The position numbers were made by a program, and so were the translations under genes. This document shows positions 1 to 64,000 of a stretch of DNA of 64,000 bases, in pieces. Numbering within the stretch: the stretch's first letter is position 1; the number at the start of each line of letters is the position of its first letter. Source of the DNA: Octopus sinensis (lineage: Eukaryota); assembly GCF_006345805.1 (NCBI RefSeq), contig NC_043007.1, positions 16,368,001 to 16,432,000 on the forward strand. Direction: 5' to 3'. The notes below the pieces were generated by a model. That model did not search any database. It was not told where the DNA came from and saw only the letters and a list, made by a program, of their open reading frames with translations.

Positions 1-255
1 GGGAGTGTATATTGTCATCATCATCATCACATCTACTTTCCCATGCGTCAGATGGAATTTGGTGAGGCAGATTTTCCTCAGCTGGATGTCCTTCCTACTG
101 GCAACCATCCAAGTGAGGTAAAATTTCCCCTATGGAAGGCTAGAAACAAACAGCATCACTTGTATGTTGGTAATGCTCATTCATAACCATCATATCATAA
201 CAAGGGTACACACAAATGCACATGCATATACATGCATCCACTCATACATAGATAT

Positions 256-639
256 GGAGGCGCAATGGCCCAGTGGTTAGGGCAGCGGACTCGCGGTCAT
301 AGGATCGCGGTTTCGATTCCCAGACCGGGCATTGTGAGTGTTTATTGAGCAAAAACACCTAAAGCTCCACGAGGCTCCAGCAGGGGATGGTGGTGATCCC
401 TGCTGTACTCTTTCACCACAACTTTCTCTCACTCTTACTTCCTGTTTCTCTTGTACCTGTATTTCAAAGGGCCGGCCTTGTCACTCTCTGTGTCACGCTG
501 AATATCCCCGAGAACTACGTTAAGGGTACACGTGTCTGTGGAGTGCTCAGCCACTTACACGTTAATTTCACGAGCAGGCTGTTCCATTGATTCGGATCAA
601 CCGGAACCCTCGTCGTCGTAACCGACGGAGTGCTTCCAT
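256..639 (+). mobile_element. tRNA-derived SINE, family A head with tail type 1
   Basis: A-box tggcccagtgg and B-box-like ggtttcgattcc. 13-bp TSD catacatagatat at 243-255 and 640-652. Confidence 0.85.
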
Positions 640-659
640 CATACATAGATATGTATATA

Positions 660-842
660 TCTATAATATAAATTGGACATGGGCGATTGTTGTATTCTTT
701 CTTGTCTTGAGGTTCACAGCCAAACGGCTGGGTGGATTCGCGTGAAAAAGGGCACACATGTGGAGATGGGTGCATAGATTGGAACACAGTTTGTATTTTT
801 TTCCTAACCCCCATACTTACTGAGAAAATCGATTAAAAATTT
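660..842 (+). mobile_element. 5' fragment of the Helitron family seen at 58812-59219
   Basis: a|TCtataatataaattggacatgggcgattg... is near-identical to the reverse complement of about 59037-59219. Confidence 0.75.
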
Positions 843-1179
843 GGTTGACCCGAGGCTATAGTAGAAGACACTTGCCTAAGGTGCCACACAGTGGGACTGA
901 ACCATGTGGTTGGTAAGCAAGCTACTTACCACACAGCCACTCATCATTTTCTTATGTATTTTAGACAATTTTAGAAAAACTAAAGCATGTCTTTCACAAT
1001 TTCAGAGCATATTGAACTTATTTTCTGTGTGATGTTTGCCCCACTCTGTATATGTGTGTGTGACTGAGCGAATTATGCATTTGTATATGTATGTCTGTGT
1101 ATTCACTCATGTATATTTGTATACATTACCTACTTCTATGAAAACAGCAGGCTGCAAGTGATGATGTTGTCATTTTGTG

Positions 1180-1640
1180 GAGGCACATGGCCAAGTGGTT
1201 AGAGCAGCAGACTCATGGTCGAGGGATTGCAGGTTCGAATCTCAGACCGGGCGATGTGTGTGTTTATGAGCGAAACACCTAAGCTCCACGCGGCTCCAAC
1301 AGAAGGTAATGACAACCAATGCTGGTGTGTTGATGTCCCTGTAACTTAGCAGTTCGGCAAACGAGACCGACAGAATAAGTACCAGGCTTACAGAGAATAA
1401 GTCCTTGGGTAGATTTCTTCGGGTAACACGTTTTAAAGCAGTGCTCCAGCATGGGCGCAGTCAAGGTAATGGTGAACTTCTGCTGATTTTTTCGCCACAA
1501 CTTTCTCTCACTCTTTCCTCTTGCATCATGCAGCTCACCTGCGACGGACCGGAGTCCCATACAGGTGGGGAACCTATATACGCCAAGGAAACCGGGAAAC
1601 CAGCCCTTATGAGCCAGGCATGGCTTGAGAAGGAGTAAAC
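1180..1640 (+). mobile_element. SINE family A (tail type 3) interrupted by a family-B fragment at about 1312-1462
   Basis: Same tRNA-like head. aaggtaatg is duplicated either side of the inserted fragment. Confidence 0.7.
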
Positions 1641-1861
1641 ATTCATATGTTGTCATTTTGCTTGTTGCCAAATCATCTGCTAGTATTGCACCTTTGTGTA
1701 AACATAGGAAATATCAAATCCCTTATTGGTAAAAACCTACGAGGGTTATTACTGTGAAGGGGATTCAACTATAAAACCTTGCCTTAATAATATTCTTCAG
1801 AATATGGCCATTCTTTCACTCGGTCAATATTCACAGCTGTTTGAATACAACAATCAATATA

Positions 1862-2460
1862 ATAATAATAATAATGAAATTATTGTATACAGTGCTCAGG
1901 TGCACCACAACTTGTCAAAAGTGCGTATAAAGCATATGCAGTAATGTACAAATGTCTGGGAAGTGAACATTGAATGAGTCAGATACATGCTTGCGTGTGT
2001 ATGGAGGGGAGAAAATCAGGTGTAGTGTTGGCGAATCTCAGGAAGCATGGAAGTTTTGAAGGATACAGTGCCCCGACAACTAACAACTGATGCCAGCAGT
2101 TTGTTCCATGCTTCAGCAACTCTTAGCGTGAAAAATGTTTCCGAAAGTCATGGGAGCTGTGCTGTTTCCTGACTTTGTAAACGTGTCCACGGGTGTTAGA
2201 CAGATGGAGTTTGAAAAAGTGCTGAGAGTTTATTGTTTGAAAGATGGTTAATAATTTTATGGGTGTCTGCCAAGTCAGCTGCGAGACGTCGGAGTTTCAA
2301 TGTATTCATGCTCTGGGAAGTAAGGCGCTGAGAATATGGCAAATGTCTGATGGAGGGTATTCTCTTGGTTGCACATCACTGAACGGCTTCCAGACGATTA
2401 ATATCCTGGGCAAGATAGGGGTTCCAGACCGGTGATGTCCAGTTCAGAAATGCTACTCTT
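1862..2460 (-). mobile_element. CR1-clade LINE 3' fragment
   Basis: Minus-strand remnants TLKLRRLAADLADTHKII and NTRGHVYKVRKQH...RKHFF(fs)RVAEAWNKL match the CR1 C-terminal pattern. Ends in an (ATT)n tail. A short related piece lies at 44032-44170. Confidence 0.8.
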
Positions 2461-3444
2461 AAGATGTTAATGTAATGTCTTGAGGTGTTTTTGTTTTTTT
2501 TATCTTGGATCCTTTAACTGTTTCAGTCAATGAGCTGTGGCCATACTGGAGCACTACATTGAATGGTTTACTGGAACAAATCAACCCAGTCCCTTTTTTT
2601 TTTCCCCCTGATACTTATTCTATCAGTCTCTTCTGCATACCACAAAGCTATGGGGACATAAACAAACCAACACCAGTTCTTAAGTAGTTATGGGGACAAA
2701 CACACATACACGTACATGAACATGCATACACTATGGGCTTTCACACATTTTCTCTCCACCAAATTCACTCACATAGCATTGGTCAGGGCTACAGTAAACA
2801 TTTTCGCAAAGTGCCACACAGTGGGACTGAACCTGAAACCAAGCAGTTGCAAAACGAGCTTCTTAACCACATTGCCATGCCTATGTCTCATAAAGTTTTC
2901 TCAATTTCGCTAAACATAAAGCTATTTCATCTTATTTTAATAAAATAACTCATTAATTAAAACGCTGTTTTACATGGAAGAAGAAATGGCTATTTTTAGA
3001 AATAATGTATCTTAGAATTCCAGAGAGTCAGTAATAACCATTTCTTTGTGTGTTTGGGAGGCTGTGTGTATTTCTGCTATCAGTTTCTTAAAAGAGTTCT
3101 GGGGTTTTTTTAATATAAGAATATGGTTCTTTTCCCTTCCTCTTTTTAATTTTTCTTACAGACTTTTTATTTTTGACACACAAATACTTAGACATGCACT
3201 ATATACAAATATATATATGTACATATATGTGCATATATATGTATGCATATATGTACATATATATCTATCCACACATATATGCATATTCGTGTATATATAG
3301 GGTAAATGTTTTTTATTTTATTTTTCATTCCCTTTCAAAATTACAACTATTAATGGTTTGTAGTTTAACTACTCTTTCTAGCGAGTCAGATGACTTGTTA
3401 TGGCCATCTCTCATGTGTTTAAATGTTCACTGTATATATATATA

Positions 3445-3485
<41 letters not shown>

Positions 3486-3749
3486 TATTTTATAAGCTTT
3501 AAGTTTATGAAATATTATTATTCACAGATTGTAAAATTTAGCACCACTTACCAAATAATTGCAGAAAACACAAAAACATATACACATGGTCATGTATGTA
3601 TGTGCATATATGCGCGTGTGTGTGTGTGTGTGTGTGTGTGTTTGAAAGAGCTTATATAATTAATTAATGAGGTGTTAGGATAGCTATATGCATTCATGCA
3701 TTCACATGTACATATGTGGAATTTGAAGATATATATACATATATATATA

Positions 3750-3802
<53 letters not shown>

Positions 3803-4287
3803 TGTGTGTATGTGTGTAGACAGACATTCACATCCTGTATAGAATTATAAAAATAATATACAGTTGGAACTCACTTCTCTTAATCTCTCTCTCCTCTCGC
3901 TTTCTCAGACACCAACACCCACATACTCATGCATTTGCTAAAAAGTAGTTACTTCATAAAAACTTTGAAAATATAGAAATGATCAAATAATAAGCCACGC
4001 TAAGCCGAAAACTCATGAGGCCTCACACACCCATTGCTTGCAGTATTAGTCAGAGATGGCAGCTAGTTCCATCCAACTCAAGAACACAACAGACCTATAT
4101 ATCAAAAGAAACACAGCATTTTTCTTCACTGTACCTATTTCCTTTTAAGTGCTACGGAGTTAGCTCAAAGACTCTCAGACATCTGATATTGCCATTTAAT
4201 GGTAACAGCACCACAATACAAGTTGCAGCAGCAGCATTAGTTGTAGTAGTTTTTGTTGTTGTTGTTTAGTAATATTTGTGGCGGTGA

Positions 4288-4505
4288 AGGCGGCGAGCTG
4301 GCAGAAACGTTAGCACGCCGGGCGAATTGCTTAGTGGTATTTCGTCTGCCGCTACGTTCTGGGTTCAAATTCCGCCAAGGTCGACTTTGCCTTTCTTTCT
4401 TTTGGGGTCAATAAATTCAGTACCAGTTACGCACTGGGGTCAATCTAATCGACTGGCCCCCTCCCCGAAATATTTCGGGTCTTGTTCCTAGAGTATAAAA
4501 GAATA
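4288..4505 (+). mobile_element. tRNA-derived SINE family C, monomer
   Basis: Head ggcggcgagctggcagaa...gggttcaaattcc and core gtcgactttgcc...taccag. Other monomers lie at about 9745-9960, 25255-25487, 26858-27075, 34185-34387, 58427-58580, 59229-59460 and 63670-63878. Confidence 0.85.
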
Positions 4506-4507
4506 TT

Positions 4508-4785
4508 AGTGGTGGTGGTGGTGGTTGCACTAGTATTTTGTGGTATTGAAGGTTGTTGTTGTGGTGGTGATGGTGGTGGTGGTAGTTCAAGGTTTGGTAG
4601 TCGTTGTGATGTTAGTAGTAATAGTAACAACCGCAGCAGCAGTTGTTGTGATGGTGATGATGGTGGTAGTTGTAGATGTAGTCGTAGTTTTTATAGTAGT
4701 AGCAGTGGTAATATCGGTGGTGGTGGTTTTAGTAGTAGTAGTAGTAGTGGTGGTGGTGGTGGTGGTAGTAGTAGTAGTTATGAGT
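4508..4785. repeat. (GTG/GTA/GTT)n trinucleotide low-complexity tract; similar tracts at about 12585-12860 and 51450-51780
   Basis: Direct inspection. Confidence 0.9.
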
Positions 4786-5018
4786 AACAGATGTTAGTGT
4801 TGTATTCGCTACGGTTTTACTTTGAATACAATTTACCTGCACATGATGTGTGCTTACAGGTAAATTTATTTCAGATCTAGAAACTATTGCTGTTGATGTT
4901 GCTGCTGTTGTCGTTTAACCCTGAGTCAGCTCTGAGCAAGTTAAAATTATTGTGTTCGAAATTCCAACCGTGGCCATCATATCTTTTCAGAACAATCGAT
5001 TTCACTCTACCTTATCGA

Positions 5019-5290
5019 AATAGAATTTTTTTTTAAAGACGATAATAGAGCCTGATTTGAGAGATGTGGCTGCTATTTCAAGCAGATCGAGCGACTACGT
5101 AGTGGCTCTGCGTGTTCGTGTGTGTGTGTGTGTGTGTGTGTTTGTGTAGATTTAAAGGAATAAATAATAGAATTTTTTTTAAGACGATAGAGCCTGATTT
5201 GAGAGATGTGGCTGCTATTTCAAGCAGATCGAGCGACTACGTAGAGGCTCTGCATGTTCGTGTGTGTATGTGTGTGTGTGTGTGTGTGTT
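5019..5290. repeat. Tandem duplication, period 147 bp, of a repeat-tail fragment plus (GT)n
   Basis: aatagaatttttttt...gagcctgatttgagagatgtggctgctatttcaagcagatcgagcgactacgtag starts at 5019 and 5166. Confidence 0.85.
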
Positions 5291-6332
5291 TACCTATTGA
5301 TAAGATTTAAAGGAAGGACGGTTCTTTTCTGATCTGGGATGAACAAGGAAATGTTTCGTTACGTCTTAAGACAATTCTTATTTACATTTTTTGAGAGAGA
5401 GAGAGACAGAGGAAGAGAGAGAGATGTGGTGGAGGAGGAGAAGAAGAGAAGAGAAGAGAAAGCGTATGAGATGAAGATATGAGTGCGAGTGAAACACAGA
5501 GAAGAGGAAGGTGTGTGTGAGAGAGAAAGAGCCAGAATAGGCATATATTAAAGGGGGAACTGTTTTGTGTGAGAAAGAGGGAGAAGATGGATGTGTATAT
5601 GTGTGACAGAGTTGAGGTATGTGAGAGAGAGAGAGAAAGAGATAATAAGATGCAAATAACGAATAGGAAGATATGTGAACAAGAGAGAGAGAGAGAGAGA
5701 GAGAGAAGCATAAACGTGCCGATAAAGAATAAGTTACATGTGTGGGAGCGAGAGTCCCGTTGATAAATACTGGTCTACTTGTTGAACTGTTCGCAATTTT
5801 ATAATCCCATTTACCAGCAGTGTTTCCACACCTTAAACTTTCAAAGGCCTATCTCATCAGTTTGTAAATAGCTACCTATCAATGCCTACCCACCTACCTC
5901 ACTGAAGAGGCTTCTTATCTATGTCGGGGGTGAAGGAGGAAATCCTTGTTCACGGAAGAAAATTTCTTTCTGCATTCAAATTTTGAAATCTCTGAAAAAT
6001 ATATCTACTTGGGGAAAGGAATTTCTTTCTGCATTCGTGTAACTGGATATCACTAAACATCTTATGAATTTATGGAATTAAATATTCTCTCCCTCGCCCA
6101 CTCCTTAGCACAGATTCATCTGTGGTGGATCTTATGCACTTATATTCGTCCCTGATTCTGTTAAAGTTTCCTTCCACCACCTTTTCAGTCTCAATAAAGA
6201 GGAGGATACATTGGATAATGTACGTCCAGATAGACTATTTTAGAATTTAAAAAAAAATAATGGAGTTGTCAAGGCTAGAAGGCTTTTGGTCATAGGTCTG
6301 ACCTGGACATCAACCAATAACGACTCTCGTTT

Positions 6333-6710
6333 ACTCTTTTACTTGTTTCAGTCATTTGACTGCGGCCATGCTGGAGCACCGCCTTTAGTCGAGCAAATCC
6401 CCCCCAGGACTTATTCTTTGTAAGCCTAGTACTTATTCTATTGGCCTCTTTTGCCGAACCGCTAAGTTACAGGGACGTAAACACACCAGCATCGGTTGTC
6501 AAGCGATGTTGGGGGGACAAACACAAACACACATATATACATATATACGACGGGCTTCTTTCAGTTTCCGCCTACCAAATCCACTCACAAGTCTTTGGTC
6601 GGCCCAAGGCTATAGTAGAAGACACTTGCCCAAGGTGCCACGCAGTGGGACTGAACCCAGAACCATGTGTTTGCTAAGCAAGCTACTTACCACACAGCCA
6701 TTCCTATGCC
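6333..6710 (-). mobile_element. tRNA-derived SINE family B
   Basis: Head aggagtggctgtgtggtaag..., internal (CA/TA)n, tail tgactgaaacaagtaaaag. Many copies in the window. Confidence 0.85.
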
Positions 6711-6756
6711 TATATTTTATTATGTGGTACTAATACTACAGTCTATATATTATATA

Positions 6757-7215
6757 TACTTAGTTAATCCCTTTGTTCCCTACAAAGCATAGACAAACAA
6801 CTTGTCTCCAATGTTCTCAATTTTTGGCTGTCTTTTCTGCTTCTCTCCAGTTGGAGCCCTTCTTTTTCCGCTCTGCCTCAATATCCTACCCCCAGCTATT
6901 TTAGAGCATCCTCTCTTCTGCCCCCTCTGTGGGTTCCAGGTCAGGGCCTGATGTCTCTTGTTTCCCTAAAGGAAAGCCTTCCTCTCCAAGCTGTTTTGAA
7001 TTGTCATCAATACTTCTGTAAAACTGCTTTTTCTGGATAGGGGTCTCGGCCCTATGTAAACCCATTTTTATCTCTGAGACGCAGTGGTCCTTATTAGCCT
7101 GGCCTCTATCCTTTGACCTGTCCAGCATGAGAGGTCCTACCAGGAGTTTGTGCTCCACTGGTGCAGATATCAGTATCATTGAGGCATACAAGCCACCACA
7201 CTGCCACAAGAACTG
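6757..7215 (-). mobile_element. Short RTE-derived element: RTE-like 5' UTR joined to RTE 3' end
   Basis: 6950-6760 encodes QALTWNPQRGQKRGCSK(fs)SWG*DIEAE...NWREAEKTAKN*EHWRQVV, an RTE C-terminus. 7100-7215 resembles RTE 5' UTR sequence (cctcaatgat...ctcctggtagg...caggtcaaagg); that part rests on memory only. Confidence 0.65.
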
Positions 7216-7231
7216 AACTTTGTGATGAATA

Positions 7232-7452
7232 CACTCTCTCTTTTACTCTTTTACTTGTTTCAGTCATTTGACTGCGGCCATGCTGGAGCACCGCCTTTAG
7301 TCGAGCAAATCGACCCCAGGACTTATTCTTTGTAAGCCCAGTACTTATTCTATCAGACTCTTTTGCCGAACCGCTAAGTGACGGGGACGTAAACACACCA
7401 GCATCGGTTGTCGAGCAATGCTAGGGGGACAAACACAGACACACAAGCACAT

Positions 7453-7483
<31 letters not shown>

Positions 7484-7655
7484 CATATATACGACAGGCT
7501 TCTTTCAGTTTCCATCTACCAAATCCACTCACAAGGTATTGGTCGGCCTGGGGCTATAGCAGAAGACACTTGCCCAAGATGCCACGCAGTGGGACTGAAC
7601 CCGGAACCATATGGTTGATTAGCAAGCTACTTACCACACAGCCACTCCTGCGCCC
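7232..7655 (-). mobile_element. SINE family B
   Basis: Colinear with 6333-6710. Confidence 0.85.
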
Positions 7656-8300
7656 ATGTATATATAAAATACAATCTATATACATTACATTCTAATTGTG
7701 CATACATTGTTCTTCTAATTCAATCTATACAATTTATATAGTGCAGTCTATTCTTTGTGCTGTCTTTGTATTTTCCTTATAGTGCAGTCAGTTCATTTTA
7801 TGTAGTATAGTCTAAACATCATATTGTCCTTTTAGCATCCTAGCATAATCTATACATTATACATAGTACAGATTAGACAATATATTCAACTTATAATGCA
7901 ATCATGATCTTTGTTTGTCATAACAATTGAAGACGTTATATTTTATATACTTTTCTATACCTATCTGTTCACTCTTGAAAACTCATGAACAACACTGTTC
8001 ATGAAGTCACAGGGCAGTCCACTGTTCCACACACACATACACTGAATTTTTATAAAGCAGAGACAATGTCCAACTTGGAGTAGATGTCTACCTGACAACT
8101 ATTGTGTTTAAGAAAGCCTATATCTCCACGTCTGTATGTTGTATGCCTTCATGTGTGTGCATGTTTCTTTGCTGTGTGTATGTATGTGTGTATGCTTATA
8201 ATCTGTCAATACTGCTTATTAAAATGTTTGTATGTCTCTATTATTGATTGCTTCTGATTACTCCAGAAGAGAGAAAATGGAGATGTTCCAGTGTTTATAA

Positions 8301-8697
8301 TCTCTCTCTATATAAAGCTGAAGTTGTCTGTGTATGGCAGGTTTGGTAGCTTTCAACTAACACTATCTCCTCCGAGACCCTGCGACACAAGTTGACCAAA
8401 ATTGAGAGTATGATAGAAGAAGGCTTGCTCTTCCTTCCATAGAAGAAAAAATCCAAATCGGACCATGTTAACACCAAAAATTATTTACATCAAAAAGGTG
8501 CTTTTTTTCTATGAAAATCCCTATTTTTTACGATTTTTTGACTGCTGTATCGCCATTCCATTTTTCGATATATTTCAACCAGAAAAATGTTCACTTAAAG
8601 AGAATAACAAGCTACATAATACAACATTTTTACTTTTCAAAAATTTCAATTCTAAAGGGTTGAAACAAACCTGAGCAACGCCAGGCGATACTGCTAG
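8301..8697 (+). mobile_element. Non-autonomous Helitron, about 400 bp
   Basis: Starts TC after A, ends CTAG before T. Subterminal hairpin cctgagcaacgccagg. No TSD. Confidence 0.8.
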
Positions 8698-9044
8698 TAG
8701 CTTATAAAGGAATTGAAAGAGGTTTTCAGGATCAGCGTGCCATGCAGGAGATTAACTTCTAATGAGCTAATGAGGGAGCATCTACAAGATTGCTCAGTCT
8801 GCTAAAAATAGCATGCAAATTACCCTTAAATCAAACCCTAAATTCAACTGAGGTCAGCTTTGCATTTTGTCCTTTCAGAATTGATAAAATATAGTACCAG
8901 TCAAGTACAGGAGTCACTGTAATCAACTATCCCCCTCCCCTCAAAATTGTTGGTCATGTGCCAAAATTAGGAAGAATTATTATTCTTTTGTACTTTTTTT
9001 TATATATGCATTTAGAAATTATTATGCTTGCTAACCGTTACAGC

Positions 9045-9385
9045 AGTCATCATCATCGTTTAACATCCGTTTTCCATGCTAGCATGGGTTGGACAGTTCG
9101 ACCGGGGTCTAGGAAGCCAGGAGGCTGCACCAGGCTCCAGTCTGATCTAGCAGTGTTTCTACAGCTGGATGCCCTTCCTAATGCCAACCACTCTGAGAGT
9201 GTAGTGAGTGCTTTTTATGTGCCACCAGAACAAGGGCCAGGGGAGGCTGGCAATGGTCATGATCAGTTGGTGCTTTTTACGTGCCACCGGCACAGACGCC
9301 AGTCAAGGCAGTACTGGTATTGGCCACGTTCAGATGGTGCTTTTTACGTGCCACTAGCATGGGTATAACAGCTACAATTTCCATT
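9045..9385 (-). mobile_element. SINE-like family D: (GAT)n tail and internal ggtgctttttacgtgcc repeats of about 60 bp
   Basis: Conserved ggttggcgttaggaagggcatccagctgtagaaac block. Further copies lie at about 12115-12320, 17915-18075, 18315-18520, 23190-23470, 42665-42985, 45670-46020 and 54865-55040. Confidence 0.8.
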
Positions 9386-9973
9386 TGTTTTTTTTTTTTG
9401 TTTTTTTTTCGTGGATATGAAAATTGGTTGAGTGCCAAACAAAATAGCTTGCACTCTTTAGTCTCATGTCGTTTTTGTTCTAAGTTCAAATTCTTTTCAA
9501 GTAAGCTTTTCTTTCATATGATATAGTCTTGAATTAGTTCATTGCTTCCTCTTTCAAAATTTGTCACCTTGTGCCTCACATTAAAGTACATTTGCATGGG
9601 CAGAGTTGAAATAATACCTTATGGTATTTATTAATCTTTTTACATTCTGAGTTCCAGTCCCAACAAGGTCAGCCTCGCCTTTCATCTTTTTAAGGTCAAT
9701 AAAATAAAGAACCAATCAAGGACTAACCTTCATCATCATTATTAAGGTGATGAGCTGGCAGAATTCTTAGCACACTGGACAAAATGCTTAGCAGTATTTC
9801 ACCTATCGCTATGTTCTGAGTTCAAATTCTGCCAAAGTCAGCTTTGCTTTTCATCCTTTCAGGGTCAATAAATTAAGTACCAGTAAAACACTGGGGTCAA
9901 TGTAATTGACTAGTCTTCTCCCCACCAAATTTCAGGCCTTATGCTATCAGTAGAAAGGATTATTATTATTATT

Positions 9974-10432
9974 GAGTGAGAGAGCAGTGCATGCCATCAA
10001 AGTGACACTGGGGTAAAATACACAAAGCCCAGTATACCCATCATGACTACCCGTCTGATAAGGGTACACCAGGAACATGCATCACAACCATATGTGCGTG
10101 ACATGGTGATCTCATATCAAGATAAACAGTACATGACCTTGCAGGTGGGGCCCAGTTAGAATTTTCTCCTGGTCGAGTAGCCCATCCCGCTCAAATGGTC
10201 CCTGAATAAGGATTGTTTGAGGATGTTGAACGAACCACCCATGATTCCAAAGGTAAATTATCCAAATCTCTAAGAATTCCTCTCAACACACGGCTATGAT
10301 GCTCCCCCACTACTTCTGCTCGTGATCAGAGATGCACATATCGTCAGCCACTAAGGGACATGGTTAACTGGTTACGGTCAAACAACTGACAAGAAAATCT
10401 GTGGTACTGAGCAGAATATTTGCTGTAACCTA
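9974..10432. mobile_element. Non-coding interspersed element embedded in a (TAT)n tract, possibly R4/Dong-derived
   Basis: Complex 460-bp sequence bounded on both sides by (TAT)n, no ORF. The clade is inferred from the target type only. Confidence 0.4.
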
Positions 10433-10581
10433 TTTTTATTATTATTATTATTATTATTATCATTATCATCATTATCATTATTATCATTATTATTATCATT
10501 ATCATTATTATCATTATCATCATTATTATCATTATCATTATTATTATCATTATCATTATTATTATCATTATTATTATTATC

Positions 10582-10628
<47 letters not shown>

Positions 10629-10708
10629 CATCATCATTATTATCATTATCATTATTATTATCATTATCATTATTATTATCATTGTCATTATTATCATTGT
10701 CATTATTA

Positions 10709-10753
<45 letters not shown>

Positions 10754-10755
10754 GG
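10433..10755. repeat. (ATT/ATC)n compound microsatellite
   Basis: Direct inspection. Confidence 0.97.
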
Positions 10756-12032
10756 GTTGTAGGTTGGCAGAATGGTTAGAGCATCAGAAAAAAATTGCTT
10801 TGCAGTATTTGTTCCAACCCTCTATGTCCTGAGATCTAATTGCAATGTCAATGAAATAAAATGCTCGTCAAGTACTGGAGTCAATAGTATCAATGACCTA
10901 CCTCTCCTGAATTACTGCTGGCCTTGTGCCTAAATAATATTAAAAAGTGGTAGTAGTATTAGTACACCAATGTTATAGTTAGTGTGCGCTTCAGGTTAGG
11001 TAACCTGTTGCTAACAACAGCTGCCACGTCTCCTATTTCAGGGGACACACCCATTTTATATATATTCCCTGATATAGTTATGGTTTAATAACGATAGTTA
11101 TACTAGTATAACTGAACATCTGTAACTAACTATGCAGCTACTTCACAGCCTTCTGTACTACTACTGCTATCACAAACTACTACCACTACATGCATTAATA
11201 ATAGATTTAGGGTGTTGCCTAACTAATAGTAGTTGTATACAGGAGAAGAAATATTCAGATTTCAAGCAGAACTAATAACGATGTTCTCCAAAGAAGGACC
11301 CTGTCCAAAAAATTTTTATGCTTTTTATTTTGTTATTGTTTTTTTTTTTAACAAATTGTAGTGGTGGGGCATTTTTATTTGGTTGCTCAACCAGTTAGAA
11401 GTAGCAACCAAACCTTCCACTTAAAAAGAAAAGAAGGCTAGAATGTATTCAAGTATCAAGTCCTGAATAACATCTATCTGAAAACTTTTTTTAAAAAGTA
11501 AGAAATATACAGGATGGTCACAGCTGGAATGCTTTCGACCACAGGATCAATCTACAAGGATCAATCTATCGACTAGACACCATTCACCCCCCCACCCATA
11601 AATTTCCTGCTTTTAACAGTTTAAGATTTCTGTTGAAGCTCTATAATTAGTTACCTGTATCATTTTCAAGTATCTCTCATTATGAAACATATCAACTTAT
11701 TTGGTTTTGCACCTGTTTTTAGAAGAGATGTTTTTCTTTTTGTATTTTCCTTTATGTCAATTAGTGGAAAACTAAGTACAGTTTTTGAAAATATATTTGA
11801 ATTAATAATACACTAAGATAATTAAATGTCTTTGTGTGTATGTGTGCATGTATGCATGTACTGTAGAGATAGTTGGTTGTCTATGTTAAGTTTGTTACAT
11901 AAGTTAGTGTTTAACCTATTAAGTACACAGAGCTTTAATAAGCTAATTAAAAATAATTAAGTGGCTGGGAAGAAAAAACAGTATTATCTAATGACTAATA
12001 TTACTTTTAGTTTTCTGGAAAATATGGGAGAC

Positions 12033-12075
12033 AACTTCAGGCACATTTTGGTCTTATGATCTCATCAGTGAAGCC
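12033..12075 (-). ncRNA. Decayed minimal hammerhead motif
   Basis: Minus strand reads cttca CTGATGA GATC ataa GACC AAAA TGTGCC tgaag. Stem I cttca/tgaag is intact. Three of the departures from an inferred GATCGAAACGCGTC are CpG-type transitions. Confidence 0.5.
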
Positions 12076-13568
12076 CAACAAGCCATGCTCCAATACCATA
12101 TACTCCATTGTCCTCATCATCATTTAACGTTCGTCTTCCATGCTGGCTTCAGCTGGACAATTTGACAGGAGCTGGCAAGCCGGAGAGCTGCACCAGGATC
12201 CATTGTCTGTTTTGATACAGTTTCTGCAGCTGGATACCACTTTTCTAACGCCAGCCACTTAACGGAATGTACTAGGTGCTTTTTATGTGACACCAGCACA
12301 AGTGCTTTTTACAAGGAACTGACACCATATCAAAACTCTCCTTAATACATCAATACACTAATCTGTTCACAATTAGCTGTTCGCTAAAGTGACTCTCTGT
12401 ACTCGTGCAATGAGTATCGTGTACTCTGTGTAACAAGATACACCCTTCACTCACTCATGTACTCCTTAATAAGAAACTCGGTTTACATTCTCACATACAT
12501 ATTCTTTACTTGATTAAATTTCCGTTATTATATGTCTATCTATATTTAGATAAGTGCACTATATAGTGTCTGTTTGAAAGTGATGCTGGTGATGGTGGTG
12601 GGAAAATGAAGATGGTGATGTTGGCAATGAAGATAATGGCCAGGATGATGATGGTAGTGGTAGTGGTGGTGGTGGTGCTGCTGCTGCTGATGTTGGTGTT
12701 AATGATGGTTAGGAATGCAGTGGTGTTAGTGGCAGTGCTGACTGTGTTATCATCATCACCATCATCATAATAGAGGTGATGATAGTAGCAGTGATGGTGG
12801 TAAAGGTGGAAGCAAGTCACTCGTGATGACGATGATGATGATGGTGATGATAATGATTCCAATACAGGGATGGTGGATTAATGTTTGCGTATTTCCTGAA
12901 AAGATTGTTTGTTTCTTGTTTTTTTTTTGTTTTTTATATATGCTAACACATCTAAATATTATGAATTGCCTTTCTAACAAATAGAGAAATCATTGTCATA
13001 ATCATCATTATCATCATCATCACTATATTATTATTATCATTATTATTATTATTTATGTTGTTATTGTGCACATTATTTGCTGTTTCTTCTTCATTTTATC
13101 TTCCCCCCCCCTCTCTCTCTCCCACTCCGAGGGAGGCGTGTCTATCCATTCACACCTACACAACAATCCTTGGCTTTCAGGATAATTCCTGTCTAAACAA
13201 TTAGGTCAAACTCTGTTTGAGCTGCTCCGATGCCAATTTTCTTTGTTGCTGTTTTTGTTGCATTCATAGTTCACCCACATTGTTATTGTCATTATTAAAG
13301 AAATCATCATCATCATTATTATCATTATTATTATTATTATTATTTGTTGTTGTTAGTTTTTGGCAAAAATTTGAATAACATTAACAAGCTCAGAAAGCAA
13401 ACGTGTAAAGAATATCAATTGTTTTGGCTCTTCATTAAGACCCTAATTAAGTTTCTATTTTAAGAAATAAAGACTGTGAATCCCTAGCCTTCACAGACCC
13501 ATGGCCCTCTTCATAGTTATATAGCTCTATTCTTAAGGGTCGCTGTTACCAGTACCCTTTCTCTAACT

Positions 13569-13916
13569 CAGGGGTTCTCAACCATTTTTTAACTTATAGA
13601 TCCCTTTGATTACTATTTTATTCTGGTGGACCCCATTGCCATTCAATGTTTGAAAACTAGTTTTACAGAAATTACTTTTAAAATTCCTATTTTGTTCTTA
13701 ACACATTAACTTGTGTAGGTGGAGCTATGTAAAATGTTAGAGAAAGAAACCCAGCTGTTTCTTGCAATACATACCAGTACATACATTTAAAGCAGAATTT
13801 TTCCAGGGGTCCTTGAAATGCTGTTGTGATTTCCCAGTTTACTATTTTATTACATGGAACTCAAAAATCTTATAAGGACCCTTAGAAGCCATATGAACCT
13901 CGATTGAGAACTACTT
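13569..13916. mobile_element. hAT-type MITE, 348 bp
   Basis: 8-bp TSD ctctaact at 13561-68 and 13917-24. Imperfect TIRs caggggttctcaac / attgagaactactt. Confidence 0.8.
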
Positions 13917-14186
13917 CTCTAACTCATGCTAATCTTTAGTATTATAAACCAAATGTCACTCAACCTGCTAAAAATACGTCCAGATCACCCTTGAACCCCA
14001 CTTTTTTGTCATTTTGTCTTTTAAAAGAAAGAACACATTGGATAATATAAAAAGATAGGATTGCTTTAATAGGAATTAGGAATGGCATTAGGGCTGGTAA
14101 TAGCCTCAGCTGGAATACCTTCAGTCATAAGTCTGTCCGCTGGTTAAGGGCTGATCTGGGGTTAAATGACAGTAACTAGAAGAATT

Positions 14187-14500
14187 CTTTCTTTCTCGCC
14201 CTTTTCTAGCCTAGTCAGGCTCATGAACCCAGTTTCCCGATTTCTGTGGCGTATGTGTTCCCCCCAACTGGACGGGACACCAGTCTATTGCAGCATTACA
14301 CAAGAAACAGGAAGAGAGAGTGAGAGAAAGGTGGGGCGAAAGAGTACAACAGGGGTTGCTACCCACCCCCTGCCGGAGCCTTGTGGAGCTTTTAGGTGTT
14401 TTCGCTCAATAAACACACACAATACCCGGTCTAGGAATCGAAACTGCGATCCTCTGACCACGAGTCCGCTGCTCTAACCACTGGGCCATTGTGCCTCCAC
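14187..14500 (-). mobile_element. SINE family A (tail type 3)
   Basis: Head reverse-complemented at the right end. 13-bp TSD aactagaagaatt at 14174-86 and 14501-13. Confidence 0.85.
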
Positions 14501-14719
14501 AACTAGAAGAATTAGTCACACAACATTACAAGGCATAATAATACAGGAGATTTCAGTGAGTGGATGACAGCAAACTCAATGTCCTCCCAAGGTAGCTTCT
14601 TCATTTGCATGATCTTTTTTATCTATCTTAACTACCTTAGGGGGTCGGTTGCACTCAGTAGTAAGTACTAACTTACCTACTGGCTACAAGTTTGAAATAT
14701 TTACAATACCCCTACCCCT

Positions 14720-15220
14720 TTTATTTCCCTCTCTCTCTCTCTCTCTATGTCTTTGTCTAACTTTCTGTCAATCTTTCTGTCTATTTCTCCATCTCTATCT
14801 TTCTGTCTGTCTCTGTTTCTCTGTATCTCTGTCGCTCTTTGACTCTCTCTCTATCACTCTCTAACACTCTTTCTCTGTTGCTCTCTCTCTCTCTCTCACT
14901 CTGTCACTCTCTAAATCTCTCTCTGTCACTCTCTAACTCTCTCTCTCTTTGTCTTTCTCTGACTCCCTCCTTGTCCCTCTCTCTTATTGTCCCTCGGTCT
15001 TTCTTTGTCTGTTTCTTTCTTTCTCTGTCTATTTCTCTCTCTCTGTCTGTCGCTTTCTGTCTCTCTCTCTCTCTCTCTCTCACTGTCTCTTTCTGTCTAC
15101 CTCTCTCTCTCTTTCTCTGTCTACCTCTCTCTCTCTTTCTCTGTCCATCTCTCTCTCCTGTCTATCTATCTCTCCCTCTCTTTCTCTTTATCGCGCTGTC
15201 TGTCTCTCTATGTATCTCTC
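14720..15220. repeat. CT-rich polypyrimidine microsatellite tract
   Basis: Direct inspection. Confidence 0.95.
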
Positions 15221-15912
15221 TTTCATACATGCACTTTTTCTCTCCACCCTCCAATTTACACAGCATGTATTTATCTGATCCACCATCACCACCACCACCA
15301 CTACCCTCTTCTTTTGCACAGCCTTGCACTAATTTCAAGGCTGCTGAAGCTGACAAAGGTGCAAACAAACACCTTCCTGACATACCTTCAACAAAACAGC
15401 TACCTCACCTGCAACAACCATAATACCTGCGTTTACATACACATATAAGCACATGTTCACATAATTGCACTCCTGCACATATGTATAATCTAATCCCACC
15501 CCTATTATCCATGCATCCTTGCACTATTTTCAAGGCTGCTGCTGTTGCTATGATGATGGTGATGATGATGATGTCTACAAGCATCTTTCTGTCTACCTGT
15601 ATCCTGAATGAAACAGCTGCATCTCATGCAATTATAATAATAATAATAATAACACCTGCAGACAGGTGCAAGAATGCATATATGCATGCTCACACGTACA
15701 CTTGCATATATTTGTGTGTACATTTACATATATGCACATATACATATGTTTGTATGCATGTACACACACACAGATTCGTGTATAGACATGTACACAAATG
15801 TTACATGAACATGCTTACACATAGACATTCACATATACATACACGAGCATGTTACCTAGACATACCTATATCTGCACACACACATACACACACACACATA
15901 TAAACGTGTTTG

Positions 15913-15950
<38 letters not shown>

Positions 15951-16064
15951 ATATAAAATAATTCTTAATATTAAGAATATGTTGTCTGTTGACTATTTAT
16001 ACATGCTAGGCCACTGGTGGTGATATTTCTAAAGAATATTCACTACCCTATATATGTATATATA

Positions 16065-16106
<42 letters not shown>

Positions 16107-16112
16107 ATATAA

Positions 16113-16153
<41 letters not shown>

Positions 16154-16564
16154 TGCATCCATACATAAGCATGCATCTCTATATACACACATGCAGGCAC
16201 ACACATATACACACGCACACTTATACATTCTCACATGCACACACACACATACACACGCGTGCATATACACATACACAAACTCATACATGCATACACTGAG
16301 ATAACAAGAAAGTTTTTATTCTTCCCCCCCATAGTGCCAGCTCCTAACCTGTTGTTTATTTATCTACATACCTGTGGCTATATATAATCATCAATCTCGT
16401 TGCTATACACCTCAGTCTAGAGATTATCAGGGTTAACCTCCTTCCTCCTTGTTGTTGTTGTTTAACACAAGGTCGACTCTCATCAAGAAGACCTATGATC
16501 AAAATATTCAAACCATGACCATTTTGCCTTTGGATTGTTAGTGTTATTATTTCAACTATCCTTT

Positions 16565-17064
16565 TTTTTAACACAAGGATTTGGTTAAAAAGAAAAATAG
16601 TGATATGTAGAGCAGTGATAAACAAGTCATCTCCATGTACTTTGTAAATTAAGAAGATGGTAAATTCCTTGACACCAACCTCGCAGCCCACAGAAGCGAA
16701 GCCTTTGGAGAAATGGCTAGGATTTTTCATATTATTATTACATCTATCCATGTTTAACACAGAAATTTGATTTTTAAAAAATGATAAATAGATAAATCAG
16801 TGTTAAATGAGTCGTTTCCATGCACTTTGTAAATGAAACAAATGGTAGTCATTGACACCAAACTTGCAGGGAACAACAGTGAAGATCTTTGTAGAAATAG
16901 CTAGGACTGTTAATATTATTATCAAATATGTCCTTGTTTAATACAGTGATTTTGTTAAAACAAATAGTGATAAATGAGTCATCTCCATGCACTTTGTAAA
17001 TGAAACAAATGGTTGATTCATTGATACCAAACCTGCAGGCCACAACTGTGAAGCTTCCACTGTC

Positions 17065-17066
<2 letters not shown>
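16565..17066. repeat. Old degenerate tandem triplication, units of about 170-190 bp
   Basis: Anchor gtc(a/g)t(c/t)tccatg(t/c)actttgtaaat at 16626, 16811 and 16978. Confidence 0.75.
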
Positions 17067-17103
<37 letters not shown>

Positions 17104-18675
17104 CATACATATATACGATAGGCTTCTTTCAGTTTCTGTCTACCAAATCCACTCACAAGGCTTTGGTCGGCCTGAGGCTATAGTAGAAGACACTTACCCA
17201 AGGTTCCACACAGTGGGACTGAACCCAGAACTATGTGGTTCGTAAGCAAGCTACTTACCACACAGCCACTCTTACGCCTGTACTTGCTTTTTTTAAGTGT
17301 TCTTTCCTTTTTTAAATGGGTTGAGTGAAATTTGAAGTAGTTTTGGTTGTGTGCAACTTGCTTACTTCTGCCTACCAATTTTTTTCTTATGTGACCATTT
17401 CAAAGCATTGGAACCCTTGAATAGTGTCAAGTTTAAAAGCAAGACACTGGTGCTATAATGTTAACATTCCTCACTTAAACTCCGTTATTTGTTTGAGCCA
17501 GGATCAAGTAGCTACCGGTAGCATCGACCTCTGTGTCCGCAAGTATTTTACGGTGAAATTGTTTTGAAATTTGTGTTTCAGCTCTCTACAGGTCCTAACC
17601 TGATATTTAAAGGTTTGGAATTTGATGATTGAGCACTGCTCTTTGAACGCTGATGATTTCACATGATTGAGTGGACATTCAACCTGTTTTTTGGTAACCG
17701 TACGCTTTTGGCACTGGAGGCAAATACACAAACACATGTGCAGAAATATATACATACAAGTAGAAAAATTGAGGCAGAGAGAGAGAGAGGAAGAGACATT
17801 ATACATACATACTAACATAACTTGATGTTCACATGTATGAACAGAGGGAGAGAAAGGAGAGCCATGGAGAAAACAAATGAAATGTTAAAATGTCCCAATC
17901 TGAAATACCAAACTCTCGGAGTGGTTGGTGTTAGGAAGGGCATCCAGCTGTAGAAACACTGCCAGATCTGACTGGCCTGGTGCAGCCTTCGGGCTTGCCA
18001 GACCCCAGTTGAACCGTCCAACCCATGCTAGCATGGAAAGCGGACGTTTAACGATGATGATGATGATGATGATGGCACCAAAACAGCTGTGCCAAAATGT
18101 CTCTTGGTAGCGGTTTATTTGACAGCATGCTTTTTATCTCATTGATTTTTAAAAATCAATTTGTCAATACATTTTTGATCTCATTGATTTTTAAAAAGAA
18201 TGAAATAATACCATATATGATTACCACTGTTTAGAAATTTTAAGAACTTCATAATAAGGAAGCAATACCAATAAACGATTAAGTATGTGCATTCTATATA
18301 TCTTTTACCTTTTTCATCATCATCATCATCATCATCCTTTTACATCCATTTTCCTTGCTGGCATGAGTTAGATGGTTTAACAGGAGCTGAAAAGCCAGAG
18401 AGCTGCACCAAACTCCAATTGTCTGTTTTGGCAAAGTTTCTATGGCTGGATGCCCTTCCTAATGCCAACCACTTTACAGAGCGTACACAGTACTTTTTAT
18501 ATGTGGCACCAGCACAGGCATGGCACATGTGGACTTTACAAATTTTTTACCTTATTCCTTAATTTCAGATGCAAACTTTTAATCACACCAAAATTTATGA
18601 AGTGATTATCTCCTTTGTATTAACTGTCTGCTAGGAGACACTGTATGTTTAGTATAAATACATCAGCAACATCAG

Positions 18676-19055
18676 TGGAGGCGCAATGGCCCAGTGGTTA
18701 GGGCAGCAGACTCGTGGTCGGAGGATCGCGGTTTCAATTCCCAGACCGGGCGTTGTGAGTGTTTATTGAGCGAAAACACCTAAAGCTCCATGAGGCTCCG
18801 GCAGGGGGTGGTGGCGACCCCTGTTGTAGTCTTTCGCTCCAACTTTCTCTCACTCTTTCTTCCTGTTTCTTGTCCCCGACTTCCTACGCAAGCGCTGAGC
18901 CTGGATGCGCATTCATCCATCCGTCGATGCTCTCAGTATTGAGGATTAACCTGCTTTCTCTTCTGCGGGTCTTACGAATAGCAAAGGACCACGTTTCAGA
19001 CTTCTCCCACTACACTCTGGGACGAAGACCACTTCACTCAGCAAACAAATAAACA
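18676..19055 (+). mobile_element. SINE family A (tail type 2)
   Basis: Same head with a different 3' module. 13-bp TSD atcagcaacatca at 18662-74 and 19056-68. Confidence 0.8.
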
Positions 19056-20857
19056 ATCAGCAACATCAACAACAACAGTAAGTAAAGTACTGACCTTGAG
19101 TCCTAAGACTCTTAGAGCTAGTTACCTTCTTCCCATGGCTTATAAATGAGATAACAACATTCCCCCTAAACAGGATACCGGTCCATCACAGGGTGGCCCA
19201 TTTGCAGCTGAGCAGACAGGAGCCTTATGAAATGAAGTGTTTTGCACAAAAACACAACACTCTTCCCAGCTGGGAATTGAAACTGCGTTCTTACGATCAT
19301 GAGCTAACACTCTAACCACTGGGCCACATGCTTTCTTCATACAGTGACAGTAGCAATAACAAAGTTTCATTTAGTCAAGTTTTGCCATAAGGATTTTAAA
19401 ACATGGTTTGATTTCTATAACAAAGACAACCTCAGCCAGACAAACATAGAAAAGTATGGGGAAATGTTGAAAAGCAAAGTAAAAACAATTGAGGGATTAG
19501 TAAAATGTTTGATTGTCAGGTCGGCAGCAGTTCAAATATTTTGGTCTTTAGTTGACTTGTTGATTGGTTCATTGAACAGATCTTTCTTTGAGGTCAAATA
19601 TCCAACAGATCATTGTCACCCCCCCTTCTCTCTCTCTCTCTCTCTCTCATACACACACACACTATCATTATTGGTTCATGGGATTTAATTCTATATTGAG
19701 TCATATCTCTCTCTCGTGTATTTTGTCATTCACATATCTCTCTGTGTTTGTATATATATTTATGTGTGTGTGTATATATATATATAAAACACATACACAG
19801 CTATATACGCACAAATACATATATATGTTTGTGTGTGCGTGAGTGTGTGTTTGTATGTATAACACACACACACACTCATACCCACACACAAAGACACACA
19901 CAGATATATATGTCATCAGGCTTTGCTAAGTTTCTAGGCTACTAATAACCTGCTATTATATAACAAAAGTCGGTGTCCCAACTGCCTGTTTCACTGTTAG
20001 AGGTTACCATCAGCCAGCAGCAGTCTATTCTAGTTTCATATTCAGGAGCTAAATAAATACAACAAAGTTGTTCTCATTGAAAGCCAAAGAATTTATTCTT
20101 TTCTTCTCTTTTGTACTGTTTTTTTTTTTTGTTTTGTGTTTAAAATAATACACAGGTGAGCTCAGAGGTTAACTCGTTTCATTACAAGGTGTTAAATGAC
20201 AGTTTAGTGCAGAAAATGTAAGATAAAGGTGGTCCAGAAGTGTGTTAGTAGTGCACTGTATAAATAGTCTTTATTTCAGTCTACCAATGTTTGTTTACTA
20301 GCTGACCCCACCCGTGCCGTAAAAAATGACAGCTAATTGTAGTATTTTATATATATAAGTATGGATGGTAAATCAAATTAACACATTTGTCAATGTTACC
20401 TGGTGATTGTCTTTTGAGATGTGACATGCATCGTCGTTGGTTACTGCAAGAACACTGCTTCACACATACAAACATTCACATACTTCCCTTGCACACGCAC
20501 ACACACATATACTCATGGAGTTGAAACGCTGTTTGATTTTTCTTTTTAGCGTTGAATGTTCACCATCCCACTACCATTGCACATACAAACACACACACTT
20601 ACACACAAACGTTCAAATACTTCCCTTTTACATACACTCACACATACTCACACAGCGTTGAAACGCTCCCACTACCAGTATGCCATCACCCCTTCCTTCC
20701 TTACTCATCTATCACTCCTTCCTTTCTCATTCATATGTTGTGACAGAGAAAAACACAACAGTATTACTATAGTAGATTCTATGGAAGGTAGTGGGTGGCA
20801 GAATCAGTAGAGCAATGTACAAAATTCCTTGTGGTATTTAGTTATGTTCATTTACAT

Positions 20858-21653
20858 CAGTGCTTCTCAACTGGGGTTGATATATAACCCTTAAGGGTCC
20901 ATATAAGATTTTGTTAAAATTTATGTGCAAGAAATTGCTTACATTTCTATAATACACAAATGTATTTTATTGGGTTGTCCAGAAAGTTCATGCCGATTTA
21001 TAGTAGCTTACCTTTTGACCTATTTTAGAACATGGTTGAGTCCATAAAATAGGATTTGACTACACTTCCATTTAGAGCACAGTTTAAGCTATCTTTTCGT
21101 GGAAGGTTTATGTTCCTATAACCTGTGTTAATTCTGTAACCCTTTAAAATGGAAGATAAGGAAGTTCATTTTCGGCACTTGATGCTTTGGGAGCCAGACA
21201 AAAATTGCTGCAGCTCGGCTGGGATGTGTTATCCCACCCTCCATATTCACCAGATATTGCTCCTTCGGATTTCCACTTATTCAGGCCTCTGCAGAATAGT
21301 CTTAATGGTAAAAATTTCAATTCCTTGGATGATGTAAAAAGATACCTTGATGAATTCTTTTCCATGAAACCACCTCAATTCTGGGAAGAGGGTATTTTCA
21401 AATTGAAAGAAAGATGGAGACGCATTGTGCAACAATATAGTTCATATTTGGTTGATTAAAAATGTAATGGCAAGCATTTATTGACCTTTTTCTTGCCTTT
21501 AAAAATTGGCATGAACTTTCCGGACAACTCAATAGTTTTTTTTTTTATATAATCCCGAATAATATTTGTTTATATAAATACTGTAGAATTTTTTCACATG
21601 GCTAAGGAGGTCCAGTAGAGTAAAATTGGACCAAAACTGGTTGAGAACCATGG
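20858..21653. mobile_element. hAT-type MITE hosting the mariner derivative
   Basis: 8-bp TSD atttacat at 20850-57 and 21654-61. Ends cagtgcttctcaac / gttgagaaccatgg. Related to 13569-13916. Confidence 0.75.
20970..21532 (+). mobile_element. Internally deleted mariner (Tc1/mariner D34D-type) transposon, 563 bp
   Basis: TA TSDs at 20968-69 and 21533-34. Roughly 30-bp TIRs ttgggttgtccagaaagttcatgccgatt / aattggcatgaactttccggacaactcaa. N-terminal remnant MEDKEVHFRHLMLWE (21149-93) is fused to the C-terminal QKLLQLGWDVLSHPPYSPDIAPSDFHLF...W..IVQQYSSYLVD (to 21459). Confidence 0.93.
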
Positions 21654-23929
21654 ATTTACATTCTCTGTGAAGGTGCAATGGCCTAGTGGTTAGGGTGTTT
21701 TGTTCACAATTTTGTGATCGTGGTTTCAATTCCCAGAATAGGTGGTGCATTGTATTCTTGAGCAAAACACTTCATTTCATGTTGTTTTAATCCCCTCAAC
21801 TGTGAATGAGTAATCCTGCTATGGACTGGTGTCTCATTCAAGAGGAATGCTGTGATCTTGGTCACTTATACACTATGGAACGTGGGTAACTGGCTTCATG
21901 AGTCCTAAAACTCAAAACACTGATGTCCAAGGGTTGATGATGATGCTGACATTCTGAGTTCAAATCCCAACCAATTCAACTTTATTTTGTGATAAAACAA
22001 GAAGCAATCAGATACTTGGGTCAAATTAAACAATTAGACTTCTTCCATGAAAAGATCCTGGTATTGTACCTATATTGGTCCCAAATTTTAGCACATGGCC
22101 TGCAATTTTGGAGAAGGGGCTACCTTGATTACAAGAACTCTAGTGCACAACTAGTACTTATTTTATTGACCCTGAAAGGCTGAAAAGCAAAGTCAAACCC
22201 AGCAAAATCTGAATTTGGAACATAAAGTCAAAAGAAATACTGCTAAGCATTTTTCCCAGGACAGAATCAATTCTTCCAAAAGTCATTGCTTATCTGTTAC
22301 TTCATTCAAATCTCGTCAGGACCAAACTTGTTTTTCACTATCCTTCATAATTATTCTGAGTTAATTTTGAGATAAATATCAATCGTATACTGGAGTCAAC
22401 TCAATCGTATGCTCAGCTACAGTTCTGTGGTAATTTACCAAAACCGATCTTTATTCACCACAAAATTAACAGAATGAAGCCATATCTGAATTTTTATTAT
22501 ATTCATGAAATTCCATTAACAAGTGAGTCATGCTACATATAATATTCATCAGAGTTCTCTTTAGTCTCATGGGACAATGGCTTGGTGTTTCCATCATCTG
22601 CACCATGTTGCAGTTGGAGGAATTTTTAATTCAAAGTGTGATTCTCATCATCATCAGAAATGTCTGTAATCTTATTGGTTGTTGAGAATCATTACTGAAG
22701 GATTGGACTTCATGTGGCAGCAATGGCTGTGTGGGTAAGAAGTTTGCTTCCCAACCACATGATTTTTCAGTTCAGTCCCACTGCCTGGTACCTTGGACAA
22801 ATGTCCTTTTACTATAACCCCAAGAGAACCAAAGCCTTGTGAGATTTGTTGGATGGAAACTGGAAGTGGCCTGTCATACACACACACACACATACATGCA
22901 CATACATACACACACAGATGTGATGTATGTGTGTGTCCCCTTGTTTTGACATTGCATAATCATGGCACTCTGTCAGTTACAACGACAAGGGTTCCAGTTG
23001 ATCTGATCAACGGAAGAGCCTGCTCATGAAATTAACGCGCAAGTGGCTGAGCACTCCATAGACATGTGTACCCTTAACGTAGTTCTCGGAGAGGTTCAGC
23101 ATGACACAGAGTGTGACAAGGCTGGCCCTTTGAAATACAGGTACAACAGAAACAGGAGGAAAGAGTGAGAGGAAGTTGTGGTGAAAGAGTACAGGGTCTG
23201 GGAAGTCAGGAGGCTGCACCAGGCTCCAGTCTGATCTGGCAGTGTTTCTACAGCTGGATGCCCTTCCTAATGCCAACCACTCCGTGAGTGTAGTGGTGCT
23301 TTTTACATGCCACCAGCACAGGTGCCAGGGGAGGCTAGCAATGGCCACGATCAGTTGGTGCTTTTTACGTGCCACTGGCACGGAAGCCAGTCAAGGCGGT
23401 GCTGGCATCGGCCACATACGGATGGTGCTTTTAATGTGCCACCAGCACAGGTATCACAACTACAATTTCCATTTGATTTTTTTTTATACAAGTATACACT
23501 CACACACACACACATACACACACTCATGATGGGCTTCTTTCAGTTTCTGTCAACTAAGTTCAGTTTCAAGAATTTGCTTGGTTGTCTGTTTATATATAAC
23601 CACCTGATGATCACTGTGGCATGAAACTCAAGTCACAGGAAAGAAATCCAGTTTAATATATACATTTCTATATAATTAAGTTCTGAAATTATAGTGTTAA
23701 TTCTGTTTCCACTGTCCTGGATTTAACTAGATGTGACCACTGTTGCATGACTGTAGCTTGTATCTACTGACTTATATTCTGACGTCTTGCTTTGTTCTGA
23801 AAATACACAGTTTACTTAATTAGACAATAGTTTTCACTGTACCAAGACTTTATTACTGTCCAAATGTATTTGTGCATAATGTGTAGGTATCTGATATGGT
23901 CTTCTACTTTTCTGCCGGTCACTGTCTAT

Positions 23930-24780
23930 CTCTCCTCTTCACACACACACATATATACACACATGTACTTTCAGTTATTCACCATTTCTATCCTTCCATC
24001 TTCCTCTCTGGATTTCTTTGCATTTATTCATCTTCAATCTACTCTCTCTCTCTCTCTCTGTCACATACTCTCTCACACTCTCTCTGCCACACTCTCTCTC
24101 TCACTCTCTCTCGTACTCTCTCTCTCTCACACTCTCTCTCACATGCACTCTCTCTCTCTCTCGCACTCTCTCTCTCTCGCACTCTCTCTCACATGCACTC
24201 TCTCTCACATACACTCTCTCTCTCATGCACTCTCTCTCACGCACTCTCTCTCTCTCACACTCTCTCTCTCACACTCTCTCTCGCACACTCTCTCTCACAC
24301 ACACTCTCTCTCGCACACTCTCTCTCTCTCACACACACTCTCTCTCTCTCTCACACTCTCTCTCTCACACACTCTCTCTCTTATGCACTCTCTCTCACAC
24401 ACTCTCTCTCACACACTCTCTCTCGCACTCTCTCTCTCTCTCGCACTCTCTCTCTCTTGCACACTCTCTCTCTCGCACACTCTCTCTCTCTCTCTTGCAC
24501 ACTCTCTCTCTCGCACACTCTCTCTCTCTCTCGCACACTCTCTCGCACACACTCTCTCGCACACACTCTCTCTTTCACACACTCTCTCTCTCACACTCTC
24601 TCTCACACTCTCTCTCTCTCTCATGCACTCTCTCTCATGCACTCTCTCTCACATACTCTCTCTCTCACACACTCTCTATCACATTCTCTCTCTCACAAAC
24701 TCTCTCTCTCACACTCTCTCTCTCTCTCTCTCTCACACACACTTTCTCATACTCTCTCTCTCTCTCATACACATACTTTC
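23930..24780. repeat. (CT)n/(CA)n compound microsatellite, about 850 bp
   Basis: Direct inspection; it explains the 283-347 aa S/L/H/T ORFs. Confidence 0.97.
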
Positions 24781-24876
24781 ACTGTTACCCTCTACCCCCT
24801 CACTCTCCCCTTCATATGTTTACTACATACCAACATTCAAATGTATATATTGCCACATGTCCTGCATAATTGCATG

Positions 24877-24998
24877 TGAGGGGGTGCTGAAAAGTTCCTG
24901 GCTTTGAATTAAAGAAAATACAGGAGAATCAGTTAATCATGATTTTATTCACCATATTCCCCTCTCAGATTCACACACTTATTACAGCAGTCCTCCAG
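24877..24998 (+). mobile_element. Terminal fragment of a second mariner-like element
   Basis: Starts tgagggggtgctgaaaagttcctggc, resembling Hsmar2/irritans-type TIRs (CGAGGG...AAAAGTT) as I recall them. No matching right end seen. Confidence 0.4.
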
Positions 24999-25516
24999 AC
25001 ATTTGTACTACAGAGCCAGAGGTGGTTTCAGCAGGGTTGGTATCAAAAGGGTTAAGATGCTTTTATAGGAATATCAAATGGACCCAAGTATTTGGCTGGT
25101 ATTTTGTTTCTTCGAACCCAAAAGAAAAACCTGAATACTAAAGTTGACTTTTGCCGGATTTAAGCTAAATCCTGCTAAATGGTTATAATGGAATACCACA
25201 GGTATTTTGTTCAATCACTCTAATGATGGTTTTGTACTCTGGTATTTAAACTAAAAAGACGAGCTAGCAGAAGCGTTAGCACGCCGGGCGAAATGCTTTG
25301 CGGTACTTCGTCTGCCGTTACGTTGTGAGTTCAAATTCCACCGAGGTCGACTTTGCCTTTCATCCTTTCGGGGTCGATAAATTAAGTACCAGTTACGCAC
25401 TGGAGTCGATGTAATCGACATAATACCTATGTCTGTCCTTGTTTGTCCCCTCTATGTTTAGCCCCTTGTGGGTAATAAAGAAATAGGTATTTAAACTAAG
25501 AAACTAAATACTTTAA

Positions 25517-25734
25517 CTCCATAGCATTTAAAGCAGCCACATCTATCTCAGATATTCTGTATGTTTTATATTCAAACTGGCTCTATCTGGTTTCTCATAC
25601 CTACCCTACAATGTCACTCTGAATATATGCAGTCACATCATCAAAATCTCAAAGCTGAGATTATACATGATTAATTCAAAACAATGTGAGTAAATAAGCA
25701 TTATATTTGACATAGTAATCTGAATGCTAAAGGG
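25517..25734. mobile_element. piggyBac-like MITE (family P1)
   Basis: TTAA|ctccatagcatt ... aatgctaaaggg|TTAA. Homologous to the reverse complement of 57151-57371. Confidence 0.7.
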
Positions 25735-26103
25735 TTAAATCACTTTTCCATGTAATTATACACGAATAAATCTCTTTGGCTCTGCATACATACATACTCA
25801 CATACATTCATACATGCATGCATACATACATATAAAACATCTAATGTCTTCAACAACAACAAAAATTTTTCTCAATGTAAACCATGAATGATGTAAAGAA
25901 TTTTAGTAAGTTCTTGGATTGTAAGTCTGTTGCTATGGAAATTCAATTCTGAAAATGTTATTTCCATCCAGCTAAGAGCGATAACATTAATAATTTTTAC
26001 AAAATCTCTAAATGAGAATTTTCGGTAAAGCTGAGATTCATGACTTCTATGCAGTTATGCTTTCACAGATATGGTTTCTTCAGTGAACTATAAGAATGTT
26101 TTA

Positions 26104-26136
<33 letters not shown>

Positions 26137-27269
26137 TATCTTTTTTCTTTTTTTAATTGTCAGAAATTACAGTAATGGAATGGATATCTTAGGAAGAGTG
26201 TGTGATAGTTTTGAAATAGTTTGTTTGATTAAGTAAGTGATGGTATGTGTGTGTGTATGTGTGTGTGTGTGTGTGTGTGTACATGAGAGAGAGAAACAGG
26301 GTAACCAATAACATGTGTGCATACCTGTGTGTGAATGAGAGAAAGAGAAACGGTTTATGATAAAGTGTATGAGTGTGAGATAGCAATAGTGTGTGTGAGT
26401 GAGAAAGAGGTGTAATACAATATAAGGTTATGATACTGTATAATGTTGGTACAGCTGTTTAGCCCTAAGTCAGACCCAGAAAGACATATAATATACTCTA
26501 GATTACATTATCCACTCTGTCTTTTTTTAAAGCATATGGTGTAGTATGAGCGAGGGAGATTTGGCTGCTATTTCTAGCATGACCACCAATCACTTATAGA
26601 TATTTTTTTTCATTAACCCATGCTGCTTACCGTAGAGCAGCAGAACTTGGAATTTTTCATTCAATATCCACATGTTTCAAGTAGATCTTCATGTGCACTT
26701 AAATAGTAGAGGCTGGGGTGGTTGTACTGTTAAACTATATTTTAAAAAAAAACTACTTGTATGTAGGTCATGGATCCAAATCTGCTCTTAGCATTGCATG
26801 GATTTTTCTGGACAATCCACACCATTCAACATTTCTCCAGTTCACTTAACCTATTTCTTTACTACCCACAAGGGGCTAAACACAGAGGGGACAAACAAGG
26901 ACAGACAAGCGGATTAAGTCGATTACATCGACCCCAGTGCGTAACTGGTACTTTATTTATCGACCCCAAAAGGATGAAAAGCAAAGTCGTCCTCAGCAGA
27001 ATTTGAACTCAGAACGTAACGGCAGACGAAATACGGCTCCGCATTTCGCCCGCCATGCTAACGTTTCTGCCAGCTAACAGGAACTAGGTGTAAGTTCATA
27101 TGGAAGTGCACATAGCCTCTTTAAGCTTCACTCATATTATAAAGATTGAACAAATGAAGAAGCTTGGTCTGTTGAAAATAGCAGTTAAACCTCCCCTCAA
27201 TCACACTCTTCTGTCTTAAATCCTCCCCCCTCTGCCCCCATCAAAGAAAAAAAAACGAAACAATATATT

Positions 27270-27665
27270 CTCTTTCTCTTTTACTTGTTTCAGTCATTTG
27301 ACTGCGGCCATGCTGGAGCACCGCTTTTAGTCGAGCAACTCGACCCCAGGACTTATTCTTTGGAAGCCTAGTACTTATTCTATTGGTCTCTTTTGCCAAA
27401 CTGCTAAGTTACGGGGACGTAAACACACCAGCATCCATTGTCAAGCGATGTTGGGGGACAAACACAGATACATAAACATACACACATGCATACATATAAA
27501 TATATATATATATGATGGGCTTCTTTCAGTTTCCATCTACCAAATCCACTCACAAGGCTTTGGTCAGCCCGGGGCTATAGCAGAAGACACTTGCCCGAGG
27601 TGCCATACAGTGGGAATGAACCCGGAACCATGTGGTTGGTAAGCAAGCTACTAACCACACAGCCA
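27270..27665 (-). mobile_element. SINE family B, followed by a + strand copy at about 27715-28075
   Basis: Colinear with the other B copies; head-to-head pair. Confidence 0.8.
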
Positions 27666-28651
27666 CGATGCATTATGTCTCTCATTTGGGGCACATTTTT
27701 TTGGCGCAGACATAGCTCTATGGTAAGAAGTTTGCTTCCCAACCAGATGGTTCCAGGTTCAGTCCTATTGCATAGGACCTTGAGCATGTGTCTTCTGTTA
27801 TAGCTCCAGGCAAAAGCCTTGAGTGGATTTGGTTGACAGAAACTCAAAGAAGTCTATTGTATGTAAATATGTCTCTTTGTGTTTGTCCCCCGCCACCACT
27901 TGACAATGGGTATTGGTTCATTGACATGTCATTAACTTAGCAGTTCGGCAAAAGTGACCAACAGAATAAGCACCAGACTTAAAAGTAACAAGTACTGAGG
28001 TTGATTGTTTAACTGGACCCTTCAAAGCTGTGTCCCAGCACGACTGCAGTCTGATGACTTAAACAAGTAAAACATCAAGGGTAAAACAGATGTGATGGTC
28101 ACAGCTGGCTGGGAAGCCTTTGATCATAGGTTAATTCAATTGGACTTGTAGTTAAACAACGACCACCAAGATAACAACAGTAAAACTGCCCTGATTAAAT
28201 AATAACACTTAGGTCGTTAAATATTCTTCTTAGTCACTGAAAGATCTAATTATGCTGTAGAAAGAGAGAAAGAGAACAAAGAGAGCAAGAGACCATCTCA
28301 TATTTTTGCATTTTTTATTCAATATGATAGCAATATCTTCCGTTGTATTTAGTATTGTGTTTTAATGACTATGTGAAAAAGAGATTAACTTTACAAGCTA
28401 AAATGACACTTTTTCCCTCAGCCCGAGCCACATCAAAGTCTTTTATTGATTGCCTTATTTGGTTTTACGACTTGATAATGTCATCCTGTTTTTTTTCTTT
28501 TGGTATTGACTCAATTTATCAAATATAAATAGTAAACTGTATTTACTATGAAACATATTTCTTTGTTTTTCGTAAAGGCGATTAGGGTTTAATTAGACAT
28601 GAATGAGCCACCTCACAAGGTACATTTTGAGTCATATAATCAAGGTAGCTA

Positions 28652-28684
<33 letters not shown>

Positions 28685-28687
<3 letters not shown>

Positions 28688-28860
28688 CCAAACATGAACA
28701 AAGAGAAAACACAGCAATGTGAGGACGTGGAATAAGTACAGTGTTATTGGACGCTCAGGAAAGGAAAGAAAGAAGGAGGATTTCACATTTCGAGCGGAAC
28801 TCTTCGTCAGAAATATAAAGTCCAAAGAAGGGAAGATGGAGTAAAAAATCGAAATACACA
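28685..28860 (-). mobile_element. Penelope-like terminal repeat fragment with decayed hammerhead motif (28781-28814)
   Basis: Minus strand reads tttCTGACGAaGAGTtccGCTCGAAAtgtgaaa. Homologous to 30960-31125 in the opposite orientation. Ends at a (TA)n run. Confidence 0.55.
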
Positions 28861-28959
28861 CAAATATATATATATATATATATGCCTGTAAACTCCAGAT
28901 AGTGGCAGAGTGGTGCTTACACTTATCAAGTATTCACCCTAAATTTACAGTATATATAT

Positions 28960-30290
28960 ATATATATAACACACATACACACGCACACGTACACATACAC
29001 ACACACACACACACCTACATACATACATTACACTTGTATACACACACAATTACATTCATACACACACACACCTACACAGCCATACCCTCACTCAGACACA
29101 CACATCTACCTACACACACACAAACACACACGGACACACACCCATACATACATCTACACACACACGCCTACACACATACATACACACATACATAAACACA
29201 CACACATACACATATACACACATACGCACACACACATATACTTATACACATGCACACACACACATACATACATACACCATATACATACACACACCACTAC
29301 CCACATACTCCTATACGCACATACATACACACAGACATACACACATACACACTCACACAAACATACACACACACATACTTACACACACACTCACCTGCAC
29401 GCGCACACACATGCATGACAAACACCCATACACTCACACTCACATACGCACACACAAGATATAAACACGCACACGCACACGCACACACACACTACACTCC
29501 CACACACATACACACGCACCTACATACACACACGCACGCATACACACATACATTACACACGTACACACACACCTACATACACATGCATACACACACACAC
29601 ACAAACATGCACGGACACACCCAGACATACACACATACACCTATATACACACGCCCACACACCTACATACACACAATATACACACGCCCACACACCTACA
29701 TACCACACATACATACACACACATACACGGACACACCCATACATACTTACATACATACACTATACACACACGCCCACACACCTACATACACCACACATGC
29801 ATACAAACACACACACATGTACGCACACACACACACATATACGCACATACATATATACCCACACACATGCACACACACACACACACACGCACATGCATGC
29901 ACACGCGCACACCTACGCGCATACACACACACACACACGCACGTACACATACATACATACACACACGCATACATACACCCATACACATACATGCATCCTA
30001 CACACACATACATACACACTCACACATACATACACACTCACACATACATACACACACCTGTATGTACGCGCACACACATGCACATACACACACTTCCCCA
30101 CACCCACACATACATACATACACACTCACACACATACACACACACACACACACACGGACATACATCTATGCACACACATACATACACACATACTCACATA
30201 CATTCATCGGACACACTGCCACCCGGACATACACACAGACACACTCACACATCCACACACATACATACTTACGCACATACTCGCAGGCTT
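28960..30290. repeat. Degenerate (CA)n/(CATA)n array, about 1.3 kb
   Basis: Direct inspection; it explains the 481 aa H/T/Y ORF. Confidence 0.97.
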
Positions 30291-30959
30291 GCGCACGCAC
30301 GCGCTTGCGCCGGTTCGCATACGCTCCGCAGGCACCTCGCTCTTGGAACCGACAAGACCTCCCGCCCGTTCCTGGGACCGTCGCGTGTCGTTGGGTTTTC
30401 CCACGCCCGCCTCCGCGGGACCACTCTTCCATCTTCCCCTCAGCTGGAGTCCTTTTTCCTTAACCCACCCCCCTTTTTCGTTACACACGCGCGCACACAT
30501 ATACACACATTGCTTAAATATATACATTACTCTTACACACATTCAATCTACTCGCCATTTATACCACCACGACACTGGACACACACACACACTACTACTC
30601 AACAACGCTGGCACGCTACATACGCCCCACCCCTTCCCCTCCCTCCCTTCCTCCTTCCTTCTTTTCTTGCTACTGACCTTTGTCTGCTAAGCTGACTACT
30701 ATCTCGCCCTACCTCACACGCCTACACACAGACGCACACACTAACACACACATATATATCTTTTTGTTTTTTCATCTCGCCTCACACACACACATACACA
30801 CACGCACACACTCACACATACACACACATCTGTTGCGTTACCAACCTTGTCTCCACTCTTTTGCCTTTAAAAACCCACTTTGCTCTGTTTTCGTAAACAT
30901 CCGCCTTTCACCATGTGCAACTCGTAAACACCAGTCGTCTTTTTTCTCTTTCCCTGTTG

Positions 30960-31125
30960 CCCGCTCTGGGATCTTTCTTTCCTCTCTCTTCTTTCTTTAT
31001 GTTTCCGACGAAGAGCTCCGCTCGAAACGTCATACCTCCCTGCTTCCTTTTCCTGAGCGCCTATTAATAATAATACTGTAATTGTTCCATTGTTGTTGTT
31101 TTTTTGTTTCCCGTTTGGATTAAAA
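30960..31125 (+). mobile_element. Penelope-like terminal repeat fragment with decayed hammerhead motif (31001-31035)
   Basis: Reads gtttCCGACGAaGAGCtccGCTCGAAACGTCatac. Core U4 is changed to C; the 4-bp stem II is intact; ACGT palindrome present. Ends at (TA)n. Confidence 0.55.
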
Positions 31126-31989
31126 TTATATATATATATATATATATATATTTGTGTGTGTGTGTTGGTGTGTTTATATCTCTGTAACTTAGCAGTTCAG
31201 CAAAAGTAACTGATAGAATAAACACTAGGCTTACAAAGAATAAGTCCTGGGGTCGATTTGTTCAACTAAAGGTGGTGCTCCAGCATGGTCACTGGGAAAT
31301 GACTGATACGAGTAAAAGAATAATGATTCGTCAGAAAAGCTGGCATATTTGCGATGCAGGCACTCTGTATTTGTATCTGGTTTGGTGCCAGTTCTGTTGA
31401 TTAAACAGAATTATCACACAGACAATCAGTGCAGGAAACTGAACTGTGAGCCAACATATCAGTAGAACCTTCTTTTCAGTTACTGAACCAGAATAGTCTA
31501 ACAGCTAAACTTGCCTGCTACCTTTAAAGCACGAATTTCATGTCTTGAGAACTAAATCTTAGAACAACATGACCTTACAATAAGGAAAGGATAATCATCT
31601 CTAGAAATGTCAGTGAAATGTCTCACCCAGTTCTCGTTATCTCTGTCTTAATTGTACTTTAAGCCAAGCCAGTCACAGCTAACCTACCAAAAATAACATC
31701 ATTAAAAATTAAACTAAAATAATTGAGGGTTTAATTGCTGTTGTTTTGCTGTTTTTTGTTCTTACTTTTTCGGGAGGGAAAGCAGTACCCATTACCCTTC
31801 ACAGGTTTCTGAGACTGGTGACAGGGTGGGAGAAGGTTGGTGTCCTCAAACTACATGCTTTACAGCAGAGTGGAGTCCACTTGCAAAAGAATGGCTTTTG
31901 GCCTAAACACATGCAGTTGGGTGGACTTACCTAAAGACACCCAAAGTGCCAGTTGGTGGGTTTAATCCAGATAATGGATTAAGTCTACC

Positions 31990-32225
31990 CATTTCTTTAC
32001 TACCCACAAGGGGCTAAACACAGAGGGGACAAACAAGGACAGACAAACGGATTAAGTCGATTACCTCGACCCCCAGTGTGTAACTGGTACTTAATTTATT
32101 AACCCCGAAAGGATCAAAGGCAAAGTCGACCTCAGCGGAATTTGAACTCAGAACGTAATGACAGACGAAATACGGCTACGCATTTCGCCCGGCGTGCTAA
32201 CGTTTCTGCCAGCTCGCCGCTTTCA
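31990..32225 (-). mobile_element. SINE family C monomer
   Basis: 17-bp TSD aatggattaagtctacc at 31973-89 and 32226-42. Confidence 0.9.
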
Positions 32226-32580
32226 AATGGATTAAGTCTACCATCCTGGACCATCCTGGCTGAAAGTAATTGACCAGAGTTAACATCCTGAAATTGTACT
32301 CTGATGTATGTAAAGACCTAATCAGTGCAATAGCATAAAACTGTAATATAGTGCAGTAAAGGATGTTTTACTTGTTTCAGTCATTGGACTGCAGCCATGC
32401 TGGGGTGCCACCTTGAGGGGTTTACTTGAACAAATTGACCCTAGTGCTTATTTAAGTATAGTACTTATTCTATTAGCTTCTTTTGCCAGACTGCTGTGTT
32501 ATGGGGATGTAAACAAACCAACACTAGTTGTCAAGCTGTAGAATGATCACACACATTCTCATGGGCTTCCACACGCTTTC

Positions 32581-32813
32581 TTATTTCTTTACTACCCACT
32601 AGGGGCTAAACACAGAGAGGACAAACAAGGACAGACAAACGGATTAAGTCGATTATATCGACCCCAGTACATAACTGGTACTTATTTAATTGACCTCGAA
32701 AGAATGAAAGGCAAAGTCGACCTCGGCGGAATTTGAACTCAGAACGTAGCGACAGACGAACTACCACCTAAGCATTTTGCCTGGTGTGCTAACGATTCTG
32801 CCAGCTTGTTGCC
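32581..32813 (-). mobile_element. SINE family C monomer nested in a B-like SINE
   Basis: TSD ttccacac(g/a)ctttc at 32567-80 and 32814-27. Confidence 0.85.
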
Positions 32814-34929
32814 TTCCACACACTTTCTGTTTACCAAAGATACTTACTAGGTATCAGTTCGTCAGGGCTTTAGTTAAAGACACCTGCCCAAGATGCCACA
32901 CAATGGTGATTATGTCTTGTGCCTTCATCTTACCTCCAGTTCTGTGCTGTACTCTATCTATATCTACATCGGACCATTTCTGAACGGTTTCAGTAGAATA
33001 ACAGTTTGTCTGTGAGAAGAGGTCACTGGCCGCCGTTCAATTCATCTCTATTTCAGGAAAAAAGGGGCTCACTAAATGATCTCACACCACTCCATGACAA
33101 CTTTTTGCTGCATAGCATTGTCAATTCCAAGAAATAGTGAAAGAGAAAGACGTAGAGAGTGAGGTAGAGAGAGAATTTTTATAGGCAGACAGAGAAGGAG
33201 AAAGAAAGAAGAAAATCATCCCCAGCCCTTGATTTCACCTTATAAGGGTGAAAGTCAGACCTGTCTCTGGTGGGATTTGAACTCAAAGTATTGAGAGCTG
33301 AAATAAATATCACAAGGACTTTTATCTGACATTCTAATAATTCTGCCAATTCACAACCCTAGGGTGATAATATACAAGTGTACAATAGTCACATTGTTAT
33401 AATTTTAATGAGTAACGATGACTCTTAATCTCATTATTTCTATTTAAACTTTACTGCTTTGTTTCATAAGTAATATCCCAGCATGCAATGGTAACCAAGC
33501 AATTTAGGGTGTGGTTCTGAGTGAGATCTCACAACTGATTCAAGTAGGTTGGGATTCTACATTAATAGTGGTTTGTAATTGAGTGAATAGTGAGTGATAG
33601 GTTAATGGAAGCATATAGCCTAGTGGTTAGAAGGTGCGTGGCTTAGTGGTTAGTTGATCGTGAGTTCAATTCCCAGTGGCGTGTTGTGTCTTTGAGCAAG
33701 ACACTTTATTTCATATTGATCCAGTCCACTCAGCTGGAAAAAATAAGTAGTACCTGTATTTCAAAGGGCCAGCCTTGTCACGCTCTGTATCATGCTGAGT
33801 CTCCCTGAGAACTATGTTAGGGGTACACGTGTTTGTAGAGTGCTCAGCCACTTGCACGTTAATTTCACGAGGAAAGCTGTTCCATTGATCGTATCAGCTG
33901 GGACCCTCATCATCGTAACTGACCGAGTGCTCCTTTTTAGGGTGTTACACTCACGATCTTGTGAGCATGGTTTCAGTTCCTGCACTAGGCATTGTGTTGT
34001 GTTCTTGAGCAAAACACTTCATTTCACATTGCTTTCTTGTATTCAGTTGTAAATGAGTAACCCTACAATGGACTGGCAGCCTTTCCAGGGGGAATGTTGT
34101 GATCTCAGTCACTTGTATGTTATGGAAACCGAATGACCAGACCTATAAGTCTTAGGACCCAAATCAGTAATATCCAGTAAATCAAGGCGGTGAGCTGGCA
34201 GAAACATTAGCACGCTGGGCGAAATGCTTAGCAGTATTCCGCCGAGGTCGACTTTGCCTTTCATCTTTTTGGGATCGGTAAATTAAGTACCAGTTACACA
34301 CTGGGGATCGAAGTAATCGACTTAATCCCTTTGTATGTCCTTGTTTGTCCTCTCTGTGTTTAGCCCCTTGTGGGCAATAAAGAAATTAAAATCAGTAATA
34401 TCCAGGGGTTTAAGGATGCTGGTTGTTATTGAAAAATCCCAAATACCTAACAACCCTGAGAAACATCCACAACTGATGCAACCAGTTGCGTCACAAGACA
34501 ATGCATGGGAAAACTAGAATAGATATATTATTGTGTAATTGCAAGTAAGTTTACAGTGAAAGCACGTGGCTTAGTGGATCAGGTGTTGGATTCATGATCA
34601 TAAGATTGTAGTTTCAATTCCTGGACCGGGTGACACATTGTGTGCTTGAGCAAAACTTTCTATTTCACATTGCTCCAGTCCAGTCAGCTGGTAAAAGTGA
34701 GTTCTCTTGTAATGGGATTTGCATCCCATCCAGGGGAGAATATATATGCTAGAGAATCTGGAAAATCAATCCAGTGAGTCAATATGACTCAAGAAGAAGC
34801 TTTTTTTTTTATTTTTATAAGTATACTTAAAGTATGTCAAGTATTTTCTTGTTTCAAGTATATGTCAATATATCTCAGAACCCTTTTTTTCTTTACTAAT
34901 TACCACCTTATGAGTGGTTTGATTTATGA

Positions 34930-35262
34930 GACCCCCTTCAGTCATGACTGACCATGGGATTGCACCTAGGAAGTTACCCTCCGAGGCACAAGTCCGAGCA
35001 AGGTTGTTTATGGAAGACCAGCAGTCGCCCATGCATACCGGCCTCCCCTCTCCACGCCACCAGTGTTATCCAAGGGAAAGACAAAGGTCGATACAGCTTG
35101 GCACCTGTGACGTCGCAACTCATTTCTACAGCTGAGTGAACTGGAGCAACGTGAAATAAAGTGCCTTGCTCAAGAACACAACACGCAGCCCGGTCCGGGA
35201 TTTGAACTCACAACCTCACAATCGTAAGCTCGACACTCTAACCACTGAGTCATGTGCCTTCA
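34930..35262 (-). mobile_element. tRNA-derived SINE with CORE-like middle (family E)
   Basis: Head gtgaaggcacatgactcagtggttagag and CORE-like gtgttgtgttcttgagcaaggcactttatttcac...cagctgtagaaatgagt. Related copies lie at about 19140-19340, 21670-21950, 33600-34170 and 34555-34790. Confidence 0.75.
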
Positions 35263-35667
35263 CTGATTTGATTTATTCCCCCTCTTATCAAGATTTAGTC
35301 CTTCCATTCGACACATGGAGTGGAAACTGGATAGATATGCCACTTCAACAATTGCTATTGTATTTACTTGTTGATAACAAGTGGAGGTTAACACCTAAGC
35401 TATTTCAATTGCCTGAGTTTGTATACATGCATATATGCATATATATGCATGGGTGTGTGTGTGCAAATGTATATGTAGAGGACTTGAGAATTCTTTATCT
35501 CACTCATAAAACAATGTTGATTGTTCACAAGTTCTTTATCAATGTTAAATGAAGACTTCTGTTTTAGAGTATCTTTTTCTTCTGCCAGCACTGTTATCAC
35601 CACCACCACCACCATATATCCAGATCATGCTCTTAACTACTGCTTGTCTCATAGATATATATATATA

Positions 35668-36045
35668 GGCGTAGAAGTGGCTGTGTGGTAAGTAGCTTGT
35701 TTACAAACCACATGGCACCTTGGGCAAGTGTCTTCTATTATAGCCTCGGGCCGACCAAAGCCTTGTGAGTGGATTTGGTAGATGGAAACTGAAAGAAGCC
35801 CGTCGTATATATGTGTGTGTGTGTGTGTGTGTGTTTGTGCGTCTGTGTTTGTCTCTCCAACATCGCTTGACAATTGATGCTGGTATGTTTACGTCCCTGT
35901 AACTTAGTGGTTCGGCTAAAGAGACCAATAGAATAAGTACTAGGCTTACAAAGAATATGTCCTAGGGTCGACTTGCTTGACTAAAAAGGCGGTGCTCCAG
36001 CATGGCCACAGTCAAATGACTAAAACAAGTGAAAGTATAAAAGAA
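35668..36045 (+). mobile_element. SINE family B
   Basis: ggcgtagaagtggctgtgtggtaag ... gtcaaatgactaaaacaag. Confidence 0.8.
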
Positions 36046-38671
36046 TATATATATGTGTGTATGTGTGTGTGAATACATATTCATAGATATATGTACATAA
36101 ATACATGTTTTGTGCATGTATGTATATATATATCTCAAAGGAAAGCAGCTTCGCGTTTTACTTGCTATCTGACTAAAGACAGGTTTATCTATTACCTTGC
36201 TATCTGTCTCTAACCATCTTTTGCTAAAAGTTCTCAGTCTACAGACATACTGATGCTTTATTATATAATGCAGTGATAGTAGTATTGGTGAATTAATTGG
36301 GGGAAAAACTAAAACTTCAAGTTAACACTGATAGTGGTGGTAGTAGTATTTAGTAGTAGTTCTTCTTTAGTTCTTGTGAATCCTTATCAAGCAGACCTTT
36401 GATCAAAGACATTTCATCCATGACCATCACATCATTTTTTTTCCTTGGGGTAGAATCCAGGACTACATAATCCAGTGTGTCATTCTTTAAAATGCTGAGG
36501 CTTGATTTGAAGGAGATTTGGTTTACTATCTTTAGCGCTCGGAGTAACCACATAGAGGCTCCCTCATCGGCTGGTTGGTGTAACAGTAGTATTAGTTGTA
36601 GGTGTATAATAGTACCAGAAATAGAAACATAAAATTGGTACTACAGTTGTCTTTTGTGTATTAAGGCATGTTAAGTTGATGTAATGCTAGCGCTATTAAT
36701 AATAATAACAACAACAACAACAACAACAATAATTATGATGCTTATGTGTTTTTTTGACGTTGGCATAGGGCCAGAAATTGTTTGTGAGATAAGGATGTAA
36801 GTAATTTAATCTATTCCAGTATTTGACCGGTACTTTTTTTTATCAATTCTTCTCCCCTGAAAGTTTTGAAAAGCTAAGTTGACTGACAACATGGCTTGAT
36901 GGAAATGGATACATTAAGAAGCACACTATATTTGTTTATTCTGATTCTAATGTTTCTAGCATTGCACCCGCCCTATAATTATTTCTAATTTAGATGTTTA
37001 GGCACAAGGCCAACAGTTTCTGAGAAGAGGAGGGTTAGTTGATTGCATTCACCTAGTACATGCCTGGTACTGTATTTTATGGGTGCCCAAAGGAATGAAA
37101 GGCAAAGTTAACTTCTATCAGGTTTGAACTCGGAACTTAAAGGGTCAGAACTAATGTCACAAGGAAGGCACTTTGTCTGATGCTCAAGCAATTCCACCAA
37201 TCAAATGTCCATATAATAATCCTCTCTTTACTCTTTTACTTGTTTCAGTCATTTGACTGTGGCCATGCTGGAGCACCGCCTTTAGTTGATTGAGCCAATC
37301 GACCCCGGGACTTATTCTTTGTAAGCCTAGTACTTATTCTATCGGTCTCTTTTGCCGAACCGCTACGTTATGGGGACGTAAACACACCAGCATCAGTTGT
37401 CAAGCAATGGTGGGAGGGCAAACATATACACACACACATACACATATACACACACACACACATATATACGACAGGCTTCTTTCAGGGGTCGATTAGATAA
37501 GTACCAGTTACACACTGGGGTCAATATAATCGACTGAATCCTTTGTCTGTCCTTGTTTGTCCCCTCTGTGTGTAGCCCCTTCAGGGCAGTAAAGAAATAA
37601 GAATAATTACCAGATTTAAAAAAGGACTAAAATTCCTCCAGATGGTGCCCCAGCATGGCCACAATCTAATGACTGAAACAGGTAAAAGATAGATTATTTT
37701 CAAAATTAATTGAAACGAAGGTAGTGTATTTCCACTGAAATATGGTAACAAAAGTATGTTGATTGTCTCTCTATTACTGCTCTTTTTTGAGATATAAGGA
37801 ATATCTCTGCATGTAATGGCAACCAAGCAGTTTAGGATGTGGTTTCGAGATTCTACTGTTATTTCTGCTAATTCATGCAATTCAAACAACTATACTGGAG
37901 CTGCCTTTTATAATGGTAAATGTACTTTTTGAAAACTCGAGGTGTTCTCATATGAACTGGTGTTATATAGCTGTGTTTGGTATATCATATCATATGACCC
38001 TCTGGGGAAGCTTCTATGCAGTCATTTTCACAGCAAGAAATAGCAGATAATTCTTCATCAAATTATATGGAACCACCTTAAAAGAAGCGGAGAAAAACAG
38101 ATTTATACAGTATAGGCCCTAGTAGACATATATATAAAGGATTGTTGTTGCTGAAGTATCTTTCATTGTAGGTCTGGTCAGTCAGGGTTGACCTGGGCTA
38201 AATAAAACAAGAAAAAAACATACGTTTTCTGACATATACAGATATATGCATAGATGGTTGTTTGGTAGGTAGGTAGGTAGGTAGATATGAAGGAGACCAT
38301 CAGTAGGTAGTTGGTAGGTAGTAAAAATGTAGGCATGCAAATAGGTTGGTTGGTAGGTAAATATATATAGATAGTTAGGTAAAGCATATGAGTGTATGAA
38401 TGTGTGTATATGATATACTGTATGTATATATGTAGGCAGGTAAGCAGGTAGGTATGTATTTATGTAGCTCATTAAGTAATTATTTATTTTTTTTTTGTAA
38501 TTAATTCTTTAATTATTCAGTTTATTCTTATAGTTGATTTCCCAAGAGTAAGGAGTATTTACTGACTTTCAGAAGGTTGTACTTTTGCAATCTCCTGGGC
38601 ATGATCCTCTACATTATTGATATGGTGTGAAGTCGTTTTATAAACTTTGCTCGTCAATACAAGACTCCTCC

Positions 38672-39072
38672 CCAAGGTGGCGAGCTGGCAGAAATGTTAG
38701 CATGCCAGACGAAATGCTTAGCGGTATTTCATCTGCCGCTACGTTCTGAGTTCAAATTCCGCCGAGGTTGACTTTGCCTTACATCCTTTCGGGGTCGATA
38801 AATTAAGTACCAGTTATGCACTGGGGTCGATGTAATCGACTTAATCCGTTTGTCTGTTCTTGTTTGTCCCCTTCTGTGTTTAGCCCCTTGTGGGTAGTAA
38901 AGAAATAGGTATTTCGTCTGTCATTACGTTCTGAGTTCCAATTCGGCTGAGGTTGACTTTGCCTTTCATCCTTTCAGGGTCAATTAAATAAGTACCAGTT
39001 GCATACTGGGGTCGATCTAATCGACTGGTCCTCTCCCCCAACATTTCGGGCCTTGTGCCTAGAGTAGAAAAG
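38672..39072 (+). mobile_element. SINE family C, 2-unit form
   Basis: 16-bp TSD aatacaagactcctcc at 38656-71 and 39073-88. One head and two core units with different tails. Confidence 0.88.
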
Positions 39073-39368
39073 AATACAAGACTCCTCCTCTCCTGATAAT
39101 CTTCGTTCTTGAAATAATCCATTCAGTTATTGAGAGAAATGCTTCAGAGACCTCACCATCACCACTATCTTATATTACACATAAGATGAGGTGGGGCAAG
39201 TCGGTTACATCAACCCCAGTGCGCACCTGGTACTTATATGTTATCAATCCCTAAACGATAAAAGACAACATTGACCTCGTCAGCATTTAAACTCAGAAAG
39301 TAATACCAAAAGAAATGTCGCTAAGAATTTTGTTTTGGTTTGCTAAGGATTCTGCCAGCCCACAACCA

Positions 39369-39406
<38 letters not shown>

Positions 39407-39569
39407 TAATAATACTAACAAAGGTTAGGTGAGTTAGAGGTTAAAATAACTGTCTAATAACTACCGGTATATTATCTATGTTTAACCATGGGCATACATA
39501 TGCAAACATATTATGTTCATAAGTTATAGGTAAAGACAAGGATAAACATGGGTTTATCAAGAATCAAAT

Positions 39570-40020
39570 TATGAAGAAAACAGAAAATGAAAAAGTTCTG
39601 ATTAAAAACAATTGACTTACATCAATTGTTATTTATTAATTCAATGCAAGTAGTCTGCATCCCATCTAACAGCTGTTTCTGTTTCCAATGTATTGCCATT
39701 GATATTCAAAATATGTAAAAATATTAATCATATTTGGTAATAAAACCAGTCTGAAACAAGGAGCTTCATCAGTCCCATTTTCTTTTTTATGCTCTTCTTC
39801 TCTATTTATTCTTCACTCTAATGAAGCTCCTTGTTTCAGATCGGTTTTAGTACCAAATATGATTAATATTTTTACATATTTTGAATATCAATGGCAATAC
39901 ATTGGAAACAGAAACAGCTGTTAGATGGAATGCAGTCTGTTTGCATTGTATTAATAAATAATAATTGATGTTAGTCAATTGTTGTTAATCAGTACTTCTC
40001 CATTTTCTGTTTTCTTTATA
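39570..40020. repeat. Long inverted repeat: about 200-bp arms, 45-bp spacer
   Basis: 39570-39772 versus the reverse complement of 39818-40020: about 16 mismatches by eye, including a perfect run of about 78 bp. Confidence 0.93.
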
Positions 40021-41045
40021 TTTTGATAATAATAACAATAATTCTTTCTAATTTTGGCACAAGGCCAGCAATTTTGTGGAGTGGGGGCAAGTCAATACCA
40101 TCAGCCCTAGTCCTTGACCAGTATTTAATTTTCTTCAGTTATAGATTGAAAAATATGCTAGAGTCCCTCCCTCTCGCACTTTGCATAAGATGCAGTCAGA
40201 TTCACACGGGGAACAATAATGAAAAAAAGAAAATACAATGCAATAAAGAATAAACGTAGACAGACTGTCTCCAGGAGATTGGCAATGCTGGGAGATGTTG
40301 CAAAATATTGGTAAAACTGTTTGAGAGGAAATGGGGGGGGGAAGTAAATTATGATATTTCTGATTCCAGTTTTGCCTAACATCTGCTCCAAAGACTTTTA
40401 GATTTTTATCATGAATTTTTGAAATATCCATGACAAATCAATATGATTTAATTCAGTTATCTTTGGTGATGAATAATTGATCATGGGGGAAAAAACTTCC
40501 TGAGATGGTTATTAACAAGCTCTCTAAGTTATTGAACAAACAATATCAACATAAACAAATAATCATGGTGGTGGTGGTGATGATGATGAATATGATGATG
40601 ATCATGATGATGATGATGAAGAAGATTTCTGAAATAGAAATCTAAAATAGGTAGGAGGCCACAAATCTTAAGGCAGGATATAGTTGCTTGCATAGGTATG
40701 GGTATGGCTGTGTGGTTAAGAAGCTCACTTTGCAACCATGTGATTTGAGGTTCAGTCCCACTGCACAGCACCTTGGGCAAGTGGCCTTCTATTATAGTCC
40801 TTGTAAGTGGATATGATGGATGGAAACTGTGCAGAAGCCTGTTGTAATGTGTATACATGTGTGTGTGTGTGTGTGTGTGTGTGCTTTCAAAGCGAGCTTC
40901 TTAACTATATGATCACATCTATACTTGTGTGTGTGTGTGGTTTTCTTAATTGTTATTTGGCAGACGTTTTCCATGCCTGAAACTCTCAGCCCTTGAGTCA
41001 CTTTGTAACTTCTGTCAATTAAAAGTAAAAAATAAAATAGTTTAA

Positions 41046-41526
41046 CCCTTCAACATTTAAACAGGCCATATCAGGGTGTAAAGTATTTTACCCGTTTTAT
41101 GTTCAAACTGGACAGGTTCAGCCTCTCACACCTACCCTACAATGTCATTCTCAAAATAACCAATCATCATCATCATCATCAAACGTCCGTTTTCCATGCT
41201 AGCATGGGTTGGACGGTTCGACCGGATTCTGGGAAGCCAGGAGGCTGCACTAGACTCCAGTCTGATCTGGCAGAATTTCTACAGCTGGATGCCCTTCCTA
41301 ACACCAACCACTCCGTGAGTGTAGTGGGTGCTGTTTACGTGTCACCAGCACAGGTGCCAGGGGAAGCTGGCAACGGCCACAATCGGTTGGTGCTTTTTAT
41401 GTACCGCCGGCATGGAAGCCAATCCCATCATCAAAATCTCAAAACTACAGGATAATACATGATTTACTCTAAGCAGTGTGAATAAATAAGCATTACATTT
41501 GACAGAGTAACCAGAATGCTAAATGG
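41046..41526. mobile_element. piggyBac-like MITE (family P1) interrupted by a SINE at about 41164-41424
   Basis: TTAA ends. The MITE sequence resumes at catcatcaaaatctc after the SINE, colinear with 25517-25734. Confidence 0.75.
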
Positions 41527-42311
41527 TTAAAACTCAGTAAAATCTTTAGCTAAGAGGAATTATTCAGAACCAAATTGTCTACTGGGAATGTTAACCAATA
41601 GTAGTAGATTGGTATCTTGTCCAAGAGAAGATTTATCTCATTTGTTTGAATGCCATGAGACCACACTTAAGCACACACTCTCTCTCTCTCTTACATGCCT
41701 CTTAGTGCTTAAGAGATATTTATATTTTCACATCTCAACCACTTAACTTAGGCGCGGATTATCAGGGTGACAGGTGACCACTTATCATCAATCACTCTAT
41801 ACTTACTGGGGTGTTTACACAGAAAATAGATCCACCCCACCCTATCTTTTTAAAAGATTCTGACCTACCCGTTTTTATTTTCATTTTAAATTTTGTCTCT
41901 TTGGTGGATTTTAAATGTCTATCAGAAATTCTTGTCAACATCCTACTGTATTTAATTTAGCATGAAACAATTAGATCAACTACCAACGTTGAAATTGCTT
42001 GAGATACTATCAGGACTCGTTTGTTCTGTAAAGTATCAGCTGATAATCTATATTTGTATCTATCAACGCTCTTGTTCTTTCTCTCTCGTCTTCCTGTCAG
42101 GCAAACTTTTGTGGGAAACATGTAAAGTACATGCAATCATCACGCAGAATTGTCAAAGTGTTGACAAGAATGTCTCACATTATTCATTCGGACTGTCTGC
42201 ATTCTCAATGCAATTCCCATTGAAGACAACTTTACTTTTCGCCCTTTGGGGAATTGATAAAAAGTACTACTGTATTTTTGTATTTTCTGACATTAAGAAT
42301 TGACATAGTAT

Positions 42312-42620
42312 ATACTCTTTTACTCTTTTACTTGTTTCAATCATTTGACTGTGGGTATGCTGGAGCACCACCTTTTAGTCGAGCAAATCGACCCCAGGAT
42401 TTATTCTTTGTAAGCCTAGTACTTATTTTATCAGTCTCTTTTGCCGAACCGCTAAGTTACGGGGACGTAAACACACCAGCATCGGTTGTCAAGCAATGTT
42501 GGGGGGACAAACACAAACACACAAACACACACATACATATATCTATATATACTTATATACGACAGGCTTCTTTCAGTTTCCGTCTACCAAATCCACTCAC
42601 AAGGCTTTGGTTGGCTCGAG
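42312..42620 (-). mobile_element. SINE family B (partial)
   Basis: 3' two-thirds of the B consensus. Similar partial copies lie at about 2500-2885, 17100-17280, 37225-37480, 46040-46385 and 62760-62990. Confidence 0.8.
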
Positions 42621-42622
42621 GT

Positions 42623-42661
<39 letters not shown>

Positions 42662-42993
42662 GTATCATCATCATCATCGTTTAACGTCCGTTTTTCATGC
42701 TAGGATGGGTTGGACGGTTCAACTGGGGTCTGGGAAGTCAGAAGGCTGCGCCAGGCCCAGTCTGATCTGGCAGTTTTTCTACAGCTGGATGCCCTTCCTA
42801 ACGCCAACCACTCCAAGAGTGTAGAGGGTGCTTTTTACGTGCCACCTGCACAGGTGCCAGACGAGCTGGCAACGGCCACAATTGGATGGTGCTTTTTACA
42901 TGCCAGTGGCACGGAGGCCAGTCAGGGCGGCGCTGGCAACAGCCACGTTGGATGGTTCTCTTACGGTATCACAGCTACAATTTCCATTAATGT

Positions 42994-43034
<41 letters not shown>

Positions 43035-44533
43035 CAGACCTCTATGCAGTTTCCATCTTCCGAGTTCACTCACAAGGCATTGGTTGTCCTCGGGCTGTAG
43101 TAGAAGACATGCCCAAGGTGCTGTGCAATGGGACTGTACCTGAAACCACATGGTTGCAAAGCAAGCTTCTTAACCACAACAGCTGTGCCAGCATTTGTTT
43201 GTCATGAAAACCTATTTATTTATTTTGTAAGATGAAGAACATAACCAGCTGGGCCAAGCCCAGGATATTAGGTAATAAGAGAGCCTGTCAATAGTTGCCC
43301 TAATTTTTAGAAATAGCAGTCAAGTCTCTCTCAAATCACAATCTGTTATTCTAAATACAGAGAAATATAATCGTTTGTAACTGATATGCAAAAGAGAAAG
43401 ATGGTCATGGTTGAAATTCCTCTCATCATATTGTAGATCTGCTCATTGTGGGCTAACCCTGGGTTAAACAACAACTTCAGTCTGTTACTGTTGCATATTG
43501 AATCGATCTTGGTGAGGAAATATGAAATGAACCCCCATGAGATAAATTAATTCTGTATGGAATAAATAAACCCTGCATCATCTCATGCCACCTGGTCCCC
43601 CACCACACACACACATACACAGAGAGACACACACACACACACACACGCACACGCGCGCGCGCACGCACACACACACACACGTGTGCGCACAATCCAGTGC
43701 TCTGAGTCGGGACTTCATTTTATCAACCCCCGAATAGATGAAATGCAATGTGAATCTCAATGGGATTTGAACTCAAAGCGCAGGGAACTGGAACAAATAC
43801 CACGAGACATCCCGTCTGATGACAGTCTTATGGTTCCACCAATTCACTCCTTTGTATTACCACCTTTTCTTATATACAAGTCGAATTTATCAGACTCAAA
43901 TTTACAGCCCAAAAAAGGTAGTTCCACCCACTTATACTCCAAGAGACTTTAGTTAAGCTAGTTAACCAGCTCCCTCTGTGGGCAAGACACTCCATTTCAA
44001 TTAGTTAACTGAGGCAGAAAGGCCAAACACAATAATAATAATAATAATAATAATAATTGTGTACAGTGCTCAGATGCACTACAACTCATCTAAAGTGTAT
44101 ATATAATCAGGTGTAGTTTCGGCGGATTTCAGAAAGCATGAGGGCCTTAAAGGATGCAGTATCATACTTCAAACAAATTAGTGAAATAATTTCCGGTTGC
44201 TTCTTCTAAGTGTCTAAAAATTCCTTGATGAAATTCAGAATTAAGTTGTAAAGATGGTGGTTCCTTTTCTTTCTGCTTGTTTGGTATCTTTAACTAATTG
44301 TCAAAATGTACATTATTTGTCTTCTCTATAAATATTTCCATGATCATTGTTCTGATGACCTTTCTGGTTTAGAATCCTCTCTTAGGACCTTTAAACATAT
44401 CACCTGCTTCCCTTCCCAGGTACATTGTTTCTGTTGAGCTTCGTTTTAGTCGTAAGTCCTTTTATTCTAATTAGATTCTTTCCTGAAACAACTACTCTCT
44501 GGAACTTACTATCATCTTGTCTTCATCTATTCT

Positions 44534-45132
44534 TATTTCTTTATTGTCCACAAGGGGCTAAACATAGAGGGGAGAAACAAGGACAAACAAAAGGATTAAG
44601 TCGATTACATCGACCCCAGTGCATAACTGGTACTTAATTTATCGACCCCGAAAGGATGAAAGGCAAAGTCGACCTCGGCGGAATTTGAACTCAGAATGTA
44701 GCGGCAGACAAAATACCTATTTCTTTACTACCCACAAGGGGCTAAACACAGAGGGGACAAATAAGAACAGATAAATGGATTAAGTCGATTACATCGATCC
44801 CAGTGCGTAACTGGTACTTAATTTATCGACCCCAAAAGGATGAAAGGCAAAGTCAACATCAGCGGAATTTGAACTCAGAGCATAAAGACAGACGAAATAC
44901 CTATTTCTTTACTACCCACAAGGGGCTAAACTCAGAGAGGACAAACAAGAACAGACAAACGGATTAAGTCGATTACATCAACCCCAGTGCATAACTGGTA
45001 CTTAATTTATCGACTCCGAAAGGACGAAAGGCAAAGTCAACCTCAGTGGAATTTGAACTCAGAACATAAAGACAGACGAAATAGCGCTAAGCATTTCACC
45101 TGACGTTCTAACGTTTCTGCCAGATCACCGCC
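44534..45132 (-). mobile_element. SINE family C, 3-unit form
   Basis: 17-bp TSD ttgtcttc(a/c)tctattct at 44517-33 and 45133-49. Period about 182 bp. Confidence 0.88.
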
Positions 45133-46123
45133 TTGTCTTCCTCTATTCTATGATATTCAGTTTTTTAGGCTTTTGAATTTGCAGGCCTCTTCAGTTCCTT
45201 CTTTGTAGTCCATTACATTACTGTGGCTTCAAGCCTTGTCTGGAACAAAATTAAATATCAGAAAAGTTGCTGCTGCTTTCATTGCTATGGCATATTAATT
45301 CTATCAACTGCATGCAAATAGCTTATTAATCATAATACATATAAACGGTTAATTAGCTACATTAATTGCACCCTAATGACTCATTACATGCATTAAATAC
45401 GCACAAATGGAATATTAGCCATTATTAAATGCAGAATTAGTTTTATCTTATATCTTTTACTTGTTTCAGTCACTGAACTGCAGTCACACTAGAGCACCAT
45501 ATTGGAAAATTTATTCTACAAGTCGCTTTTGTGGAACCACTAAGTTACAGGAACAGAAACAAACCAATATTGGTTGTCAGGCGATGGTGGGGAACAAACA
45601 CGTACAGATATACATCTCTATACATATATGATAAGCTTCCACACAGTTTCTGTTTACGAAATTCACTCACATGGCCGATGCCAGTACCCCCTGACTGGTT
45701 CTCATGCCGGTGGTATATAAAAAGCACCAACAAAACATGGCCGATGCCAGTGCCCCACAACTGGCCCCAGTGTTGGTGGCACGTAAAAAGCACTATCTGA
45801 ACGTGATCAATGCCAGGCCCACCTGACTGGCTCCAATGATAGTGGCACGTAAAAAGCACCCACTACACTCTTGGAGTAGTTGGCATTAGGAAGGGCATCC
45901 AGCTGTAGAAACTATGCCAGATCAGACTGGAGCCTGATGCAGCCGTTGGCTCTCCAGACATCAGTCAAACTATTCAACCCATGCCAGCATGGAAAACAGA
46001 CATTAAATGATGATGATGATGGTATTGGTCAGCTTGAGGCTAAACATGTGTATCACCTATAAGAAACTTACCCAAGGTGTCACACAGTGGGACTGAACCC
46101 AAAACCATGTTGCAATGTGCGCT

Positions 46124-46163
<40 letters not shown>

Positions 46164-46797
46164 GTATGTGTTTGTGTGACTGTGTTTGTCCCTTCAACAT
46201 CGCTTGACAACCGATGCTGGTGTGTTTACGTCCCCGTAACTTAGTGGTTCAGCAATAGAGACACCGATAGAATAAGTACTAGGCTTACAAAGAATAAGTC
46301 CTGGGGTCGATTTGCTCGACTAAAGGCGGTGCTCCCACATGGCCACAGTCAAATGACTAAAAACAAGTAAAAGAGTAAAGAGTAGAGTAGTAATAATAAT
46401 CCTTGAGGTGTGCTGCCCCAATTATTAAGCTTGTGAAAGTTATTGAAGAAACACCCTTATAGGTATACTTGCTGTATCCCTGTTTTAGATTAAGTACACA
46501 ACATCCCTATGTATTTTAAAACATGACTAAAAGGGATTGGCAGCAGCAGCAACACAGGGCGTCTGGCTTTTAAACATTACCTCAGAAAACCCATTGAATC
46601 TATGCCTACTTGGAAACGAAGACATGAAAATGATAATAATGATGAGGATGGTGGCAGTGGTAGTGATGATGAAGGAGTGGTAGTGATGATGGAGTGGCAG
46701 TGGTGGCGGTGGTGGTGGTGATGACACTTATAGGAGTGTTTATAAAGGCACTTATGGGTGTGTACATATATTTATAGATATAGATGAATATATATAT

Positions 46798-46897
46798 AAC
46801 AGTAAAATAAAACTTTATATTTGCAAAATGTTGCAGACCAATTTTATTCATTTTATATATGTGTATATATATATGTGTATATATATATGTGTATATA

Positions 46898-46939
<42 letters not shown>

Positions 46940-46997
46940 TAAAATGAATAAAATTGGGCTGCAACATTTTGCAAATCTAAAGTTTTATTTTGCTGTT
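46798..46997. repeat. Inverted repeat centred on a (TA)n microsatellite
   Basis: Arms of about 75 bp, aacagtaaaataaaactttatatttgcaaaatgttgcagaccaattttattc..., with 3 mismatches. Confidence 0.9.
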
Positions 46998-47840
46998 TCC
47001 TCTGTATCAACTTTAAGATTATGGAATTTGGCAATCTGTGCAAGAAATGTATACTGTGATAATGAGACTGGGGGAAAAAGGTAGTAAATGGTTTTGTGTG
47101 TGTGTGTGTATAGTACATCAGCTAAGGTCACGTGACTTGCTAGTTTTGCTTTATGAATCGTGCTGCTATCAAGCCAAATTGGCAAAAGAAAAACCTACCT
47201 AAAATGGAAATATTCTGATGTGTAAATAAAGAAATATGGAAATATTCCAGCATCTTAATGAAATTATCGTCATTTAGCTGGAAAACAAAAGAATCTATTT
47301 ATTTATTCATTTATTTATTTATTCATTATGACAGAAGTCTTCAGAGGATAATCAAAACCAGAGAATTTGCAGACATACAATGAAGACATCTTAGAATTTT
47401 ATAGAATATGTAGGTTTTACTTGGCATGGGAAGATATTCTTATATCAGATAAAATTCCATATATGCAGGAAACTTTATCCCATGATTCTGTTTACTTACC
47501 ACTTTTCATGCTGTAATAGTTTGTCCTTAAAAAGCTATACAAAATATTCAGCTGTTTTATCTGAGAATTGTCAGGTAGCCTGTTAGTTCCTGTTTAGTAA
47601 ACCTGATAGCTACCCTGCCCAAACTTTATTTTTATCTGTCTTCTTCTACTGTCTGTTGATGAGGTGGGAAGTAATTAGTTTTCTAATGAGTTCATTTAAT
47701 CAGAGAACGGTTTGCTCAGTAGATTAACATGCAAGATACAGCTATATTTAACCTATTTTTGGTTTCATTCAACTCACTGCTTTTTTTGTCTGGCCAAATA
47801 GGTAGAAAGCATTTTACAGTATTTGGTTGCATTCCTTTAA

Positions 47841-48061
47841 CCCTTTCCTTACCAACCCGGCTGAAACCGGCTCTGGCTCTGTTGTACAAATGTCTTATTT
47901 TCTTAAGTTTTGAATTAAAATCTTCCACCAAACCTTTGTCACAATTTATATTCCTAACACTAGCTGAATGATAACTAAGTTATTTTACTAAATTCTTTGT
48001 TATATTTAAAGTAATTGAAAGAAACACAGAGCATCTCAAAATAAATACAGTAACGAAAGGG
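47841..48061. mobile_element. TTAA-flanked piggyBac-like MITE (family P2)
   Basis: TTAA|ccctttccttac ... gtaacgaaaggg|TTAA. A further fragment lies at about 25004-25051. Confidence 0.75.
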
Positions 48062-48274
48062 TTAAGTACTAACTTCAGATCTCATCAAAGTTCACTTTAC
48101 CCTTCATATTTCCAGGATTGTAAATACTGACCACGCAGTTGTGTTGATTTAATGAACTTTATGCTCCCACCAAATTTGCACCTTTGCAAAAATTCAGTAT
48201 TGTCTAAACCCCAAAATTACCCTTAATTGGACAGACTATAACACACACACAAAAAAAAAACAATCAAGTATACT

Positions 48275-48447
48275 CTTTTACTCTTTTACTTGTTTCAGTC
48301 ATTTGACTGTGGCCAGGACTTATTCTTTGTAAGCCTAGTACTTATTCTATCAGTCTCTTGCTGACCTGCTAAGTTACAGGGACGTAAACACACCAGCACC
48401 GGTTGTCAAGCGATGTTGGGGGGACTAACACAGACACACAAACATAT

Positions 48448-48498
<51 letters not shown>

Positions 48499-48675
48499 AT
48501 ATATACATACACATACATATATATGACAGACTTCTTTCAGTTTCCAAATCCACTCAAGGCTTTGGTCGGCTCGAGGCTATAGTAGAAGATGCCCAAGGTG
48601 CCATGCAGTGGGACTGAACCCAGAACCATGTGGTTGGTAAGCAAGCTAGTTACCACACAGCCACTCCTATGCCTA
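48275..48675 (-). mobile_element. SINE family B
   Basis: Colinear with the other B copies, with a small internal deletion. Confidence 0.8.
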
Positions 48676-50370
48676 TGTGTATACAAATTTTTTTTCAGTT
48701 ATTTTTAATCAGATGGGAATCAAGGGCTCTCTGAGACTGGTGATGGGACCTGGCCCAAAATATTACCTAATTCACCTTTAGATGAAGAAAAAGGGCTAAT
48801 AGGACAGAAAAGAAAGATAAATCTCCTTCTAGACTGGATGTAACACTGTCAAAGGTGGCATTCTCAGAATGCTTTCAGTGCCTGAGATGTTTGTTCTGCA
48901 GGAGTTGTGCAGACAATTCCTTGACATTGTTACCATCATAAAATTCAGTGACTGGGCCGTTTGAAAAGTTGTAAACTAACCAGTCAGCAGCACTATTGTT
49001 CCTTCTAATTTGTGATATAAAATTTAGAAGCAAAACTAAAAACAAAAATTAGTCGGTATAATCGATAGCTATTCGTTCATGCCGAATAAATGATTTTGTT
49101 GGTTAATTAATTCACCACATGATTAAAATATCAAGAATACCTGATTTTTGCTAATTACATCTTTTAATGTAAGAGCTTAGAAAATTATTTTGAATGGTGA
49201 TGCTGTCAGTGGGAGAAGTGGCGGCAATGGTGGCAGTGGTGACTCATCTGTTGATGGAATGATTATAGGTTTTCCAGCTAGAAACTCTGAAAGCAATGGT
49301 AATTTACTGTATGGCACCATCAGAATTTAAATCATCTCTACCACCTTCACTCTGGGGTACAATTAGTTCAACAGCATAAGAATGGCTGTAGTTATAAGAC
49401 TAAGGGTACATCTGTACAGGGAACTCTGCAATGCAAGGGACTATCTGGGTTCCTAGATTATCATCTGGTCAGAGGCAAACCTTACCTCATAAAATATTTA
49501 ATTTAATTATTAATTCAAAAATGTTTCCTTCAAATCAACAAAGAGCATTTTGTCATGTTTCTGGGGCTGAGAAAATCATCTCAATTCACTTCATTGTTTT
49601 TAAATTGAATATTTAATGTTGATGACAATGACAAGGGACTGTGTGTGCAACTTGGGTGGAACAAATATTACAAGTGGTGAAAGCACAGGTTGATAAATAT
49701 TCTAGCTGATGCTTACATGTTATGCTGAAAAAGAAGGTACACACACAGGCGTAGGAGTGGCTGTGTGGTAAGAAGCTTGCTTACCAACCAGCAGTACATT
49801 GCGTTTTTTAGCTAAAACTTCATTGCACATCACTCTAGTTCACTCAGCTTTTAAATGGATAACACTGCAATGGACTGATGTCACATTTAGGAGAAATGTT
49901 GGCCTACTCACCTTCACAGCAGGGTAGCATCATTCAAAAGCTAAAACAAGGTGAGGATATGTTTCTTTATTAGCCACACAGGGCTGAACACAGACAGGAC
50001 AGATTACAAAGTAGAGCTTTTCTTTGGGGGGAGAAAAAAAAAAAGAAAAAAGTGGAGTAGGTTTTCGATCGAAAGGGATCGTAAAATGGAAAAAAAAAAA
50101 GAAAAAACCATCAATAGGGATCTTGTATCACAGAAATGTCATGACGTAAACAAGGTGAGGATAGACATGACCAGTGGAGTGTATCATTTGATAGTTGATA
50201 CAGTGACATATATAAACACACACACACACGTACATATATGAATATAGATAAGACAAATGAGAGAGAGAGAGAGGGGGATACAGAGATATAACAGGCTTCT
50301 GTGTCATTTCTGCCTATCATTATCCACTTGCCAGGCATTGCTGAACATCAAGACTATAGAAGAAAACACT

Positions 50371-51217
50371 AAAGGTGGAGAGCTGGCAGAAACATTAGCA
50401 CGCCGAGCGAAATGCTTAGGAGTATTTCATCTGCCGTTACGTTCTGAGTTCAAATTCCGCCATGGTCAACTTTGCCTTTCATCCTTTCTGGGTCGATAAA
50501 TAAAGTACCAGTTTCGCACTGAGGAGTGGGGTCGATGTAATCGACTTAATCTGTTTGTCTGCCCTTGTTTGTCCCCTCTATGTTTAGCCCCTTGTGGTTA
50601 ATAAAGAAATAGGTATTTCATCTGCCGTTATGCTCTGAGTTCAAATTCTGCCTAGTATTTCGTCTGCCGCTACGTTCTGAGATCAAATTCCGCCAAGGTC
50701 GACTTTGCCCTTCATCCTTTCGGGGTCGATAAATAAAGTACCAGTTACACACAGGGATCGATGTAATCGACTTAATCCGTTTGTCTGCCCTTGTTTGCCC
50801 CCTCTATGTTTAGCCCCTTGTGGTTAATAAAGAAATAGGTATTTCATCTGCCGTTATGCCCTGAGTTCAAATTCTGCCAAGGTTGACTTTGCCTTTCATC
50901 CTTTCGGGATCGATAAAAGAAGTACCAGTTTCGCACTGGGGAGGGGGGGGGGGCGATGTAATCGACTTAATCCGTTTGTCTGCCCTTGTTTGTCCCCTCT
51001 ATGTTTAGTCCCTTGTGGGTAATAAAGGAATAGGTTTTACGTCTGCCGTTATGCTCTGAGTTCAAATTCCGCCGAGGTTGACTTTGCTTTACATCCTTTC
51101 GGTGTTGATAAATAAAGTACCAGTTTCGCACTGGAGTCAATGTAATCGACTTAATCCATTTGTCTGTCTTTGTTTGTCCCCTCTGTGTTTAGCCCCTTGT
51201 GGGCAATAAAGAAAATA
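50371..51217 (+). mobile_element. SINE family C, 4-unit form plus a 41-bp partial unit, nested in a B-like SINE
   Basis: 16-bp TSD tatagaagaaaacact at 50355-70 and 51218-33. Confidence 0.88.
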
Positions 51218-52449
51218 TATAGAAGAAAACACTTGTCCACAATAACTTACAGTCAGATTGAACTGAAAACCACTCCCTAACCACACAGCCATACCTGATT
51301 GGTGCTATTTCAGTTATACTTCGCCTGTTGATGGTTATGTATGGGATGTTGGTCAGGTGCTATTTTCGTTTTGGCTTCAAAACTAATTTCCTGACCCTGG
51401 TCACCATTCTCTTTGACACTTTTAAACTCAAGTCAGTTTACATTACCGGTGTGATGGTGGTAGTCATGGTGATGATGGCAATGGACACTGGTGGTGAAGG
51501 TGGTTGTGGCAGTGACAAGGATGAAGGTGGTGATGGTTGTGGCAGCATTAGTGGAGGAAGAAGAGGATGGTGGTGTTTGTGAAGGTGATGGTGTTTGCAA
51601 AAGTGGTGGTGGCAGTGGTGGTGTTTGTGAAAGTGGTAGCGGTAATGATGGTTGCGAAGGTGGTGGCAGTTATTGTGATGGTGATAAAGGTAGTGGCACT
51701 AGTAGTAGTGGGGGGGGTGAAGGTATTGATTGGGGGTGAGTAGTAGTGCTGGTGGTGGTGGTGGCATGGGTAGTGGGGAGGCGTCTACAAGTGAACATTC
51801 TAGTTTATAGACTTAACCTTCAGGTAAGACGTAAGCTGCTGTTCTATGTCTACATCTAGAACTATTTAAAAATATCGGTAATTAATTTTCAGCACAAAGA
51901 ACGAACCATTTAACATCAATCTTGATCCACACACTTCTGTTCTAAAATAAACATCACTGACTTTACTTTGACAGCTTTTCACTCTGCTAAAAGTTAATGA
52001 AAATACTTGGCAATTACATAAGTATACAAGTGCAACCATAATGTTCTACGAAACACCACTGGAGTGTTGACTTCTATATTATTGTTATGGTTGTTTACCC
52101 CTTGGTAGGTCCTGATCCAGCAGGCTTATGATTAAAAAGGCTTCCAGTCATGACTACCTCATCTGGTTTTTGTTTGTTTGGTTTTTTCTTTCAAACATAA
52201 TGTTTGTAATTACGGAGATGTACTTGCATAGCAAGTGACTTGATCTGAGTTCGTGTGCTAGAACGAAAACAATTGCAGCGTGGAAGGTGTTTATAAGCCA
52301 TTTAAGAAACACACAAAAACTGTTAGATTCTCTTCAACATTTAAATTTAATCTGTCGAAATATTTTCGTTGCTTTGAGACTGACAAAACTTTGTGCTGGT
52401 TCACTTTATTTGATGTGGCCATTTTTTTTTTTTTTTTTTTGCAAAGATG

Positions 52450-53010
52450 GTAAAGGGTAAGGGTAAAGACCCCCTTTGGTCTGAATGACCATGGGATTAC
52501 ACCTAGAAAGTTCCCCTTGAAGGTACAAGTCCAGGTAAGGCTGTTTTATGGAAGACCAACAGTCATTCATGCATACCAGTTTCGCACTGGGGGGGTCCAT
52601 GTAATCGACTTAATCCGTTTGTCTGCCCTTGTTTGTCCCCTCTATGTTTCTGCCAAGGTTGACTTTGCCTTTCATCCTTTCGGGATCGATAAAAGAAGTA
52701 CCAGTTTCGCACTGGGGTCAATGTAATAGACTTCAACCGTCTGTCTGTCTTTGTTTGTCCCCTCTATGTTTAGCCCCTTGTGGGTAGTAAAGAAACATAT
52801 AGTAAAAAACACTTCCATACCAGCCTCCTCTCTCCATGCCAAGCCATCAATGTTATCCAAGGGAAAGGCAAAGACCAATACAGCTTGGCACCGGTGACAT
52901 CACAACTCGTTTCTACAGCTGAGTGAACTGGAGCAACATGAAACAAAATGTCTTGCTCAAGAACACAACACGCAGCTCAGTCTGGGAATCAAACTCACTA
53001 CCTCTTAGCT
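52450..53010 (-). mobile_element. SINE family E interrupted by a family-C-derived segment (about 52573-52815)
   Basis: Colinear with 34930-35262 on both sides of the interruption. ataccag is present at both junctions. Confidence 0.75.
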
Positions 53011-53459
53011 ATGCCTTGAAAGTTTATTTGGTCAATTGGAATTGTAAGAAGCTTGTTGTGCGTGTGGGTGCAGGCACACGCAATATTAACATACCTAGGC
53101 TTTGCTTGTTACTGCTAATGATGTGATATTTATACACCTTGTTGACATTACAATCAATGACATTACAATCAATAGCTCTGTGCTTTCAAATAACCCATGA
53201 AATGAAAAAATTCCTTACTTGAAAAACAGGTAAGGATTAGGAACAGGAAGAGTATCTAGCCACAAAATCCTACCTCAAATAAGTCTTCAGCCGACACATG
53301 CTAACATAGAAAAATAGAAGTCATACAAATGAATAAATGAAGATATATATATATTTGTAGGATGCTAGGAAGTTACCTTTCTGGTTTTTTCCAATGTCAT
53401 TTGCAATATTTATATTCAGCTCTGTTTTCTAATAAAACAATTAAGTTATTTTTAAAATT

Positions 53460-53870
53460 TTTTGTCTGTATGTATGTGTGTATATATGTGTGTGAGTGTG
53501 TGTATGTATGTTTTTATTTGTATGTATGTATGTATGCATTTGCATATGTATGTGTATGTATGCCTGTGTGTGTATGTATGCCTGTGTGTATATATGTATG
53601 TATACATGTATGTATATATGTATGCATGTGTATATATATATATGTATGTAGGCATGTGTGTATATATGTGTATGTATGTAAGCATGTGTGTATATATGTG
53701 TATGTATGTAGGCATGTGTGTGTATATATGTGTATGTTTGTATGTATATGCATGTATGTATGTATGTATGTGTGTGTGTTTGTATGTATATACATGTATG
53801 TATGTGTGTATGTATGTATGTATGTGTATGTATGTGTATATGTATTTATGTATATGCATGTATGTATATA
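53460..53870. repeat. (TG/TA)n, (TATG)n compound microsatellite
   Basis: Direct inspection. Confidence 0.97.
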
Positions 53871-54577
53871 ATGCATTTTGTGCACAGTAGCATCACTGCT
53901 TATTGATCTCTCGTGAATCAAATCATTGGTTCACTGCATTTTCAGAGGCGAAAGCAACAATAGAAAATCTGTGCAATTCAAGCGGAATAAAACCCCCACA
54001 AGACAAACTTTTGCTGGACTCTAATTTATCGATTTTTTTTTCCTCAACAATATGTATATCTTTCAGAGACATACATACACTCACATACATGCATATTTAC
54101 ATACATGAATACACATAGCATGTTATCATGCGTACATACATGCTCATATATGTATGTACGTACATGATGGCTGTAACCTGATTTCAAGCTCTGCCGTTGC
54201 CTGGTTGTCTCTTAATCATGAGCTGTATGGATGCAGCTTTTCAGTTCTGCTAGGATCCTATACTGTTTCGTACAGATGTGGCTCTAGGATGGGCAACTCT
54301 TGCAGCTGGTGTTTGTTTGTTTGTTTGTTGAGCGAAGCGGTCTTCATCCCAGAGCTCTGTAGTGGGAGAAGTCTGAAACGTGGTCCTTCGCTACTCGTGA
54401 TGGAGGACAAGCGCATGCACAAAGACACGCACACACAAAACAGGCTTCTTGGTCAATCCAAGACCATTGTAGAAAACACTTACCCAAGGTGTCATGCAGT
54501 GGTATTGAACCATGAACTATATAGTTGCAAAGTGATCTTAATCACACATCTAAGCATAAACGATAAAAACTTCTTAC

Positions 54578-54624
<47 letters not shown>

Positions 54625-54639
54625 ATACACTTGCACACA

Positions 54640-54760
54640 CTTCCAGTCACCTCAGGCATGTAATCACTCACATACTTTTCCTGGACCCCTTCTTCAGACC
54701 TTTCCTTTCTCTTCTTTCTGATGAAGAGTTGTGGTCAAAACATTAAAAAAACACACTCTT
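54640..54760 (+). mobile_element. Degenerate Penelope-like terminal fragment with hammerhead-like remnant (54715-54748)
   Basis: Reads tttCTGATGAaGAGttgtgGTCAAAACATTaaa, the same layout as the 31001 motif but with several substitutions. Confidence 0.35.
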
Positions 54761-55049
54761 TTTCCCACCTTTACTAAGCATCAAAATATTGCATTTTATA
54801 TGTATGTCTTTTGTTGTTTTGTTATTTTTTATTTTTAATGTCCAATTTGACACTATATGTATATATGTGCTGGTGCCACGTAAAATGCACTCAGTCCACT
54901 CTGCAGGGTGATTGGTGTTAGGAAGAGCATCCAACTGTAAAACAGACACAGGGGTCTGGTGCAGTCTTCTGCCTAGCCAGCTCCAGTCAAACTGTCCAAC
55001 CCATTCCAGAATGGAAGGCAGATGTTAAAAGATGATGAGGATATATATA

Positions 55050-55320
55050 TTTAGGGGAGAATTCACAAAAAAAACAAAAGATGAAGACAGGTGGTGTAGA
55101 CAACAAACAGATGTATTAGTATAACACTTGGGAAGTGAAAAAGTCTTTAATGTTTCGAGCCTATGCTCTTCCACAGAAAGAAACAAGGAGAGAAAATAAA
55201 GAATGTGTAGTAGCTAGCGATCTATCATGGCGAAGGCCAGTCAGAAGGGTCACACAGGAGACCTAGGGAGAAGGGGAGATAACAAAGTGGTGGTGATCCT
55301 AAAATGAAGGTGCGCATGCA
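55050..55320 (-). mobile_element. Penelope-like terminal fragment with hammerhead-like remnant (55144-55180)
   Basis: Minus strand reads ctttCTGTGGAaGAGCatagGCTCGAAACATTaaag. Stems I and II pair but core A6 is lost. Confidence 0.4.
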
Positions 55321-55543
55321 TGTGTATAAGAGAGTTTGTGTGTGTATATATATATATATATAAAAAGAGCAATAAAGATTCAAGTTAATTTTAAAAAATT
55401 TACTTGAATATGGTACCTAACTTAGATGCACCAAAAAAAACTATACTGATTTAACAATACAGTAATGTGGGGTGATTATAAGCGAGAAAGAAGCAACTTC
55501 ATGAGTATAGCCTCAAACACTAGGATGTCTAGAGAACTTACAT

Positions 55544-55639
55544 GTATTTTAGCTGATGAGTACGGGACTCGTTTATATGCTGTAATCTTTGCAACTTTTA
55601 ATAAAACCTGTCCTTGTATGAAACGATCGTACTAAATAC
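55544..55639 (+). ncRNA. Putative type I hammerhead ribozyme (minimal, Penelope-type) upstream of the first visible calpain exon
   Basis: Stem I GTATTTTAG (55544-52) pairs with CTAAATAC (55632-39) with one bulge. Core CTGATGA at 55553-59. Stem II GTAC-GGGAC pairs with GTCCTT-GTAT around a long loop. GAAA at 55620-23. Palindromic stem III ACGATCGT. GUA cleavage triplet at 55629-31. The fold was assigned by eye and activity is untested. Confidence 0.7.
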
Positions 55640-55819
55640 CTATCCATTCTTGTTGCTTCTTTCTCGCGTATATATATATATATATATTATATATATATAT
55701 ATACTGTTTTATATAAACACCAATCTTTCAAATAAATTTCTTACAAGTTTGTTAATTTGTTTCATTGCTTTAAAATCTCTTTTTTTTTCACTTCATTTTG
55801 TTTTGTTTTCCATTTGTAG

Positions 55820-55889
55820 GAAATCTGTGAAGACCCAAAATTCTTTGTTGGCGGTGCCTCCCGATTTGATGTAAAACAAGGAGAACTTG
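55820..55889 (+). CDS. Calpain (CysPc domain) internal exon, 70 nt: EICEDPKFFVGGASRFDVKQGEL + G
   Basis: Pyrimidine-rich acceptor ttttccatttgtAG (55818-19) and donor GTaagt (55890). The peptide matches the calpain EIC..P.F..GGA.R.D..QG.LG segment. It joins the next exon in phase 1. Confidence 0.93.
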
Positions 55890-56809
55890 GTAAGTTGGTT
55901 TTTATTTCCCAAACTCTCAACAGATATTCTAAACTAGTACAGTTTATTTCGTTCCCATTATGGCAACCACTACTTGGCTTTAACTACTAGCAGCATGTAA
56001 TTTAGTTTCCTCACCAATTACTTCACTGAAAATATAATATTACTATTTTTGTTTGTGATTAATTTAGAACTTGCATTCCAATGTAATTTTTCTTATTCAG
56101 TATTTATTTAATGAGAATTTCAAGATTAATTTGGAACTAATTGTTGTAATTACACTGCAAGGTGTGTTGTGTAATATGCGATATATGTACTATAAACATA
56201 ACAGGTCATGGTTATCAAGTCACACCACTGATTGTCCTTGCTTCATAAAGCTTTGTAATGTCACATCTTATTAAAGTTTTGTAATGATACTTTTGAATCC
56301 TTCTATATGTTGGATATACAGATTTCACAAAGCAGGGATAGACACATCTGTCTTCACACAACTTCAAATTACTCCACTACACACGATACTCCAATAAATA
56401 CAAACTCTCAACAACTTCCTACTACTTCCATGCACTCTCAATGACTGTTACAACCTCTCTCATCTCAACCAATACACTACTTTTTATAAGATTTCAACTG
56501 TTCCATTCTTCCAATTGCACATGTGTGTCAATGACTCTCACCACAACATATACATAGGGTGGAGGCATAGCCGTTTGGTTAAGAACTTTGCTTCACTGCC
56601 ACATGATTTCATGTTCAAGCCCACTGTATGGCACCTTTGTGAAATGGTGTTTTTTTTTCACTATAGCATCATGGCCTTGTGAGTAGACTTAGTTGATGAA
56701 AACTGAGATACCTGTCATGTACATATAAACAGATATTTGTTTGCTTCAAATTTAACCTGTTTTGTGTTACTTTGATAACATTTGTGTTAGCATAAATTTT
56801 CTACCGTCC

Positions 56810-57105
56810 GAACGTGGCAGATGCCAGTGCCGCCTGACTGGCATCTGTGTCAGTAACACGTAAAAGCACCGACCGATCATGGCCGTTTGCCAACCTGCTC
56901 TGGCCCCTGTGCCGGTGGCACGTAAAAAACACCCACTACACTCACGGAGTGGTTGGTGTTAGGAAGGGCATCCAGCTGTAGAAAATACTGCCAAATCAGA
57001 CTGGAGCCTGGTGCAGCCTCCATGGCTTACCAGACCCTGGTCAAACCATCCAACCCATGCTAGCATGGAAAACGGACGTCAAATGATGATGATGATGATG
57101 ATGCT
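56810..57105 (+). mobile_element. SINE-like family D in calpain intron
   Basis: Internal repeats, aggaagggcatccagc block and (GAT)n tail. Confidence 0.8.
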
Positions 57106-57150
57106 GATTGGTTTATTGGTATTTTGTACCTTTTTTTTTTCTATATTTAA

Positions 57151-57371
57151 CCCTTTAGCATTCAGATTATTCAGTCAAATGTGATGCTTATTCATTCACA
57201 TTATTTTAAACTGATCATGCATTATCTCACCGCTTCGAAATTTCTATGATATGATTGTTTCATTTTTAGAATGTCATTGTAAGGTAAGTGTGAGAGACCA
57301 GATCTGGCCAGTTTGAAGATGAAACAAGTAGAATATTTTGGCCTGTTATGGCCAGTTTAAATGCTAAAGAG
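57151..57371. mobile_element. TTAA-flanked piggyBac-like MITE (family P1)
   Basis: TTAA|ccctttagcatt ... aatgctaaagag|TTAA. Confidence 0.75.
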
Positions 57372-57490
57372 TTAAACCATTTGTTCTTAAGAAATAAAAC
57401 ACTTTTTTTTCATATGTGTCAGTGAGAAGTTTCAAATTTGAATGCAGATGAAATTACACCTGCAATCAAACAGTCCTGCACACCTTATAC

Positions 57491-58035
57491 ATGTCATCAT
57501 CTGAAAAAGATTTTCTAACTAGAAAGGGTATGGCCTGGTCAGCCTGTAATGATATGCATAAGATCTGGTCATCAAGTCTAAGTAGGGATTTCAAACTTAA
57601 AATCTTCAAAGCCACAGTTGAACCAATTCTACTATATGGCTCAGAAACCTGGACGTTATCAAAGAAGCTTGAGAGGCGGTTGGATGGAACTTATACTCGT
57701 CTCCTTATGAGAGCTCAAAATCTCTCGTGGAAACGACATCCAACCAAAGTACAAATATATGGGAAATTACCACCTGTATCATCTCTTGTGAAAGGTAGGA
57801 GAGTCCAGTTTGCTGGACATTGTTGTAGACCTGAAAATGAGGCAATTTCTACTCTTCTCCTCTGGAAGCCATCTGCTAGCGATACCTGAGAGCACACACT
57901 CTCTTACCCTGATGTAATCTCCGGGGATACAGGCATCCAGCAACAGGACCTCTGTAATGCTATGATGGGACGTGAAGTCTGGCGTAACATAGTAAATTCC
58001 ATTGTCTCGACCACGGTCGAACAATGACGATGATT
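57491..58035 (+). mobile_element. 5'-truncated RTE-clade LINE 3' end (pseudogenised ORF C-terminus)
   Basis: Peptide K.KIFKATVEPILLYGSETWTLSKKLERRLDG...SWKRHPT...RRVQFAGHCCR...W is typical of the RTE post-RT region. One in-frame stop at 57887-89. Ends in a (GAT)-like tail. Confidence 0.88.
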
Positions 58036-58089
58036 ATGCAGCGTCTCACACCCTCATTGACACATTGTTCTTTTTTGTTATTATTTCAG

Positions 58090-58342
58090 GTGACTGTTGG
58101 TTGTTGGCGGCTGTTGCCTCTCTCACCATTGATCAGAAATTACTGTTTAGAGTTGTGCCACTTGGTCAAAACTTTCAGGAAAACTATACTGGCTGCTTCC
58201 GCTTCCGTTTCTGGCATCAAGGAGACTGGGTGGATGTCGTCGTTGATGACAGGATCCCAACTTCTTACGGACAGTTGATTTACATGCATTCTGCTGACAA
58301 GAATGAGTTCTGGAGCGCTTTGTTGGAAAAGGCTTATGCCAA
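58090..58342 (+). CDS. Calpain catalytic-Cys exon, 253 nt: (G)[83 protein letters not shown](K)
   Basis: Acceptor ttatttcAG (58088-89) and donor GTaagt (58343). Contains hallmark calpain motifs [16 protein letters not shown] and [13 protein letters not shown]. Phases 1 and 2 are compatible with both neighbouring exons. Confidence 0.97.
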
Positions 58343-58811
58343 GTAAGTAACTTTGTTGTATCATTTCTCTTGATTGTATGATTGTTTTTTTTATGATTTT
58401 TTTAATGATTTTGTATGATTTAAAGCATCAGCTGGCAGAAACGTTAGCACGCCAGGTGAAATGCGTAGCCGTATTTCATCTGCCATTACGTTCTGAGTTC
58501 AAATTCTGCTGAGGTCGACTTTGCCTTTCATCCTTTCGGGGCTTTCTGTGTTTAGCCCCTTGTGGGTAGTAAAGAAATATGTATGATTGGTTTTTTTTTC
58601 CTTGTTTGGTGTAGTGGAAGGTTTTATGTCTGTCACTTTTAGAAACCCTCCAAAAACAATGAAGCTGAAGCAGTTAATGTTCCTCTTGGACAGTTGCATG
58701 GTGATTGTTGCTAGCAGACTGAGTAATCTGGTCACATTTGTTCAGCTCTGTTTTAGAAGTTATATGGTGGAAGACATTCCAACCATAACTATCATTGCTT
58801 TTATTCAGATA

Positions 58812-59219
58812 CTAGCAGCTAAGCCCGGTTTCACCCGGTCTGTTTGGATGATGTGGCTGTGATCGTTTTCAGTTAGGCATAATCTATAACAGCATTTGTC
58901 AACCTTATCATTTTGAGTCCCCTGTTTCGAATGGAGCCTCCAGCTATATGAAAATTTCCTGACCCCACACCGTCAGAAAACAGCTTCTAAGCAACTGGTT
59001 GTTTTAATGGCAGAAGAAAGAGGGAAGTTCCATTAGAAAATTTTTAATCGATTTTCTCGGTAAGTATGGGGGTTAGGAAAAAATACAAACTGCATTCCAA
59101 TCTATGCACCCATCTCCACATGTGTGCCATTTTGCATGCGAATCCACCCAGCCATTTGGCTGTGAACCTCAAGACAAGAAAGAATACAACAATCGCCCAT
59201 CTCCAATTTATATTATAGG
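58812..59219 (-). mobile_element. Non-autonomous Helitron (second family) in calpain intron
   Basis: Minus-strand 3' end ccgggtgaaaccggg...gCTAG|t. The 5' end cctataatataaattgg matches the partial copy at 660-842. Confidence 0.8.
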
Positions 59220-60069
59220 TTATATATGAAGAATAAGGTTATATAGGAAGGTGGCGAGCTGGCAGAAGCGTTAGCACACTGGGCGAAATGCTGTTACATT
59301 CTGAGTTCAAATTCTGCCGAGGTCGACTTTGCCTTTCATCCTTTCGGGGTCGATAAATAAAGTACCAGTTTTGCACTGGGGTCGGTGTAATCGACTTAAT
59401 CCCTTTGTCTGTCCTTGTTTGTCCCTTCTGTGTTTAGCCCCTTGTGGGCAATAAAGAAATATATATATGAAGAATAATATTATCTAAAGTGTCTTTTGTA
59501 TGTTTTAAAGTATCAAAAGTAAATTATATGAAGATTTGGTTGCTATTTCTAGCATGTTTAAATGATTGTGTACAAGATGCCCTGTTAGCTTGCATTGTTC
59601 CAATGTGGCTTTGTGTAGTTGTAGTGAACAGTAACTTTCATTCAATTTTGCTTGCCGTCTTCTAATTCCTCCACCAGAGGGATGCTGGGTAAAAAAATGT
59701 GGCATGAGTGGGGAAGCCTGGCAAGCGTACCTCTGGTGTATTTCAGTTGTACTCACTGACTGACATGAAACACTTGATAAGTATCACAAAGCTTTCATCA
59801 TCAAATGCACAGCCGTAATTAACATAACGAGTCAGTAAACAGTCATTGAAGTGGTTGGGTTTTTTTTGTTTGTTGTTTTTCGTTTTGTCATCCCCCCACC
59901 CCCAATATCTAATTACAACTATTTTAACAAGTCACCACCTCCTTACAATTAATTGGTTCAGTATATACTTATATGCCTGAAATGAGAATATAACGAGAGA
60001 GAGAGAGAAAGAGTGAGCCAGAAAGAGGCTGGAACGGGATTATTTATATCCATTTTGATACCAACTCAT

Positions 60070-60750
60070 CTGAAACCGACTCTGGTTCTAGGACACAAAA
60101 TTCCCTTGATATAAAGTGTTAGTCATACTTAAATTTTCTTGATATAAAGTATTACTTGTACTTAAATTTAAACCTTCCATAAAAATTTCTGAAACCGACT
60201 CTGGTTCTAGGACACAAAATTCCCTTGATATAAAGTGTTAGTCATACTTAAATTCTCTTGATATAAAGTGTTACTTGTATTCAAATTTAAACCTTCCATA
60301 AAAATTTCTGAAACCGACTCTGGTTCTAGGACACAAAATTCCCTGATATAAAGTGTTAGTCATACTTAAATTTTCTTGATATAAAGTATTACTTGTACTT
60401 AAATTTAAACCTTCCATAAAAATTTCTGAAACCGACTCTGGTTCTAGGACACAAAATTCCCTTGATATAAAGTGTTAGTCATACTTAAATTCTCTTGATA
60501 TAAAGTGTTACTTGTATTCAAATTTAAACCTTCCATAAAAATTTCTGAAACCGACTCTGGTTCTAGGACACAAAATTCCCTTGATATAAAGTGTTAGTCA
60601 TACTTAAATTTTCTTGATATAAAGTATTACTTGTATTTAAATTTAAACCTTCCATAAAAATTTCTGAAACTGACTCTGGTTCTAGGACACAAAATTCCCT
60701 TGATATATAGCGTTATTCATATTTAAATTTAAATCTTCCATCAAAATTTC
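60070..60750. repeat. 119-bp tandem repeat, 5 full units plus 1 partial
   Basis: Unit starts ctgaaac(c/t)gactctgg at 60070, 60189, 60308, 60426, 60545 and 60664. Confidence 0.95.
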
Positions 60751-61164
60751 ATGAAAGAACTTTTTGTTCCTAAGCTAGTATTTGTTTTAAAGTTTTGTGC
60801 TTGGAATGGCAGATTAGCAGAATCATTGGAATGTCAGACAAAATTCCTGACCGTATTTCTTGTTTCTTTTTTTTCTTTCATTTCTTCTTTTTACTTGCTT
60901 CAGTCATTGGACTGCTGCCAAGCTGGGTTGCCACCTTGAAGGGTTTTAGGAAAAAAAAATCAACCCAGTTTTTACTTTTTAAGTCTGGTAGTTATTATAT
61001 CGGTCTCTTTTGCTGAACCACTAAGTTAAAGGAACTTAAACCAACATCAGTTGTCAAATGGTGATGGGCAAAGACACACACACATACACACACACACATG
61101 CACGCGCACACATACACACACACATACGTACACACACACACATGATGGGCTTCCACAGAGTTTC

Positions 61165-61572
61165 TTATTTCTTTACTGCCCACAAGGGGCTACACACAGA
61201 GGGGACAGACAAATGGATTAAGTCAATTATATCGACCTCACTATATAACTGGTACTTATTTAATCGACCACGAAAGGATGAAAGGCAAAGTCGACCTCAG
61301 CAAAGTTTGAACTCAGAACGTAAAGACAGACAAAATACCTATTTCTTTACTACCCACAAGGGGCTAAACACAGAGAGGTCAAACAAGGACATCCAAATGG
61401 ATTAAATTGATTATATCAACCTCGGTGCATAACTGATACTTATTTAATCGACCCCAAAAGGATGAAAGGCAAAGTCGACCTCAGTGGAATTTGAACTCAG
61501 AACATAGTGGCAGATGAAATACTGCTAAGCATTTCGCCCGGCATGCAAACGTTTCTGCCAGCTCGCTGCATT
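61165..61572 (-). mobile_element. SINE family C, 2-unit form, nested in a B-like SINE (about 60880-61720)
   Basis: TSD ttccaca(g/c)agtttc at 61151-64 and 61573-86. Confidence 0.85.
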
Positions 61573-62468
61573 TTCCACACAGTTTCTGTCAACCAAATTC
61601 TTTCACAAAGTATTGGTTGGTCTAAAGCTCTAGTAGAAGACACTTGACCAAGGTGCTGTGCGATAGAACTGAACCAGAAACCATGTGGTTGAGAAGCAAA
61701 CTTCTTAACCACACAGTCACAGTGGTTAGAGAAAAGCGAGAGAAAGACTTCTGGTGAGAAAGTTACTGCTTCTTTAAAACAGTTTCTATCACTTCTAATC
61801 TATTGGAAGTGAAAGTGAGAGAGTGACCAGTCAAATGCTGGCAGGGTCAGTGAAGTTTCCCCTTTTGGGGATTGGAACACACTGTCATGTCTTTCCAAGA
61901 ATTGTCATAGATCCTTGTAGAGGGAGACTGAGTGAATTGTTTGATGATGCCTTCTTTGTGTTCTGAATTTCAGTTCTGTTGCGACCAACTTTGCCTTCAT
62001 CCCTCCAGGGCCAATAAAATAAGGCACCAAACTAATACTGGAGGTCAATGTACTCAACTAACCTCAACCCACTAAAATTGTTGATCTTATACAATTAGTA
62101 TTAGAAACAATTAGTATTAAGTTAGTGTTCCAAAACCTGTCTATATAATGAGGTTGTTTATTTTAATAATCTTTCGAAAGTCTTAATTATTTCCAGAATT
62201 AGTTAAAAAACACATAGACGATGTATTTCTATAGAAATATGGGTCATGAAAGTGTTAAGGTGTTTGAGACAATTGAATTTACCACAGAATATAAATTAAA
62301 AGTAATGAATCCTACTTAGGTAGTTTATTGGGGTACCATTGAAGATTTTTTTTTCTCTTTCATGCAGTGAATGGTGCAAATCAAGGCATAAGAGATAGAC
62401 ACACTGAAGCAGTTTTCCCACAACTGTTGCCAGGCCTATATTAGGATCTTGGCATAGTACTGCAAAAT

Positions 62469-62723
62469 GCAGAGCTCTCACACTTCTCTGTTCACAGCTG
62501 TATGGTGTACTCCTTTGAACACTTATGTACATATTGATAGGTACCCTGGTGGTTTGCTGATTTTTAGGAGTGGTTGGCGTTAGGAAGGGCATCCAGCCGT
62601 AGAAACACTACCAGATCTGACTGGGCCTGACGAAGCCTTCCAGCTTCACAGACCCCAGTTGACCCGTCCAACCCATGCTAGCATGGAAAACGGACGCTAA
62701 ACGATGATGATGATGATGATGAT
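62469..62723 (+). mobile_element. 5'-truncated family D copy with about 100 bp of extra 5' sequence inside its TSD
   Basis: 12-bp direct repeat gtactgcaaaat at 62457-68 and 62724-35. Confidence 0.65.
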
Positions 62724-63076
62724 GTACTGCAAAATTCCAGGGGCCTTGATCTAGTTTTTATTTCTTGTATCATATCTACAACTGTCATCGTATATATGTA
62801 TGTGTGTGTATATGTTTGTGTGTCTGTTTGTCCCCACCAACATCACTTGACAACCAATGCTGGTGTGTTTACACCCCCTTAACTTAGCGGTTCGGCAAAA
62901 GAGAACAATAGAATAAGTACTGGGGTTGATTTGCTCGACTAAAGGCAGTGCTCCAACATGGCCGCAGTCAAATGACTGAAACAAGTGAAAGAGATCTGTA
63001 TAAATTATAGTTTAAATGTTGCATACTTTATTTATTTTTTTGTTACTCATTCTTTATTTCTCTCTTTCTTTCTCAG

Positions 63077-63245
63077 GCTTAATGGTTGCTATGAAGCCCT
63101 TAAGGGTGGAAATAGCTCTGAAGCTATGGAAGATTTCACTGGAGGTGTTACAGAAATGTTTGACCTCAGAGAATCACAAGATAAACTGTTCCAAATCATG
63201 TTGAAAGCTTTCCAGAGATCTTCTCTCATGGGATGTTCTATTGAT
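63077..63245 (+). CDS. Calpain exon, 169 nt: (K)[56 protein letters not shown]
   Basis: Acceptor tctctttctttctcAG (63075-76) and donor GTaagt (63246). Contains the [18 protein letters not shown] and L/MGCSID motifs. Its first base completes the AA+G Lys codon from the previous exon. Confidence 0.96.
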
Positions 63246-64000
63246 GTAAGTATTTGACGCTTGATAAAAGTAATTGGTTGTCAACGAAACTAATTGCTTG
63301 CAGAGATAGTTAAAATAATGAATGAGGGCAGTGACTAAATATTTTGTAATTAATGAAATTAATGAATACACATTTCAAAAATTACTGTTACAAGTACAGG
63401 CATAACTGTGAGGTTAAGCAGTTCACTTCACAACCCTGTAGTTTTGGGTTCAATCGCATTGCATGACATCTTGTGTAAGTGTCATCTTCTCTAGCCCCAG
63501 GTCAACCAATGCCTTGTGGGGTCATCTAGTAGTTGGAAACTGCAGGCAGTCCATCATGTTTGTGAGGGCTTGCAATGTGCAAATACATGAATATTCCATG
63601 CTGTCATACCTCGAGTGAAGTAGTGCTGATGTTAATGTTCTTTATTGACATTTTGACCAATTAGTGCAGGCTAAACACAGAGGGGACAAACAAGGACAGA
63701 CAAAGGGATTAAGTCGATTACATCGACTTCAGTGCATAACTGGTACTTAATTTATCGACTCCGAAAGGATGAAAGGTAAAGTCAACCTCGGTGGAATTTG
63801 AACTCAGAACGTAATGGCAAACGAAATTCCGCTAAGCATTTCGCCCGGCGTGCTAACGTTTCTGCCAGCTCGCCGCCTTTCTGTCATCATTCTGTCTCCT
63901 CCATACTTTCATGGGTTGAACAGAATTTGTTGAAGTAGATTTTTTATGGCCAGATGCCCTTTAAGATAATATAACCCTATGACTAGATATTTCCACATAA

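What the first reader, a model, noticed from the sequence alone, without database searches (positions are those of the whole stretch)
55544..55639. Near-intact hammerhead ribozyme on the calpain sense strand, about 180 nt before a splice acceptor
Seen: all conserved core bases are present and correctly ordered as a type I hammerhead (CUGAUGA 55553-59, GAAA 55620-23, U16.1 and A17 at 55630-31). Stem I has 8 bp with one U bulge. Stem II can extend to about 9 bp and carries an unusually long loop of about 40 nt. Stem III is only 2 bp plus a palindrome (ACGAUCGU). The single non-canonical position is G10.1-U11.1, explainable as CpG decay. Known: minimal hammerheads with palindromic stem III occur in Penelope-like retroelements and usually need dimerisation; some intronic hammerheads are conserved in amniote genes such as RECK. 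Inference: this is a Penelope-derived ribozyme, far better preserved than the other copies here. It could cut the calpain pre-mRNA after 55631 and affect splicing, or define a transcript 5' end.
Basis: partly seen in the sequence, partly recalled or inferred. Interest (0 to 1): 0.8.

Follow-up and report, generated by a model that had tools for sequence, protein, structure and literature searches.

The report
Solo hammerhead ribozyme relic in calpain intron
A complete-looking hammerhead self-cleaving RNA motif does sit in a calpain intron, but it is most likely an ordinary, fairly young leftover of a ribozyme-carrying retroelement and not a regulator of the gene.

Summary
At 55544-55639 (+) all hammerhead core bases are present in type I order, with helix I (8 bp, one U bulge), helix II (9 bp, two G·U, one U bulge, 41-nt extension) and a 2-bp helix III inside the palindrome ACGAUCGU. 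My descriptor scan finds no other hit on either strand of the window. A Markov null gives about 5e-5 such hits per window.

No covariance model recognises it: no Rfam hammerhead match even at E<=10, and under 7.5 bits with my own model of four active retrozyme hammerheads.

The motif lies in a 192-196-bp unit closed by a 21-bp inverted repeat (16 bp perfect), next to (TA)n tracts. The unit keeps its CpGs (o/e 1.09; window 0.44). No second copy exists in the window or in any collection I could search.

Best reading: a solo, 5'-truncated copy of a Penelope-like or retrozyme-lineage element, in sense orientation, 188 nt before the acceptor. Cleavage of calpain pre-mRNA is untested. It is probably weak: no partner for dimerisation, G10.1·U11.1, and no canonical loop-loop contact.

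Intronic solo hammerheads are common in animals, so interest is low. Taxon (cephalopod) and family copy number could not be checked.

The parts
55544..55552 (+). Helix I, 5' strand (GUAUUUUAG; U55547 bulged)
   Evidence: Pairs with 55632-55639; read, scored 8 bp
55553..55559 (+). Core box C3-A9 (CUGAUGA)
   Evidence: 13 CTGATGA in both strands of the window, only this one completes a hammerhead
55560..55619 (+). Helix II: 9 bp (55560-68 with 55610-19; two G·U, U55614 bulged) enclosing a 41-nt imperfect hairpin extension (55569-55609)
   Evidence: constrained fold keeps the extended helix II
55620..55623 (+). Core G12 A13 A14 and A15.1 (GAAA)
55623..55630 (+). Helix III: A15.1-U16.1 and C-G around GAUC; 8-nt palindrome ACGAUCGU that could pair with a second copy
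   Evidence: same design as mussel, coral and axolotl retrozyme hammerheads
55631..55631 (+). H17 (A); predicted cleavage between 55631 and 55632
   Evidence: Position inferred from the hammerhead consensus; not tested
55632..55639 (+). Helix I, 3' strand (CUAAAUAC)
55477..55497 (+). Left arm of the inverted repeat that encloses the hammerhead (16 nt perfect, 21 nt at 95%). Read as an inverted copy of the unit's 3' end.
   Evidence: I2; the 16-mer occurs nowhere else in the window at 0-2 mismatches; fold z = -4.1
55652..55672 (+). Right arm of the inverted repeat; 3' end of the unit
55345..55362 (.). (TA)9 tract, 115 nt left of the inverted-repeat unit
   Evidence: The identical 19-nt GTA(TA)8 recurs at 55668-55686, but TA tracts are frequent in the window, so this is weak evidence for a target duplication.
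55669..55703 (.). (TA)n tract directly abutting the unit's 3' end; likely insertion target
55820..55890 (+). Calpain exon (EICEDPKFFVGGASRFDVKQGELG), acceptor ag|G at 55819/55820, donor G|gtaag at 55890/55891

Best explanation
This is a solo, non-autonomous remnant of a hammerhead-carrying retroelement of the Penelope-like / non-LTR-retrozyme lineage.

The remnant is about 175 nt of the element's 3' part (55498-55672) plus a 21-nt inverted copy of its own 3' end (55477-55497). It inserted in sense orientation at a TA microsatellite in a long calpain intron.

In the parent element the type I hammerhead would process multimeric element RNA. Its palindromic helix III lets two tandem copies pair into an active dimer.

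Here it is transcribed only as part of the calpain pre-mRNA. It has no second copy to pair with, a G·U at 10.1-11.1, and no canonical loop 1-loop 2 contact. I therefore expect at most slow, low-yield self-cleavage after A55631 and no dedicated role in calpain expression.

Shown: the motif, its completeness, its non-random nature, the inverted repeat, the retained CpGs, and the intron and strand context.

Inferred: the retroelement origin, the young age, and the low activity.
For: - Complete core and three helices, and the only descriptor hit in the window. Null expectation is about 5e-5 per window.
- Helix III (GAAA-CGAUCG-UA) has the same design as self-cleaving retrozyme hammerheads from mussel, coral and axolotl (PMC7229834).
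- The long helix II (9 bp) is a trait of Penelope minimal hammerheads (PMC4209133).
- The unit is closed by a 21-bp inverted repeat and abuts (TA)n. Penelope-like elements often carry an inverted 5'-truncated partner, target microsatellites including (TA)n, and carry the hammerhead near the 3' end (PMC8557442).
- CpG o/e is 1.09 in the unit (7 CpG). It is 0.44 for the window, and the 114 nt to the left and 115 nt to the right have no CpG at all. This fits a younger insert.
- A second, mutated hammerhead-like relic in the window shows that such elements have visited this genome.
- Solo monomers are common, and about 43% of Xenopus retrozyme copies are intronic (bioRxiv 10.64898/2026.07.22.740005).
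- The giant squid genome has 235 Rfam Hammerhead_1 loci and Penelope elements (PMC6962438).
Against: - No other copy of the unit turned up in the window, in JGI metagenome or viral contigs, or as a translated ORF in 5.8 and 15 billion proteins. So no family is demonstrated.
- No Penelope ORF or pseudo-LTR is nearby.
- No Rfam hammerhead model hits, even at E<=10. My own model gives less than 7.5 bits.
- An inverted-repeat unit flanked by TA is also what a Tc1/mariner MITE looks like.
- The low-activity claim is an inference. Nearest-neighbour folding does not separate the candidate (HHR fold 5.9 kcal/mol above the MFE) from active reference hammerheads (0.5-6.6 kcal/mol above). The mussel motif, with a like helix III, cleaves as a single copy at about 0.1 per min (PMC7229834).
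Confidence: 0.6

Rival explanations
1. Exapted intronic ribozyme. The hammerhead self-cleaves the calpain pre-mRNA 188 nt upstream of the acceptor, cutting the 3' splice site off from the upstream transcript. That would tune splicing or yield, or create an alternative RNA 5' end. It would be analogous to the conserved type I hammerheads in amniote RECK, CTCL and DTNB introns.
For: - Sense strand, complete core, close to an acceptor.
- CpGs inside the motif are retained (4 in 96 nt, o/e 1.41), which could also reflect constraint.
- Active reference hammerheads have the same helix III design and similar folding penalties.
- Domesticated intronic type I hammerheads exist (PMC6155905).
Against: - No conservation data could be obtained.
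- The CpG retention extends over the whole inverted-repeat unit, not just the ribozyme. That fits youth better than constraint.
- G·U at the otherwise highly conserved G10.1-C11.1 pair (PMC4209133).
- No partner copy in cis.
- No match to the Rfam HH9 or HH10 models.
- In Xenopus, retrozyme copies are depleted from introns, which suggests such insertions are tolerated or harmful and not recruited.
Confidence: 0.07
2. Chance motif in an unrelated hairpin element. The 192-bp unit would be a MITE-like DNA transposon or foldback (19-bp terminal inverted repeats, TA target duplication). The hammerhead-like arrangement inside it would be coincidental and never was a ribozyme.
For: - TA|TAAGCGAGAAAGAAGCAAC...GTTGCTTCTTTCTCGCGTA|TA reads as terminal inverted repeats with a TA duplication.
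- A stop-free stretch at 21160-21456 carries HPPYSPDIAPSDFHLF, which by eye (my own knowledge) resembles mariner transposase, but it has no Pfam hit.
- No covariance model supports a hammerhead.
- The helices are AU-rich in an AT-rich genome.
- If tens of thousands of windows were screened, about 2 hits of this helix quality per genome are expected before the palindrome is required.
Against: - Expectation per window is about 5e-5. The palindromic helix III, a specific trait of real metazoan hammerheads, lowers it about 30-fold more.
- The design matches active mollusc and coral motifs position by position.
- The inverted-repeat motif has no other copy in the window.
Confidence: 0.12
3. Live retrozyme. 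The unit would be a currently active non-LTR retrozyme copy that yields small circular RNAs by double self-cleavage and ligation.
For: Unit size (192-305 bp), low GC (33-36%), a type I hammerhead with a palindromic helix III, and a strongly self-paired fold (z = -3.0 to -4.1) all fit metazoan retrozymes (PMC7229834).
Against: Retrozyme RNA circles need two cleavage sites. Only one unit and one hammerhead are present: no tandem repeat and no second copy in 64 kb.
Confidence: 0.03

Closest known systems
Type I hammerheads of metazoan non-LTR retrozymes (e.g. Mytilus galloprovincialis Mg353, Acropora millepora Amil224; PMC7229834)
   Same: Type I topology. CUGAUGA / GAAA / UH core. Helix III is one or two pairs plus a short palindromic insert (mussel CGCGCG, coral CAGUACUG, here CGAUCG). 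Low-GC host unit of a few hundred nt with a strongly self-paired fold.
   Different: Retrozymes occur as tandem arrays, whereas this is a single unit. Their helix II is 4 bp with a 5-6-nt loop, whereas here it is 9 bp with a bulge and a 41-nt extension. Helix I here is AU-rich and bulged. 10.1-11.1 is G·U. A model built from four such motifs does not score it.
Minimal hammerheads in pseudo-LTRs of Penelope-like elements (PMC4209133; PMC8557442)
   Same: Long helix II. Occurrence mostly as scattered single motifs from truncated copies. Position near the element's 3' end. Microsatellite targets and inverted truncated partners. Presumed need for dimerisation and low activity as a single motif.
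   Different: Minimal motifs lack helix III and usually have an unpaired base between A9 and 10.1, a short helix I (4-5 bp) and a conserved G10.1-C11.1. Here there is a helix III insert, no extra base, an 8-bp helix I and a G·U. No RT/GIY-YIG ORF or second pseudo-LTR is nearby.
Conserved intronic type I hammerheads of amniotes (RECK, CTCL, DTNB; Rfam HH9/HH10; PMC6155905)
   Same: Sense-strand intronic location of a retroelement-type type I hammerhead.
   Different: Those are defined by deep conservation and keep the loop-loop tertiary contacts. Here conservation is unknown, the contacts are not recognisable, and the Rfam models do not match.

Membership tests
Hammerhead ribozyme, type I | Conserved core C3-U4-G5-A6-N7-G8-A9 ... 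G12-A13-A14 ... A15.1-U16.1, H17, in this order | tested here: met
   Read; descriptor hit
Hammerhead ribozyme, type I | Three helices around the core, with helix I open-ended and helices II and III closed | tested here: met
   Helix I 8 bp, helix II 9 bp, helix III 2 bp
Hammerhead ribozyme, type I | G10.1-C11.1 closing pair of helix II | tested here: not met
   G55560·U55619. It could be CpG decay, but that is an inference.
Hammerhead ribozyme, type I | Recognised by curated covariance models (Rfam Hammerhead_1, _3, _II, HH9, HH10) | tested here: not met
   No hit at gathering score, nor at E<=10 on 381 nt or on the whole window (none among the 150 matches listed of 180). Likely cause is the 41-nt helix II extension and the bulged AU-rich helix I.
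Hammerhead ribozyme, type I | Loop 1-loop 2 tertiary contact | tested here: inconclusive
   No canonical loops. Both helix I and helix II carry a bulged U five pairs from the core, which is suggestive only.
Hammerhead ribozyme, type I | Site-specific self-cleavage | not testable with these tools
   Needs transcription and cleavage assays. The folding energy gap (5.9 kcal/mol) lies within the range of active references.
Non-LTR retrozyme | Tandem array of at least two units, each with a type I hammerhead | tested here: not met
   No tandem repeat other than (TA)n; no second unit or hammerhead
Non-LTR retrozyme | Unit of about 170-400 bp, low GC, highly self-paired | tested here: met
   192-305 bp, GC 0.33-0.36, fold z = -4.1 and -3.0
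Non-LTR retrozyme | Match to a model of retrozyme hammerheads | tested here: not met
   Model R1 (coral, mussel, two axolotl) with filters off: the candidate is below 7.5 bits. The best hit is another locus.
Penelope-like element | RT plus GIY-YIG ORF flanked by pseudo-LTRs that carry the hammerhead | tested here: not met
   The longest non-repetitive stop-free stretch in the window is 184 aa. The only RT piece is an APE-type LINE tail at 57452-58038.
Penelope-like element | Insertion signature: 5' truncation, inverted truncated partner, microsatellite target | tested here: inconclusive
   A 21-nt inverted copy of the 3' end and a flanking (TA)n are present, but the same picture fits a MITE.
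Domesticated intronic hammerhead (HH9/HH10 type) | Conservation of motif and position across species | not testable with these tools
   No orthologous or same-species DNA could be obtained

The most novel reading that the evidence does not exclude
The motif is an exapted, catalytically active intronic hammerhead of an invertebrate. It would have an unusually long helix II and bulge-bulge tertiary contacts in place of loop-loop contacts. It would cut the calpain pre-mRNA just upstream of a 3' splice site and so set isoform choice or output. That would make it an invertebrate counterpart of the amniote RECK hammerhead.
Probability: 0.05. Interest if true: 0.7.

Novelty: new member of a known kind. 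Interest (0 to 1): 0.22.

Why it matters
If it is only a relic, it adds one more scattered hammerhead to the thousands already known in animal genomes.

Two points have some practical value:
- Curated covariance models miss structurally complete motifs that have long helix II insertions, so Rfam-based counts in genomes may be underestimates.
- The unit shows how a ribozyme-bearing retroelement lands in sense orientation close to a splice site. That is the raw material from which the conserved amniote intronic hammerheads are thought to have arisen.

If it proved active and conserved, it would be a testable case of ribozyme control of pre-mRNA processing outside vertebrates.

Tried and rejected
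1. Rfam at gathering score and at E<=10 gave no hammerhead. The hits were only microsatellite-driven miRNA false positives.

2. My own covariance model of four published retrozyme hammerheads did not recover the candidate. It found another, mutated relic instead.

3. 'The hammerhead fold is 6-7 kcal/mol above the MFE, so it is inactive'. I rejected this after calibration, because active mussel and coral motifs show 6.6 and 4.0 kcal/mol.

4. A 305-bp TA-to-TA unit with a 19-bp target duplication. I downgraded this because TA tracts are frequent in the window, and the left 114 nt have no CpG, like the flanks.

5. Search for more copies:
- blastn within the window;
- inverted-repeat and helix III word searches;
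- JGI metagenome and viral contig pattern scans;
- exact-ORF look-ups;
- translated-unit searches of 5.8 and 15 billion proteins (the 36 weak hits are multi-stretch matches to long repetitive proteins).
All were negative.

6. Getting same-species DNA through the LINE fragment. The ENA contigs share only the LINE, at 70-85% identity.

7. Paralogous 'empty site' from flanking repeats: the flanks are unique.

8. Similarity of the unit to the mussel or coral retrozyme outside the core: none.

9. tRNA or SINE head in the unit: none.

Full report
**What is there.**
- GUAUUUUAG (helix I, 5' strand)
- CUGAUGA (55553-59)
- GUACGGGAC ... GUCCUUGUAU (helix II)
- GAAA (55620-23)
- CGAUCG
- U55630, A55631
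- CUAAAUAC (helix I, 3' strand)

Helix I has 8 pairs with U55547 bulged. Helix II has 9 pairs if U55614 is bulged. It starts with G55560·U55619, contains a second G·U, and encloses 41 nt. Helix III is A15.1-U16.1 plus C-G around GAUC, within the palindrome ACGAUCGU. G10.1·U11.1 is the single departure from the canonical core neighbourhood. The TpG at 55619-20 could be a decayed CpG, since the window has CpG o/e 0.44 and a TG/CA excess.

**Gene context.** tblastn with calpain relatives maps three exons on the + strand, at 55820-55891, 58089-58343 and about 63078-63248. Their joined translation matches Pfam Peptidase_C2 at E=2.6e-73. The acceptor is at 55819/55820, so 188 nt separate the predicted cleavage site from the exon. 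No upstream calpain exon is detectable in 1-55800. The intron is therefore long, and the motif sits at its very 3' end.

**Is it more than chance?**
- A descriptor scan looked for CUGANGA, helix I of at least 4-5 bp with at most one bulge, helix II of at least 3 bp, and a 0-12-nt helix III insert. It returns this site as the only hit on both strands of the window and in 66 kb of other eukaryotic DNA fetched later.
- I simulated 400,000 CTGATGA anchors under a second-order Markov model of the window. Three reached helix I >=8 and helix II >=4, and none of those also had a palindromic insert.
- With 5.7e-5 anchors per nt, this is about 5e-5 expected per window and about 2 per 2.7-Gb genome before the palindrome is required.
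- The motif is therefore very unlikely to be accidental in one window. If a whole genome was screened, a lucky hit is not excluded.

**Model-based membership fails.**
- Rfam finds no hammerhead family at gathering score, nor at E<=10 on a 381-nt slice or among the 150 matches listed of 180 for the whole window.
- I built a covariance model from four self-cleaving retrozyme hammerheads printed in the supplement of PMC7229834 (coral, mussel, two axolotl). I ran it with filters off. The candidate is below 7.5 bits.
- The best hit is instead 12034-12074 on the minus strand (24 bits, E about 1e-4). It is a compact type I motif with AAAA in place of GAAA and C in place of U16.1, so it is a dead relic.
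- The failure for the candidate is explained by the 41-nt helix II extension and the bulged, AU-rich helix I. It is still a failed test.

**Folding.**
- The nearest-neighbour MFE of the 96 nt is not the hammerhead fold. The MFE is -16.3 kcal/mol. The fold with all three helices enforced is -9.4 kcal/mol, and with helices I and II only it is -10.4 kcal/mol.
- I first took this as evidence against activity, then calibrated it. The helix I+II fold lies 4.0 (coral), 6.6 (mussel), 2.0 and 0.5 (axolotl) kcal/mol above the MFE for motifs that do cleave. The candidate lies 5.9 kcal/mol above.
- The argument is therefore uninformative, and I dropped it.

**Surroundings.**
- A 21-bp inverted repeat (16 bp perfect) at 55477-97 and 55652-72 encloses the motif. 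The 16-mer occurs nowhere else in the window at 0-2 mismatches.
- The enclosed 196 nt fold with z = -4.1.
- The unit abuts (TA)n on its right, and a second (TA)9 lies 115 nt to its left.
- The unit holds 7 CpG (o/e 1.09). The 114 nt on its left and the 115 nt on its right hold none, and the window average is 0.44. This marks the inverted-repeat-bounded unit, and not the 305-bp TA-to-TA stretch, as a younger insert.
- There is no other copy of the unit in the window.

**Comparison with what is published.**
- Canonical metazoan type I hammerheads have a helix III of 1-2 pairs capped by a short palindromic loop and work best as dimers of tandem copies. Penelope minimal motifs lack helix III, have a long helix II, and occur mostly as scattered single motifs from truncated elements (PMC4209133).
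- Retrozyme units are about 170-400 nt, low in GC and highly self-paired. The mussel motif GAAA-CGCGCG-UC cleaves at about 0.1 per min from a single-copy construct (PMC7229834).
- Penelope-like elements often carry an inverted 5'-truncated partner, prefer microsatellite targets including (TA)n, and carry the hammerhead near the 3' end (PMC8557442).
- Solo retrozyme monomers are common, and about 43% of Xenopus copies are intronic, although depleted relative to intergenic DNA (bioRxiv 10.64898/2026.07.22.740005).
- The giant squid genome has 235 Rfam Hammerhead_1 loci (PMC6962438).
- The candidate combines a retrozyme-type helix III with a Penelope-type long helix II and a Penelope-like insertion signature.

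**Most likely mechanism.** This is a 5'-truncated copy of such an element, with a 21-nt inverted fragment of its own 3' end. It inserted in sense orientation at a TA tract.
- In the parent element the ribozyme processes multimeric RNA.
- Here it is a passenger of the calpain pre-mRNA. There is no partner in cis, since the only other relic is 43 kb away on the other strand.
- It has a G·U at 10.1-11.1 and no canonical loop-loop contact.
- I therefore expect at most slow cleavage and no dedicated function (confidence 0.6).

**Rivals.**
- An exapted splicing-linked ribozyme (0.07).
- A chance motif inside a MITE-like hairpin element with TA duplication (0.12).
- A live retrozyme (0.03).

**What could not be done.** I could not obtain any other DNA of the source species or of close relatives.
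- The calpain search returned nothing above 72% identity.
- Exact-ORF look-ups failed.
- Translations of the unit have no relatives among 5.8 and 15 billion proteins.
- Pattern scans of JGI metagenomes and viral contigs were empty.
- ENA contigs reached through the neighbouring LINE share only that LINE.

Noticed in passing
window 12034-12074 (-): Second hammerhead-like motif: GCUUCA CUGAUGA GAUC AUAA GACC AAAA UGUG CC UGAAGU. It is the best hit of my retrozyme-hammerhead model (24 bits, E about 1e-4). G12 is A and U16.1 is C, so the core is dead. Three of the four departures from a CGAAACGCGUC-like ancestor would be CpG transitions, which is my speculation. It lies just 3' of a SINE-like copy and is antisense to calpain.
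   Followed up: partly
window 12110-12320 (-), 54866-55041 (+), 56908-57095 (+), and at least 6 more: A roughly 200-bp SINE-like repeat ending in ...gttaaatgatgatga occurs at least 9 times at 70-76% identity. Two copies flank the hammerhead region within about 1.3 kb.
   Followed up: partly
window 57452-58038 (+): The 3' end of an APE-type LINE lies in the next intron. The ORF tail gives only a weak, below-cutoff Pfam DUF6451 match (21.2 bits against a cutoff of 28). It is 70-85% identical in DNA to contigs in several ENA metagenome assemblies. One of these carries an 871-aa Exo_endo_phos + RVT_1 ORF.
   Followed up: partly
window 21160-21456 (+): A stop-free stretch ends in ...HPPYSPDIAPSDFHLF.... 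By eye (my own knowledge) it resembles the C-terminal catalytic region of mariner transposases. Pfam gives no hit at E<=0.01.
   Followed up: partly
whole window: Strong CpG depletion (o/e 0.44) with TG/CA excess (9889 observed, 7575 expected), GC 38.6%. Very many (TA)n and (CA)n tracts produce dozens of spurious sub-threshold miRNA-family matches such as mir-297, mir-466 and mir-1277.
   Followed up: no
window 12680-12769 (+): Sub-threshold Rfam mir-598 match (28.3 bits, gathering score 69). The giant squid genome paper reports 172 mir-598-like loci, thought to be repeat-derived (PMC6962438). This is a faint hint about the taxon and no more.
   Followed up: no
window 55378-55409: A 32-nt near-palindrome (87.5% self-complementary) lies in the AT-rich, CpG-free stretch between the left (TA)9 and the inverted-repeat unit. 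It folds as a separate hairpin. Its meaning is unknown.
   Followed up: no
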